A DNA stretch of 64,000 nt from Amoeboaphelidium protococcarum X5 (lineage: Eukaryota > Fungi > Aphelidiomycota), in the NCBI GenBank assembly GCA_023515725.1, contig JALDTO010000156.1:62001-126000 (forward strand), in the 5' to 3' direction. Under the pieces are notes generated by a model. It ran no database searches. It saw only the letters and a list, made by a program, of their open reading frames with translations, and was not told the origin of the DNA. The position numbers and the translations under genes were made by a program. Within the stretch, counting starts at the first letter, position 1. Each line of letters opens with the position of its first letter. Positions 1 to 64,000 of this stretch are shown here, one piece after another.

Positions 1-2
1 TG

Positions 3-1145
3 AAGAAGTTGCGCGGTGATCCGTCAGATGCTGCCGAATTCTACTTGCGTGTCTTCCATCCAGCTTTCAATCTCGGCCCAGACTTTGATAGATCTCAGTC
101 AGTATACAACTCTATTCGTCTCAATAGATAAACCATGTACCCTCATCCTTACTCTGCACAGGACAATCAGTCTCAATCTAGAATCAGCTGCACCATGTCG
201 GTCACTGGTAGAGTTATCGAAGACGATATTACTGGAGACTATGCCACTTTGAAATAATAAGCCAACTTTCTGACCGAGAATCAGGAGAAATTATAAAGTA
301 TCAGGCTTGCCCTGAATTCGTATAAGAACAATATCGCTGTTGAAAAGTCCAGGGAAGTGAAGCGCCTCGTCCAGAAATTATAAGAATTAGTTCTACATGA
401 ATAAAAGCCGTCCTCTGACTCTACAGTGCCTGAAAGTTGTGAAGGTGGCCGAATTTGGTGTCATCTGCCTCATTGTCAAAATTGTAAATGGCTGACTGAG
501 TCGATCGCTGATCTGGGTGATTGTCTGTCCGATGTTGACGCGTCAGATAGGAATGTTATCCATGTGTATGACAGAATTATAGACTGGATTGGTGAATGGA
601 ACGACATTTTGTAGAATGAAGACTAGATGATGAAAAAGTATTTGAGTATTCAGAAAGAGGGAATCCAAATAGGTAAGGAGATGGAGCGCGGCATCAAATC
701 CAGATTTAAGTAACAGCGTGAATAGCGTTAGAATGAGTTGAATCGTCAAGATAAATCAGAGACTGAAAGCGTACGAATTGTCGGATCAGATCGATATGGT
801 ACGATGAGCATACCAAGATCTCAGCACTCCTCCGGATCTAAATCTGCTCTTTATAATCCGAATATTGAGACTGGTGGTACTTCTGCTGATGGTTAGATTT
901 CCACTTCACCCACGCCTGTTCACCTGTAACCAGTCCATGTGTTGTCGCGTCTATCCACGGTGTACAATGTTAATCATGCTGAGGTTAATCAGTGGATGCA
1001 TCGTTAAAGACAGATTGAATTTTTTGCCATGATAAAGACGCTCTGCAAAAGTGAATTCTAAAGAGCAGAGTAAAACTATTAGCTCTGGCGTTCGTGCATA
1101 GACAAGATTGAGTTTATTGAAAAGAATTTGACTTCTGGAATGTGA
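3..1145 (+). CDS. Sorting nexin SNX9/18/33-like protein, C-terminal BAR region (5' truncated by window)
   Basis: Frame open under table 6 to TGA 1143-1145. AAEFYLRVFHPAFNL, WCHLPHCQNCKWLT and LSTVYNVNHAEVNQW...IEFFAMIK resemble fungal SNX9/18-type PX-BAR C-termini. Confidence 0.6.
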
Positions 1146-1282
1146 GTTGACCTGTAATATTAAGAATATTGAGAATATATATTTAAGAGAAATGAAGTCT
1201 CTTGTTGAATATTTTCTATGGCAATAACAATGCTTAGTACTCTATTATGAAGAACACTTGTTCGCATGAGGTGGAACGGCAT

Positions 1283-1372
1283 AAATCCCTCACTGAAGGA
1301 AAAGCTTACGAGTCACCTGCCAATCAAGTCAAGCCAAACTGATCACAGCGAAATTGACGCAGTGAGGGATTT
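1283..1372. promoter_or_regulatory. 13-bp inverted repeat pair upstream of the metallothionein gene
   Basis: AAATCCCTCACTG (1283-1295) and CAGTGAGGGATTT (1360-1372) are exact reverse complements, ~200-280 bp upstream of the ATG; function is inferred only. Confidence 0.35.
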
Positions 1373-1567
1373 TCGCCAGTGATACAACGCAGATTCACAC
1401 GCGCGCTGTGCGGTATTTTTGCCAAATCAAACGATTTTCTAAAATCTGATAGTATTCTTCTTCTCTTCTCATCACAAGTTTCAAGTTTTTGAATAAATAC
1501 AATACTTTGAACTAATAACTATAGTCAGTAATAACAAGTCTATCTGATCAAGATCTAATTGAGCGAA

Positions 1568-2056
1568 ATGTCTTCATCAAAGTCTGATATTAAAGTGTGC
1601 AAGTGTGATGCTAGCTGTACCTGCCCTGGAAAGTCTGGTCAATCTTGTCCTTGTCCTGGTAAGGGGTAATCATCTTCATCGTCGTCTAGCGGTCCTACCA
1701 AGGCTTGTAAGGCTGGATGTTAGGGAGGTGAGAAATGTATCTGTGAGTCTGGCTGCCCTTGTGCTACTGGTAGTAAGTCGTAGTCTAAGAGTTGCTGCGG
1801 TGAAACATGCAAGTGTGGCGATAACTGCAAATGCGGCGATGCTTGTGAGTGCGGCGACAAGAAGTGTTGTGGCAGTAGTAAATGCAAATGTGGTGATAAC
1901 TGCCAGTGTGATGATGGCTGTGAGTGCGGAGATAAGAAGTGTTGCGGTGGCAGTAAGAAGTGCGGTGATAAGTGCAAATGTGGTGATAATTGCCAATGCG
2001 GAGATAGTTGCAAGTGCGGAGATGCTAAATGTGGTTCTGGCAAGTAATGCTGTTGA
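1568..2056 (+). CDS. Large modular metallothionein (162 aa, 40 Cys)
   Basis: MSSSKSDIKVCKCDASCTC...CCGETCKCGDNCKCGDACECGDKKCC...GSGKQCC*; CxC/CC motifs, no aromatic residues, repeated modules. Missed by the ORF track because of in-frame TAA/TAG. Confidence 0.9.
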
Positions 2057-2313
2057 TTTTTTAGCTAAATTTATGACATTGAAGTTGAATGAATATATTA
2101 TATTACACGATATTTTGATTTTTTGCTGTTTATATACACATTTTATTACTAAGCTCTTCAGCATTGAATAATCAATCAGACGGAATTCTCACGCTCCTCC
2201 ACCCTTTGAAACGATTGATAGACTACTGAATAGACAAGAATTTTACAATCTCAAAATCACACACATAGACGCGGCTAATAGAATAAACTTGGTATATAGT
2301 ATACAGAATATTT

Positions 2314-3606
2314 TCAAAGTGATTTCTCTAATTAAACTTTTATGATGAATGGCACATATAAGTGGAATTCTTATTCGCCTGAACCATCTTTTTGCATGAC
2401 ACATTTTATAGGGATCCAATGCGTTTAAAGATCACTAGCCGTGCAATTTACTTTAACTTTGCATTAGAATTTCACCAACTCCTCCACATCAGCATCCAAA
2501 GTGGGTTCCACAGTCAGTTAGGTGGTATTCAACTAGGTAATTTCAACGCACTGCAACAGCTAACTATTATCGGGATCATCTACACCGTCAATGCGTATTT
2601 AAAAAGTATACGTCGAGTTATTGGTCCAATATCCGCTAACATCAATTTCCTACTCACCCAATTTACTAAGTAAGTAAAAACCAGGATCAAGTTGCACGAA
2701 TGGATAATATTCCGACACTGTGCTTCGTATAGAATACAGGGATGACTATTATTATGATTGATTAGCGCGTACCTGCATCATTGAATTTGGCTTAAGAACC
2801 AACTTTTCGCATTGACAGCATCTTCTGCTTAATCTCAACTTCAATTACGCTGGCTGAGGATATAATTAATGATGCTTGTCACCTACAGTGCTATACTACA
2901 ACAATTAGTATGGGCCGATCTAACTATAAAGTGGCTGGCCCGAAGGATCATCTGTCTCACTCTTCAGTAAATCCTGATCAAAATACGAGTTTCCACTCGA
3001 TATTGATGATAACAAGTCATATTGATCATAGTCTACACTATCTAACTACCGCGTAACTTCTTCTACGCTCATTGACTGCATCTTAAACCAGTTGACTAAT
3101 CGCTCAACTTCCACTTTACGATCACTATTATCTGCTTGTTTAATCAATGAAGAATTATTGATTTCCTTCAGCTATTCCGCAATACTTTTGCAAGACTTAA
3201 TCCATTGCGTACTATTTACGTATTCATTCATTATAGTATTAGTGAGCCCGGTGACACTCTCTTTCAAAGTCGCGTCGAATTCCAAGTTACAAGCAGGACA
3301 TTAAATCTAAGAGCCACCAACAGCATCTTACACAGTGGGAATAACGTGAGCACCACATACGCAGCTAAAGCAAGATCTCGGACACTTCATACTAACAGGC
3401 ATCGCTGCATTACTGCTGGCATATGCAATGGAAGTCAGACTCGGTTCATACTGACACTGAGGACAGTAGAAAATGTGAGCGCTACTCTTATCAATCACCG
3501 TATCATCTTTATGCATAAGCAGATTGCAATCGCTGCAATAGAAAGCATCATATATAGATTCAATCTAACCGTTCGGTAGTTTCACAAAGTTCTCTAGCGT
3601 AATCAT
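2314..3606 (-). CDS. DCTN4: Dynactin subunit 4 (p62)
   Basis: 430-aa ORF with FYCSDC...FYCPQC...CPRSCFSC...CPAC zinc motifs and LYPQPAQLKLRLSRRCCQCEKLVLKP, matching the p62 pattern. Confidence 0.8.
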
Positions 3607-4249
3607 AATTATATTCAGACAGTTAACGCGCGTTCTGATAAAGAGCGGTCTCTGGCAATAACAATAGAGAAAAGTCACAATCAACCTCTGACCAAATAAA
3701 TAAAAAAAAAACACTCATTAAGTGTTAGTCTCAATATTGCTCACTGTACATGAGACTGAAATATTCTTTTGATAAAAGTAGGAAATAAGCCACAACATCG
3801 CAGTGCCAAAATAGTTGAATTTCGTCAGAGAACAGACAGTTATAGCTCTGTGTGAATCCGATTATTCTACAAAATTTTGTCTCTTTAACTGCAGCAAATA
3901 TATACTTAGTCTTTTAAGGTAAAGGTTAGAGAGAGAGTCAAGTGAATATGAGATTTAACAGGTATACTGTACTTACAGTTGCTTCAGCTCTTGTCTGAGT
4001 GATAAGAAGAGCGAGTGAGAGAGTGAAACGCGTCAACGCGGTTTCCGCTCAGCATAAAATCCATTCATGATCAATTGTAGGATGAGGGGGATGATTATAC
4101 AAAAAATCTGCTGCAATAGGCGTTTATTATTCTCATCACGACGCTAAAGACAGCAGCGCCTAGTTCAAAGAATATGCTGCAATGCTAACTTCAACTAATA
4201 TTACTTGGAATACGACAACTTTATAATAAACATTCAATCTCTCTATAAC

Positions 4250-4753
4250 TCAACGGTCAACCTTTTCAATCGTCTTTTCATCTAGCGATTCCATATTCAT
4301 TGCGGCAGTAGTTAAGAGCTCCATGATTTCCTAGTGATTGTCTCTCATCAATTTTCTGATGCCATCTATTGTGTTCCCAATTCCATCAAATTTGTTCTCA
4401 ATTCCCACAAATTTGCCATCAAACTTGCTTTCCATTGCATCAAACCTGAAATCAAACTTGCTTTCCATTGCATCAAGCCTGGCATCAAATTTAGCGCTAA
4501 ATCTATCAAAATTGGCGTCAAATTTATCAAATCGGGCACTAAAATGAGCGTCGAATTAGTCCAATCTCCGGCCGACTGTATAACCGGTTAGAGCGCCCCA
4601 AATCCCAATTATGCCTATTATTGTGATGAAATCTGCGTTTCTATATATCATCTACCTAAGACGAGAATTTTTGAGTAATCTATCGCCATTAGTACCCGTA
4701 GAATAGCTGCACTATTTCAGTAATTTTGCACAGACATTGTGGCGCTTAATCAT
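4250..4753 (-). CDS. Small single-TM coiled-coil protein with 11-residue FD repeats, possibly mitochondrial
   Basis: 167-aa ORF: basic N-terminus, TM (FITIIGIIGIWGALTGYTV), repeats FDARLDAMESK/FDFRFDAMESK/FDGKFVGIENK. Confidence 0.65.
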
Positions 4754-5222
4754 AATGTATCTTGCCCGAAAATGGAAATTTCGCTCAGGGAAGTAGAAAG
4801 ATTTTGATAATTTTTCGATTTGAACACGCGTTGGAGCAATATGTTGCTGGAACGAAAATTTGACTTTTAAAATATATCAAATCTCAAGTTACGCTAACCG
4901 GCACAGACTCTAAAGGGTAGTCGAAACAATGTCCATTTCCCTATGTTACATACGCCAAGAACAGGAAGATCAAATTCAAAATTATGAGAGTTACGAGGGA
5001 TTGATCACACGCTAATAAAGATATAGAGCGAGAACTGGTTGTTTGTAGCCGGTCCTATCATTGAGCTAAAAGCGAGGCGCGTTCCCACACGATCGATTTT
5101 ATGAGTTCGATGCCCCCTCTCTCGGCTGCTTATAACTACGGCGATCACTTCACTCACCGCAGTCTCGTACAAAACTTTGTGAAGGAGAATAACAGTCGCT
5201 GAACTTTAGACATACATTTATT

Positions 5223-6305
5223 ATGGCTGTAATTACTGACGCGTTTGTTAATCTTGGATTCGCTACTGAAAAGGTGTTGGACAGGCTGGTTGGAGGAGAG
5301 GTGGAAATGGCTCTGCAACAGTAACTAAAAGCTCTGTTTCCTTCTGCTTATGCTTCAGTGTCCCAGGTACTCGAGCAGAACCGATCTATTCATGTTGACC
5401 ATCTGCCTCTTATGAATCCTTTGCATGTTGGCATTCTCATTGCCACGTACTTGAGCATTGTGTTTGGCGGCAAGTGGTTGACTCAACTATGGTTAAGTCC
5501 CGCTGACAAGCCTAATGTTGGTATTCTGGTTAAAGCTCATAATCTGTTTCTACTAGCATTGTCCATGTATATGGCACTCAATGTCGGGTATGAAGCATTT
5601 GTTAATCGCGGCTATTCCCTCTTTAATAATCCTAGTGAGGAGGTGCATGCAGCTCGCGGTCTGTCCAAGGCATTGTGGCTGTTCTACTTCAGCAAGGTGT
5701 TTGAGTTTATGGACACGTTCATTATGGTTCTGAAGTAGAACTGGCGTCAAATATCCTTCTTGCATCTGTATCATCATGCTAGTATTTTCGCAGTGTGGTG
5801 GCTAACTATCTTTGTCGCTCCTACGGGAGAGGCGTACTTTAGTGCCATCCTCAACTCTCTGATTCATGTTGTCATGTACGGTTACTACTTCCTGTCTGCT
5901 TGTGGATATGGTAAGCCGGAGAAGAAGGATGTCATTAGTTAGATGGTGAAAACGGTGAAGCCATACATCACTTTAGGCCAGATGACCCAGTTTTGTTGTA
6001 TGATGTTCCAAGCTACCTATGACATTTCCATGGCCACCGTGTTCTAATCTCCGGGTGATGCACGTTCTCAGCTGCCACTACACTCCCAGAGACTGCAGGA
6101 TGATGGCACCTACCGCACGGGAACGTTTGCCTACCCTCTCGGATTGACTGTGATGTTGTGGGTGTACATGTGGACAATGTTGGCTCTGTTTGGAAACTTT
6201 TACGTGAAGAATTACGGCTAGGAGAAGACCGCCAAGATTGTACAAAAGTCTTCAAAGTTGGCATCTTCTACCAATGAAGGTCGTAAAATCGAGAAGGAAG
6301 AATGA
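5223..6305 (+). CDS. ELO-family fatty acid elongase, delta-6 PUFA elongase (Mortierella GLELO)-like
   Basis: LPLMNPLHV, SKVFEFMDTFIMVLK, FLHLYHH histidine box, GEAYFSAILNSLIHVVMYGYY, ITLGQMTQF; 360 aa. Confidence 0.92.
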
Positions 6306-6430
6306 GCATCACAATTGAATTGAAATGTTCATTAGGATAGTGAAAGTGATACAGTTTTTGAGACATACAGTATCAAGCAATATATACTTTTTGTATCTTG
6401 ACTATTACCAAGTTCTCCTATCAATATAGA

Positions 6431-7861
6431 TCAAATTTGCTTTGGTTTCCACCAAGGATGCGGTTTACCATCCCATCCGACAGTCATCAATTTTCTGACT
6501 GTATTTTATTCATCCCTGGAGCCATCTGCCTCGGTAGGTTTTTAAGATGATGAAGGAAGCCAATCGGTGAGAGCACAACGGGATAGTTAAGCCATTACTG
6601 CATCCATTAAAACAAGGGCGGCCATTGATTCCACAATAGCAACTGCTCGTGGTACCACACACGGATCATGTCTACCCTTGTTCTCAAGTATTGACATTGA
6701 ATCATCGCCACTATCATCAACACCTAGTGATGTCTTGTTGTACTACGCCGTCTGCTGGGGAAGTGCTATAGTCGCGGGCGGCTTAAATCCAACTTTGAAG
6801 TAGATAGTTTCGCCATTACTGATACCACCCTATACGCCACCGCTTTTGTTTGTAGAGGTGCCCAATCTAGTACCGTTCAACTCTGGTCTACCACAGCGAC
6901 CCGTATGATCATCCTAAAGTTCAAACATATCATTGTGTTGAGATCCAAAGCTTGCTGCACCAGCAAATCCACTACCAATCTCAAACGCCTTCGTAGATGG
7001 TATGGACAGCATAGCATGTGCCAACACTGCCTCCAATTTATCAAAAGCGGGCTCACCTAGACCACAAGGAGCATTTCTAATTATGCAAGTGATTGTGCCA
7101 CCGACAGAATCCTTGTTCTACTTCTGCTGCAAGATCAACTGACGCATCAGATCAGATGACTCCTAGTGTGGACACCTAGTATCAAATTTGTCGACATCTT
7201 CCCGGGTCAATACTGCCTGTTGATTGCCATTGATGTACTTATCCACCTGCTCCTACGGTATGTGTATTTATCCAACAGATGATACAAAGGCCACAATGTC
7301 TATTCCCAATTGCTTCAGGTACAACTCAGCGACGGCACCTGCAGCAACGCGTCCAATAGTCTCCCTCGCACTAGACCGTCCGCCGCCAGAACTTGCCTTG
7401 ACACCATACTTTTCCAAATATGTGAGATCGGCATGACTTGGCCGTGGCATCTACTCCATTGCTGAAGTTAATTTTTACTTTTGCTGTTACGACTGTTACT
7501 ATTGCACACTTGTCGAAGGAGTCTATGATGATGACGAACCATCAGCGGAAGAAGTAGTAGCAGCATCTTGCTTCTAACCGGAGTAGTCTTAGGGACGCTA
7601 ATCTCGATTCCAAACCATCATGCAGAGAGGTGTACCAAGTGTCAATCCAGCCTCAGTTCCAGACATAATTTCCACCTGATCATACTCATTACGCGGCGTA
7701 CTCAGATCCGACTGGCCAGGACGTCTTCTAGACAACTGCTTCTACACATCGCTAGCACTCAACTCCATACCTGGTGGCGGGGAGTCTACAATAACACCCA
7801 CAGCCTTACAGTGAGACTCTCCAAAGGTGGTGACGCGAAAGTATTTCCCAAATGTTGACAT
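6431..7861 (-). CDS. ARO2: Chorismate synthase
   Basis: [61 protein letters not shown]; 476 aa including a Q/S-rich insert. Confidence 0.96.
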
Positions 7862-8047
7862 ATCCTTGTTATTATTAGCGTTGCGCTACGTGTTGAAATT
7901 TTGATTATTCAATGAAGAGACGCCTGAAGAATGGAGCGACAATGCAAGATCAAAGGCTCGAGAACTAGTTGGCTTACGATATACAACAAGAGCAATAGAA
8001 TATTAAACAGTGAAGATAAAAAATTAAATTTATACCAGAGATGACAG

Positions 8048-9556
8048 TCATTATTTAGTCAACACTGCTATCAAAGTTTCAAATGGAATCTATGAGAGGT
8101 AATCAGTCTTGGTGTCGAATTGAAACAACTCATCAGTTTCTTCAATCACCAGATAACTTTACTGCTTTTGAGACGGTTATAAATTCTTCTATCTAGATGC
8201 CACTTTCTTCTAATCAGATATAGACAATATATCATTATTATGGAAAGACTTGTCACTATCTTTATCTATAACTTGATTTAGCTCTTAAGTAGGTGGAACA
8301 ACATCGGCGCTAGAGTTAGAACTGGACACCACAGGCTACTAAGTTGATAGTAGAGGATTCTATTACTAAATAGATGCCTAGTAATTGGTATTAGCACGTC
8401 CATCGACACCTAAATTCATACGCTTCTATTTCTAGACATCTACATCCACGGCATTCTAGTTTAAGTCATCTTCTCTAGATCTCTTTATAGAAGGGATCGA
8501 TTTAATTTAGGATTCCGCAGTAGATACCGAGCCATTGACACTACTTTGGTCAAGTTGTCGCGGAGCCTAATTATTCATGACATGACTTTAGATCTGTTAC
8601 TACTACAACTATTGTTATTATTATTGCATCTATGATAATGTATGAGAGGAGGACGCGGAAGATTAAGAGGTGGCTGTTGATACATTGGACGATTTACGCT
8701 ACTACTGCTTCTTCAACAGCAAATCCTTGACGAAATTCTCCGCTTCGCCATACAGCAATTCGTAAGATTACACCAGCTTGTCCAGCAAGACTGCATTGAC
8801 AATGTAAATGCTAGCAGGAATCAGTTCCAACTAATGTGCCATAACAACCCAAATCTTTTGCAATTTGTCAACATTAACAGCGCATCCATGTAGAAAAGAT
8901 GGCTCAATCTACGATTTTTAATAGATCTTTTGCCATTTGAGGAGACTATCACGCAAAGGACGCAACTTGCTCTGTATTAGAGTCTATTCATTAGCCGGTA
9001 GTCCAATCTAGACTTTCAATTTGGACCCGTCTGATAAAGTGACAGATTATTATCCGCTTTGATTAAGCTCCAACTTGACCAAATTTAGATCAATCAGCGG
9101 CGTCTAGACTATTGGGGCTTAAGGTTGCGGCTATGAAGTTTACTGTTATTATTAGGATGACTAATTATTATTATATATCTGCGTCTAAGAAGGCATAAAT
9201 TAAGACTTATTTTAAATGCTATTAGACATGGCGAGGTCAGGCGCCGCTGTTGTACCTACGCCACCACCGTTACTGCTACTACCATGACTACTACCATTAA
9301 CATTTGAAGGCTATTAAACCGACGACAATTTCTAAGTGGCTCGCTGAACAATACTAGTAATTTTATCAGTAATCTACTTGAGATACTATTACTTTACCAG
9401 ACCGCACTGACTGAAAGCATCTTGTTCTATTTTCTGAGCAACTTTCATAATATTATCCAGCGGCAGAGTCTAGCCAAAATGCTACTACAACCTCTAAACC
9501 ATCTACAAGAGAATAGATTTTCGATCGCTTTAAGAAACTGGTGGTACTGAAGACAT
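8048..9556 (-). CDS. Gln-rich protein with N-terminal KIX-like domain, Mediator subunit Med15/Gal11-like
   Basis: 502-aa ORF; N-terminus ...DNIMKVAQKIEQDAFSQCGLVKQQYLKQITDKI resembles the Med15 KIX domain; long poly-Q tracts of TAA/TAG/CAG. Confidence 0.5.
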
Positions 9557-10103
9557 CTTTGTGCTGATACAGGTCAAAATATGATTAGATTATGATTGAA
9601 TTACCTGTAGATGTTTGATCTTGGCAAGACTTTCGGTAGTAAAAAGGAAAAGAACGCGAACGATTAGATGAGCTTTCCTCTCACTTCAAACTAGTGGTAA
9701 AGTATAAATGTATGCACCATCTATTTGAGCCATTAAAAAATTACTTCAAACAATGGATAAGTGATAGATTAGTCAATAAGGGGATTTGAGAATATATTCA
9801 TTGTTTCACCTTATCATCATTCACTCTCATCAATAACAGTAACAAGATGTGATGTGATGTGATAATGCGAGATGAATCAGTACGCGCGTGAATCTCAAAG
9901 TTGTCGAAACAACAACGATGACTGGCGACGCGCGCTCTCTCTCAGTCTCTCTCTTTTCCATTGTCACTTTTACTGTCTATCTGTCATTAGTTTGGTTGTA
10001 ACTAGTAATTTCCCGTATTATATAACTGTCTTTTTATAATTGACACTTCTTAGTCTTTAATTCAATTCGTAAAGGCAATATACATCATTTATCATCTGAC
10101 AGT

Positions 10104-11699
10104 ATGTTATCTGCAAATAGACCGCATGAAAGTTATGCTGCTGCCGTCCACGATGCCCCTCCTCAGCCTATCCCTGGTACCAGTAAGCTGGCAGGCTAGA
10201 AGGATATGAGCTCATCCTCTTCATCCTCCTCTGATGGAAGTGCCACTCCATAGTAATTTCAGAAGGATGGCTTGAATCAAGACCTTGATATGATGATCGA
10301 GAACAACACTCAGATTATTGAGATGAACACTGTTGAAGTGAGCTATCAGATTGGTTTGCCGTAACAGGATGAGAATCTGTCTCTGTGGTAGGATTTCTAT
10401 GGTGAGACGATTAGCTATGCCAATTTCTTAATCTCCCTCACCACTGAATTGTATGAGATGGTTTCCGAATGGTGGTCTGGTTTGCTAGTGGACAATGTAC
10501 CTGGTATGCGTGATGTTTTGGAATAGTCTACCAAGGATTTGAGTCTGTGGGAAGGTGCATGGAGATGGTCTTTTATTAATCTGTTTGGGCCTTTGCGTGT
10601 TATGTACTCTCTGCTGGCTCAATATGCTCGCAATAATCCTACAAGAGGTCCTATTCTTATTTGGACATTGGCTCTGGCTTCTACTCCAATTTTGATTGCT
10701 TCAGTTGCCGCATTGTCTGTTATTGGCTGGACTTTGGCTGTGTCTTCTGTCATTTTAGGCCTGTCTGTTGGTGGATGGCTGTTGTTTTCATCCACTGCTC
10801 TGTTCTGGTCTTTTATTGGAGCGGCTGGTTTGATGTCCTCGTACTGGATTACGATGTATGTTATGAAGTAGTCTAAGCGTCTGGTCGGTAATGTTCTCGG
10901 TTTTGCTTCTGAAGCTGAAGATAAGCTGTCTAGCCGTGTGTCTCAGGTTCGTGATCAGGTTAAAGGAAAGCTGTAAGAAGGTTATGAAGATGTGAAGGAG
11001 AGTTCTGCCCAGTTGGCTTCCAAGGTTAGAAATCAGTCTTCAGAATTAGCTAGTGAGTTTGCATCCAAAGTTTAGGAGTCCTTCCCACAAGCAACAGAAA
11101 CTGTCCAGTCTGCTGCGTCTGATGTGAAAGACTATGCTCAAGATGTGGCTGGCAAAGTTTAGCGCGATGGATTAGTAGCTGGTGCATAGAAAGTTGCAGG
11201 TGACGCTGGATAGCAAGCTTAGGATCTATCCAAGTAAGCCCGCGATGCTGCTTCTGAGAAGGTGAATGAGCTAGGTGAAAAGGCTCGCGAGACTTTCCCA
11301 AAGACTGCAGATGCTTTGCAAACAGTCTCTGATGATGCAAAAGACATGAAGGATTCTGCAGTAGAGACTGTCAGTGATTTGGCGGGTAAAGCAGCTGATC
11401 TTGCTTCTGAGAAAAAGGATTATGCTTTGGACAAGGCTGAAGATTTTGTCAGTGTCGGTGCTCAGAAGGTTTCAGATGCTTCGTCCAACTTGAACAGTAA
11501 GTCTGCCCAATTCAAGGATAGTGCAATTGATCTGCTGGAGAAGAGCAAGTCTGATAGTTTGAGCAGCGGTGGTGAGGATTTGGATGAGAATGATTATCAT
11601 GATGTCAAGCCGTTACAGGAAGAGAGTTTGGGCGAAGAGGCTCAGCACAAGGTTGAGGAGCTGCACAGTCACCATGCAAAAGTCATTCGTCTAGCTTGA
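10104..11699 (+). CDS. Putative lipid-droplet protein: promethin/LDAF1-like hydrophobic hairpin plus LEA/apolipoprotein-like repeats
   Basis: 531-aa ORF joining track ORFs 10539 and 11262; ~70-aa uninterrupted hydrophobic segment, then A/D/K/S/Q-rich amphipathic repeats (ESFPQATETVQ / ETFPKTADALQ). Confidence 0.6.
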
Positions 11700-11931
11700 T
11701 CTTGTAATTGAATATTAATAATGAAGTCCTGAGGTAATATTATATCGGTATTGTAATTCACAATTATCTCTTTCTTACCATCCACTTTTAGTTGTAGCAA
11801 CAGATTTTTAGATCATCACGCGTTGTTTCACTCTTGTCGCGTCGAATGCTCTTTCTGTTACAGAGAAGGTCGCTCCATCATTTCTCAACTTAAGTGCTAG
11901 AAGAAGAAGATAGAGTGTACTTTTGAGCAAA

Positions 11932-12953
11932 ATGGGGGAAAGTAGATAGGAACTTCTTGCTTGGTTGAACGACCTCTTGCAGCTCAATTATACTAAAATT
12001 GAACAAATTGGAACTGGAGCAGCCTTGGCTCAAATATTTGATTCTATTTTCGGTAGGTGACAGTTTGCTGATACAAAGTTCATCAATGTTCGTAATTAAA
12101 TCTTGTAGGTGATGTGTAAATGAGTAAATTAAAATTTAATGCTCTGCATGAATATGAATACGTCAACAATTTCAAAGTTTTACAAAAGACATTTCTTGAC
12201 CACAAGATTGAAAAGGTATGAAATTTACATTTACAGATTAATATTCATTTAAAAAAATATTACGTGTCAATGTAGGTAATCCCAGTGGAAAGACTTTTGA
12301 AATGCAAGTTTCAAGACAATTTGGAGTTTCTGCAATGGGTGAAACAGTATTGGGACAGCCATTTTCCTGGTGGATCGTACGATGCCGTATCACGAAGAAG
12401 GTCAAAGTCAGCAGGCAGCGGTGGTGGAGGTGGGTCGCGTGCTGCAATGGCCAACTCAACGGCCAGCGGAAGTGCGAGAAAACTTCCATCTGGTGCCGGT
12501 GCTGCGTCTAATTCATCGCGTTCGCTGAAACAAGCGTCCAACTCTCCTGCTCCGAATCGTGCGGCTGCTCAGAGAAATGCAGCTGCTGGTGCACCTGCTG
12601 TATCGCGTCCTTAGGTGTCTACTGCTCAAGTTGACGCGTTGAATGCGTAGATCACTCAACTTTAAGTGATTGTTGATGGACTAGAGAAGGAGCGCGATTT
12701 CTATTTCAAAAAGTTGCGAGATGTTGAAATCTTGGTCCAGAATCGCCAAGGTATGCATTTTTTAACTTTAGATATCTTAATAGTTATAAAATTGAGAACG
12801 AGCTTTGTAGATCAAGAAGGTTCATCTGATGTGGGGAAATTCTGTCAGGAGTTATCAAGTGTTTTGTATAGCACTGAAGAAGGATTTGAATTACCTCCTG
12901 ATGATGACAACTTGGTTGAGCCTGAGGCTCAAATAATCGATGAAACATTCTGA
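11932..12953 (+). CDS. BIM1: EB1/Bim1/Mal3 microtubule plus-end binding protein (3 introns)
   Basis: MGESRQELLAWLN, CH domain ([13 protein letters not shown]), EBH domain [19 protein letters not shown]-terminal DETF; GT..TGTAG introns at ~12053-12108, ~12216-12275, ~12751-12810. Confidence 0.95.
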
Positions 12954-13344
12954 TAATAACAGTGCTGCAATGTGTTAAATCTGTGGAATTTAAATTTAAA
13001 TCATTTGCATTTTTAATAAGCCATTACATTCTGAGTACGAGATGATTACTAATATTACACAGATACTGCACAGAGATGCACAAAATGCCCAGACGCCAAG
13101 CTGAAGGTCACTTCGCAATTCAATCCAGTTTCAGCCAATCAGCATTCGGCATTTGATCAGGCGTACGACTTTCTGTTGCACCGTTACTTGTGATTAGCCA
13201 ATTAAAGGATTAACTTCTTACGATTAGATTACCTCTGTCTGCTCAGTTCAGTATCTGTCTTCCTTCGCTACATTTCCATTTAAAATTGATTAGCGCTTTA
13301 TCAGCATCTAAGAGCAGAATAAGTGTTGATTTGAATAAGGAATT

Positions 13345-14511
13345 ATGTTTACAGGATTTTCATATTTGGACGCGGCATTCACGTTAATTGCCTATGGAGT
13401 ATTCATCTTATATAGAATCAAGACTAATGATGGAGTTAGAATACTCAGTGCAAAGGCATTGAAAAGGATTGAATTGAAAAGTGTCGCTATAATTTTACTG
13501 CTATTATCTCTACTCGTGCTCGTGGTTTACAACCTCATTGCAGCCGTAGTGAAGTATCGTCAAGGATATTATGTGGACCCAGTGACTGGAATAATCATCA
13601 CGCGTCCTCTATCGGAGTACAATCGACAAGACTAGAACATCTTCCCGAGTATCTCTGTTTTGCTTAATCTCAGCTGGACTCTACAATGTGCATCTCTATT
13701 CTTATTGATGGCTCTGTGGAATCACATGTCTAAAGCTGAATTGAACAAGCAGTTCATGTCCTCCTTTGAGTTTAAGGCTTACGCTATCTACTCTATGGTG
13801 AGTCTCAGTATCTATCCCTTCTTGTAGGTGTGGTATTTTATCTCGTAGAATGTGATTGTAAGTGGTGTTGTGCCGATCTTTGTTTACGTGTTTCAGTGTG
13901 TGCTGTTACTGGTGCTGTCTCAGGTGTCTCGATTCAGATTCAAGAAACTGGCTTTGCAGCTGCCTGTGTAGACTAAAGCACACTCTAGAATCAAGTATTA
14001 TGGCCGCATGAACAATTTCCTGACCGTGTCAATGCTGTTGATTGCAGTCGGCCTGGGTGCCATTGCTGTAGATGCAATCTCTTCTGACATGTTCTTTTAC
14101 AATCAGTTCATTTTGGATGTGTTTACAAAGCTGTACACGCTTGGTATTACTTCATCTTATGTGATTGCAATCCTGATCCTTCTACCTCCTGCTGTGTCTG
14201 ATGGCAGCGATATGTCAAAGAATTATGGTGGTGTCAACAATAACGGTGGTGTGCACTTGATTGTAGAGCCTTTGAAAAAGTCTTCTCAATAGCACACCGT
14301 TAAAACCGGTCGTGACTCTAAGACTCTTACAAGTCCACTGTCCGCACACAGTAATAATAACGGTGGCCCAGTCTCTCCACTGAGTCCTAGTGGTCGTCAG
14401 CAGTATTTGGTTGATAGAGACACGCGCGGCTTTTTTAAAGTTTAGAAAACTCCTCCTCAGTCTCCTGGCTCTGATATGTCGACCACTCTACGACAGTCAT
14501 TCAGGAATTGA
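13345..14511 (+). CDS. Uncharacterised multi-pass (~7 TM) membrane protein
   Basis: 388-aa ORF joining track ORFs 13345 and 14008; ~7 hydrophobic segments and an S/P-rich tail. Confidence 0.7.
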
Positions 14512-14648
14512 TTTTTGAGATTATAATGATAATGATGATGTGAAAATAGTATTTAGTGCAATTAAATTCTTTAATTTTCCTGATATTTAAACGTATTCAG
14601 ACAATAATAACTTCCCACTTGAGCTGTTTACAAGCTATTAGGATGATC

Positions 14649-15226
14649 TCATTTAGACTATCGAAATACCATTTCAATCTCTTTACGGGCGCTCTCACTA
14701 GAATCTGAACCGTGAAATCAATTTCTAGTTTAACTTAACGCATACCTCGCGCGTAGACTCATAGGATCTTATAATTTAGCTCTACATTAAAAACACTTTA
14801 TTAGATATATTTCAAATACAAAATCTATTTTCCCAGTTAAAACTTACTTTACTGGATCGCTGTGTCCGATAAGAGTTCGCCACCGATTTACAGCATCAGG
14901 CGCAACCAGAATCATGGCAATAAATGGACCGCTACATTACCATATGACTCATGATGATGAATTGTTACAGTATAATTGATATAATATATATGTACATACC
15001 TTGTCATGTATTCGATTAATCTAGGATAAAACTCTTTTCCTTAATGTTCCTTGTAAAACTATGATGCCTCACTATTGTTCCAAGTCATCGTTTACTGCCT
15101 TTCAATATCAAAAGCTCCCACTTTATTTAATTTCTTATCATTAGATTTGATAGTCTTAAATATATATTCAACTGCCTTTTTATCAGCCACGACATGCGGC
15201 TTTATCAAGGCCAATGTCCTCTACAT
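14649..15226 (-). CDS. Nucleoside diphosphate kinase (NME6/group II-like), 2 introns, with an in-frame TGA next to the catalytic His
   Basis: MQRTLALIKP, FYKEHQGKEFYPRLIEYMTSGP, WRTLIG, SLRARYALSQTRN[TGA]FHGSDS; TGA at 14718-14720. May be a pseudogene allele or recoded. Confidence 0.85.
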
Positions 15227-15374
15227 TACTATTGCAACAACTATATTTTTCGTTATAATGTTAGTGCGCACCGTACACAGATTTAAGAGAGAGATCATCG
15301 CCCGATCAAACGAGTTTTTCGTTTCTGAAAACACGTCAAAATATTAAAATCTTCATTCTGAACCATAATATACA

Positions 15375-18300
15375 ATGAGTACCATTAATTATAGGACAAA
15401 GTAGGTGGTGGAAGAGAATGGAAAAATTAAATTCAAGTATATCAAGTTTGCTGATAGACTGAAGCGGATTAATCCAGACGTTGTGCACAGGATAAGTCGC
15501 GTGGAAGAGCTGGAACCAGAGGAAGGGGATTCGTACTTTAACGCGTCACTGCAGGAGTGGAGAGACTTGAATTGCACATTGGACTTTTAGCGCTTCTGTT
15601 AGGAAGTTTAGTCGTTGGTGAATACATTTAACCAGGTGGTATTTTACAAGGATGATATTGTGTAAGTCTTGCTGAATCACTTGAATAAGGATCAATCTCT
15701 TGCTATGGATGCTTTGCTCAATCTGGTGACTATGCTGGCTAAAGACTTGAGAGATGATTTCTATCCATACTTTGCTCAGTTCATCCTCTGCTTTAGTAAA
15801 TTACTTAAACAGTACAAGCAGGATGCCGATATGATTGAGAAGATCTTTGAGGCTATTGGGTACCTTTTCAAGTACCTTAAGCGATTATTGGCTGCCAATT
15901 TCATGTAGACATTCACTGATATTCTACCACTTCTTATGGATGATACCGAGTTTGTCAAGTGGTTTGCCGCGCCGTCGCTGGCTTTTGTATTGCGCAAAGT
16001 TCCTGATGGTGATGCGCTGCGTGATGTGATCAAGTAGATGCTTTAGATTGTGGACTCTTAGTAGAATATCAGTAGAAGTTGTCTTTTGGATTCTGTGGCA
16101 GCTCTGTTTGCAGAGTGCATGAAAGGTATTGGTAATCTATTTCATTTCAAGGCTTCGAGGATATTGGCACTCTTGTTGGATAATATCTAACATTCCAAGT
16201 GTGGATTAGAATTGACTGAAAAGACGTTGATCTTGTTGCTAGTTCATGGTGACTCTGACTCTAATCAGGATATTGTGTCCATGTTGCTATCTCATGCATA
16301 AAATGTTGATATGCAATAGCATTGGTACATTATCAAGTTGACAGTTCTTGTGCTGGCGGTCAGGAAGGGAACTCGCGTATAAAAGTCGATTTAGAGAATT
16401 GGAGAGTGGTGTACTACATCGCTGATATCCAGCATCGATTTGGTATAACTGAATGAATCCCAGATTGTTGATTTAGCTTCTCTAGTTGCCTTGCTTCTGA
16501 ATGCTTCCTATGATAATGATAGACTTTTGTGTAGCTTGCGTTATATATTCAGTCGAATTAGCGCCGAATAAGTGCTGTAGTTTTGCTCTGTAATATTGAA
16601 AATTTGCACCATTGACTTTGCCTAATTGATATTGCCTGTCCTTACTGAATCTTTTTAGTTAAAGTCAACTGATGATCAATTAAAACTTGTATAGTGGATA
16701 TTTTGTCATTAATGTGATGGTACTATCTGTCTGGATGGTGGACGGAAGTTGGACCTTGGGAATAGTGTTGATTAGGTGATTTCAGATGGTTCTTTAACTG
16801 AATTAACTGCTTAATTGTCAGATTAACATATTGCTTTATTGTCGCTGTTGCCATTTATTGTAATTTAGGATGAAGATGCTTTGAAGAAATTCCTGCTCGA
16901 GATCCTCAAATAGCGCCTGAAGGAGTGTGAGAGAAATGGTGATGATTCCATTATGTTTTCAGAGGCTCTCTTCTTGGCTAAGATTTTGCACTCTTTGGGT
17001 GTGCGCCTTAGTTGTGAGGATTTTGCTTCTATGGTCAAGTTGGCCATTTAGCTAAAGTATTGTGGCAATGTGGTGTTTTTATCCGTGGTCTATGAGTAGG
17101 CGGAAAGGTTGTAGATGATCTCTGCTGATCTAAAAGAGTCAATTGGTGCTCTTTTGTTAGAAAATCTTGTATCTCCCGTGAGGAGTTGTCGCCTGTTGAG
17201 TTTGTAGATTCTGAGTTCAATTAGTGAATGCAGCAGTGTATAGCATTAGATTCTAAATCTACTAGTCTAACTTGAATAAGTAGAGTATGCGCCTGAAAAT
17301 AGCCGCGAGATGGTACGCATAATCAATAAAATCAAGACTTTAGTTCCCAGAATTAGTAAATCTGATTTGTATATGTTGCCAAAGATTTGCGTTGGTATGT
17401 TGACTGCCAACTATAAACCTTTGTGGGCTCCTGTGCTCGATCTGATGTGGACTTTTGTCAGTTCTTACCCAAACGGTGCGGCTAAAAATCCTACATGGGA
17501 AGTGATTTGGAATTTCATCTCTCTGTTTGATTCGTTATTGTCTAGTGATTACTTGCCACGGATGTTCAATGTAAGCGCAGAGTAGCTGTGCTTGTGGTAA
17601 GAGTTGTAAAAGAAGACTCTCTAAGCTGATCTAAGTGGGGATGAGCAGTATAAGGGTAATTACCATGATATCACGCTTAATCAAATCGCTTCTCTAACTT
17701 TTCCACTGTATAAAGCAAGTGCTGTTAATGTCTATGCTCAGAATCTGCTGTAAAACTTTGAATTGCTATCTAATATGCGCGTAGACTGGCTGAATGTGTA
17801 TTCTCTGCTTTGTACATCTCTGAAAGATAACTCTTAGCGATTGAACAAGCTCTGGATAGCGCACATTGCTAAAGAATACCTCCGTCTGTATGATTAATGT
17901 TAATCTCATTACGAGCACTAGCTGTATCTTAGAAGCCGTCACTTATTTGAAGTCCTTGCTTATAATTCATCATTGTCAAGCATATCAGAAGACATATTGC
18001 TTAATCTCAGAAAGAGATCCTTTGACATACTATGTCGCCCGGATGTTTAAATGCAGAAAAGTGCCCTCAAATTACTTAAAGTGTTTTCAGAGCTTAGATT
18101 GTCCAAGTATATTGATGATCTTTTGGCTCTAGTTGATGAAAAGACTTTTAGAGAGACTTTGGCTAGGTGTTCCATATCAGAAGAGTCCGACTGGTTGTAG
18201 TCAGAAGATCGTCAATTCATCCTGCCTATATTGTTGCGCATCTTGTTCTCTAAATCTTTCTCTGGATAAGGTGGTAAGAATGTGCAGCAGTTGCGATCTA

Positions 18301-21300
18301 ATCGTTAGGCATTGATGTCTTATTTGGTGGTTATGGACGAGAATGAACTGAATATATTTGTTGATCTTCTGCTTGGTGACTATGAGGCTGAAGATGCAAT
18401 TGCAGATAAAGAAGTGAAGAATATCATTGGTCTGATGTCAAGATTGCTAGATTTGGTAACTTTTATGAAAACTGCGATTGTTCCCGTTGTGTCGCGACTG
18501 TGGAATGTGATGTCTTTGGTCTAGAAGTCCGTTGATGTAAAGTTGTAGTAAGACTTGGATAGTCCTCTTGCTGACAAATGGAAGTAGGTGCGCACATTGA
18601 TTTCCAAGACTGTGTTGCAGTTTTTCAAAATAAGAAGTAGTGATGCTCTGTCGTAGTAGCTGGCCCGATGCTTTGATGAAATGTTTAATCTGGTTATTAG
18701 ACCGAGATTGAGTAAGTTTGCTGATGAGAATTTACAGTAGGCATCTACTTTATTGTAATTGTTCCATCTATGGAGTTATAATGAACAATATTTGCCATTT
18801 CTTAGTGGTGAGGCAGAATAGATATTCTATCCCTTGATTGATCTTCTCAGTGGTACTAATGTGAAAAGTGAAGTTGTTGATATGACTTTGAGCATATTTG
18901 AGAACCTGCTGAGTTTTGCTAAAGGAGACAATGTTAATGCCAGTGCAATACTGAAGATGGTTAGCGGTAGGTTCATGTTATCTTTGAAGGCTGCATTTTG
19001 TAATTTGAAGAGTGATGATGGTATCAAGAGTAAAATTCTTAGGCGGCAAGTATCTCTTCTATCGAATCTGGTGGATTATATTGGCAATGATACCACTGCT
19101 TTGACTGATTACGTCTCACTGCTGCTTCCTTATCTCACAATGGCCGATAGATAAGTTAGTCAAGAGTAGAAAGCTAATATTCTGAAAATAGTTGCAAGTG
19201 TATTACCTCAGCATCTTAACCTTCTGGATGATTCCAGTGATGTCAATACTTTGTAGCGCGCAGTCAGCTCATTCACTTTGTGCTTGAGATCTTTAACTTT
19301 GTAAGAGTCTAGATTATTGCTTTGTCAGTGTTTTTAGACTATTGCCATTAAAGAGTCGCGGTATGAAAGAGTGTGCCAGTTGCTGAATAACTTGAATGCT
19401 TTCAAACGTGGTCGAGTTGATGAAGCAGACTGGTCCGTCAGATTGAATTGCGTTTCTTAGATTAACGATACTCTGCTTGATCAGCTGGATTGCGTAGAAT
19501 GGGGGATCATACTTAATCAGTATCTATACTTTGTACAAGTGCTTGGTGATTAAAGCTTGCGATAGTCTGCATCTTATGGAATGAGAAAGTTTATAAGCCT
19601 CGCCGCTAAACTTCAGGATGATTCGCCTTTGAAGAGTTTGTTGGACACTCACATCTTCAGCTTCATAAAGAATGGTGTCAAGTCACTGGATGAAGATGTC
19701 AGGACCGAGTTTGTTCTTCTCATGGATTGTCTTATTTTGGAGATGCCAGACTGGTCTAAAGTTGCTGGACTGGGCGAACTAAGAGCTGGTGGTGACGAAG
19801 AAGCTAATTTCTTCAATAATATTATTCATCTGTAGCTTCATAGAAGGGCCAAAGCTATCAGAAGGTTCACTGAGCATTTGAAGACTGATTCATCTCAGTA
19901 AATTCCAAGCTCCACTTTGGTCAACGTGTTTATGCCAATCTTTATGAACAATCTCCTATCTGCAGAGAAGAAAATACATGATTAGATTGTGGTTGATTCT
20001 ATTCATGCCATCGCTGCGATTTGCCGTCGGTTGACTTGGTCATAGTATTACAGTGTCTACTCTCAGCTGAAGAAGCTTTTCGATATGAAAGGGTAAAAGT
20101 CTATGTTAAGAGCACTTTTAGCTGTTTTGGAGCAATTTCATTGGAAGGCATAGGATGGCTGTGAGTAGGAATGTTCAGCGATGGATGCTTTATCCTCTAA
20201 GATCTTACCTTACTTGTACAAGATTTTAAATATGCGTACGGAAGATGATTCGAAGCTGGCTATTAGAATTCCAGTTGCACTCACTTATGCGTAGTTGCTG
20301 TAGAATTTATCTGACAATGTTTTCGTGTACGAGATTAAGCGTCTATTTACTTGCTTGGTGTACATTTTGCGGTCTCGCAGCCAAGAAGTTAGAGATTAAG
20401 CGCGTAATACACTGGTAAAGATCGTTAAGCTCCTTGGTCACAACTGTCTTGAGTATTTGGTGAAGGAGCTCAGATCTGCTCTCACTAAAGGCTACTAATT
20501 ACATGTTCTCGGGTACAGTTTATCTAGTATCATCATTGACAGTTTCGATGTGTTTACTATTGGTGCTTTTGATCGCTGCATGGATGTCACTTTATCTATC
20601 TTGTTTACTGATATATTTGGGCTGGTGGGTGAATAGAAAGAGGTTGAAGAGCTGGCTCGTCAGTCCAAAGAGTATCGCGGTTGTCGTAGTATTGAGGCAT
20701 TTGAGTGTTTATCCGCCGTGCTATCTCCATCTTCACTATAGAAAGTTATGGATCGTGTTGCCAGTCTATTAGATGCATCTCAGGGTAGATCATTTAGTGT
20801 AAAGATGGGTGACGTGTTGCGCAAGTTTTCCATTGGATTGTTGAGGAATAGTGGCCTAGATTCTGATGCTTTGATGTCTCTGATTTAATCATTGTTGTAG
20901 CCAGTTTAAAGTAGCTTTTACGCCAAGTAGAAGCATAGTACTACGTTGGTTGAGAGTATAGAGCAATCTAATGACATGGATGTGGATGCTTCTCCTATTA
21001 CCAAGACTGAATCTTCACAGGCTATTAAACATTACTTTGATTAGAATAAGCACTTGTTAATTGAGCTTGGTCTGAATCTACTGAGAGGCCTACTGAAGAG
21101 AGACTAGGTGGATGACTCTGAACAATGGAATAGAATTCTTGAATAGCTTAGCGCCTTGCTAGAGATGAAAGAGACTGGTGTGTTGAATTCTTGCCTCAAG
21201 TGTGTGTGCTAAATGTTGAACAGAAAATTGTAGTTATCCTCTGATGTGCTGAGCAGGTGCTGTAATTTGTGTGTCAATATAGTACTTCGACACTTGAATC

Positions 21301-22931
21301 TGAATAATGCTCTGGTGCAAGAGTGTCTACGTCTGCTGGCCGTGACTCTAAAAAGTTGCCCAGACATTGAATTGTTGAATGAACACCAGTTGACTGCTAT
21401 TCTGAAAATGATAAAGCCTGATATTCCAAAGTCAGATGAACATTCTGTGATATTCTCCTTCATCAGATCTGTGCTCGCCAAGCGTATGATGGCTCCAATC
21501 TTGTATGACATTATTGATGAGTGCTGCTAATGTGCTGTCACTCATCAGTCCGGCCACGTTTAGTCTGTCTGTAGAAGTATTGTTGTGCAGTTCTACCTTG
21601 ATTATCCAGCGGGTGAGAATAAGATCAAGAAGCTGTTTCAGTTTGTTGCCAGCAATATGAGTTATGACATTGAATGTGGCAGATTATCTGTAATGTAAAT
21701 GTTGGAGTTGATACTTATAAAGTTTCCCGCTGATGTGATTGATGCACAAGGAGAAGCCCTGTTTATGGCTCTAGTGATGTGTCTTGCTAATGATCAATCA
21801 CCTCGCTGTAAAGAGAAAGCTGCTCAGGTTTTGGATAGTCTATTTCCTATGATGTCCTAGAAGAATTTGGCAAAAGTTGAGAATCTGATCACATTATGGT
21901 TTGATGGTGAGAACACTTTGAAGAGCCTTGGAGTGCAAGTTCTCCGTATTATAATTTTGAGCCAGTCTCGACAGAATGATGACGATAATAGCTGTATAGT
22001 ATCCTTAAAATCTCTGGACATGTTCATGTAGAAATGCTTTACAGTATTTGACCAGAGTCTGGGCGATGATTAAGATTGGCAGTTGCGTTATCAGTGTTTA
22101 GTATTCTTGAGTAAGTGCTTATAAGCCAATAATCTTGTTGTGGATGATCATTTATTAGAGTTAGTGATGAAGTGCATGTTGGACGTTCATGCTTGGGTGC
22201 GGCTGGCTTCTAGTCGTTTGGTGCTTTAGGTTGCACAGTCTTAGCCTCATTCATTAGCTTTACACACTAATAAACTGATGAGATTAAGTCTAAATTAGTT
22301 GAAAAGTTCTGTGCTGGATGAATAACAGTGTGCTTTGACTCTGGACAATCTCAAAGTTATTGGTGATTTTGAGTATAGTCAATGTCTTCCATCTGGATTT
22401 ACTCCTCGTGCTGCAGATGTTTAGGACAGTACAAGTGATGACCAAGATCAAGCATAGAATCTTCTATCTTTGTACAAAAGAGCAATCGTGATGGCTAAAT
22501 TAGAGCAGAATTCACCTTCGGTTCTGGTGAGACGCGTGGTGATTGAATGGCTCACCCATATCGCCGATAGTGTAAGTAAAGAAGATTTATGCCGAATACT
22601 GCCAACTATTCTGCCATTCATTTACAGAACATCTTAGGATGAGACCACAGTTGTTACTGGATTTGAAGAGGTGAAAACACAGTGCCACCTAACAATGAGA
22701 GCTATTGAGAAGAAGATTGGCACATCAGAGTACTTCAGGATTCAGCAAGAGGTGTAGATGGAGATATAAAAGGTGAAGAATGAGCGTCTTAGAGAAAAGT
22801 AATTGATGGCAGTGTCCGATCCGCAACGCTACGAGCAGCGAAAGGTTTAGAAGCGCTCGATGAAGTAGAATGCCAAGAAGCGTAAAGTTGAAGAGAACAA
22901 TATCCGGTATGGGAAGAAGTTGAGACAATGA
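15375..22931 (+). CDS. UTP20: U3 snoRNP/SSU processome component UTP20 (HEAT repeats, ~2518 aa)
   Basis: All track fragments (15405, 15669, 17310, 18312, 18834, 19581, 21246) share one frame. SYFNASLQEWRDLNCT, DEEANFFNNIIHLQLHRRAKA, LTKGYQLHVLGY, QFYLDYP motifs. Not every codon was checked. Confidence 0.9.
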
Positions 22932-23049
22932 TTAGAGTAGAATATATTTATATTGCTAACTTATACATCTTGATATTTTTAAATTTTTTTCAATGCCATC
23001 TCTTCATTAGGCTTTACACTACATAGAGCGCATAATAACTAAAAAAAGT

Positions 23050-24610
23050 TCCTCTGAAAATCAAGCTCTTTCTCAAACACTCATCCTTGTACTGTACTTT
23101 AGAAAATATTACGCAACAGTTTGAGTCTGGCGTTCGACCACTGTTCATAACTCTGGATGATGAGCGCGTCCGCGGATAGTCTCCACTCGGTGGGGTTTTT
23201 ACAAAGCATTTACCAAAGCGTTATCAAACTCAGTGCCATTATCCCTTTGAAGACCTTTTGGTGGACCAAACCCATTCAATCGCAGAGTGTTACAATGTTC
23301 TCAGCCAGAGAAACTTAGCCCTTTCCTGGGTATCGCAAACAACCAGGAAAGTTAACTGATACAGTCAATGATGGCACAAATTTTGGCGTTCCCACCATGA
23401 ACCACATTGTAATACCCATTAAAATCAATTTGCAGCCGTTCCATAGGATGACTGTATACTATAGCCTTGACCGGCATCTAATTGGTGAATTTGGAGAACT
23501 AGATGCAAACTACGCATTGCCTGATAAAGTCCTCCACCCACTTCCTATTAAATCCAGCCTTACACTTCTTGCCAGTACAATAAGTCTCCTAAATCTTCTG
23601 AAAACCCAGCTTTCCATATTCGCCAATTTATCGCGAGAGAATGTCTTAATCTTGAGGTACAATAAAAGACATGTATAATGGTATGTCTCCAACCAAAGGA
23701 CTTCTCTACAGCCCCGCAACGGCCATTTATAAGAAGGAGCACAGAATTTATAGCAGACAGCATCGATAGCATCCTCCAACGTCACGCACTTCCGTTGAGT
23801 CACCTCAGTTCTTCTGATCTTCAACATGTCTATGACATTAAAAGATGTTGGATATTTTTAAAAAGAAGAATATAGCGCTGTTAAACTTTGCATTGGTTAT
23901 ATTGCGTACCGTCTCAACTTGGGGTCCAAGTGGGCTTTAGATCATCCCAACGAGTTTGTTGTTATTAACAGCAACTTACCCAATCATGGAAATGTAATAT
24001 TTGTCCAGTGCATCTTTCTTCAGCTGGACCTGCTCATAACGCATCAATTTTGCCTTTTAAACAGAGTTAAGGTCAGTATATTCATTGAGAATTTACTGGC
24101 AGTGTTCATCCAAGAGGGAGTCATATCCCTTGGTTAGCATTGCATTTTAAACACTGTCCAGCCAGGGCCAGTAATTGCTACCAACAAAAGGAATTTTTAC
24201 CAAACTATTGCTGCACCACACATCTTAATAGTACTTACAGTATTAAAACTTCTTCCAATGCTCGAAATGCAGCAACATACTTTAATACTGACCCCTTCTA
24301 CTTTAACTCTCTCATCTTCTTCCTTACTTGTTCGTCATATTGCCCTAACTCTCTCATCTTCTTCCTTACTTGTTCGTCATATTGCCCGATTTGGAACTTC
24401 TATCGCAACTCTCCAGCAAACTCCTCCCAATCTGCAAAGGGAAATATACCATTCTTTGTTCTCTTTCGCAACCATTCCCATGCACCTGTACCACCACGTA
24501 AGACTTTCGCCATATATAGTATCGCCGTTTCCACGCTTACTGCTCCTGAAGAGACTTCTTCTATGAGTTTTCCACTACCGTTGTAATCTAACAATACAGT
24601 GACCACAGAG
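23050..24610 (-). mobile_element. Decayed transposon relic: retrotransposon-gag fragment plus rve/Ginger-like DDE integrase pseudogene
   Basis: gag: AWEW...WEEFAGELRQKF...LKQKGSVLKYVAAFRAL. Integrase: EDFIRQCVVC, HPMERLQIDF, IIDC, FGPPKGLQRDNGTEF, IRGRAHHP..VER with in-frame TGAs (23301, 23145). No protease/RT/RNase H seen. Confidence 0.8.
24304..24387. repeat. Exact 42-bp tandem duplication inside the gag fragment
   Basis: TAACTCTCTCATCTTCTTCCTTACTTGTTCGTCATATTGCCC x2, encoding GQYDEQVRKKMREL x2 on the minus strand. Confidence 0.95.
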
Positions 24611-25190
24611 CATATTGAATGATTCTTGCGATCATGAACAATGCATCATAAAGTTGAAAATATAGATGCAGTAACCGTTCATAATAGTCAAGACTCAACC
24701 ATAGCAATTTTCAGGGATACTACCAATACTGAAGCATTCTTTTGTTAGATTCATTTTCTAAATACAATATATGTTCAAATTATAAATTTACCAGAGTTTT
24801 TTAAAGAGAACTCGATAAAGTCAAAAGACAACTATTTGAAAGCAGCATTTATAAAGTAGGCACCATCAACCTTCCCACTAGCAATATTTAGGTCGGCAAA
24901 AAGAAACGTTGACCAAAGAGCTCATAACTCAGAAATACAGCAAGTCTTTAATTAGTTCAGAATAATAATTTCCAATTATTTACTTTTTAAGATTGCATAA
25001 AATAAAAATGTTATTTATTATTTTTGTTTACTTGAGTAAGATGAAGGAGAAGAAGAAAGTCTCGTCATTTCGTGAATGTAAATCAATTGTCGATCGAAAC
25101 TTAATTTCCATAATCCCCTTTAAATACTATACTCTCAAGGTATCATATATACGTGCACGCGCAGTTCAAGATTCATCTTCCAAGGTCATT

Positions 25191-26837
25191 ATGCTTATAG
25201 AGGAAAATGATGTTAATGTTGATGATGATACAGCTAGTTAGAATCAAAGTATTCATGATGAAGATTTAAAAGTGGGCAAAATTAAAGCATTCACAGCAGT
25301 GTCCATGATTGTTGGTATGATGATAGGTGGAGGAATATTCTCTGCACCATCAGTAATAGTTAAAGATATCCAGAATTTGACTGCGGTACTGTTCATTTGG
25401 TTATCCGCTGGTCTGGTGTCGACATTCGGCGCTCTAATCTATGCAGAACTGGGCACCATGATGACCAAGAGTGGTGGCGAGCAAACGTATCTGCAATAAA
25501 CTTATGGTCCTATGCTCGCTGCCGTATTCTCGTGGATGTCTTGCTTTGTGGGGAAACCATCATCCTTTGCAATCATTGTTATTGTATTTGCCAACTATGC
25601 CTATCCCAGTTCATAATCTTCGAACGGTTCGCAGCTGGACGCTACTAATTATAATGAACTCAGAGATATTTGGGTGCGCCGATTGATTGCTGCTCTACTT
25701 GCCGTATTCCTCACTTTGATGAATATGAAATCCAACTTTGGTCTCCGCTTGCAGAATATATCGACAGCTTTCAAGGTGGTTTGTATTATAGTGTTATTGA
25801 TATAGGCGCTGATATTTGGAGTTACAGGGAAGTTCCAGGTTCTATCTGATAATTTCAAATCTACAACCATCAGTAATGCAGCGGATTACTCTCTTACACC
25901 TTATGCGATTGTGATGGCGTTGTATTAGGCATTCTGGAGTTTTGATGGTTGGAATTCTGTGAATTTCGTCGCCTCTGAAGTTGATAATCCATCCAGGAAT
26001 ATACCGCTGGCTATTAGTGTAAGTGTGCCGACTGTCACCGTGATATATTTATGCTTGAATCTGGCGTATTTCACAGTGATCCCCGTAGAGTAGATCATTG
26101 GCACGTCCACCATTGGTCTGGAGTTTGGCTCTAGTTTTCCTTTTGGTAGAATTTTTGTAACTATTTGTGTTTGTGTATCCACACTTAGTTCTGCTAATGC
26201 CTCCCTCTACACAGGGGCCAGATTGGCTGAAGCAGCTGCGGATGAACAACTCTTGCCGCGATACTTTGCATCTTTGAATAGATCTCACGCTGAAGGAAAT
26301 CCTATCCGTGCGCTATCTCTTCAATGTGCACTAAGTCTATTCTTCATTCTCTCTGGATCTTATGAATCTTTGGTCACTCTGTATGGACAGATGATGTGGG
26401 TGTTCTATGCCATGACTGCCACCTGTGTATTCATACTTCGTTTCCGGTCACCAGAGAAGTCGTGGACTCGACCATTCTCAGTATCTCTTCTGATTGCTGG
26501 TATATTCTGCGTGTTTGGTCTCTCTTTTGCCGTCTTACCTCTGTTCACTGATACCAAGTAGGCCTTGATTTCCTATTCTTGCCTGGTTGCATTTGCCTTG
26601 TTCTATTAGATGCGTGCCTTGTATAATCGCAGAGTTAAGCGGAAATCATCGCAAGATGCAGATTATACTCAGGTGGATGATATTAATGAAGTTAGTAATC
26701 TTCGAGATCAACGATATTATTCACTCACGAATAAACAGGGAGATTAATTTGAGAAATTGTAGCAAGATGATGAGGAGGCTGTTCAACTCTATGAGACTGC
26801 AGGTGAAAATATATAACTGACTGGTAAATCTACCTGA
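25191..26837 (+). CDS. APC superfamily L-type amino acid transporter (LAT/SLC7/Mup1-like)
   Basis: IVGMMIGGGIFSAP, YAELGTMMTKSGGEQTYL, AFWSFDGWNSVNFVASE, RPFSV; 548 aa. Confidence 0.92.
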
Positions 26838-27028
26838 TTTATGTTCAATCATAAATTATACAACTGCTACATATCCTGGTGATATCGCCGAGCCAATTGA
26901 GCAAGCTTTACATAATACATTTAGGCGCTATGTATCTCTAAAATTGAAACTTGTGAATATAGATAATTTAAAGCATATTTCATCTAAAGCAGCTCATCAT
27001 TCTAATAATTCATCAACAATCGTTAGAA

Positions 27029-28012
27029 TCATCGGCCTTGAGTCAATTTTCTAAATATAAATAACATTAGTTACCGCACGTAGCCAGTATATCCACCCAC
27101 TTTGTTATGTAGACCATAGTAGACGAGAGTGTTCTTCATTTTACCCATAACTAGGGCAAGTATAATCAATCGAGCCAGTTGACGTAAAAACTACCGCCGC
27201 ACCTAATTCTGACGCACAAGCAGCCGTGTAGATACGGAAATGGGATACCGAAAGATGACAGAGTTGACCACGTACAGGCTGCATAGAAATACCAGACCAT
27301 CAGTGACGATATCCTAATTGAATTTAGTAGAGTAAATCCGCCCAATAATCGAAGACTAATTCTATAACTGCTCCGCCTACCGCGCAATCTCCTGTCTATA
27401 CTCTTGTATGGAATTACTGAGGAGTTATCGCGTGTCATTCAATGCAGCACTCAAGCGCTCTGTAGTCTTTTACTGCACAGCCAAACCAACACTCATATCA
27501 CCCACCTCAGTCTCCAGTTCATTCACACGGTCCTTGTACAGTACAAGTTCATTACTTATTTTGGATACGTGTCTATTCAATCGCCTGTTATTGAGAAAAT
27601 TCACAATATTCACCATATAATTACTACTACTGAGCTGTAGAAGCTAATTGTTAACTTTATTTTAATTCTACAATACCATCTCGATCGACTTGACCAGCTA
27701 TTGAGAATCTGCAGACAGTAGATTCTGCTAATCATCGCCGCCATTCAACAATTGAAGCGAGTCTTGATAATTCCTGAGCAGTGCATTATGATAATTAAGC
27801 TACTAATCTTTTGCAGAATTAATCATGGATACTTCATCTGCATCTGCATTGTCTATAAATTCCTGACTGAGAGTGGATAATGACAGATTGCGACCTCCAC
27901 TTTGCCGCTGACTTAGTAATGCACTACTTGAAGACCGCTATGGAAATCTAAATTTCTAATGACTATTATTATTATTATTACTATTCTCCACCTACTACTA
28001 ATCAATATTCAT
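27029..28012 (-). CDS. Hypothetical coiled-coil protein with C-terminal hydrophobic segments
   Basis: 327-aa table-6 ORF, ATG to TGA; low-complexity N-terminus, coiled coil, two hydrophobic helices. Confidence 0.65.
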
Positions 28013-28342
28013 AATTAAATAAATTCTTATTATTAAAAATTGTCAATAAAAGCTTTGAAATATTATTATCAATACAATTCTGAGTGTTTCAATCAAATCA
28101 AATTAACGAAAGGAAGAGATTCGATCAATGGAAGAGTGAGCGAGAGAGAGCGAGATTGAAGTAGATCAGATGATAGAGTAAGTGCATACAGACTGAACAG
28201 TGTATCCTATGTTGACCATAATTGATTCCTGGCAAAACGCATATAGTGTAGAAATCTATAAAATTACATAGTTGTCTAGAGTAAATATCATTATATAAAA
28301 CGTAAATGCATTAGCTGTATATCCCTTAAGAGATGTGCAGTG

Positions 28343-29257
28343 TCAGAGGGCATTGATTGATATATTGGAGAGAGGAGGAAGTTCATCGTCGCTCATCATA
28401 TGCGGCTATGACTTTACACTTTAATTATGAGGCCGCGATTGCGATCTTATGTGGATATGCCGCGAAGATGGTAGCTGCTGCTTCTGAGACAATCGCGTCG
28501 TCTCTGCAGTCAATAGTCCCAGGTCGCTCTTCATCATCACCATCTTGTACAGTATGGCAATCATGAATAAATTCAAAAGGGTGAAGAATATCACAGACAC
28601 CAGTACCTGGGGTGCCGCTTCACATACAAGGCCACATGAGGCGCCAAATAAGGCCAGCACCACTGTCTTTGAGTTGGATCTTGCGATGATTGAATAGAAT
28701 TGTTCATTCGGTGACTATATATCCTGTTTCAGGTTCCGTATATACATGGTCATGGTATATAGATACATCATATCCATCGTGACTAGGCACACTCCACCGA
28801 TAGTTGCAACCACGATGAACACGATCAGCACACTCAACTCAGACCGGTACAATGTCTACAAGACACCAAATATAGGCAATATGGCGAATGAAATTCTAGC
28901 ACCTTTTATCAAATGCAATACATACTACTCAAATACAGTAGCAGTGATAAACGGTTTCGATCTTATTTACATATAACTGGTGTAGCACTGTAAAGAGGCA
29001 CAAAATGATACTAAATACACACCTCTCATTGGAACACTCGTGCGACAACCATACAGATATAATCCTTCCGACACGACAAAGACTATGAGACTTAAATGGA
29101 GGTATAATAGGAGTCTATCGTGTAGATTATTAAAGATTGAGGACAGACTTTAATGAAGCCTGTAATGTATCACCAAGAAAACAACCAGCAAGCATATCAG
29201 TGCCAATATCAACACTCCACACACCACCAAAATGTAGTTTTGACTAGGATTTAACAT
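28343..29257 (-). CDS. Hypothetical ~7-TM membrane protein (GPCR-like topology)
   Basis: 304-aa ORF with ~7 hydrophobic segments and a polar C-tail. Confidence 0.7.
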
Positions 29258-29480
29258 GGCTGAAAAATGTCAATTGATATATTGAGATTAAGATTATCTG
29301 ATAATATTAAATAGGGAATGAAGCTGAATCTTGGACATTAAAGTATTGGATTGTTATTAGATATCAGTGAGTGTTAAAAATAGACTTTTGACAATCACTT
29401 ACATTACTCATCCAAGTCCACTCAAATGGAAATAAGGCTCAAGACATTAGAGAAGCAATCGATAACGAATAATCAAATTT

Positions 29481-30965
29481 TCATTTATTGTCAATGGCTA
29501 AAGTATCCATCACAGCAGACTTGACAGTTGACACAACAAAGTACACCAATTGATGAACGTTGTCGATCGAGATCTGTTCGTCGCGCGTGCCGTTTGCGCG
29601 GATCATGTAATGATTAATGCCAAGCGAGTTACTGAGGTACATGAAGCAGGGATTGTAATATCCTTGAGAGGCAATCTCCACCAAGTATCGCTTCTTTGGC
29701 TTCATGAATATAATATTAGACAGTGCGGCCCCATGTGAACCAACAATCATATTAGCAGTCGAGACGTAGTGGACAGTTTCAGTCAAAGTTTCATTGCCGT
29801 AGAGGACGGTGAGGCGCGTCTGGCTTGAAACATTCCCAGCCTCGAGTTAATGCAGTAACTCATCTAAAAGTTACCGTTCTTGAATCAAGTGCCTCCGCTC
29901 CACATTCAATCGACTGAAATAAACTATGTTGAACGTGACTTCTACTGATGCATCAATAGATTGATCTTAATTTATGTCAATATGCTTCCATAAATGAGAT
30001 TGATAATATTTCATCAAAGGCGATGGCGCATGGAGACATCTAGGAGCTAGAGGGATCACTTAAAACTTGTTTATATGGAATAAATCATCGATAGACACGT
30101 AGATAATATTGAGAGCAGTATGATCGAGCCGGATTAGACGCAGCAAGTGCACAGGTGAACCGACGCGAAATAGCAGAGGCAACTCTGGACTTTTCACAAT
30201 GATATCGCGTACCATCAAGACTCTAGGTAATACTTCAATTAGGAAATGGTAGTAGTTTGCACCATACAAATGCACAAGATTTACAGCTTGCTTTAGACTT
30301 ATTATACGCTATGAAGCATTATAGAGATGATAGCCACCGTGTGCATCGTCCACTAAGTCTTGACACCCTCCATGCAAATATTGTACACTGCTAGTGAATG
30401 CATGGCCATTATAATTCACAAAAGATGAGTTATGAATGATTACCACAGCACCATCATACAGCAATTCAGCGCGTTCATACACCAACGGAGGATCATATCG
30501 TAACTTGCCAGAGATCGACTTTGGTTCCCTGAACAATCTCTGACTTTGATCTTACACTTTATTCAGTTTACAGTACGATACTTCCGGTAGATCACCTCCG
30601 CAGTTTGTAAATAATGGGCATTGCTTAGTACGATTGCCTGCTCGGCCTGGACACATATCTCCGCCCAGAATTTGGATGTCGATCCATGACTTTAGCCTTT
30701 GCCTTTGCATAATTCTCATGTCAATGCCGCTTCCATTATTTACCATGCCGAGAGTGGGCGCTTATTGTTAAACGCGACCAAATTACCGCTATCCATCATT
30801 TACTTATAATAGTTCATCAACTTGGAAGTGGCTCCGGTGCAGAATTTAATGTTCAGTCAAAAAGGACTTTCGGAACCGCTGATGGAAACGCCATTTATTT
30901 AAATAGAGGATCGTCACCAAAGGAAGCAGTATAACCAAAAGGGCAATCCGAAGTCTCAATTTCAT
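29481..30965 (-). CDS. Glycosyltransferase family 61 (DUF563), type II membrane protein
   Basis: N-terminal TM; NYYHFLIEVLPR, YFSR..VERRHLIQE, VGSHGAALSNIIFM, LVEI; 494 aa. Confidence 0.88.
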
Positions 30966-31426
30966 ACCGCAACCTAGTCAATATGCAAATTGTAATGGCA
31001 AAAATATACGAGTATAAACTTGGAATAGATTAAAAGGGACAAAAACACAACCTGAAACATCATTCGGCCGTGTTCTAAATTTATCAAAAGGGAAATTCTC
31101 TTCGCGCGATATCGTCATCATACAAACGACAGGTTTCAACAAAACTCGCCGTGTGCGTCACTCTGTACAGTACTCTTTAAGTGCTTCAGCATACATACTG
31201 TAGGTTGATCAAATGATTTGGATCTTTCTAGAGATTAAAAATCTATTATAGACTCTCCGCTGTGACTTTTGGTGACGCGCTGAGATCTATCACACTTGAG
31301 GCTATTCTATGACAATTTAAAAAGACATGGAGCCAATATTAAAGCAGATTTAGAATATTCAGCATATCAAATAAGCTGAGAACGTTATTTTATTAAACAA
31401 ATCTTTGTGCAGTCAAGAAAAAAAGT

Positions 31427-31841
31427 CGAATGCATCAAAACTGCATTCGATCGAAAGGCGTTTGCAGTTTTTATGCATACGGAATATTATAGTCAGAGGA
31501 AAGCTTTTAAGATGCTGTTTCAAGTAATGTGGACTCAGCATAGTCTAAAAGGTTGATGGGAGAGCTTTTTTGAGTCTTTATTGTTAGCGACTTTCAAATT
31601 CTAGAGTATACTGTCGCACATCGCTGTGCGCAGATGACGCGGTAAGTTCAGTCTTGTTTCAACCGACACCATAACATATCTATTAGTATTGAAGACTTAC
31701 TAGAGACAGATTTACAATATTCAGCGGATAAGAAATTTTAGAGGGAAATTTAATGGGACCAACTCATGTTTCCATAAAAAATTAGTCGAATGCAGTTTTG
31801 ATGCATACGCGCGAAAAGCGAATGTAGATTTTGTGCAAACG
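31427..31841. repeat. Four copies of a 23-bp palindromic site CGWWTGCA-N7-TGCAWWCG arranged as two pairs
   Basis: Copies at 31427-31449, 31459-31481, 31787-31809 and 31819-31841 (last has TGTA). 32-bp spacing within pairs, 360 bp between pairs, in a non-coding gap. Confidence 0.85.
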
Positions 31842-31976
31842 GAAAATCTTAACAGCGATAAGCGATAACTATATCGTTTCAAGTACTATGAGCACTGGAA
31901 TATCTCAGTACTACAATGCTTAAAGCCATATACAATAACATACAGATTTCTATTACATCAAAAAGAAAAAAGCCAG

Positions 31977-33755
31977 TCACGTTCGTTCAGGAGCAATGAA
32001 CACTTATACGTACTCAACACCTTTTCCTTCTCGGCTACTTATCGATGACTACCGGGAAGGAGATTTAAATGTTGCGGTACTGGATGAGTTCAATTTAATT
32101 TTGAACGTGACTATGTCCTTGTAAGCAGTCCTTGCACAGTCCTCTCTAATATCATTGAGCAGTCCCCACTCCTCAAGCAGGCTTGTCTAATGATAAAGCG
32201 TGATTTGCTTTCTATCGGAGTTCAGCTTTTTATACTCCAGTCTGAACCTTCGCCGACAATTTTGACCGCAGTAGTAGATATTGTTTACATCATCATACTC
32301 TATGGGCGTGTCAATAGCTTTAATATTCCGTACTGATTACCTTAAATGAGGCAGAATGTTAGCGTTCTCTGCAAATTCAAGCTCATTCTGGCCGTCGACA
32401 GAGCTTATGATGGCTCTCAATTTCTCTGAAGTAACCAGTGAAGATAGTTCATATACCTGTTTCATAAAGCGAGTTTCATAAATTTTTCCCAAATAGTTGC
32501 GGACATCAACTACGGTATTCTCTCGTGCTGTTGAACGGTCTTGTTACTGCTCCGCGGTATATCGTTGCAATTACGATGAGCCTGGGAAAAAACCTTCAAA
32601 TTTCACAGGTTCTAAATTCAGTTTAACTGTAGCAACGTGTTATTCAAACCAGCCAACTCCACTAGATCCGACTTTACCAAAATTCATAGTTCTTGATATC
32701 TCTGGCCGTATGCATCCGCGTTACTTATGCTGGTCAGAATGCCGGAGCCAGTCATCCCAGTAAGTTTATGGCCAGCTATCGCGCAACTCTGCTGTCCACA
32801 ATTACTTTTTCAACATCCACCCAAGACCAGGGAAGAAATCTGAGCGATAGAATGAATATGGATCTTCAATCAAATTCGGTTTCCCATTGTCATTCCAGGC
32901 TGATATGCAGAACAATGAGTCATCAGCTTCCAAGACGGGCAAGAATGCCTGAAAGTAGTCATAAAAATCCGGCGCTATTTCCATATCATCTTCGACAACT
33001 ATTGCCTATTGAAACTGCATAACGTCGAATACTTGCGACAGAGCCCACTTGTAATGCCTGGATATCTTATAAAATGCAACATAATCTTCGTGTCCTTTCT
33101 TTGTAACAGGAGTAGATTGATCTGGTTACTACAAATCTTATGACATGTGATAAATCAAGGGAGAGAATTATAAAAGCTAACCTTTATGTGCAGAACGCGA
33201 TCCGAGTATTGTTTAATGACCTTAGAAGTTTCCTCGTGACCGCAATCCTGACTAACAATGATGGCAACATTCTCTCGCGGTTTATACTTGAGCAGACTGT
33301 CTAGAGCTCGTGAGACAGATGGCCTATTACACGCAATGACCAGAACTGCAATATGAGCCGGCAAAGGCTATACCTCAGGTATCTGCAAATTAACAAGTTT
33401 CAACTAATCATCAGCCACCTTGTCTGGGTGCAATAAATCTTCTTGAGGCTTTATAGGCGGTATAAAACCTGCTGCCGATGGCGCTCGAAGTGCAGTATCA
33501 ACATCTTGGTCCGACATTAGTCTCTACACTATTAAGTTACTTTGATAATGTATATAGAAATATAAAAATATTGGGATGGGTATAGATAAATACCTTTTGT
33601 GTTCCATCGACTTCTGTGAGATAGTTCTTTTCATTAAGAGTGTCAGATTTATCATTGACAGGACTTGACCAAGTTAAAGTAAACATTCCATATAGGATGA
33701 GTGCAATACTTATAGCCATAACTAGCCTTACAACCTTCTTATTATTTATACTCAT
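31977..33755 (-). CDS. MGAT1: GT13 alpha-1,3-mannosyl-glycoprotein GlcNAc transferase I-like, paralog A (2 introns)
   Basis: VLVIACNRP, VSQDCGH, YKISRHYKWAL, VEDDMEIAPDF, CISAWNDNG, RSDFFPGLGWM, WDDWLR. Confidence 0.9.
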
Positions 33756-34123
33756 AATGTTATCAGTGAAATATTAGTTTTTCAAACTATGATCTATTGA
33801 CAATAAAGTACAGAGAATCAAAAGAGTTGAAACAACGAAGTGAAAGTGAAACGTTGTAATAGTTTGCCGAATTCAAAAAATAGTCCTGACTATTCATGGT
33901 TGTACTAATCATTTATTTCTCTGAACAACTATACCTTACTTTTGTAGTGTAAATCAATGCATAAATTATAATTATTACGCAAAAGGGGTCCAATCAGAAG
34001 GCTTAATTTTCTGTGATACGTTGGTGTCCAATCTTGACTACCAAGTTGATTATAGGCTTTTTTCTCTTTGTTAACGAATATTTTTTATCAATACAACCTT
34101 CAAACTAAATAAATAAATAATTC

Positions 34124-35793
34124 ATGGCATCTGTAATTAAATTGAAGCCTTCAAGAGTCTTAATAGTATGTATAGGAGTATTTCTTCTTATTCTATTCGG
34201 ATATAACCAGGATTGGGGCAATGGATCACTCAACGCTAAGCAAAAGGTAAAAATGTGAATTGTTTCGATCATTGCAACCATCATCATTTCGTTATTACAT
34301 GTAGAAAATGGCTCCGTATCTATCAGACAAGTTGGCTAATATTGACAGTAAGCTATTCATGATATTAACATGGCATTCATATCATTTTTCGCTTTGTAGT
34401 AGATCTCCTAGAGCAATCATTATCTGAGACTGGCGTCAAATCCACAGTAATTGATCGCCTTCAATTTATCAAGGTGAAACAATCAGGCCAATCAGAGCCA
34501 CGAAGTCGCGATGGAAATTCAGCCACTGTAAAATCAAGCGAATTGGCGTCTCTTGATAATAGGAATAGTGGTAATACAGCTCTGCTTATTATTGCTTGTA
34601 ACAGGCCTGAGATTGAACGTGCACTGAATGCAGTTTACAAGTACAAGCCAAAGGATAGAATCCCGGTTATTGTTAGTCAAGACTGCAATCATGAGCCTAC
34701 TTCTGAAGTTATCGATAAGTTTTCCGATCGTTTAATCCATTTAAAATATCCTGTAAGAGAACCACCTCAGGTCCGCCCAGGAGATGAACGCTGGCTTGGT
34801 TATTACAAATTGGCGCGTCATTATAAATGGGCTTTGGAGTAGACATTCAATGTTCTCATGTACGACAATGTTATAATCTTGGAAGACGATATCGAAGTTG
34901 CACCTGGATTTTTCAAGTATTTCGAGGCATTCACCCCTCTCCTTCGCGCGGATCCCTCGTTGATGTGCATCAGTGGATGGAATGACAATGGCAAGGCGGA
35001 ACTTGTGGGGGATGCTAATCAATTCCATCGATCAGATTTCTTTAGCGGTCTTGGATGGATGTTGACGCGTAAGTTTTGGGATGAAATTCATCCTAAATGG
35101 CCGCTTGTATTCTGGGATGACTGGCTGCGTTAATCTTTCATTCGCAATGGTCGATCATGCATTCGACCTGAGATTACTCTTAGCAGAAACTTTGGTGACA
35201 ATGGTGTAAGTAAGGGCCAATTTCATGAGTAGCACATTGCCACCATTAAAATGAATGAGGAAGAGTTGAACTTTGAAAGCAGAGACGGTGTGGACATTAC
35301 GCGATTTGAAAAGAGTCGATATGATGCAGTATTTAAATTACAACTGACCAAGCTGTCTCGCGTTGCCACATCTGCTGAAATTAAAGCGATGCTCAATTCT
35401 GATGATCCTGAGAATCATCCTCTCTATCTGAACAATCCTAATGTAGTGACTGCATCTGATGCGGATGTCGATGATCAGTTTAATTTAAATCGGCCCAACT
35501 TTTGCGGGCGTTAATGTCTGCGGCGTTATGTAATTTACTACGATTGGCTCGATCAGGATCAAGAATTTCATGGTTATCGCAATTTCGTACCTCTGGCCAA
35601 GGAGTGGAATCTGATGGATGACATAAGAGAAGGGACAGCTCGGGTGGCTTATTAACGGACCGTCTGCTTTAAATCGCATTTTAAGAATAAGCTTCCACTA
35701 AAAGTGTACATGAGCGGTAAACAGAGGATAGCCAAGAATTAGTTTGAGCAGTACATTGCTATTTGTATATCGCCTAAGCCTAAAGATGTTTGA
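34124..35793 (+). CDS. MGAT1: GT13 GlcNAc transferase I-like, paralog B (2 introns)
   Basis: LIIACNRP, VSQDCNH, YYKLARHYKWAL, LEDDIEVAPGF, CISGWNDNG, RSDFFSGLGWM, WDDWLR, CIRPEI. Confidence 0.9.
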
Positions 35794-35997
35794 TAATTTA
35801 ATAAATTAATTATAATTAAGTAGTATTTAAATCGATATTTTAGAAGCCTCTCCGCTATTCATCATTTTATTGAAAGAGGCTCAGCAAGCAACTAATAAGG
35901 CCCCTGAACGGCGTGTTATCATCTTATTCCCAGTGCTCGCGTTATCAACTAAATTTAATTCAATTTCCTATAAGAATCTCGCATAGGATTAGTATAT

Positions 35998-37431
35998 ATG
36001 TTTTAGTTAAGTGCATTTGTGTACGTTGCATTGGCGGCTATGGCAATAGCTGTGGAGTACGATCCCAAGATATATGTGCCTAATCAGAGTACAACGTGGA
36101 CAATGGGAGTACAACAACTAATAGCTTGGAATTCATCATTTATACGCGATGATGGCCTTTATTACAACAATCTCACTAGACTTAATATAAATCTTTATTA
36201 GATGGGAAATAGTACCTAGAGTGGTCGCGATGAATTGATTTAGATCATCATTTAGAATGTGCCAATGTCGCTAGGCAGTATTTTTTATGCTTTGCCACAT
36301 CGTCTACCCACTGATCAGGATAAGCAGGATATTGCGTAGGAGGATAGGAGATACTATCTCAAGCTGTATCCTTCATTCTTTGAGTGGCCTAGATCGTGTA
36401 AGAATTGTCTGTAATCTGCTCCTGGTAGTGCGCCGTTCGTCATTCTTCCATCTGATTGCAAATAAGAGCCTTGTCCACCTGTTATTGGGAATGGCGGCGG
36501 ATTGGGCGGAAATGGCAGTGGCAAGAGCGATTACATCACTGCGGTCAAGGCTGTGGGTATTGCTGTTGGTGTCGTGGCTTTGATTGTCTTTGTCGTGTCA
36601 ATGTTCGTGTATGGTCGACGTGGACTCAAGGTGGTGGGCACGCGAAAGAGTCGTCAGAGTGGCCTCAATTATCGATATAAGCCACCTATTGTGGACAAGA
36701 GATTGCGAGATTCAGAGGTTAATGATCCAATGTCTCCATCACCACTGAGAAGATTTTTCTCTGTAGAAACGCTGCGTGAGTCTGAATTTGATGATGATAT
36801 TGCAGGCCAGTCTGTTATAGGTAGTGGAGCTTCCGTATCAGTGAGAGACGGTTAATCAATCAAGCGGTAATCCTCCCTGGCGCACTTGGGCGAGTAAATC
36901 ATACGGGATGCTGAGTTGTCTGCTCCCAACTCACCTATTTTACGTCCGACAAGGTCAACTAATAAAGTGATTCTTGATCTGCCTCCGAGTCCACCTAAAC
37001 TTTATGCAAGACCATCTAATAACACGTTGTCTGGTTATCAAACCGCATCGTAGCTCTTTTAGTCAAATCTGAATTCTGACAGTGATCATGATAATGATTT
37101 GACTATTGTTGGTAATAAGTCAGATACAAGCCCTCTGGTACGTGTCCTCAATTAAAGTGACGCGCTGATGCTTGGTGACACGTTCAGAAATGCTCTCCGG
37201 ACTGACACGTCATTGTCAGATTCATCTTGCACATTGATCACTGATAATAGTACTGGTGATGATAGAGTATAGCGCAATAACTCGGACTCAGATCCAACTA
37301 CATCAACATCATTTGAACGCGGTGCTCGGGCATTCAACGAGACTTAGGAACGCTTACTCTTCTCCGTTGGAAGTTCACCTGTGCTTGGTAGATTAGCCGC
37401 GTTGGACAGAGAAGATTAGACCTAGCAATGA
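35998..37431 (+). CDS. Type I membrane protein: signal peptide, Kre9/Knh1-N-like Ig-like ectodomain, single TM, disordered tail
   Basis: 477-aa ORF; IYVPNQSTTWTMGVQQLIAWNSS; TM AVGIAVGVVALIVFVVSMFVY followed by RR. Confidence 0.65.
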
Positions 37432-37492
37432 GAATTATGATATTTGAGGTGAATTATATTGGCTTACATATTAATATTCTGTTCTGATGAAT

Positions 37493-38623
37493 TCATTGAC
37501 AGTTGCGCACCACTTTAACCACAATCACTTCATTGTCATCGTCGTCTCTCTATGATTTTGAGTCCTCGTTTTGTGATTTATCTACAGTGTCGTTATCCTT
37601 CATAGTTTAAGCATTAGTGTTATTAGGGAGATTAGAACTTTATGATCCCAGTTATTCTTATTCTTCATCTGACTTTTGAATGGCTTCTTCTTTATATGTA
37701 GTATCAACTTTAGACAACAGACAATTAACAATACGCTATCTAACATTAATGATATCCGCTTGAGAGAAATCAAAGTCTTAGCCAATAGTTCCATACAACA
37801 TGACCAAAGAGGTAAATACTCCACAGCTGGAGCCATCAGATTAATGAGGGAACTATTTACCAAGTACAATTTCCCAATCCTCTGAACGGCCGGGGTGATT
37901 CTTGTCGATCCACTCGTCATGCAAGTAGCGTCGCAATATATGACCAACTTCTTCACATAAACCGTAGCTATGCATGGAATCATAAACTGTGATTATACTT
38001 GAACGTACATTAATTATGGCGGACAGCCAATGGTAATTTTAATAATTAATAGGGACAATTACGCGATCCAATGCCGAAATATCCACTTTACGCGTCCATT
38101 GCTTCACCTTGTCGTAACAGTAACCAGACTCGTGCTCGGTAAGAAGTTGGTAAAAGAAAGTGTTCATAATATGCACCTTCATTCCATCTTCTACATGAGT
38201 AAACCGGATATACTCTATGAATCCATTAATTATTTCATCGTTCAGCCAGCCTCCACTCCAAGTTGTGAGAAGATCCTATTTGTATACAGGAACGCTCTTC
38301 CACAAAGTCACAGGTTTTTGATCTTATTAATCCTTAACATTATCCTGCTTATATTCCGCATGTAAGTATTTCTATAGTCGTATTCTACGAGCATTGTCAA
38401 GAGGATTGGTAAATTTCGGACCGGTATGTTCAGCTGGGACAATCTTGAGATTTTTCAATCGTTCGAATACTTCATCAATATCATCATCTACCAGTTAGTC
38501 CTTTATGCTGCAAGAGGCATTTTAACTTTAAGTCACTTTATTACTAATGTTCACCGCGGTCGAGCTAACATCGTTCTCTAAGGCATCGCCAGACAAGTTA
38601 TCGCCGTTCACTTGGGAAGTCAT
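37493..38623 (-). CDS. Ulp1/SENP SUMO protease (peptidase C48)
   Basis: WLNDEIIN, MNTFFY, VKQWTRKVDI, VPINYQNYHW, YDS, PH[TAA=Q]SDGSSCGVF; 376 aa. Confidence 0.92.
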
Positions 38624-38712
38624 AGAGCCTGCTTATCAGCTATTTAAGTAGGGAGAAAATGTTACAACTAAAGCAAAAATACTTTACAACATTCAGCATT
38701 TATTTCATCAAT

Positions 38713-41700
38713 TCAATTCAATTATTACAATCTCTTCTTCACTTCATCGCTCATATCAGCCGTATACGCGGTTATATTTAATGGACCACCACCGCTACTC
38801 TACTTGTTACTCACAGAGAGGGAACGCACACGCGATTTAATGTTGGCAAAACTCCCGCGCGCTTGAGGTTCTGACACTTATTGCTGCGACTGTATACTAT
38901 CGGCAATTGACCTATTTGAACCTTATGTGACAGCTCCATCAGTGATCTTACTGCTTCTATCCATAGCTGGACTACTGGGAGTACTACTCATATTCTTACC
39001 ACTTCCGATATTACGGCCGAGTGTAGAAGTGGATCCACTACTACCCGGGCTATTACTACCGCGGATTGACAGGCCGGCCAAGAGTGAGTTTGTCAAAGTT
39101 GGTTATGCACCACCACGTGTATCATCTTTCGGTTCGCTAATCTTACTCTCTGCGTACATTTGAGCCTCTGACAATATCTTCCATTGGGTAGCCAAGTATT
39201 GACGCACATCTTCATTCGACAGCAACTTGTAAGAAATACTTTGCATTGATCTGATTTGCTAAAATACATTGGCAAGCATTATACAACGCGTGTAATTAAC
39301 AATCTTCGCACCCTCTAGTTCAGCATTTAAATCGGATTCACTACTATAAACTGGATTACCATCTTCAACAAAAGTCAAATCTGACAAGTACATACCAAGA
39401 TACGGCACCATCGGTACTCCAGAGTTTGTATACATTGCAATAGTGTTACGGTAAACCTTATAATTGCCTTCACTAGACACTAGGGCATTCAGTTAAAGCC
39501 AGGCATCAGAGTACTTTTTAGGTAAAGCTTTCCATGTATGCTTCATGCGACTCACAGAGCCCATATTCAGCCCGGCAACAATCTCAAAGCACGAGTTGTA
39601 ATTGCGCATCTTCACACACTCAAAAGCCACCTGAATGAATCGCTTAATAACTTCCACGCGATCACTTAGCTTTCTGGTTAGCACCACTTATGACGCCACG
39701 CCATACGCGATTCTATTAAACCAGCTTACGAAAAATAACAGATTAGGAGCAAGCAATTCCCTTAGATTTTTATCTTTCAAACTCCAGCACTGGTGTAGAA
39801 GCTCGTGATGCTAGACTCTCTTCAAGCTATCGTGTTCGATCAACGAAAGCTCTGTGGCCAGCGCATTGATATCAACCTCCAGTATGGATACAAATTCGTC
39901 TTCATTAGGCCCTTGGATGCTATTGACATTGTTATTTACCAAAAGTTACCGAAATGGATTATCTCTGGCAACAGATTAGTCCTTCATACTTTAAAAAGTC
40001 CAATTTTACAACGTCAGTAGCACGTTATATGAGTCCTTGATGATTGCAAACTTATCAACTTCCTTCTCAACAACTTCGCCAATAAACTGCGTGACCAACT
40101 TACACAGCATCCTATGCCTCTCAAAATCACTAGCCTAATTTTAAATCCAATACGACAGAGTTGCAATCACGTTCTACTATTACTCAATACATTGCACAAT
40201 AACTTGATTAAATCCAGTTTTCTAGACATTCTTTAGCATCGTCGCTTAAGTCAACCCTTTACTACTCACTTAAAATCCAGCTGCACTTAACTACTCCATG
40301 CACTCAAAATACTTGAGAATCAACAGCCTAGCAACATCAATCGCGTCAGAATGATACGCATAAGTCGCTATAAACTACTTCACAGTAGCAATTGAAAAGG
40401 TGCTACTATCAACAATGTGGCTGATAATAGAGCTCAGAGTGGCAGCTCTCAGGACTTTACCTGATCCACTATTAGTAGTATTAGGAGAAGACACGGTATC
40501 ATTCTCATACTTAACATGTCCATCCTTTGGATAGAACTCAGCTTGATATGCAACATTGTCATTGCCGAACTAGATCTCAAGTGATTGAATCAATTGCTCG
40601 CCGACATTGGCAAAGCACTTGTATAGTCCCCTATGAGCCAAACAGAACGCACTTAAACGCTAAGCTTACTGCTTTGATCTGAAAGCTTATAAAGAGCTTT
40701 CAACAGTTTGCACCTGATCAGACGCCGCACTGGGAGCATGTAAAGCCAAGGACACTTCATTAGATTAGAGTTATACATTTACCGTCTTCAATACATCAGA
40801 AGGAGCGTGCACTCTCTATCTAGCAATATCTTCAGAATTCTTCCTCACCTTTTCATCATCTTCAATTGACGTAAAGATGGCTAACTGTGCCACATCCATA
40901 GCGGACATCTCAGCAACTCTTTCTTGATTTACATCAGCAACAACATCACCCACAGACGAGTTGAACTGTCCTTGCCCAAAATCTGTGGCAAATGTCGATG
41001 CCTTACGCGAAACTGCCGGACTGTGGACAGATGGAGTCGACGGGGCAGAGTTCAAGATGTTCTCATCAAACTAAGCCAAACTTCCATTTATATCTGCAAT
41101 CCTACTACCAACGTTGCGAGACCCATTCAAACTATCCTTGGATCCACGACGCGCATAAACAGAATCAGAAGATTATACCACACTACTGCTTTTGTTTAAA
41201 TGATCGCTGGATCTAGAAGCTTTTACAACATTCTAGTTTAGATGCGACTACTATTACTTACCAGCTTGAAAGAATAATCCAGTAGCAGATGATTACGCAG
41301 TGGAGTGACTCAAATGTTAAGTCTACTACTACTACTGATAGGATTATGCAGTGTGGCCTTTTGCAGAGTCATCCTTTACCATAGAGTGAACACCACCGTC
41401 ACCACTACTAGAGGAAGACCCATGCTCCATCATTAACGCAGCAGGATCAGGTCTTCCTTTACTGCCCACAGAGCCAACTGTTTCAGCGCGCTTACGACGT
41501 TGCAGCACTTTCGGCTTTGTCTTCACAGGCGCCGCCATCGCTTGTTCTGCAGCAGCGTGATCTTGTCCATTCACTGACACTGGTGCATTATTATTGCTAC
41601 CATCACTTATTGGCACTTGACCGTTGAGATCGCCACCTTCAGCATTGAATTATGATGGGTCTTCTTCAGCAACTGTTACCGTGTTAATAAGCGGACTTCT

Positions 41701-41862
41701 CAGTCTAGACACTCTTCTATGAGACAGAAGATTATTATTATCCGATTAAGCATTGTTTTCTATTTGACTCCCATTACTACTGTTACTGTTATCAGTCACG
41801 GCACTCTTATCCGCAGCGGCGGTTACTTGCAAACTAGTCACATTCTAGTCCTTGCTTCTCAT
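38713..41862 (-). CDS. RasGEF (REM + CDC25 domain) protein
   Basis: 1049-aa ORF; LRAATL, VFIATY, RNYNSCFEIVAGLNMGSVSRMKHTW, GNYKVYR, VPYLGMYLSDLTFVEDGNP. Confidence 0.92.
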
Positions 41863-42180
41863 TATCAATTAAATCTTACAGCAGTTTATAATCTTCCTAT
41901 CTTATTTACACTTGACTTGGTTTATCACAGAAAAAGACTGTACATTGTAAGATGGGCTAGGCTGATTAAGTATTAAGAGTTGTTTTAAAAATAGACTCTC
42001 ATCTGAATCTGATCCATACACTCGATTAAACGATCGAACATTACATGAGTATTTACATTGGATGTACTGCGTATACACAAAACTATGACAAAATTACACG
42101 AAACGTTACTGAATGTATAAATTCATAGACATTTATTTTACACTATCTATTTAAAGTTATATAATAAAAGACTCCAAATA

Positions 42181-42699
42181 TCACGATAAATGCTTAATCA
42201 GAGACAGTTTTCGAGCGTTAAACTGAGCATTGTCAAACTCTGGGAGCTGATGAACAGCATTAGTTAAAAATTACCTAAACTTATCGCAAGTCTATGGATC
42301 TTTACAACCTAACATAGATTCGCCCATCTATTAAAGTGCATCACAGAGGGATGTATACTAATTCTACACTCTGATGTAAGTATAATCATCACGAGACAGA
42401 CCCTTCTTGTTATAGGGAAAAGCATTGCGCAACTGCAACTGTAAATCTCTAATTGCATTCTCTTATTATTCAAGTCTTTGAATTAAATCTAGTTAATCTT
42501 AGCTCAATTTTATTTAATCATCCACCCCATATTGACCAGTTTCTTCTGAAGGGAATTGCTATTATAAAGATCGAATTTTGAGTCTCTTTAATTACTCTGC
42601 AGGATCGACAATATGCTGGGAAGATCGCTTCCTACTAGGAGAGAAATGGGATTAAGTCAAGTTCACCTCTGCACTCTCATCATGCATAATTATAACCAT
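42181..42699 (-). CDS. Hypothetical coiled-coil protein (172 aa)
   Basis: ATG-to-TGA table-6 ORF with host-like composition; no recognised domain. Confidence 0.55.
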
Positions 42700-42933
42700 G
42701 ATATTCTTGTAATTAGTATTGTGAAGATGGAAAGCGTAATTTAATTACAGTAAATTTTCACCTATATAAATTTACGAATTCTACAAAAAGAGAGAACAGA
42801 GAGAGAGAGAAATTGAGGAACGCTAACTAAAAGCGATCAAGTATCGTTCCGCATTGAGTAAAGAAACGCACGTTACTAATGAGGCAGCTTTTAAGCGATA
42901 ATCAACATATTAGCCTATAGTTTTGTACGCAAT

Positions 42934-43671
42934 ATGATTATTGATATATACGTGTTGGATAGGAGAAAAATTGAGTCTAGCGATAACGGATTGTAGAGCA
43001 CGAAAGATTCTACAACATTGGGTCATAAGTTACTGGATTGGTGGATCACTGATGCTATGGGTATCAAATGCGAGTACGAGATAAATAAGCGGTATGATGG
43101 AGGGAAGCCCTACATTAAATGCAAAGATGGAACTGAAGTCATCGCGTTTAATATCTCTCATTAAGATGATCTAGTGGTACTCGCTGCGGTTCAATGTAAA
43201 TCTTTGCTATACACACTGCGACTAGGAGTTGATGTCGTACATTTGACTCTTTAATCATTTGGGCGTGATATTACTAGTGTAGAAGAGGCGTATTAGAGTA
43301 TGCGCCCAGCTTTTTGCGAATCTGAGCAGAAAAGTATAGAGTAACTATTGCATTAGCATGAGGATGATAAGTAGGCGTTAAATCTCATGTTACAACTATG
43401 GTCAATGAAGGAAGCTTATCTGAAGGCTATCGGTACTGGGATAGGATCCACGGAATTGTCATAGTATTGCATGTTATGTCCTATCAGCGACTAGCCTTTG
43501 CAAGAGTATGCCGGGTTTAATATTCTATCTACCAGATGCTCGCATGATTAAGATTATTTAATTACCGTCGCATATTAAGACTCTGAATTCGCTCTATCTA
43601 ATAAAGTACTGCAATAACATCAAGTATAATGCAATGATCATTAATTTTTTCATCTATTGAACAATAACTGA
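42934..43671 (+). CDS. LYS5: Sfp-type 4'-phosphopantetheinyl transferase (Lys5/AASDHPPT-like)
   Basis: GGKPY, FNISH[TAA=Q]DD, LGVDV, LWSMKEAYLKAIGTGI. Confidence 0.88.
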
Positions 43672-43705
43672 TCTAGATATACATGTAATCATCATTAATA
43701 AGACT

Positions 43706-46539
43706 TCAAGACATCAGTAGTAGACTTGTGAAGAGGGAATCTGAGGATATTAAGTGATGGGCACTGTCATAATTGAGAATTTCAGTAGAGAGACGCTCCA
43801 GCTTTTCCAACTGCAGACGCTGCGATGAATTCATGCGCGACTTCTTCCGCCTTAATCCTTTATCATCAAGACATTTGAGGATGAGATAATGAAGCCAATA
43901 TATATTAGTTTTAGGATTAAACTCTTTCCAGCACTACTTATCGCCAGTATGCTGAGGATCCAACAAGTCCCGCATCATTCTATATACTTCAAATTGATAA
44001 TCACCCTGTCCTTGGAAGTATGCCTCTTCATCGTATGGTCGGCATATGACTTGTTACTAATTAATCGTGACTCTGGAGAATGTGTAATCGATGATGGTGC
44101 ATCTTACACCGCCTGATGGTACGTTATACTTCTATCCAGCGATACTATATTTATACTCCTGATCATCAGTAGCTTTAAGCAAAACGTTGCCCCAATGAAG
44201 ATCTCGATGTTCAAATTGCACCGTCTTCTCTGCTTGTGCTATAGTGAGTGAACATTACACTATCAAAGAGACGGCTTGTTCTACCAAAGACAATTTATAA
44301 TGCTCCAAATCACATCCACCATTCTGCAGGAGAAGTACACCATACTTTTAATCAGATTTAAATTCGTCCGGTCTATCGTTCTCTGACTGGTGCGTGAGAG
44401 CCCACGCGTCCCAACAGCTGAGCAACTTCTATGGGTACTTTCCAGTAGCGACATACAAACCGAGACACTGAACAAAATTGAGTCCGCCAAGGAGATTACA
44501 GTCCCCCAATAGCTTTGTTAAAATGAACTCTTGTGCTAATTCATCTACACTGGTTTAAGGATCACCATTAACCAGCACTTTGCGATTATCACCAAATGGT
44601 ATAACTTTCATTGCAGCACTCTGTGTCTAAATAGCCTTCTGTTCAATCTACTTCTCTTAATACTGTCCACTATGAAGAGACGATAAAAGCAAATCATAAA
44701 CCTCTGAGAACGTAGCCTCACCCAACTTGCACAACTTTTTGATATCAAACTGCTTGAAGAGCTTAGTAAAACTTAAGGCCTGCTATTAGTTACAAATTCT
44801 AAATATATCTTTGAGTATATAAGTCTCTTAATCTTGATTAAAGGAGATCCACGATACATCCAAGCTCTAGTCACCTAAACTTAATCTCCTCACTCCTTCT
44901 ACTGTCTATATAATCTAAACATCGATAGGACCATCTTGTTCATAATCTGAAGTTGACTTTTACTGCTATCCACTTTGCTCAACTTGCTCCAGTTGCCCAG
45001 TCTCGGAAGTTATAATAGAAGATTTCTTATCATTACAAACCATGGAACTATGCACACGGGTATCAGAATCAATTAAAGCATAATCAATTTTAACATCTGC
45101 CAAAGTTTTATCAAAACTTTAATAGATATCATCTCTACTTGGACTGTGGACGTCTTATGCGGACCCAATGACAGTAGAATGTTCTTAATTTTTGGAGCAG
45201 TTTACACTAGGCATTACCAATTCGGCACTGTGCATTGGGCCATTTTAAGCATCAGCATTAGATTCAATAGCTTAAATATCAACATCCAAGTTGTCCTGTG
45301 ATGTATCCTGACTAACCTCTGAATTTGAACGGCGGACCTATAATGGCTACTCAAACGATGACTATTATTCTATAGGACGCGGACATTATTATTATTATTA
45401 AGCACCAGAGGACTGATCAACAGCATCAGTTACAGTATCATCAATTAAAGACTTGACTAGTACGAGAACCGACTCCTTTCTTTCACATTCACCAACGTTA
45501 TCTTCCTGAGACTGCGTAGATTGTTCACCACCGTGAGAGTTGATAGGAATCTGACTGACATTCTCCGGATCGGGTGACATGCCATTGACAGCTGGCGACA
45601 TTACACGCCTCTCAGATGGACTATTATGAACATCGTAGACTGATATTTTGTCCTTACAAGATTATATCTCAGAATCCAGAGTTAGATCTGTGGAACAGCC
45701 ATTGACCATAACAGAGTTTGCAATATCATGTACAGACAAATCAGAACCAACAGAGTTACGTGAAAGCTTGAATGGAGTTAAATTCTAAAATTACATTGTC
45801 AACCTGGGCAATTTATGTTTACTAACGTTCATAGACCCGACGGGTGTGGAATGGTACATGAGAGGTGAATTCAAATCAGCATTTTGTGGAGGAGAACATG
45901 GCACAAATAAGAACGACTATTACCTATCATCAATATCGCATTGTTCAACATCTATATGCTCCTCAGCAATTTCTTACTACTCTTCTAATGGAGCATTAAT
46001 CACCTCTGGGTGTTGTATGTCGACTTTATCCTGTTGACCGCCCTGGCCCTCTTTATCACTGTTCTAAATCGTATCTTTAATTTCAGCGCGATAATCAGAC
46101 TCAATTTTAGATTCTGAACTCTCTTTAACAGTCTTAGGTACAGCGACATCCTACTTCTTCTTTCTATTGTTATTCAGGGCCTTCTTACGTGTGGATATCT
46201 TCTTCACTGCCACAGGGGATAAAAGTCTGAATCATTACTCTGAACTGATACATCAGCTAAACTCAAATCCTTCAAATTGGCCTTTTTCACCATGACAGTC
46301 CTCTTTTCAGGCTCTTGCTGAATATTATGATGACCTTCCATATTATATACATCATTCTCCTTATCTGCTGTGTCAATCTCAATTTAGGCAGTGAGAACTG
46401 GTGCAGCAGAGGTCCCAAATACTGAAGTTCCCGGAAATCCTATTGAGCCAAATACTGCACCAGACAGTCCCATCTTTTACTAAATAGTTCTATTCTTCTT
46501 CTTTCCATAAGTCTTAATCTATGGTCGTGGCTACAACAT
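43706..46539 (-). CDS. Haspin family kinase (apparent 1-nt frameshift near 46221-46224)
   Basis: KLGEATFSEVY, FEHRDLHWGNVL, IIDYTFSR, FQGQGDYQFEVYRMMR, NIYWLHYL. The N-terminal KTYGKKK segment lies in a different frame. Confidence 0.88.
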
Positions 46540-46924
46540 GCTGTGTAATTTAAACTTGAACCTGTTAGTTGAGTGAAAGAGATATAAACTGGTAGGAAGG
46601 AACGGGTAAAAACAGTTGAAACAAGAGAGTTGTTTATGGCGTCAAAATCGCAGTTTACCGGGACATTAACGCGAATTATTAGCGTCACTGTTGCTGCTCC
46701 TTGCGTGGAATAAAGTTTCCATATTATCAATAATAATGATACGCACTGTGACTTAAGGCTGGTTTTTTATGGATAGGTGTTGTTTAGACGCACAGTGGCT
46801 ATTGGGCATACTGTAATCATTATCAGTACAGTACTGAAATGAAGGAACGCGCGCGCATTGTTGTTGTTATTGTTTCAGGCTCTGTAGTTCAAGAACAATC
46901 TACAGAATAGTCAGTCAGTCAGAT

Positions 46925-48492
46925 ATGGCTCCTGTGTAAAGTGAATCTAATGTCCAGAGTGCTGATAATTAGAAAGGCATTAGAATACTCACTTTAGATG
47001 GAGGTGGGATCAAAGGACTGGTAGAGCTGAAAGTATTGCTAGAGATCGAGAGGAGAACAGGGCGAAAGGTATAATATCTTACTAATGTGCAGATTGATGT
47101 GCAATACTGTATCGCATGTAGATCAATGAGCTATTTGACTTGGTTTGCGGTACATCAACTGGTGGCACAATCGCTCTTATTACTGGATTGAATTTGCAAG
47201 GATGTGCAAAGATTAAGAGTCCCAGTCCAGATCCAGCGCATTATAAGCAGCAGGTGGAGGAGGAGTTGAGTCGCCCTTTGCCCGAGCGTATCGCAGATTT
47301 GTACAAAGAGTTGGCGCATAATATCTTTCAACCTCTGATTGATAACAAATGGTATGTGTTCGCCACAACTCAAGCTAGATACTGGATATCCTATTGCGCA
47401 AAGATTTATTTCTAATATGGGTATGGAGGTTCACTTTATGATACAGGTACTCTTGCAGATATGTCTGCCGAGTATTTGTAGCCAGAGTTTGGATTTGTGA
47501 GTAATGATCAGCTACTTGGCATCGCTGATAAGTATCCACAAAATAAAATGACTAATGTATGTGTTGTATCTGCTATAAAGGTTGGTGATTAGGCGTTTAA
47601 GCCATACATATTCAGATCTTACAAGTTGCCTAGACTGCCACCTCCACTCACCGGTATAGAGTCTGCATATCCACACGGGTTAGAAGATACCTGGGGAGTG
47701 TCTAGCTACAATAACGATTTTTATCTTGCCAGTGGCAGCGACGGTTAGATCAATTGTGCAGCCAAGATATGGGAGGCTGCTCGTGCCACTAGTGCTGCAC
47801 CAGGAGTTTTTGCCCCTATTGTTCTCAAGCATCAAGGTGTATTTGTAGATGAATTATGCAACAGGCGCGAAGTTGACAAGATTGCCTTCATTGATGGTGG
47901 CATAGTTGCTAATAATCCATCGGAGATTGCTTTGGATGAAGCATTTAAACTGTTTGATGGTAGACCTATCGACTGCTTGGTGTCATTAGGGACAGGTGCT
48001 AAAGGATGGTCCACTGAGTAGCGGGTATTTGCTCTTCGCAATGGCACAGACTCTGCGAAACTGGATTTGCCTTAGTGGATGTTCACACTCGATGAAATGG
48101 TGACCAACGCAGAATATGCGCATCATAGAGTGAGAAATAGAATTGCGTTAGCCAATGAGTAGTACCGGACTTATTAACATCGTTAGTAAAATGGTGCATA
48201 AGAAGTCGGTGATGAAGGCGTAGTGTAAAAAGATCCTCTAGCAGAAACAACTTACTTCAGGTTCAATCCTCAGTGTCTGAAAGAAGATTACGCGATGACT
48301 GAATGGCATCCTGAGAAGTTGAAGTAGATGGAACAATCGGCTGAGTACTATTTGAAGACTGACACCATCTAAAAGCAGATTGATGTTCTATGTGCCATTC
48401 TAACTGAGAAGAAAGGTTGGCAAGAGAAAGCTAGAGCATTTCGCAAACGTCCAGTGGACACTCTTCTACCTGCAGAATGCCACATACAGTGA
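46925..48492 (+). CDS. Patatin-like phospholipase (iPLA2-gamma/PNPLA8-like), 1 intron
   Basis: ILTLDGGGIKG, FDLVCGTSTGG, WEAARATSAAP, FIDGGIVANNP, VSLGTG, YFRFNP. Confidence 0.92.
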
Positions 48493-48710
48493 TACTCAAT
48501 GAGTTGACTTTTTGTTGGTTTCTTTAATGATGTAATACTGGAATAAAGGATAAGTAGGGTGTGTTGCAACGTTTTGATTCGACGATTTTCTTCAGTTTTC
48601 GCCGGTGGTTTATCTTTACGAATTTCTGCTGAAGACGACACCCGTTCAACTCGGTAATTTAGTAAATAGGTAGAGTTTCGATAAATTGATACTAAGCAAT
48701 ACGGTTAAAT

Positions 48711-50420
48711 ATGATTGTGAGGGGATTATCTCATAAGGGAATGGCTAGACTAATAACTAGAAGTAGCCGCGGATTTTGGAAATATTCCATGGCTTCTAGG
48801 TAATCAAAATTATGGACTGGCGCGTCTCGACCAATGCCTGCCATCAATGTTGTAATCAACAAGGTATGATTAATATTTTGATTGATTATTGCTTATATCG
48901 TTTATATAACATATATTTAATGAATGTAGTAATAATTTCATGGAAGCGCGTTATTGAAATAGAGCAAGCGGGATCCATATCAAGTGCTGGGAGTTAATAA
49001 ATCATCGTCACCTGCAGAGATCAAGAAGGCATACTTTAAGTTGGCTAAGAAGTATCACCCAGATGCATTCTAAAGCGCGTCATAGAAGGAGAAGGATGAT
49101 GCCAAGCAAAATTTTATTGAGATTCAGGAAGCTTATGATATATTGAGTGATGAATAGAAGAAGGCTCAATTTGATCGGTTTGGGCACATTGATCCTAATC
49201 AGTATGCAGGAAATGGGTAGTAATAGTCCCCGTTCGGTCAAGGATCTCCTTTCGGCGCGGAAGATATATTTAAAGAGTTTTTTAGAGGTGCTAGTGGTGC
49301 TCGAGGTGGTGCTGGTGGACCGTTTGGCTCATCAGGTGGATTTAATTTTGGTGGGTTCTCGGCTTAAGACATATTTGGAGGTGCTGGATTTGGTTAGTAG
49401 TCTCCATTCAGTTCATCACAGTAGCAATCCAGTCCCGCTGATGATGGTGCGGATATAATGACGCGACTATCCATATCGTTCATGGATGCAATCAAAGGTG
49501 TCAGAATGCCGATTTCATATGCAGCGTGGTCGAAATGTGGCACTTGCCATGGCTCTGGTCTTAAGTCTGGAGCTCGCCCGAGATAATGCACCAGCTGTGG
49601 TGGTAGCGGTGAATAGATGATGTCTCGTGGTGGATTTAGAATTCTGATGACGTGTAGTGCTTGTGGTGGTGCAGGTTAAAGTATATCCCAGTCTGATTAT
49701 TGCGGAACGTGTCGCGGTGAAGGACGTGTCAAAGAGCGAGTGGAGACTGTGGTCAACATTCCGGCAGGTGTGGACTCTGGTGAAAGATTACGCGTATCAG
49801 GTCGTGGTCATGCGTCTGTTGGCGCCAGTGGACGTAAGGGTGATCTCTATGTTACTCTGCAAGTAAATGCACCCACCAGGGCTGAATCAGTATTTAAGCG
49901 AAATGGCTCAGACTTGAACGTCGAGGTGGAAATTCTATTCCAGGATGCAATTTTTGGTTCGCAAGTAACTGTGCCCACACTTGAAGGAAGTTATAGAATG
50001 AAATTTCCATCTGGTTCTCAGCCTGGCGATTTAAGGGTGCTTGGGAATAAAGGAGTGTAGAAGCTTAATCAGCCGGCTGGTGTCAGAGGAAATCTCAATG
50101 TTCGATTAAAGGTGAAGATACCACGCATTGACACTCTTAGTTCCAAGTAGAGAGATCTTTTGGAATAATTTAGGTAGACTTTTGTAAGCTCTGATAGTGC
50201 CAATTAAAGTAATACCAGTGACTCCAACTCGCAATCTCAGTCGAGTCAAAGCGATAGTGCTAATGATATAGATGATGAGCCAAAGAAGGGATTCATCAGG
50301 AAGACTATTGATAAGCTGAAAGACACTCTATGTGATGATGAAAAGAATGGGATATCACAATCACAACAATAACAATAACAAAGTGATTAAGAGAAGAAGA
50401 AATAAGGTGGGTCTTAATGA
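48711..50420 (+). CDS. MDJ1: Mitochondrial type I DnaJ co-chaperone (Mdj1/DNAJA3-like), 1 intron
   Basis: Arg-rich presequence, DPYQVLGV...KKYHPD J-domain, G/F region, four CxxCxGxG repeats, [10 protein letters not shown]. Confidence 0.88.
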
Positions 50421-50463
50421 GTTGAATAATGTCAAATTAGATCTATATAACTTTGGGTGATCA

Positions 50464-52857
50464 TCATTTAATCAGTGCCAAAATCTTGTCCTAAACTTCA
50501 ATCTTAACTTACAAAAAGTGCCATTCATCTTCCTTTTCTTTCAGGAGGGCAGATTAAGTCTAATTTCTGCGCTCTTAAATCTCATTCTAATCTCCCCATG
50601 GAATATTCTGTTAAATGACATCAGGAGAAGGGACAGATGATGAAGAGTTTGACGATGAACAACTGAAAGCAGGTTGCAATTTAAACGGCAGCCAGTCCAA
50701 ACTATCAGCAAGCAGAGGTCTTTTCTTCTACTTTTTTCTAGGATCTACAGCAGGAGCATCGAAGTTGATCAAATCGTCGGATGCCTAAAGTTTAAGACTA
50801 CCAGAGCTTGATCGTACCTCAGCCTCAATCACCTCATTCAACTTTTTAAGGATTCTAGTTGAGATCTGCGACTCTTACTTCTCGTACATGTAATTGTCAA
50901 AAAGTAATCGCCGTATCTACTCGTTAGAAAGCGGAACACCATCAACCACTAAATTCTACACTTTTGGTATATCTTTGGATTAGTTAATCTCAGAAAGCCC
51001 TTAAAGGAGATTATCTTCCTTCTCATTAGCCATGACTTCTTCATTGAAAGCAGCGGACGCGACTTGAAGTAATTTACAGGCGGTGATAGTGGGCAGGAAT
51101 GGACTCAATAGCTGATCGATATTCCGTACGTTTATGAGCCGCAGCAAGCTATCTATAGTGGTTGAACTTTCACTCGTCTTTAACCCGTTAGAACTTGATG
51201 TCTGAGACTATTATTTCTGATCATTTACGATTACACGACTGCGGACCCACTCTTCTATAATATTCAGATTAAATCTAACTAGAACGGCCTATGATCGACT
51301 GCAGACAAATCTTCCATCTACAAACGCATTGATCAACTCAGCACCTAAAGCATAGATCAACTATAGTAACAGTTGCCTCTGGTACACTTGATGAATATGA
51401 TATTATTACATAAGGAAGAGTACCGAAGCCAGATGGGTCAATAACGTCTTTGGAGATGTAGATACAGGCGGAGCAGGTTTAAATGAGCTGAATAACGCAC
51501 CAAAAGTAGATTGACTCTTCTTGCCATCATCAGTTGATGACTACGATCTCTTTCTGCCAAATAGGCCACCCCGAGACTCAGAGCTTATACTTTCACTAGA
51601 GCCCTGCTTAGATCGACCTCCTTTCCGTCTCTCCAGAGGACCGGAGTAAACTTTCACGTTAGGATATGTCATGGCTTCCACGGCAATGCTCATAATCTTA
51701 CTTCTCGCCTCTGCTATTAATGTGGTGTAGAACAGCTCCAACACTTCTGCAATGCACGCCTGAAGATCAGCTGAATTTTATACCAGCTCCACATCTTTGC
51801 GCATATAATACAATAACTAGCTGATATTAGCCAACCAATAGGATAAGAAGCTAAGATCCTTTCTATTATTCCCTTGACCCAATTGATACCGAAGTCTACT
51901 CACAAAACCATTAAGGAGCAACTCAAGCAAGTCATGAGACTAGTAATAATGTGCGTATCGTGCACACAAGAACATGATAATCGCCGGTGTAAGCTTTGTT
52001 GATAATGAAGCTCTAGTTACGTGCGGCACAGGAAGTTGATCGAATATAATCTGCACTACAGTCTCGGCCTACTTCTAATCAACAACAATCATCTGATCAG
52101 ATTTACATTGCGTAAAATCAAATTTGGAGCCAGGACTACTGACAATTGAGCTATCACCATCATCGCTATCACGAGCATATTATGATGTACCATCATCATG
52201 GGAATGTTAGTCATTCTAATGCACGGTTGATATCCGTAGATTATTGCCAAGTACTGCACTAAGGTCTTAATCTATAGCCTCCAAGTCGAATTAATTAGCT
52301 GCATGATAAAATCCATCTCCATTTTATTAAGTTTTACCGGATTTGCTCTAAGATGGATCATTATTATACGCAGAAGATTACAAGACTGTTCGAGAAGTCA
52401 TGTCTGTATCGGCGCCACATTGAGCCAGGTAGGCTGCTACACTATCATGTCCGTTATTGACAGCCCACATATACGGACTCCAGCCTTATTACTGATCAGC
52501 TTTATTGATATCTGCTCCATTATCTAATAATTGTCTGACAATATTCAGAAATCCAAGACTGGATGCCTGACATAGTGGTGTGAGGCCATTACTGTTATAC
52601 TCATTCATGATATCCATCAGAAGATGGCTGAAATTGATGTTGATCTATTCAATGCATCGTGAGACCTCAATAGAATCATTATTACGGACATAAGTATTTA
52701 ATTACTTGATCATTCCCTCCTTAGAAGGTCTATCCAACAGTTGTGAAGTTAAATCTTCAGCAGATGCCTATTTCCCCTGCTGCAGCATGGATGGGGATGT
52801 TTCATTACTGACCAGCTATGAAGTTGTCTACTACCACGGATCTTCTATAGAATCCAT
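50464..52857 (-). CDS. Ankyrin-repeat + Dilute (DIL) domain protein (fungal YPR089W-like)
   Basis: GLTPLCQASSLG, GWSPYMWAVNNGH ankyrins; PAIIMFLCARYAHY, LSYWLAN, CSRS..VRFNLNIIEEWVR; 797 aa. Confidence 0.78.
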
Positions 52858-53191
52858 TTTAATCAGATTCAGTACTGTAAAGAGTGATATTACTGTACTA
52901 ACTAATTAATATACGGAGATGACTTCTTGATCCCCAAAAATTAATACTGCAGTCAGTTTCCAAGGAAGAGGTAATTCCAAAATCTCTCGTTGAAACTCGA
53001 ACGGAAAATTCTCTCAACAGAGTCCGTCATAAATCAACTACTGTACGATAATAATGATGAATTTGAATATACAAAACTGGTAATATTTCTCAAGTAAAAA
53101 TGCAAAAATTATTTAATCATTAATTAATAAACATAAACCGGCAACTGCAACATCCATACGCATTATCAATACAAAGTAACACGACCCGAAA

Positions 53192-53800
53192 TCAATGAAG
53201 TGATTCCTACTCAACAGCGTATTGAGGGTCAAGTAAAATACGTTCATTCTATTTGACAATCTTGATACGTCTATGTTTTACCAAGATCCAAGTGTGAACA
53301 TAGACACATACGGAGAGGAATGCCATATAGACGGACATCATTAAGCCGGCAGGAAGATCAACTTTGAAGAATTGACGCGTCGTTTCAGCCGATAATGCCC
53401 AAACGGCCAATTGCGTGATATAACTAGCTTTGAACCACGTTCTGGTGAAGAACAAATGCATCCACACGGCTCCCAGTAGCAATTAACTTAGATACATATT
53501 CAGTGCTCTATTCGTTTTCACCATCTGTCTTAGGAACTACAGAGAGAAGATTGATTTACCGACAAATTTTATTGTCTTGTGTGCCACTCGATAGCTTGAT
53601 ACTCCCATGAGACAATACATCACGATCCAAGTGAAACGCATTTATAATGATGTCAGCATTAGCTTAGGCTTTTTCAACTGGCGATACCATCCAGTCATAC
53701 CAGCTCGGTTCTAGCGTCCACTGTAATGAGAAGCAATTAGTGGAAACATAATGTATATTAAAGCTCTAGTAGCTTCAGATTTATTGACGTGAATGTTCAT
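53192..53800 (-). CDS. TSPO: TspO/MBR family translocator protein
   Basis: WYRQLKKP, WIVMYCLMGVSSYRV, ALNMYLSQLLLGAVWMHLFF, FKVDLPAGLMMSVY; 202 aa. Confidence 0.8.
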
Positions 53801-53945
53801 TGTTCTAATTAATGTGTAGGTAGGTAGACTCGGTTATTATTATTATTGAGACCGAGTGTTGTGACGAATAATTGAAATTTCAATCACAATCAATTCCCGC
53901 GAAACTGGAGCCAAGCGTTTGATCGATCAAGTCAACAACACGTCA

Positions 53946-54638
53946 ATGTTTAAAATTCGTAGACTGTCCAACATGTCGGAGTTAGTAACTTTAAATGATC
54001 CAGTCAGAATATTTAACAGCTGGTTTGACACGCATAAGAAGGGGTTTCCTAAGGAGTCAAAATATGCCTACAATGCCGCTCAATTGGCAACGTGCGGCGC
54101 CGATATGATGCCATCAGTGAGAACGGTACTCATCAATTGGACCAAGGAGACTGAAGATCGCGGTCTAGTACTTACAACGTTTTCATATTATTGCAGCAAC
54201 AAGGGAAAAGATATTGAAGAAAATAGTAACGTGGCTCTTTGTTTCTATTGGGGTGATAGACAAGTTAGAATACAGGGCACGGCTTAGAAGTGCTCAGATC
54301 AAGTAAATGACGATTACTTTTACTCACGCTCCTTGTCCAGTTAAATCAATGCTCATGCCAAAATGCAGTCTCTACCGCTAGAAGATCGCTCATAGTTTGA
54401 GGATAAAGTTTAAAGCTTGGAATAGAAGTTTGCTGGTGGATAGGTTCCACGTCCAGAGTATTGGGGAGGATATGATATCACGGCAACGTCTTTTGACTTT
54501 TGGGAGAAGGCTGGAAGATTGGATGATAGATTTCAGTTCATTTTAACAAAGAATAATGAGTGGTGTAAATAAAGATTATATCCATAAATAGAGATATTGA
54601 TTCATTTCACAATACATTACAATAAAAGTGCATAGTGA
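53946..54638 (+). CDS. PDX3: Pyridoxamine 5'-phosphate oxidase-like (PdxH/Pdx3), divergent
   Basis: DPVRIFNSWF, PSVRTVL, NKGKDIEEN.NVALCFYW, RQVRIQG, YFYSR, PRPEYWGGY, W..QRLYP. First in-frame TGA is 54636-54638, but the conserved end is at 54584. Confidence 0.85.
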
Positions 54639-54639
54639 A

Positions 54640-54655
54640 GGTGTTTAAAAACACC
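54640..54655 (-). promoter_or_regulatory. Histone 3' stem-loop (H3 copy 1)
   Basis: GGTGTT-TTTA-AACACC, 6-bp stem/4-nt loop, ~40 nt after the stop. Confidence 0.85.
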
Positions 54656-54695
54656 ATTTTACATTCAATAAATGAGATGAAAAGACTCAGAGAGT

Positions 54696-55821
<1,126 letters not shown>

Positions 55822-55856
55822 ATACTCTCACTGAGATGTTTCTATTATCGCACAAT

Positions 55857-55872
55857 GGTGTTTTTAAACACC
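55857..55872 (+). promoter_or_regulatory. Histone 3' stem-loop (H4 copy 1)
   Basis: GGTGTTTTTAAACACC, 35 nt after the stop. Confidence 0.85.
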
Positions 55873-55933
55873 TTCAAATGTTCAGCTCTATTAAGTGAGT
55901 TATTTTGAAAATTACATTTACTATTATATTATT

Positions 55934-56269
55934 TCAATTCTAGTTCATTCTCTCTACTACACCCCTGTTAATTAGATAGTCTTGGAATACAGCTATAAAT
56001 TTAACAGTCTCCACCATGACATCCCTCTTTGAGACGCTTTCGCCGCGCTCCACTTTTACTTGCAGTGATGGAATCAGCAACTTTAGCGTGTTCATGTGAT
56101 GTTTCAACTCTTCTTCACGCTTGCTTTCCTACACAGAGTAAAGTCGCAAGTTACGCATTTTGATTAATATACGATTAAATTAATCGCTTACCTTTGAAGC
56201 TCCCCTTCCTTTTACTGATTAAAGTGGAGCTTGTATACGATTGACTTCAGTTAAACTTAGGCTGCGCAT
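55934..56269 (-). CDS. Small HLH-domain protein (1 intron)
   Basis: After splicing GTAAGC..TGTAG: SKESKREEELKHHMNTLKLLIPSL...VSKRDVMVETVKFIAVFQ, a helix-loop-helix pattern with a weak basic region. Confidence 0.65.
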
Positions 56270-56361
56270 CTTAAGGATCTGCAAAGTGAAAGATAAGATG
56301 GATCACAGCCAAAAATAGCACAAAATCAAACGAAAGAAGTCACATTTCAGAATTTCCGTTG

Positions 56362-58435
56362 TCACTCACAATCCATGTGTTGGCAACCTTCTTCAGCCTC
56401 CATATCATCTTCGACTGGATTACGGTCATCCTGAGGCGCTACTAAGCTCGCGACAAAACTAGTAAGCTCTTCATACTATGAAGGTATCAGTGCTAATCGC
56501 GCATTCACACTTGATAATTATTCAGTACTCAGCTAAATAACTTTCCTGTCATTTAAATCTTTAAGCATCAATCCATCTTTTATGGTTAAGCTTTTCATAA
56601 TATCGTTAACAGTAGAGTTCAATTGAGTATCGTTGGATGTAATTTTTAAGAATTCCAAATATAGTGACTTGATTGCACTATTTACCGAGAGACTTCCACA
56701 CTACTCGAATACAGTTTACACATTGCTATCTAATAGATGGCTTTGATTATTAAGCAGCAGAACACGTAGAATCTGAGCCATGGTGTCATCCTCGATATTC
56801 GTAACACCATTAATGATTAAGACCAAGACTTCTTCATTGAAGGTTTAACGTGTCTATTCTTGCTCAAGTAAAGCGATACATACTTCAACAGTCAATTCTC
56901 TAATTTAAGAGGCAACGTTCTCAAGATTAGACTTGATCATAGAGAGTAAATTGGACTTTAACTACTCAAAATCGATACACTGCTACACCTGCTTATCATT
57001 AAGAAGATCTTTAATCACTATTAACGACTTTATACACGCACTTTCATCAAGCTAACCAGAAGAAGCAGCTGAAATCAGTCTTTTAAATAGACTCATACTA
57101 TGAACACCTTAAACCATTATAACTGATTAAGCAATATTGTAAAAGTTAATTGATGCTTCAGATTAACTAATACCGCCGCCAGCATCCCAAAAGCGGTCTA
57201 AAAAGTCACAGACAGGCTACTCTAGCTGTAATAGCAACTTTGGGATCTTTTAACAAATAGCCATTAACTGGGCTACTGAATGACAGTTAGAGCCGTCCAA
57301 GGCGCGTTATACTAGAGCTGTAAGCAAATGCTACATCAGCAGGTAAAGTCCATTATGGTTTAAAAAAACCTACATAGCAACTCCATCTGCGAACACACTC
57401 TACAGCACAGTTACAATATCCGCATCATTGCAAGAATCATCAGAGTTCTCAAATTACTCGAAATACTATAATAAAGTCTATGTGTCATTGCAATGAGGCA
57501 ATACAGCAGTCGCCAACCTAGTATTACGCCAATTACTAACAACATAATCGTGTGCCAAATCCCTCTAAAATCCACTCTAATAAAGACGTTAGATCACTCT
57601 GCAAGCGGTCAGCCAAACCATTCGATCACGTTGATTACTTAACTGTAGTAAATAGTGATAACAGACAAGATCCATGCAAGATTAAAGGACATCTGGAAGC
57701 ACCAGGGAAAACACTTTGACGCAGTCTAGAAGCTAATTCCAGGGACTGGAAGGCTATAGCTTCAGTAGTCTATCAAAGTTGTCTCTAAACATCTTCAACA
57801 ATAGATCTAGATAGAATGCAACATCATCATGTCCAGAATTGAAGAATTATGCTAACAAAATGATGCTCGTATGCGAGGCCTACATATTTAATGGTCGAAC
57901 TCAGCTTTATAATTAACGAATGATAAATATACCTAAAACTTGTCGCTGCAGCAGGTCAGAAATGCTCTATCTACCAATTTCATGGTAATGTGTGCCATAT
58001 CTTCTGTATAGAACGCGCAATCTGGCATCAAGTCTATAACAACTTCCTGATGAGTAACAGTGTATTCGTTAAATCCATCATACTCTACGCTCAGTTTGTC
58101 AACAAGTAATTGACCGACATCAATAGAACGCGTTTTGATATAAAGCTACTTGCATACTTGAACTCCGATGACATAAAATCGCTTGTCGGTACTTTGTAAC
58201 AGAGTCTACAAGAAATTGTTAAGTATAACGGTATCATGGCTAGATAAACGTTTACTTTCAAATGATCTAACACGCGTTCCATATCGGGATATGCTTCACG
58301 ATCTATAGCCAATTGCATCCATTGTGAAATCTTGTCCTGAGCAGAATCTTCTAGAGCAGTTACAGTGTTGGCATTTAGAGCACTCAGCTTCAGCAGAGCT
58401 TCTTCCAACGTTAACGTGTTTGACAAATCAGACAT
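56362..58435 (-). CDS. Hypothetical alpha-solenoid (HEAT/ARM-like) protein, 2 introns
   Basis: Long Leu-rich helical ORF restored by two GT..TGTAG introns (~58206-58255, ~57880-57931); ends ...QHMDCE*. Confidence 0.6.
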
Positions 58436-58517
58436 AGGAACTTTGAGATTAGTTGATGGATAAAGATTTCAATGAAGATAGAAAGGCGGCAAGCTTTAAA
58501 AATCATCAATTATATGT

Positions 58518-61364
58518 TCAAAATTCATACCACTTCTTTTCTGCCTATTATCGATTGTACTCCCTGGCTCTTGCAAGAAAATCCTCAGAACTAGTGGCAA
58601 GATTGGCAAATTTACTTTCTAGATTCTATAATCTCTCTCCGCGTTCATTTAAAGCGTTCTAAGCGTTAGCAAATGCATTGTCTCCACGTACTTGCGTCTC
58701 CGATTCGGGATCGATTGGTGGTAGCTCCTTATCACGTGTTTATCTACTTATTACAGAATCGTTGGTAAAGTTTGGAGGAAAATCTACAATGGCAAATTAC
58801 AATAATATAGCAGTGCCGGATATTAAAACTTACAGTGATCTATTAGAAGCTTGACTTGATCTGACCATTGAGAGTCATTGACCACATCATCTCCTTTGAA
58901 AGCTCTTTTCATAGTCTCCATTAAAGATGTCTTCTTATCCGGAACGACTCTATTAGGAAATGTAATCAAAGGATCGTGATATTAAGCGACAGGCTGGCTT
59001 CTTGATGCGAATGACGGAATAACTTGTAGAGCATCATACAGCGCAAAAAATCGACCATCCTTGCACGCCGACAACAAGCCATTAGATTGAAACTCAAATT
59101 CACATCCTCTACACATTGCTAGTATAATCACGCGATTTAAATCCCGTTAATCGAGTTGAATAATCTTACCTCAGCCGTTGATCTAGTTAGGAAACTACGG
59201 CAGACTATTAAATTTAAAGCTCCCAGCAAATCAGTCGAAGTTTATCGGTCAATATCAACAATACATCAAGATTATTAATATGATACACTCTAGCATGAGA
59301 GCATTACTCATTTTCGTGTAATTGAAGAGATTGTTCAAGGAGTAAATCGCCAGTTATAGAGTTACACAGTTAAAACTAGGTACAACTGATCAGTGCTAGT
59401 ACGGCAGTATTTTTATCCAGTGAACTTTTACTCTTCTTGCTCATAGACTTTTAATCAGGCTTGGAGTAATGCTGTAATATCTCACACGATTGCCATTAAT
59501 GTCCAGCATCAGCACTAATGATTACTTCACAAGTATAGCAATTATCAAGATCGTCACCTCTGCTAATCTTAAGAACAGATCCGTCAGAGCATGTGCATAT
59601 CACTATTATTGAACCAGTATCATTGGATTAACAACAGCTGGTTATGGACACGTTCTCAGACGGAAGTCTACCAACGTACAAAACTTCTAATGAAGTCAAA
59701 TAAATTAAACTTATCACAGCGTCATCACTTTAAGAAAAGAAGTGACCATCAATTAACCAACAGCGAGTGAGATTTTACTATCCTTCCATCTAGTGAACTT
59801 TTATAGCAATAACTGATTTGACTCCAAACGCATCAATTGTCGGTGATTCCACATTCACAATCTCAATCTGACTTTTAGATAAATTGACAGTCTGTAAAGC
59901 ATTAAGATCAAAGCAGTTGATCAAGAATATAGTTCCATCCTCATGTACAGATATGATCCCAGACCCAAAAGGATACAATTGTGTAAGTCGCCCGCTATCA
60001 GACAGCGTACATTTTAGACTCTGATTGAGCAATAGAGACCCAGATGCAGTATTCTCATACAAATAGCAACTAAGTATTCCTGACGCAGTTCCCAGACATA
60101 TTCGAACATTAAACACCTCAGAGGCATCAGCATCAATATCAACAGATGGTAAACTTGACGCGCTAATACATGAGCAAGTCACGTCTTGCGTATTTAAAAT
60201 CTATTGTAGACCAGATTAGTTCTGAAAGGACTCAAACTTAGCAGCATTAAAGTCAAATTGCAACAAATTCTCTGCTCGCGTAAGGGATATTAAAGCAGGC
60301 GGAGATTTTTCTAACGCGTAATTAGCACCGAGAGTAAAGAGGCCCACCGCACTTAAAGATTCAGTTAATTCAATGGTCTACTCCTTTCTAACCATTTTGA
60401 AGTCTTTATCAAATGTCTTTACCTTCAAAATCTGATTCTAACTCTATTAACAGACAGACCACATGATTAAAGAGTATCGGTCATCTGAATCAACAGGCAA
60501 CCACCATACGTTAGTCAGAATTTAATTTCCAGTACCATTAGAAGGAGCTACTACATCCGATTCCCATAATACAGAGTTGGCATTCCGAGATGAGATGATT
60601 CGAATGAGAGAATTGGAATACACGCAACAAAGGTAACGTCCGTCATTTGTCAAAGCACAGTCTACCAAGCTACAGTTCTCTTACTTGCAGATAAAAGTGC
60701 AAAGAGCAGCCTTTGAGTTTAAGTCAAAGGACACAATACCACCGTGGGAGTAGGCGACGAATATTATACTCGCAAAATGAGGATGACATAGAATCTTCAA
60801 AACTGACTCCGGCGTTTCCACCAAGCATGGCACTTGATAAACAGAACTAATAGAACCATTATCGCCATTCATGACCACGACACTTCCGCTCACAGTACCC
60901 AAGAGCACCAGCGGAGACTTTGGCGCCAGTTCAATGCACGTAATCTTGTCTGTAACATCACATTGTTCATAATCAGGTATCTGCTTTATCAAGTTCCAAC
61001 CAATCACTTCATTGTCAGTGTTGATGGATATGAGCAATCCTTGATTCTATTAGAATTTTAAAAACTTTATCGCAGATCCAGAAGATTGAGCATCGTTGGT
61101 GTATGCTGATAAGTAAGTGTAATCGCCATCCTTATTAATGAGTAGAATTTCACCTTTAAAAGTTCCTAAAGCCAGAACGTTCTAGCAGCAATCGTAATCA
61201 AAGCAGGTTATAGCTGATAGGAGACCCAATCTAAGCAGTTCCACAAGCTCAAATTGCCGAATGACGCTCAGATTCTCCTCTTAGATATTCACAGAGCCAT
61301 TTGAAGTCTTATGCTTATCCACTACCCCTGCAGCCAACTTCTTTAATTTCTTAACGATGCCCAT
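58518..61364 (-). CDS. Tomosyn/Sro7/Lgl-family WD40 protein with C-terminal R-SNARE motif (2 introns)
   Basis: GLLSAITCFDYD..QNVLALGT..GEI N-terminus, WD repeats, C-terminal ALNERGERLQNLESKF...KKWYEF*. Confidence 0.88.
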
Positions 61365-61499
61365 TGTTGCTCATGTATAAGGCAATGTTTAGAAATACTG
61401 AAACTAAAGAAAAGAATGTAAAGCTACAACCGTACAGTACTGTAAGATGAACAAGTAATATATTCAAATAAACTCACTTAATAGAGCTGTACATTTGAA

Positions 61500-61515
61500 G
61501 GTGTTTAAAAACACC
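61500..61515 (-). promoter_or_regulatory. Histone 3' stem-loop (H4 copy 2)
   Basis: Same 16-mer hairpin downstream of H4. Confidence 0.85.
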
Positions 61516-61549
61516 ATTGTGCGATAATGAAAAATCGTAGTGAGAGTTT

Positions 61550-62029
<480 letters not shown>

Positions 62030-62267
62030 TCAAGCCTCACGGAAAACACGACGGTGGCCGCGCTGTTTGAGGCTTCTGAAACGAAAAGTGGAACTGGCAC
62101 GGCTAAAACGCTCGCTTCGTCTGTTTGGAATGAACCACCACGGACGGAAAGTGTCTCAAGCGATAAAAGCCGCCCGTCGCCTCGTCCGTTTCTCTTCTCC
62201 TCTTTGCAGTTTTTGTTATTACAATAATCCTTTTACTTACTCGCACAAATCCTAAAGACATTTCAAG

Positions 62268-62675
<408 letters not shown>

Positions 62676-62715
62676 ACTCTTTGAGTCTTTTTATCTCATT
62701 TATTGAATGTAAAAT

Positions 62716-62731
62716 GGTGTTTTTAAACACC
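62716..62731 (+). promoter_or_regulatory. Histone 3' stem-loop (H3 copy 2)
   Basis: Same 16-mer hairpin. Confidence 0.85.
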
Positions 62732-62853
62732 TTCACTATGCACTATTATTGTAATGTATTGTGAAATGAAATATTATGTGCTCATTTGGACACTGTTCTA
62801 GAGTTATAGAACATGTTGTTAAAGCTGGGCACTAGAGTAAATGTCTTTATCTA

Positions 62854-62907
62854 TGACTCAGTCCGATAGTCAGTTTGTATATACAAACTGACTATCGGAC
62901 TGAGTCA
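62854..62907. repeat. Perfect 54-bp palindrome (no loop)
   Basis: TGACTCAGTCCGATAGTCAGTTTGTAT|ATACAAACTGACTATCGGACTGAGTCA. Confidence 0.98.
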
Positions 62908-63301
62908 GTCTACAAAAAAAATAACATTTACTCAATTTTATTTTTTCAAAAGCTCAATTAAAAATAAAAATAATCGCGGGTTTTTAAAATGTTAAGAATC
63001 TCAAAACCACCCTCCACCAACCAAAATTTTCATTCTTTAAAAATATAAAAAAACAAGTTTATAAAAAAAAAAAAAGAAGTAATAGTTTTGATTTTATACT
63101 ATATAATATTTTGGTTGGTTTGGTTGGTTTAGTTGGTTGTTAAAATATTAAAGTATTAAAGGAGAAAAAAGTTCCTACTACACCTTTCACTTCCGGGGAA
63201 ATGATTTTTAGTAGCCCCCAACCAAAAAAAAAACCTCCAAGTAAACCAACCAAACTTTTAAGGAGTAAAATACTACTACTACACCTTTCATTCACAGTAA
63301 T

Positions 63302-63332
63302 AAAAAAAGCCCCGCAGTAAATTTACTACGGG
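63302..63332 (-). terminator. Hairpin + U7 terminator/3'-end signal downstream of the helicase gene
   Basis: Minus-strand RNA CCCGUAGUA-AAUU-UACUGCGGG-GC-UUUUUUU; the stem is complete only on the minus strand (G-U wobble); ~40 nt after the stop. Confidence 0.6.
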
Positions 63333-63373
63333 TTTGTCATTGTGTTGAGGTTGGTGTGGGTTGTGTTATTGTG

Positions 63374-64000
63374 TCATTGTGTTTACTAAAATTGTATTTC
63401 TATAAGCCTCACTCCATTTGTTGTTCGTGTTATTTTGGTATTAATACCTTTTACTTTGCTCATCTTTCTAAAAAACCAACCACGTTCTTCAACTTTGTAT
63501 TTCAAATTGTAAGTTTTGATATATGACTCGTAAAAATCGTAAAGTTGTGCCTTGGTCATTTTCAATGTCTGGTTTTAATTGTCCATTGAACTAATCAAAT
63601 CTTATCTTTACTTCTCGTCAATTTAATCTCCATACATACAGCTATTCAACATCTCTACAAATTCCGTCTTGAGACTATGAAAAAACTTTGATACACTTGT
63701 GCTTTCAATCTAAACTTCTTCCTTTTCAGTAGTATTAAAACACTGTCTTGGATTAAAACTTGTTGTGTCATAATTGTATAGATAACTAAACACTTTTTAT
63801 TAGTAGTCTTCAGCTTGTATCTTTTCAATCCTTTCACTAAGTTATTCTTTTGTTAAAATTTGGTCAACCTTAAACACATTAAAACGTCTATCGCTTTGTT
63901 CGATTCTAACAGGCAAGTATTCGTTACTAGTAATTACAAAGTTATTCAGATTATTGGTTCTAAATATCTGTTTACCTTTACTTTCAATACTCATACGTGG
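63374..64000 (-). CDS. D5-like/NrS-1-type SF3 primase-helicase, C-terminal part (5' truncated by window)
   Basis: 208 codons without TGA: SIESKGKQIFRTNNLNNFVITSNEYLPVRIEQSDRRFNVF (motif B', sensor-1 TSN, Arg finger DRRF), YLYNYDTTSFNP, winged-helix-like LYDFYESY; 10 in-frame TAA/TAG. Confidence 0.82.

Follow-up and report, generated by a model that had tools for sequence, protein, structure and literature searches.

Terminal palindromes beside the target-site duplication have been described in integrated elements of the stramenopile Halocafeteria seosinensis, where virophage subtypes 1, 2, 5 and 6 and the Polinton-like virus (PLV) subtype 4 carry them, with a length of 52 nt in subtype 5 (bioRxiv 10.64898/2026.07.28.741278). 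As described in the same preprint, these palindrome-ended elements mostly combine non-pPolB replication genes with rve integrases, the Halocafeteria elements have mean repeats of 485-808 bp and a GC content below that of the host, and its authors propose, as a model still untested, that hairpins at the ends prime replication. Fusions of AEP and SF3 are common replication modules of PLVs, and PLVs of chytrids have been described (bioRxiv 10.64898/2026.06.19.733378); such PLVs have long repeats, 4-6 bp duplications together with an rve integrase, a GC content offset from the host and a terminal primase-helicase (bioRxiv 10.64898/2026.06.19.733378; PMC12220804; PMC10120064). The Mavirus-like endogenous virophages of Cafeteria (EMALEs) make 3-5 bp duplications with no target preference, vary in insertion site between strains, carry a primase/helicase at one end and have mid-GC types without pPolB, although the words palindrome and hairpin are absent from the main text of that study (PMC8547959). 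For strict Maverick-Polinton elements a duplication of 5-6 bp is given (PMC8547959). A precedent for the use of a host's reassigned code comes from the endogenous viruses of Streblomastix strix, which read TAA/TAG as Gln as their host does (PMC10120064).

The locus that we describe here lies at the right edge of a 64,000-bp stretch of DNA (the window), and its features are collected in Table 1. On balance we think that it is probably the helicase-bearing end of a multi-copy mobile element tipped by a palindromic repeat of about 504 bp, likely an integrating PLV or virophage of an aphelid-like host. Several Polinton-like or virophage features were found: a terminal repeat of hundreds of bp, a duplication within the 4-6 bp range at a sibling insertion, and an SF3 replication gene near the end. 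By analogy, the anatomy of the aphelid element appears to match closely that of the palindrome-ended Halocafeteria virophages and PLVs, in that both have a terminal palindrome some 50 nt long that adjoins the target duplication, terminal repeats of around 500 bp, low GC and a non-pPolB replication gene near one end. It would work like them; membership hinges on genes for double jelly-roll capsid proteins and an A32-like packaging ATPase. It differs from them in its host, code-6 and fungus-like rather than stramenopile, in having one end without the palindrome, and in that capsid and integrase would lie beyond the window. The AEP-SF3 PLVs differ from it in that no capsid gene lies in the aphelid window and that standard-code screens would split its gene, and the Streblomastix viruses in that their host, in Metamonada, is unrelated. 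A 5-bp duplication fits strict Maverick-Polintons. The end found here starts with TG; we take the ends of strict Maverick-Polintons to start with AG.

Table 1. Features at the element end and in the adjoining host flank (positions are those of the window)
Feature	Position	Strand	Remarks
Host flank, divergent histone H4/H3 pair	61460..62770		stops 83 bp short of the element
Candidate 5-bp target-site duplication ATCTA, host side	62849..62853		empty homologous site in X9 is ATGTA, one mismatch; partner end outside the compared contigs
Perfect terminal palindrome, 54 bp	62854..62907		27-bp arms, no spacer, starts with TG
Terminal repeat, about 504 bp, AT-rich, non-coding	62854..63357		putative terminal inverted repeat; depth about 2x that of the gene
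Second copy of the 10-bp terminal motif TGASTCAGTC	62901..62910	+	47 bp inside; the short, hairpin-less terminus starts here in one sibling copy (X1, X2)
9-pair hairpin, possible transcript-end signal	63311..63332	-	about 40 nt after the helicase stop; weak, 1 found against a shuffle mean of 0.3
3' part of an NrS-1/DUF5906-type SF3 helicase gene	63374..64000	-	208 aa in code 6, running off the window end; covers the region of motif C and the arginine finger, the lid and the C-terminal winged helix

The original prediction of a switch to AT-rich, homopolymer-laden DNA after the histone unit was borne out by both composition and runs. GC content is 0.30 at 62854-64000 against 0.40 at 1-61400 (the lowest host window of equal length has 0.334), A or T runs of at least 7 number five in these 1147 bp against six in the preceding 62853 bp, and the predicted start at 62854 is the exact terminus. 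The palindrome at this terminus had been missed; the next-longest perfect palindrome arms in the window measure 7 bp, and miRNA matches on the palindrome fell far below the cut-off. The motif TGASTCAGTC has three matches in the window against a chance mean of 0.32, and all three lie within the terminus; read on the bottom strand, its outer and its inner copy both finish with CA. In contigs of public runs the sequence inward of 63357/63358 is replaced by two others, and we therefore draw a repeat of about 504 bp; one far-end type carries a 93%-identical repeat, with 17 differences and 2 gaps in 254 bp. By eye, both alternative inward sequences have a minus-strand TGA within about 20 bp, as does the helicase, whose stop lies 17 bp from the terminal repeat, and the genes at both ends probably point outward. 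Among the contigs of six public runs, none holds both element ends. A protelomerase site, of which we take a palindrome of this size to be suggestive, was considered and set aside: what lies outside the palindrome is host DNA rather than a mirror-image repeat, and a duplication of 5 bp speaks for a DDE integrase.

Contigs from six of 11 public runs (all except X3, X4, X7, X10 and X11) were compared with the window. In them four further flanks adjoin this same terminus: one before 62853 (X1, X2), one before 62854 (X2), a different one before 62854 (X5, a freshwater metagenome with its own distinct flank) and one before 62901 (X1, X2). Of the X2 flanks, one ends in CAGGG and another in CCCTG; by eye these are reverse-complementary for exactly 5 bases (chance about 0.6% over six flank pairs), and the two flanks also share an 8-mer beside them. 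They are likely the two sides of a single sibling insertion that has a duplication of 5 bp, with a long end on one side and a short end on the other, and this is the one insertion at which such a duplication was seen. The comparison with an empty allele or homeolog that had been proposed did turn up an empty site, alignment being lost at 62850 both in X9, another sample under the same species label in which two contigs leave the window into other host DNA, and in X2, where the homologous contig (record 1) stops aligning. The edge at 62854 is thus a true end of an integrated mobile element, as had been predicted, with the same terminus in several flanks, an empty site and a sibling 5-bp duplication. 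The X2 contigs hold neither the filled nor the empty form of the window's own allele at 62741-62853, so that its junction is not directly bridged. Relative to six single-homologue contigs (mean depth 84), depth in X2 is 2.8x over the gene and 5.9x over the terminal repeat, from which we count about three elements in that sample, contig depth being no copy number and uneven over the repeat (318-493); three long ends were seen for these about three elements. Contigs of X1 and X2 extend 1107 bp beyond the window end, and run X8, which has a single identical piece of 188 bp, at depth 3, besides poly-A matches, was not used. In X9 depth is 0 over 63175-64000, leaving the gene without cover. Gaps in contig cover prove nothing. 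The empty homologous site and the lack of cover in X9 indicate that the present insertion is recent even though the family has long been adapted to code 6. The description of the element as a long-term resident thus fits the family, given its host-code use, and not the present copy.

The gene next to the repeat occupies a minus-strand frame running from 64000 to 63377 and closed by TGA at 63374-63376, in which all the motifs quoted in the original prediction are found (IESKGK, NFVITSN, IEQSDRRF, YLYNYD, FNP and LYDFY). Its ten internal TAA/TAG and absence of internal TGA are recovered exactly as counted before. By itself the openness of this frame is within chance expectation, as a TGA-free frame of at least 207 codons turned up in any of the six frames in 18.9% of 2000 shuffles. 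We accept the frame as real not because it is open but because it has homologues, a PDB match to NrS-1 and synonymous differences in metagenome run X6. In the latter, all 12 listed differences from the window gene fall at third positions and are synonymous under code 6, against 19% of random changes, and the SF3 helicase C-terminus with its winged helix is under purifying selection in that code. Beyond the window end the letters of X6 carry the frame on through an in-frame TAG, with LKDAIT against LKNAIT in the homologue P0003 (by eye). TAA/TAG make up 10 of the 19 Gln codons, the rate of the host (403 of 672, or 60%, in nine long host ORFs; Fisher p 0.64), and from its sequence the gene appears to be translated by a host-type code in which TAA/TAG are Gln, as the claim that it is translatable in the host's code had it. 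Standard-code virus screens would split such a gene, leaving a code-6 element invisible to them, and families of this kind are probably undercounted. A scan for sigma-70 promoters gave matches at chance level.

Which helicase family the protein belongs to is indicated mainly by its relatives. With phmmer, 87 homologues were found at E<=0.001 among 1.84 billion proteins; 28 long ones were scanned, and DUF5906 was above the cut-off in all 28, PriCT_2 in nine and Prim-Pol in four. The 208-aa protein itself has a partial DUF5906 match (E 5e-4, 21.1 bits against a cut-off of 27.6), only profile positions 78-114 falling within the window, and a weak DNA primase match in PHROGs over residues 2-201 (E 0.004). 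In a PDB sequence search the NrS-1 primase-helicase was its only match (E 4.3e-6), and the family profile matches NrS-1 at 8e-62. In an alignment of 82 sequences N26 is invariant and D37, R38 and R39 nearly so, and a structure model built from these sequences reached a pLDDT of 92, against 39 for a single-sequence model. The best PDB fold for the model is NrS-1 (6k9c/6k9e; 191 residues aligned, rmsd 7.2, a middling Z of 6.9) and the best viral fold a helicase/primase/polymerase of Qinghai Lake virophage (A0A0R5K514, E 4.8e-6), while residues 100-204 form a winged helix that matches others, including the origin-binding domain of P4. With both best folds it shares the SF3 C-terminus, lid and winged helix over nearly all 208 aa; unlike them it has its N-terminal primase part beyond the window, and identity is 16-19%. 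The D5-like SF3 primase-helicase that had been predicted therefore stands as an SF3 primase-helicase of NrS-1/DUF5906 type, by homologue domains, PDB match and fold, but not as a poxvirus D5: no Pox_D5 match was found in the 208-aa protein at E<=1, and weak Pox_D5 or D5_N matches occur in two of the 28 homologues. Judged by sequence, then, the helicase appears nearer to NrS-1/DUF5906 than to poxvirus D5.

This family is found mostly in phages, which speaks against a simple viral reading. Of 31 IMG/VR loci fetched three were annotated, and two of these three are tailed phages; all four tblastn matches in a phage collection are bacteriophages; and the Atlas clusters for the best homologue are mostly Uroviricota, with the helicase family also in Preplasmiviricota and parabasalid clusters. 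Among 27 homologues looked up, two had organism names, one on a 1.1-Mb contig of the chytrid Powellomyces hirtus and one in a Spirochaetia assembly. The homologue P0002 is an identical piece of 50 aa on a 1274-bp JGI contig. Word-index protein searches gave no longer or near-length relatives of the 208-aa protein, no viral-contig context was found for the homologues P0003 and P0004, and a FastTree of 82 rows joined the protein only to a long branch and hence gave no placement. The helicase alone does not classify the element. An 18-kb IMG/VR contig (L023, 1-18075, GC 0.29) encodes a related primase-helicase (PriCT-2/DUF5906), after which comes an inverted region rich in repeats (10400-10940); 11 of its 13 ORFs have no Pfam match, and it is possibly a PLV or virophage.

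How might such an element move and replicate? We propose that a DDE (rve-type) integrase would make a staggered cut of 5 bp, as the TG end and the sibling duplication suggest; rve integrases give target duplications of such size and tyrosine recombinases do not (PMC12220804; PMC8547959). The gene would encode a primase-polymerase/helicase fusion of 700-850 aa like its best homologues and copy the free genome, from an origin that may lie in the terminal repeat and be bound by the winged helix, in line with an end-module idea for replication from the repeat (bioRxiv 10.1101/2023.10.16.562556). Once excised, the palindrome could fold into a 27-bp hairpin and prime synthesis as in the Halocafeteria model, with no protein-primed polymerase required. 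Capsid and packaging genes would lie in the interior beyond the window, and host ribosomes would translate the element's genes, hence the use of TAA/TAG for Gln. Within the window we found no capsid, ATPase, protease, integrase or primase domain and no Walker A/B motif, Walker motifs being expected upstream of the window end. Searches of viral contigs, by protein and by palindrome pattern, and of metagenome contigs, by pattern and by protein, recovered no sequence past 64000.

Without a capsid gene in view one might also think of a self-replicating DNA transposon or a transpoviron-like replicon, with the same ends, integrase and helicase, that moves inside the cell or rides with another virus. 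We regard this as a serious if less probable reading. Repeats, duplication, helicase and polymorphic insertions fit it equally well, and the two kinds of far end, one with its 93%-identical repeat, suggest rearranged copies. Halocafeteria elements that have kept repeats and duplications and lost their structural genes do exist, but the full Halocafeteria subtypes with such ends have capsids (bioRxiv 10.64898/2026.07.28.741278). It also counts against this reading that near-identical pieces of the element occur in metagenomes of separate studies (two compared) while the gene is without cover in X9, a sample that bears the same species label; such a pattern suggests that the element has spread from lineage to lineage.

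The unequal ends of the sibling insertion can be read in two ways. The one short end seen most likely belongs to a copy whose hairpin was lost when the two 10-bp repeats slipped against each other. In X2 the contig beyond the short end begins at 62905 rather than 62901 (differences less than 31 bases from a contig end are unlisted). This hints at another letter at 62904, and so at a short end that has retained the ten outermost bases of the long one, and we therefore favour slippage over a second cutting site. Alternatively, the ends could be natively unequal: the free circle or hairpin would close at one palindromic junction, and the integrase would cut one strand behind the CA of the outer motif and the other strand behind that of the inner motif, so that each insertion has one long and one short end. 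We find this doubtful. The only paired insertion does have one long and one short end, both motif copies do end in CA on the bottom strand, and three long ends are what about three elements would give; yet this is a single paired case, with the partner ends of two insertions outside the compared contigs, and Halocafeteria subtype 5 is described with palindromes flanking its repeats (bioRxiv 10.64898/2026.07.28.741278). Unlikely to the same degree, but worth stating, is the larger picture of an active hairpin-primed aphelid DNA virus with natively unequal ends, cut by its integrase at two motifs round a palindromic junction, locked to TAA/TAG=Gln and present in wild freshwater populations, possibly a virophage that would point to an undescribed giant virus.

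Less probable again, to our mind improbable, is that the window captures one end of a far larger provirus, Mycodnaviridae-, mriyavirus- or otherwise Nucleocytoviricota-like, whose ends would be hairpins and whose integrase would be of Polinton type. Polinton-like integrases are reported on giant-virus contigs of fungi in five isolates (Mycodnaviridae preprint), giant viruses have been linked to Aphelidea by lake co-occurrence only (PMC13691094), hairpin ends are known in poxviruses (as cited in bioRxiv 10.64898/2026.07.28.741278), and folds related to this helicase occur in Hyperionvirus, Satyrvirus and an iridovirus; but the layout here, some three copies at sites that are unrelated and a repeat of 500 bp with a replication gene directly beside it, is that of elements of 15-30 kb (PMC10120064; bioRxiv 10.64898/2026.07.28.741278; bioRxiv 10.1101/2023.10.16.562556). 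An assembly artefact, or a contaminating phage joined to a host contig, is very hard to credit even though most helicase homologues are phage proteins and no compared contig bridges the window's junction: the chimeric join at about 62850 that the original prediction had raised left no sign, and it is improbable, since the break would need to coincide with the very base at which the element ends in other flanks; the host flank agrees with the empty site as far as 62850; and the gene requires TAA/TAG as Gln, at the host rate.

The integrating PLV or virophage that we prefer would be of interest first for its host. The element is real, has moved recently and is adapted to the host's code; its kind is known, but the host group is new for it. 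Literature searches on aphelids combined with Polinton-like elements, endogenous elements or terminal inverted repeats, with subscription papers and bioRxiv supplements outside the search, gave no report of an integrating DNA virus or Polinton-like element in aphelids. Aphelids are also unnamed in the available portions of PMC10120064 and its three supplements, of bioRxiv 10.64898/2026.06.19.733378 and of the Mycodnaviridae preprint, and the portions of the Gezel-14T preprint available to us hold no passage on terminal hairpins. Aphelids are algal parasites next to Fungi, and they crash algal ponds. As a cultured strain has about three copies and a sample of the same species label lacks the gene, they offer a small system for the open hairpin-priming model of PLVs and virophages without pPolB, and the same system may serve to ask how a reassigned code limits the host range of viruses.

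The host is likely an aphelid. Genes in the window are intron-poor and eukaryotic and can be read in code 6; they include those for chorismate synthase, Cut8, UTP20 and an Ank-DIL protein. Host contigs occur in pairs about 90% alike; for Amoeboaphelidium protococcarum both UAR as Gln (PMC5304391) and genome-wide duplications (PMC10608142) have been reported. The divergent H3/H4 pair of the host flank (61460-62770) is duplicated in inverted orientation 5.5 kb away (54601-55912), with 96.7% identity over 1314 bp. H4 (61550-61861) has no TAA/TAG codons, H3 (62268-62675) has three TAG, and both H3 copies (the other at 54696-55103) encode a protein of 135 aa whose tail (ATKARKS) lacks one residue and which occurs unchanged on three NCBI contigs. 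A shared 23-bp element that contains a 6-bp stem and a loop of 4 nt stands at the end of the H3 as well as the H4 genes (62711-62755, 61475-61520, 55852-55897 and 54636-54658), and three of its copies match Rfam Histone3 over the whole model, weakly, at 18 bits against a cut-off of 34. We know of no histone 3' stem-loop in Fungi, and one in their sister group would be notable if true. Farther away, at 31977-35793, two neighbouring genes of the GNT-I glycosyltransferase family lie on opposite strands with a GT61 gene nearby; to our knowledge GNT-I is absent from most fungi. At 1511-2345 there are Cys-rich tandem repeats with periods of 18, 75 and 90, metallothionein-like by eye.

Follow-up and report, generated by a model that had tools for sequence, protein, structure and literature searches.

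The closest described counterparts of the element reported here come from the bicosoecid stramenopile Halocafeteria seosinensis, for which a preprint of July 2026 describes 52-nt terminal palindromes beside target-site duplications (TSDs) in endogenous virophages (subtypes 1, 2, 5, and 6) and in one Polinton-like virus (PLV) subtype (subtype 4) (10.64898/2026.07.28.741278). As described there, the palindrome-bearing elements carry replication genes other than pPolB together with RVE integrases, and a hairpin-priming model is offered for them (10.64898/2026.07.28.741278). PLVs have terminal inverted repeats (TIRs) of several hundred bp and, in the account of PMC12220804, 5- to 6-bp TSDs that come from RVE integrases, tyrosine recombinases leaving none. 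Vertebrate Mavericks have (AGT)2//(ACT)2, (AG)3//(CT)3, or (AC)3A ends, 6-bp TSDs, and pPolB as set out in PMC8097293, a paper from which the words palindrome and hairpin are absent.

A literature search that covered little of the subscription journals found the Halocafeteria preprint as the only paper combining virophage, terminal palindrome, and hairpin. Within the same coverage, no paper was found that pairs Polinton with rolling hairpin, nor one that links Amoeboaphelidium or aphelids with Polintons or endogenous viral elements. Parvoviruses and AAV have a self-priming terminal palindrome and an SF3 helicase, and their opened hairpin is restored by nick and copy. In the telRL site of phage N15, replicon DNA flanks the palindrome left and right, and the protelomerase TelN cuts through the axis.

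The locus lies in a 64,000-nt stretch of the Amoeboaphelidium protococcarum X5 assembly (contig JALDTO010000156.1, positions 62,001 to 126,000 of the forward strand), which we refer to as the window and number from its first letter. Positions 62854..62907 (no strand assigned) form a perfect inverted repeat of 27+27 bp without a loop, which starts with TG, ends with CA, and contains AGTC/GACT repeats. Across the whole window, loop-less palindromes have arms of 6 (n=11), 7 (n=4), and 27 (n=1) bases; the next-best arm is therefore 7, and an arm of 27 is expected by chance about 1e-11 times per window. These counts bear out the perfect palindrome reported in an earlier note on this DNA. That note had centered it on TATA; the axis, between 62880 and 62881, lies within TATATA, and the central four bases are ATAT. 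No second copy of the 54-mer was found inside the window. Computed folding indicates that this terminal palindrome can fold back, the predicted DNA hairpin being a single 25-pair stem with a 4-base loop (-28.8 kcal/mol).

Rfam returned only sub-threshold microRNA matches to the palindrome, a generic hairpin effect. Patterns built from it had 0 matches among metagenome contigs, and their single match among viral contigs, non-palindromic and on a tailed-phage contig, was dismissed as chance. A gapped pattern of the end motif matched 15 times, with 0/15 palindromic. A 10-base inverted match between the host flank (62836-62845) and the TIR (62924-62933) would extend the hairpin imperfectly; noticed post hoc and attained by 25/5000 shuffles, it may reflect chance or a target-site preference.

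Contigs from 7 of 24 public runs were compared with the window, runs X2, X3, and X4 belonging to sample S1 and X8 and X9 to sample S4. Empty-site contigs in X2, X3, and X4 (S1) and in X8 and X9 (S4) leave the window sequence after 62850. The three window bases preceding 62854 differ from the empty allele by only one substitution or a 9-base deletion and are thus probably host DNA. Other flanking sequences join the element at the same border: flank B at 62853 and flank C at 62854 (each in X2 and X4), along with a 32-nt stub that begins at 62854 (X4). Depth bookkeeping leaves over one further unlisted record from 62854 in X2 and in X3, and a contig in X3 that leaves after 62910 may be another flank. 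These departures and joins agree with the earlier placement of the palindrome exactly at a host/element junction. They also answer the doubts raised with it, since several flanks joined at the palindrome's start mean several insertion sites, so that it is multi-copy and marks the element's end, and a unitig spanning its center in 3/3 S1 libraries argues against a fold-back artifact. A virus-like, multi-copy mobile element has inserted next to a histone gene here, and the palindrome forms its very end.

Contigs of X2, X3, and X4 lack the junction of the window's own insertion; there, the empty allele fully explains the depth at 62839-62849. The window's allele was seen neither filled nor empty in these three runs, although X3 is identical to it as far as 62836; the flank-B contig runs through 62853-62883 with no branch. 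We infer that a short, low-depth link between two high-depth repeats was dropped in contig building; a subclonal insertion or a local mis-join is possible as well. The palindrome's status as an element end is unaffected.

Read depth bears on the form of these ends. The 42-nt axis-spanning unitig has depths of 979, 1029, and 411 in the three S1 libraries, roughly 6-12 times single-allele depth in all three, and the unitig that connects the right arm with the interior has depths of 457, 513, and 185, giving core-to-link ratios of 2.14, 2.01, and 2.22. A ratio of about 2 means two arms per interior junction, as for integrated or free opened palindromes, and speaks against head-to-head dimers and hairpin-closed ends, for which a ratio of about 1 or below would be expected. 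Each end is therefore a complete, opened palindrome rather than a half-site or a head-to-head dimer. Among the contigs compared, none leaves the sequence at the palindrome axis. Hairpin-closed ends, dimer junctions, and free forms were likewise not seen, and the 2:1 ratio implies that none of them is abundant in the DNA sampled. For the S1 contigs, no variants are listed inside the palindrome, and hence there are no compensatory changes to score.

One further flank joins the element at a different position. Flank D joins at 62901 in X2, X3, and X4 with one mismatch, which by k-mer logic would fall at 62904. This is the start of a near-direct repeat (62901..62910, plus strand) of the element's first ten bases (9/10 identical), and the copy with flank D begins there, without the palindrome. 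CCCTG stands both at the end of flank D and at the start of flank C's reverse complement, a match with a chance of about 1-2% when 10 pairs are counted. Flanks C and D, paired by this overlap, therefore probably bound one copy with a 5-bp TSD. A palindrome-less end in a copy that appears TSD-bounded suggests that the palindrome could be dispensable for integration. From the same 5-bp overlap, the host bases ATCTA (62849..62853, plus strand) are the predicted left copy of the window insertion's TSD, the far end lying outside the window.

Inward of the palindrome, contigs of X1 and X4 leave the sequence after 63357. We take these loose ends to be the interior behind the other arm, so that 62854..63357 (plus strand) would be a TIR of about 504 bp (30% GC, with short internal direct and inverted repeats) whose second arm is inferred. 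In X1 and X4, the other arm's interior behind 63357 starts with TCA, so that an outward-pointing gene may stop at the TIR boundary. The part of the element within the window is 1.1 kb. The contig carrying the helicase gene described below has a depth of 359 in X1 and 216 in X4, compared with 69-102 for single host alleles, which suggests about three to four element copies, contig depth being a poor measure of copy number. X8 is without cover of 63191-64000, which we do not take as absence of the element from S4.

Several contigs point to variation within the element. In X2 and X3, 62978 is joined to sequence identical to 63239-63268, suggestive of a TIR variant with a tandem duplication of about 290 bp. 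X1 and X4 contain a second TIR variant over 63043-63296 that is about 7% diverged (17 differences), as well as a diverged helicase-gene end behind 63358; together, these suggest two subfamilies.

The remainder of the window (63374..64000, minus strand) holds the 3' end, 208 codons, of a gene for a DUF5906/NrS-1-type SF3 helicase, recognized by profile and sequence matches. The gene points toward the TIR and runs off the window, with about 450 non-coding bases between it and the palindrome. It has ten in-frame TAA/TAG codons, read as Gln, and is by this measure adapted to the code of its host. Reassignment of TAA/TAG has been reported for Amoeboaphelidium protococcarum (PMC5304391). In the window, long host frames translated with table 6 give Pfam matches in 6/6 proteins scanned, the families being histones, ankyrin plus DIL, pyridoxamine phosphate oxidase, WD40, and synaptobrevin.

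For the 208-residue fragment, DUF5906 gives a weak match (E 5e-4) that falls short of the curated cut-off. Further matches are to a PHROG primase, covering residues 2-201 (E 0.004), to PDB chains of the NrS-1 primase (E 4.3e-6), and to four phage records. A full-library protein search (E up to 0.001) returned 87 matches, of which the top one is the query's own first 50 residues; among the remaining 86, 35 reach 650 residues or more. DUF5906 is present in all 14 matches that were scanned, 6 of which also carry PriCT_2 and 2 Prim-Pol, and a crude pattern finds a PolA-like motif in 6/35 long matches. The relatives' N-termini are of the Prim-Pol/PriCT_2 or PolA-like kind, with HUH families in 0/14 scanned; the gene's own N-terminus lies outside the window. 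An N...DRR motif is invariant in 13 aligned sequences. Of 30 matches looked up, most sit on contigs of <25 kb and one bears a eukaryotic name, a protein (P0023) on a 1.1-Mb contig of the chytrid Powellomyces hirtus. In the Atlas, the three nearest clusters of relative P0004 are mostly Preplasmiviricota, and the neighbors of the best full-length match (P0003) are mostly tailed-phage clusters plus one parabasalid cluster; because of these latter neighbors, the helicase does not fix the element's class.

A biofilm metagenome contains a diverged relative of the helicase gene, with 31 differences over 261 aligned bases. No related loci were found by protein for P0001 or for its relatives P0004, P0003, P0007, and P0069, and one candidate locus (L002) turned out to be a coincidental match in a P2-like prophage that falls in no listed ORF frame. 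A word-indexed protein search gave no match. A single-sequence structure model reached a pLDDT of 39, and a fold search with it gave no match at E up to 0.001; its second-ranked entry, a virophage helicase/primase at E 0.045, is a hint only.

From its 1.1-kb end, the element is likely a PLV or virophage that works like the Halocafeteria elements. Its GC content is lower than the host's (29% at 62908-64000 versus 38% in host DNA at 55900-61500), and its TIR of about 504 bp, with a predicted second arm, falls within the several hundred bp known for these groups; the single 5-bp overlap of flanks C and D (chance 1-2%) would be a TSD of the 5-6 bp typical there if the two flanks bound one copy. 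The C-terminal part of an SF3 helicase is a replication gene of the PLV/virophage kind (pPolB, D5/AEP-SF3, or PolA-SF3), a type common in tailed phages too. Members of these groups (Polisuviricotina) are 14-40 kb long and further carry a double jelly-roll major capsid protein, a minor capsid protein, a packaging ATPase, and an RVE integrase or tyrosine recombinase; any such genes here, like any polymerase (pPolB included) or nickase gene, would lie in the element's interior beyond the window. LTR retrotransposon and Ginger-type ends are also TG...CA; both were set aside because this element has a 500-bp inverted arm and a helicase gene of the primase type.

Compared by description, the Halocafeteria elements and the present one share a roughly 50-nt palindrome where the TIR meets the TSD (a probable one here), TIRs of several hundred bp, a GC content below that of the host, and a replication gene near one end, which in Halocafeteria is a D5 or PolA-SF3 helicase gene rather than pPolB and here an SF3 helicase gene (10.64898/2026.07.28.741278). 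They differ in host, a bicosoecid stramenopile in one case and a fungus-like eukaryote with TAA/TAG read as Gln in the other; moreover, the helicase gene here is in the host's variant code, and one end here is without a palindrome. The classical Polintons/Mavericks of vertebrates, in the account of PMC8097293, are alike in the TIRs of the integrated element and a short TSD, but the tip of the present element is a 54-bp palindrome with TG...CA termini, and its probable TSD measures 5 bp. Neither the AG/AGT end motifs nor the 6-bp TSD of classical Polintons was seen, the ends here reading TGACTCAG... and the probable TSD being 5 bp. Parvoviruses and AAV resemble it in a terminal palindrome able to self-prime and in an SF3 helicase. 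Unlike theirs, the present helicase belongs to the DUF5906/NrS-1 primase-helicase type, the stem is a simple one of 27 bp and not T-shaped, and a 500-bp TIR with a TSD points to integrase-mediated insertion.

Our preferred reading, to which we assign a probability of about 0.55, is that the palindrome is the opened form of a terminal hairpin that primes replication of a PLV/virophage-type element without protein priming. It rests on the reasoning that a linear element must copy its ends and that a perfect loop-less palindrome at the tip adjoins a primase-type SF3 helicase gene. After excision, the 3' end would fold on itself at the TATATA axis to form a hairpin of 27 bp, and the element's primase- or PolA-type polymerase and SF3 helicase would extend the folded end. 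The hairpin would then be nicked 27 bases from the tip and copied, restoring the full duplex palindrome as in parvovirus terminal resolution; such restoration would keep the arms perfectly matched. The restored CA-3' end would be joined to host DNA by a retroviral-type integrase, with a 5-bp duplication. The copy with flank D appears to have lost the palindrome at that end, likely by slippage between the 9-of-10 direct repeats at the stem base. Each of these steps (fold-back, extension, nick, and integrase joining) is predicted from the arrangement of the locus.

Other explanations have to be weighed against this one. The tip palindrome could be a double-stranded dyad for the integrase or the primase-helicase, used in end recognition or as an origin and never as a hairpin primer. 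It lies exactly where end-binding proteins act, the AGTC/GACT repeats inside it would suit such a role, and the depth ratios show no hairpin-closed or dimer forms; binding dyads, however, seldom need 27 perfectly paired bases without a spacer. The preprint's finding that palindromes occur preferentially in elements lacking pPolB points instead to an end-replication problem (10.64898/2026.07.28.741278), and we hold the dyad to be a minority prospect, roughly a one-in-five matter. Less probable again is a by-product, a functionless duplication that arose when the end of the TIR folded back and then spread by copying to most ends, with the form at flank D ancestral. That end also starts with a TGA.TCAGTC motif and appears truly integrated, and accidental annealing after single-strand breaks is the preprint's own alternative (10.64898/2026.07.28.741278). 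Yet palindrome-type ends outnumber the single D-type flank seen. Long perfect palindromes, moreover, tend to be deleted. Palindromes of similar size also recur in five element subtypes within an unrelated host (10.64898/2026.07.28.741278).

The earlier note had also raised a resolution site of the N15 telRL type. A protelomerase cutting the axis at both ends would release a linear, hairpin-ended element, and palindromes at both ends would indeed permit release as a closed linear molecule. The size and AT-rich axis resemble telomere-resolvase substrates, and the palindrome is similar in length to telRL. Here, however, host DNA abuts the whole palindrome, and cutting the axis would sever the host chromosome; half-site junctions were not seen, no compared contig leaves the sequence at the axis, and the depth ratio is 2.0-2.2 rather than about 1. 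TG...CA ends with a probable 5-bp TSD typify RVE integrases, not tyrosine recombinases (PMC12220804), and a blastn search against 50,697 phage records, a weak test, gave three short chance matches only. We consider the resolvase reading unlikely and the hairpin-end reading plausible: of the earlier proposal of hairpin termini, the opened-hairpin origin and a non-protein-primed mode fit the SF3 helicase gene, and the N15-type site is the part that falls away. Least probable of all, and by our estimate very improbable, is an artifact, either a fold-back chimera or an element end mis-joined onto the histone flank. The missing junction of the window's own insertion would fit it, but the axis-spanning unitig recurs in every S1 library, other flanks join at the same base, and the empty allele puts the break within 3 bases of the palindrome's start; at most, an artifact could concern this one insertion, not the palindrome.

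The hairpin-end phenomenon itself is already described for another host in the preprint (10.64898/2026.07.28.741278); what the present locus adds is an independent case in a distant, probably fungus-related host, the element carrying a replication gene of the kind predicted. Its insertions are recent and polymorphic, empty alleles exist, and one natural end is palindrome-less, which opens the hairpin model to direct testing. More tentatively, and with the odds against it, fungus-related algal parasites may harbor an element family that replicates by rolling hairpin with a phage-type primase-/PolA-SF3 helicase and no known HUH nickase, and that inserts the opened palindrome. Its hairpins would possibly be resolved by its own integrase, the resolved end being the CA-3' end that the integrase joins. 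If true, this would be a third solution to end replication among Polinton-like elements, arising in at least two eukaryotic supergroups, and the family may be capsid-less.

The insertion lies in the AT-rich 3' flank (62676..62853, plus strand; 178 bases) of a host histone H3 gene (62268..62675, plus strand), whose divergent partner is a histone H4 gene (61550-61861, minus strand), both identified by Pfam scan. The earlier note had placed the palindrome at a compositional boundary. Contigs put the junction at 62853/62854 and a Markov model places the change point at 62911, but the GC drop starts near 62680-62690, at the end of the H3 coding sequence; because the fall already begins at the H3 stop, the junction could not be placed by composition alone.

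The same flank holds a 23-mer with a 6-bp stem and a 4-base loop, identical copies of which follow all four H3/H4 genes (54636-54658, 55854-55876, 61496-61518, and 62713-62735). Three of the four match Rfam Histone3 below its gathering score (about 18 bits versus 34); a histone 3' stem-loop of the metazoan type would be interesting in a host related to fungi. The four genes form two divergent H3/H4 pairs (54594-55912 and 61460-62777), an inverted duplication that is 92-98% identical and about 5.5 kb apart. Elsewhere in the window are a cysteine-rich, metallothionein-like repeat frame (1608-2171), a pair of 24-bp inverted arms, 96% complementary with 335 bases between them, that is possibly a miniature transposon (31427-31809), and an exact tandem duplication of 42 bases (24304-24387).
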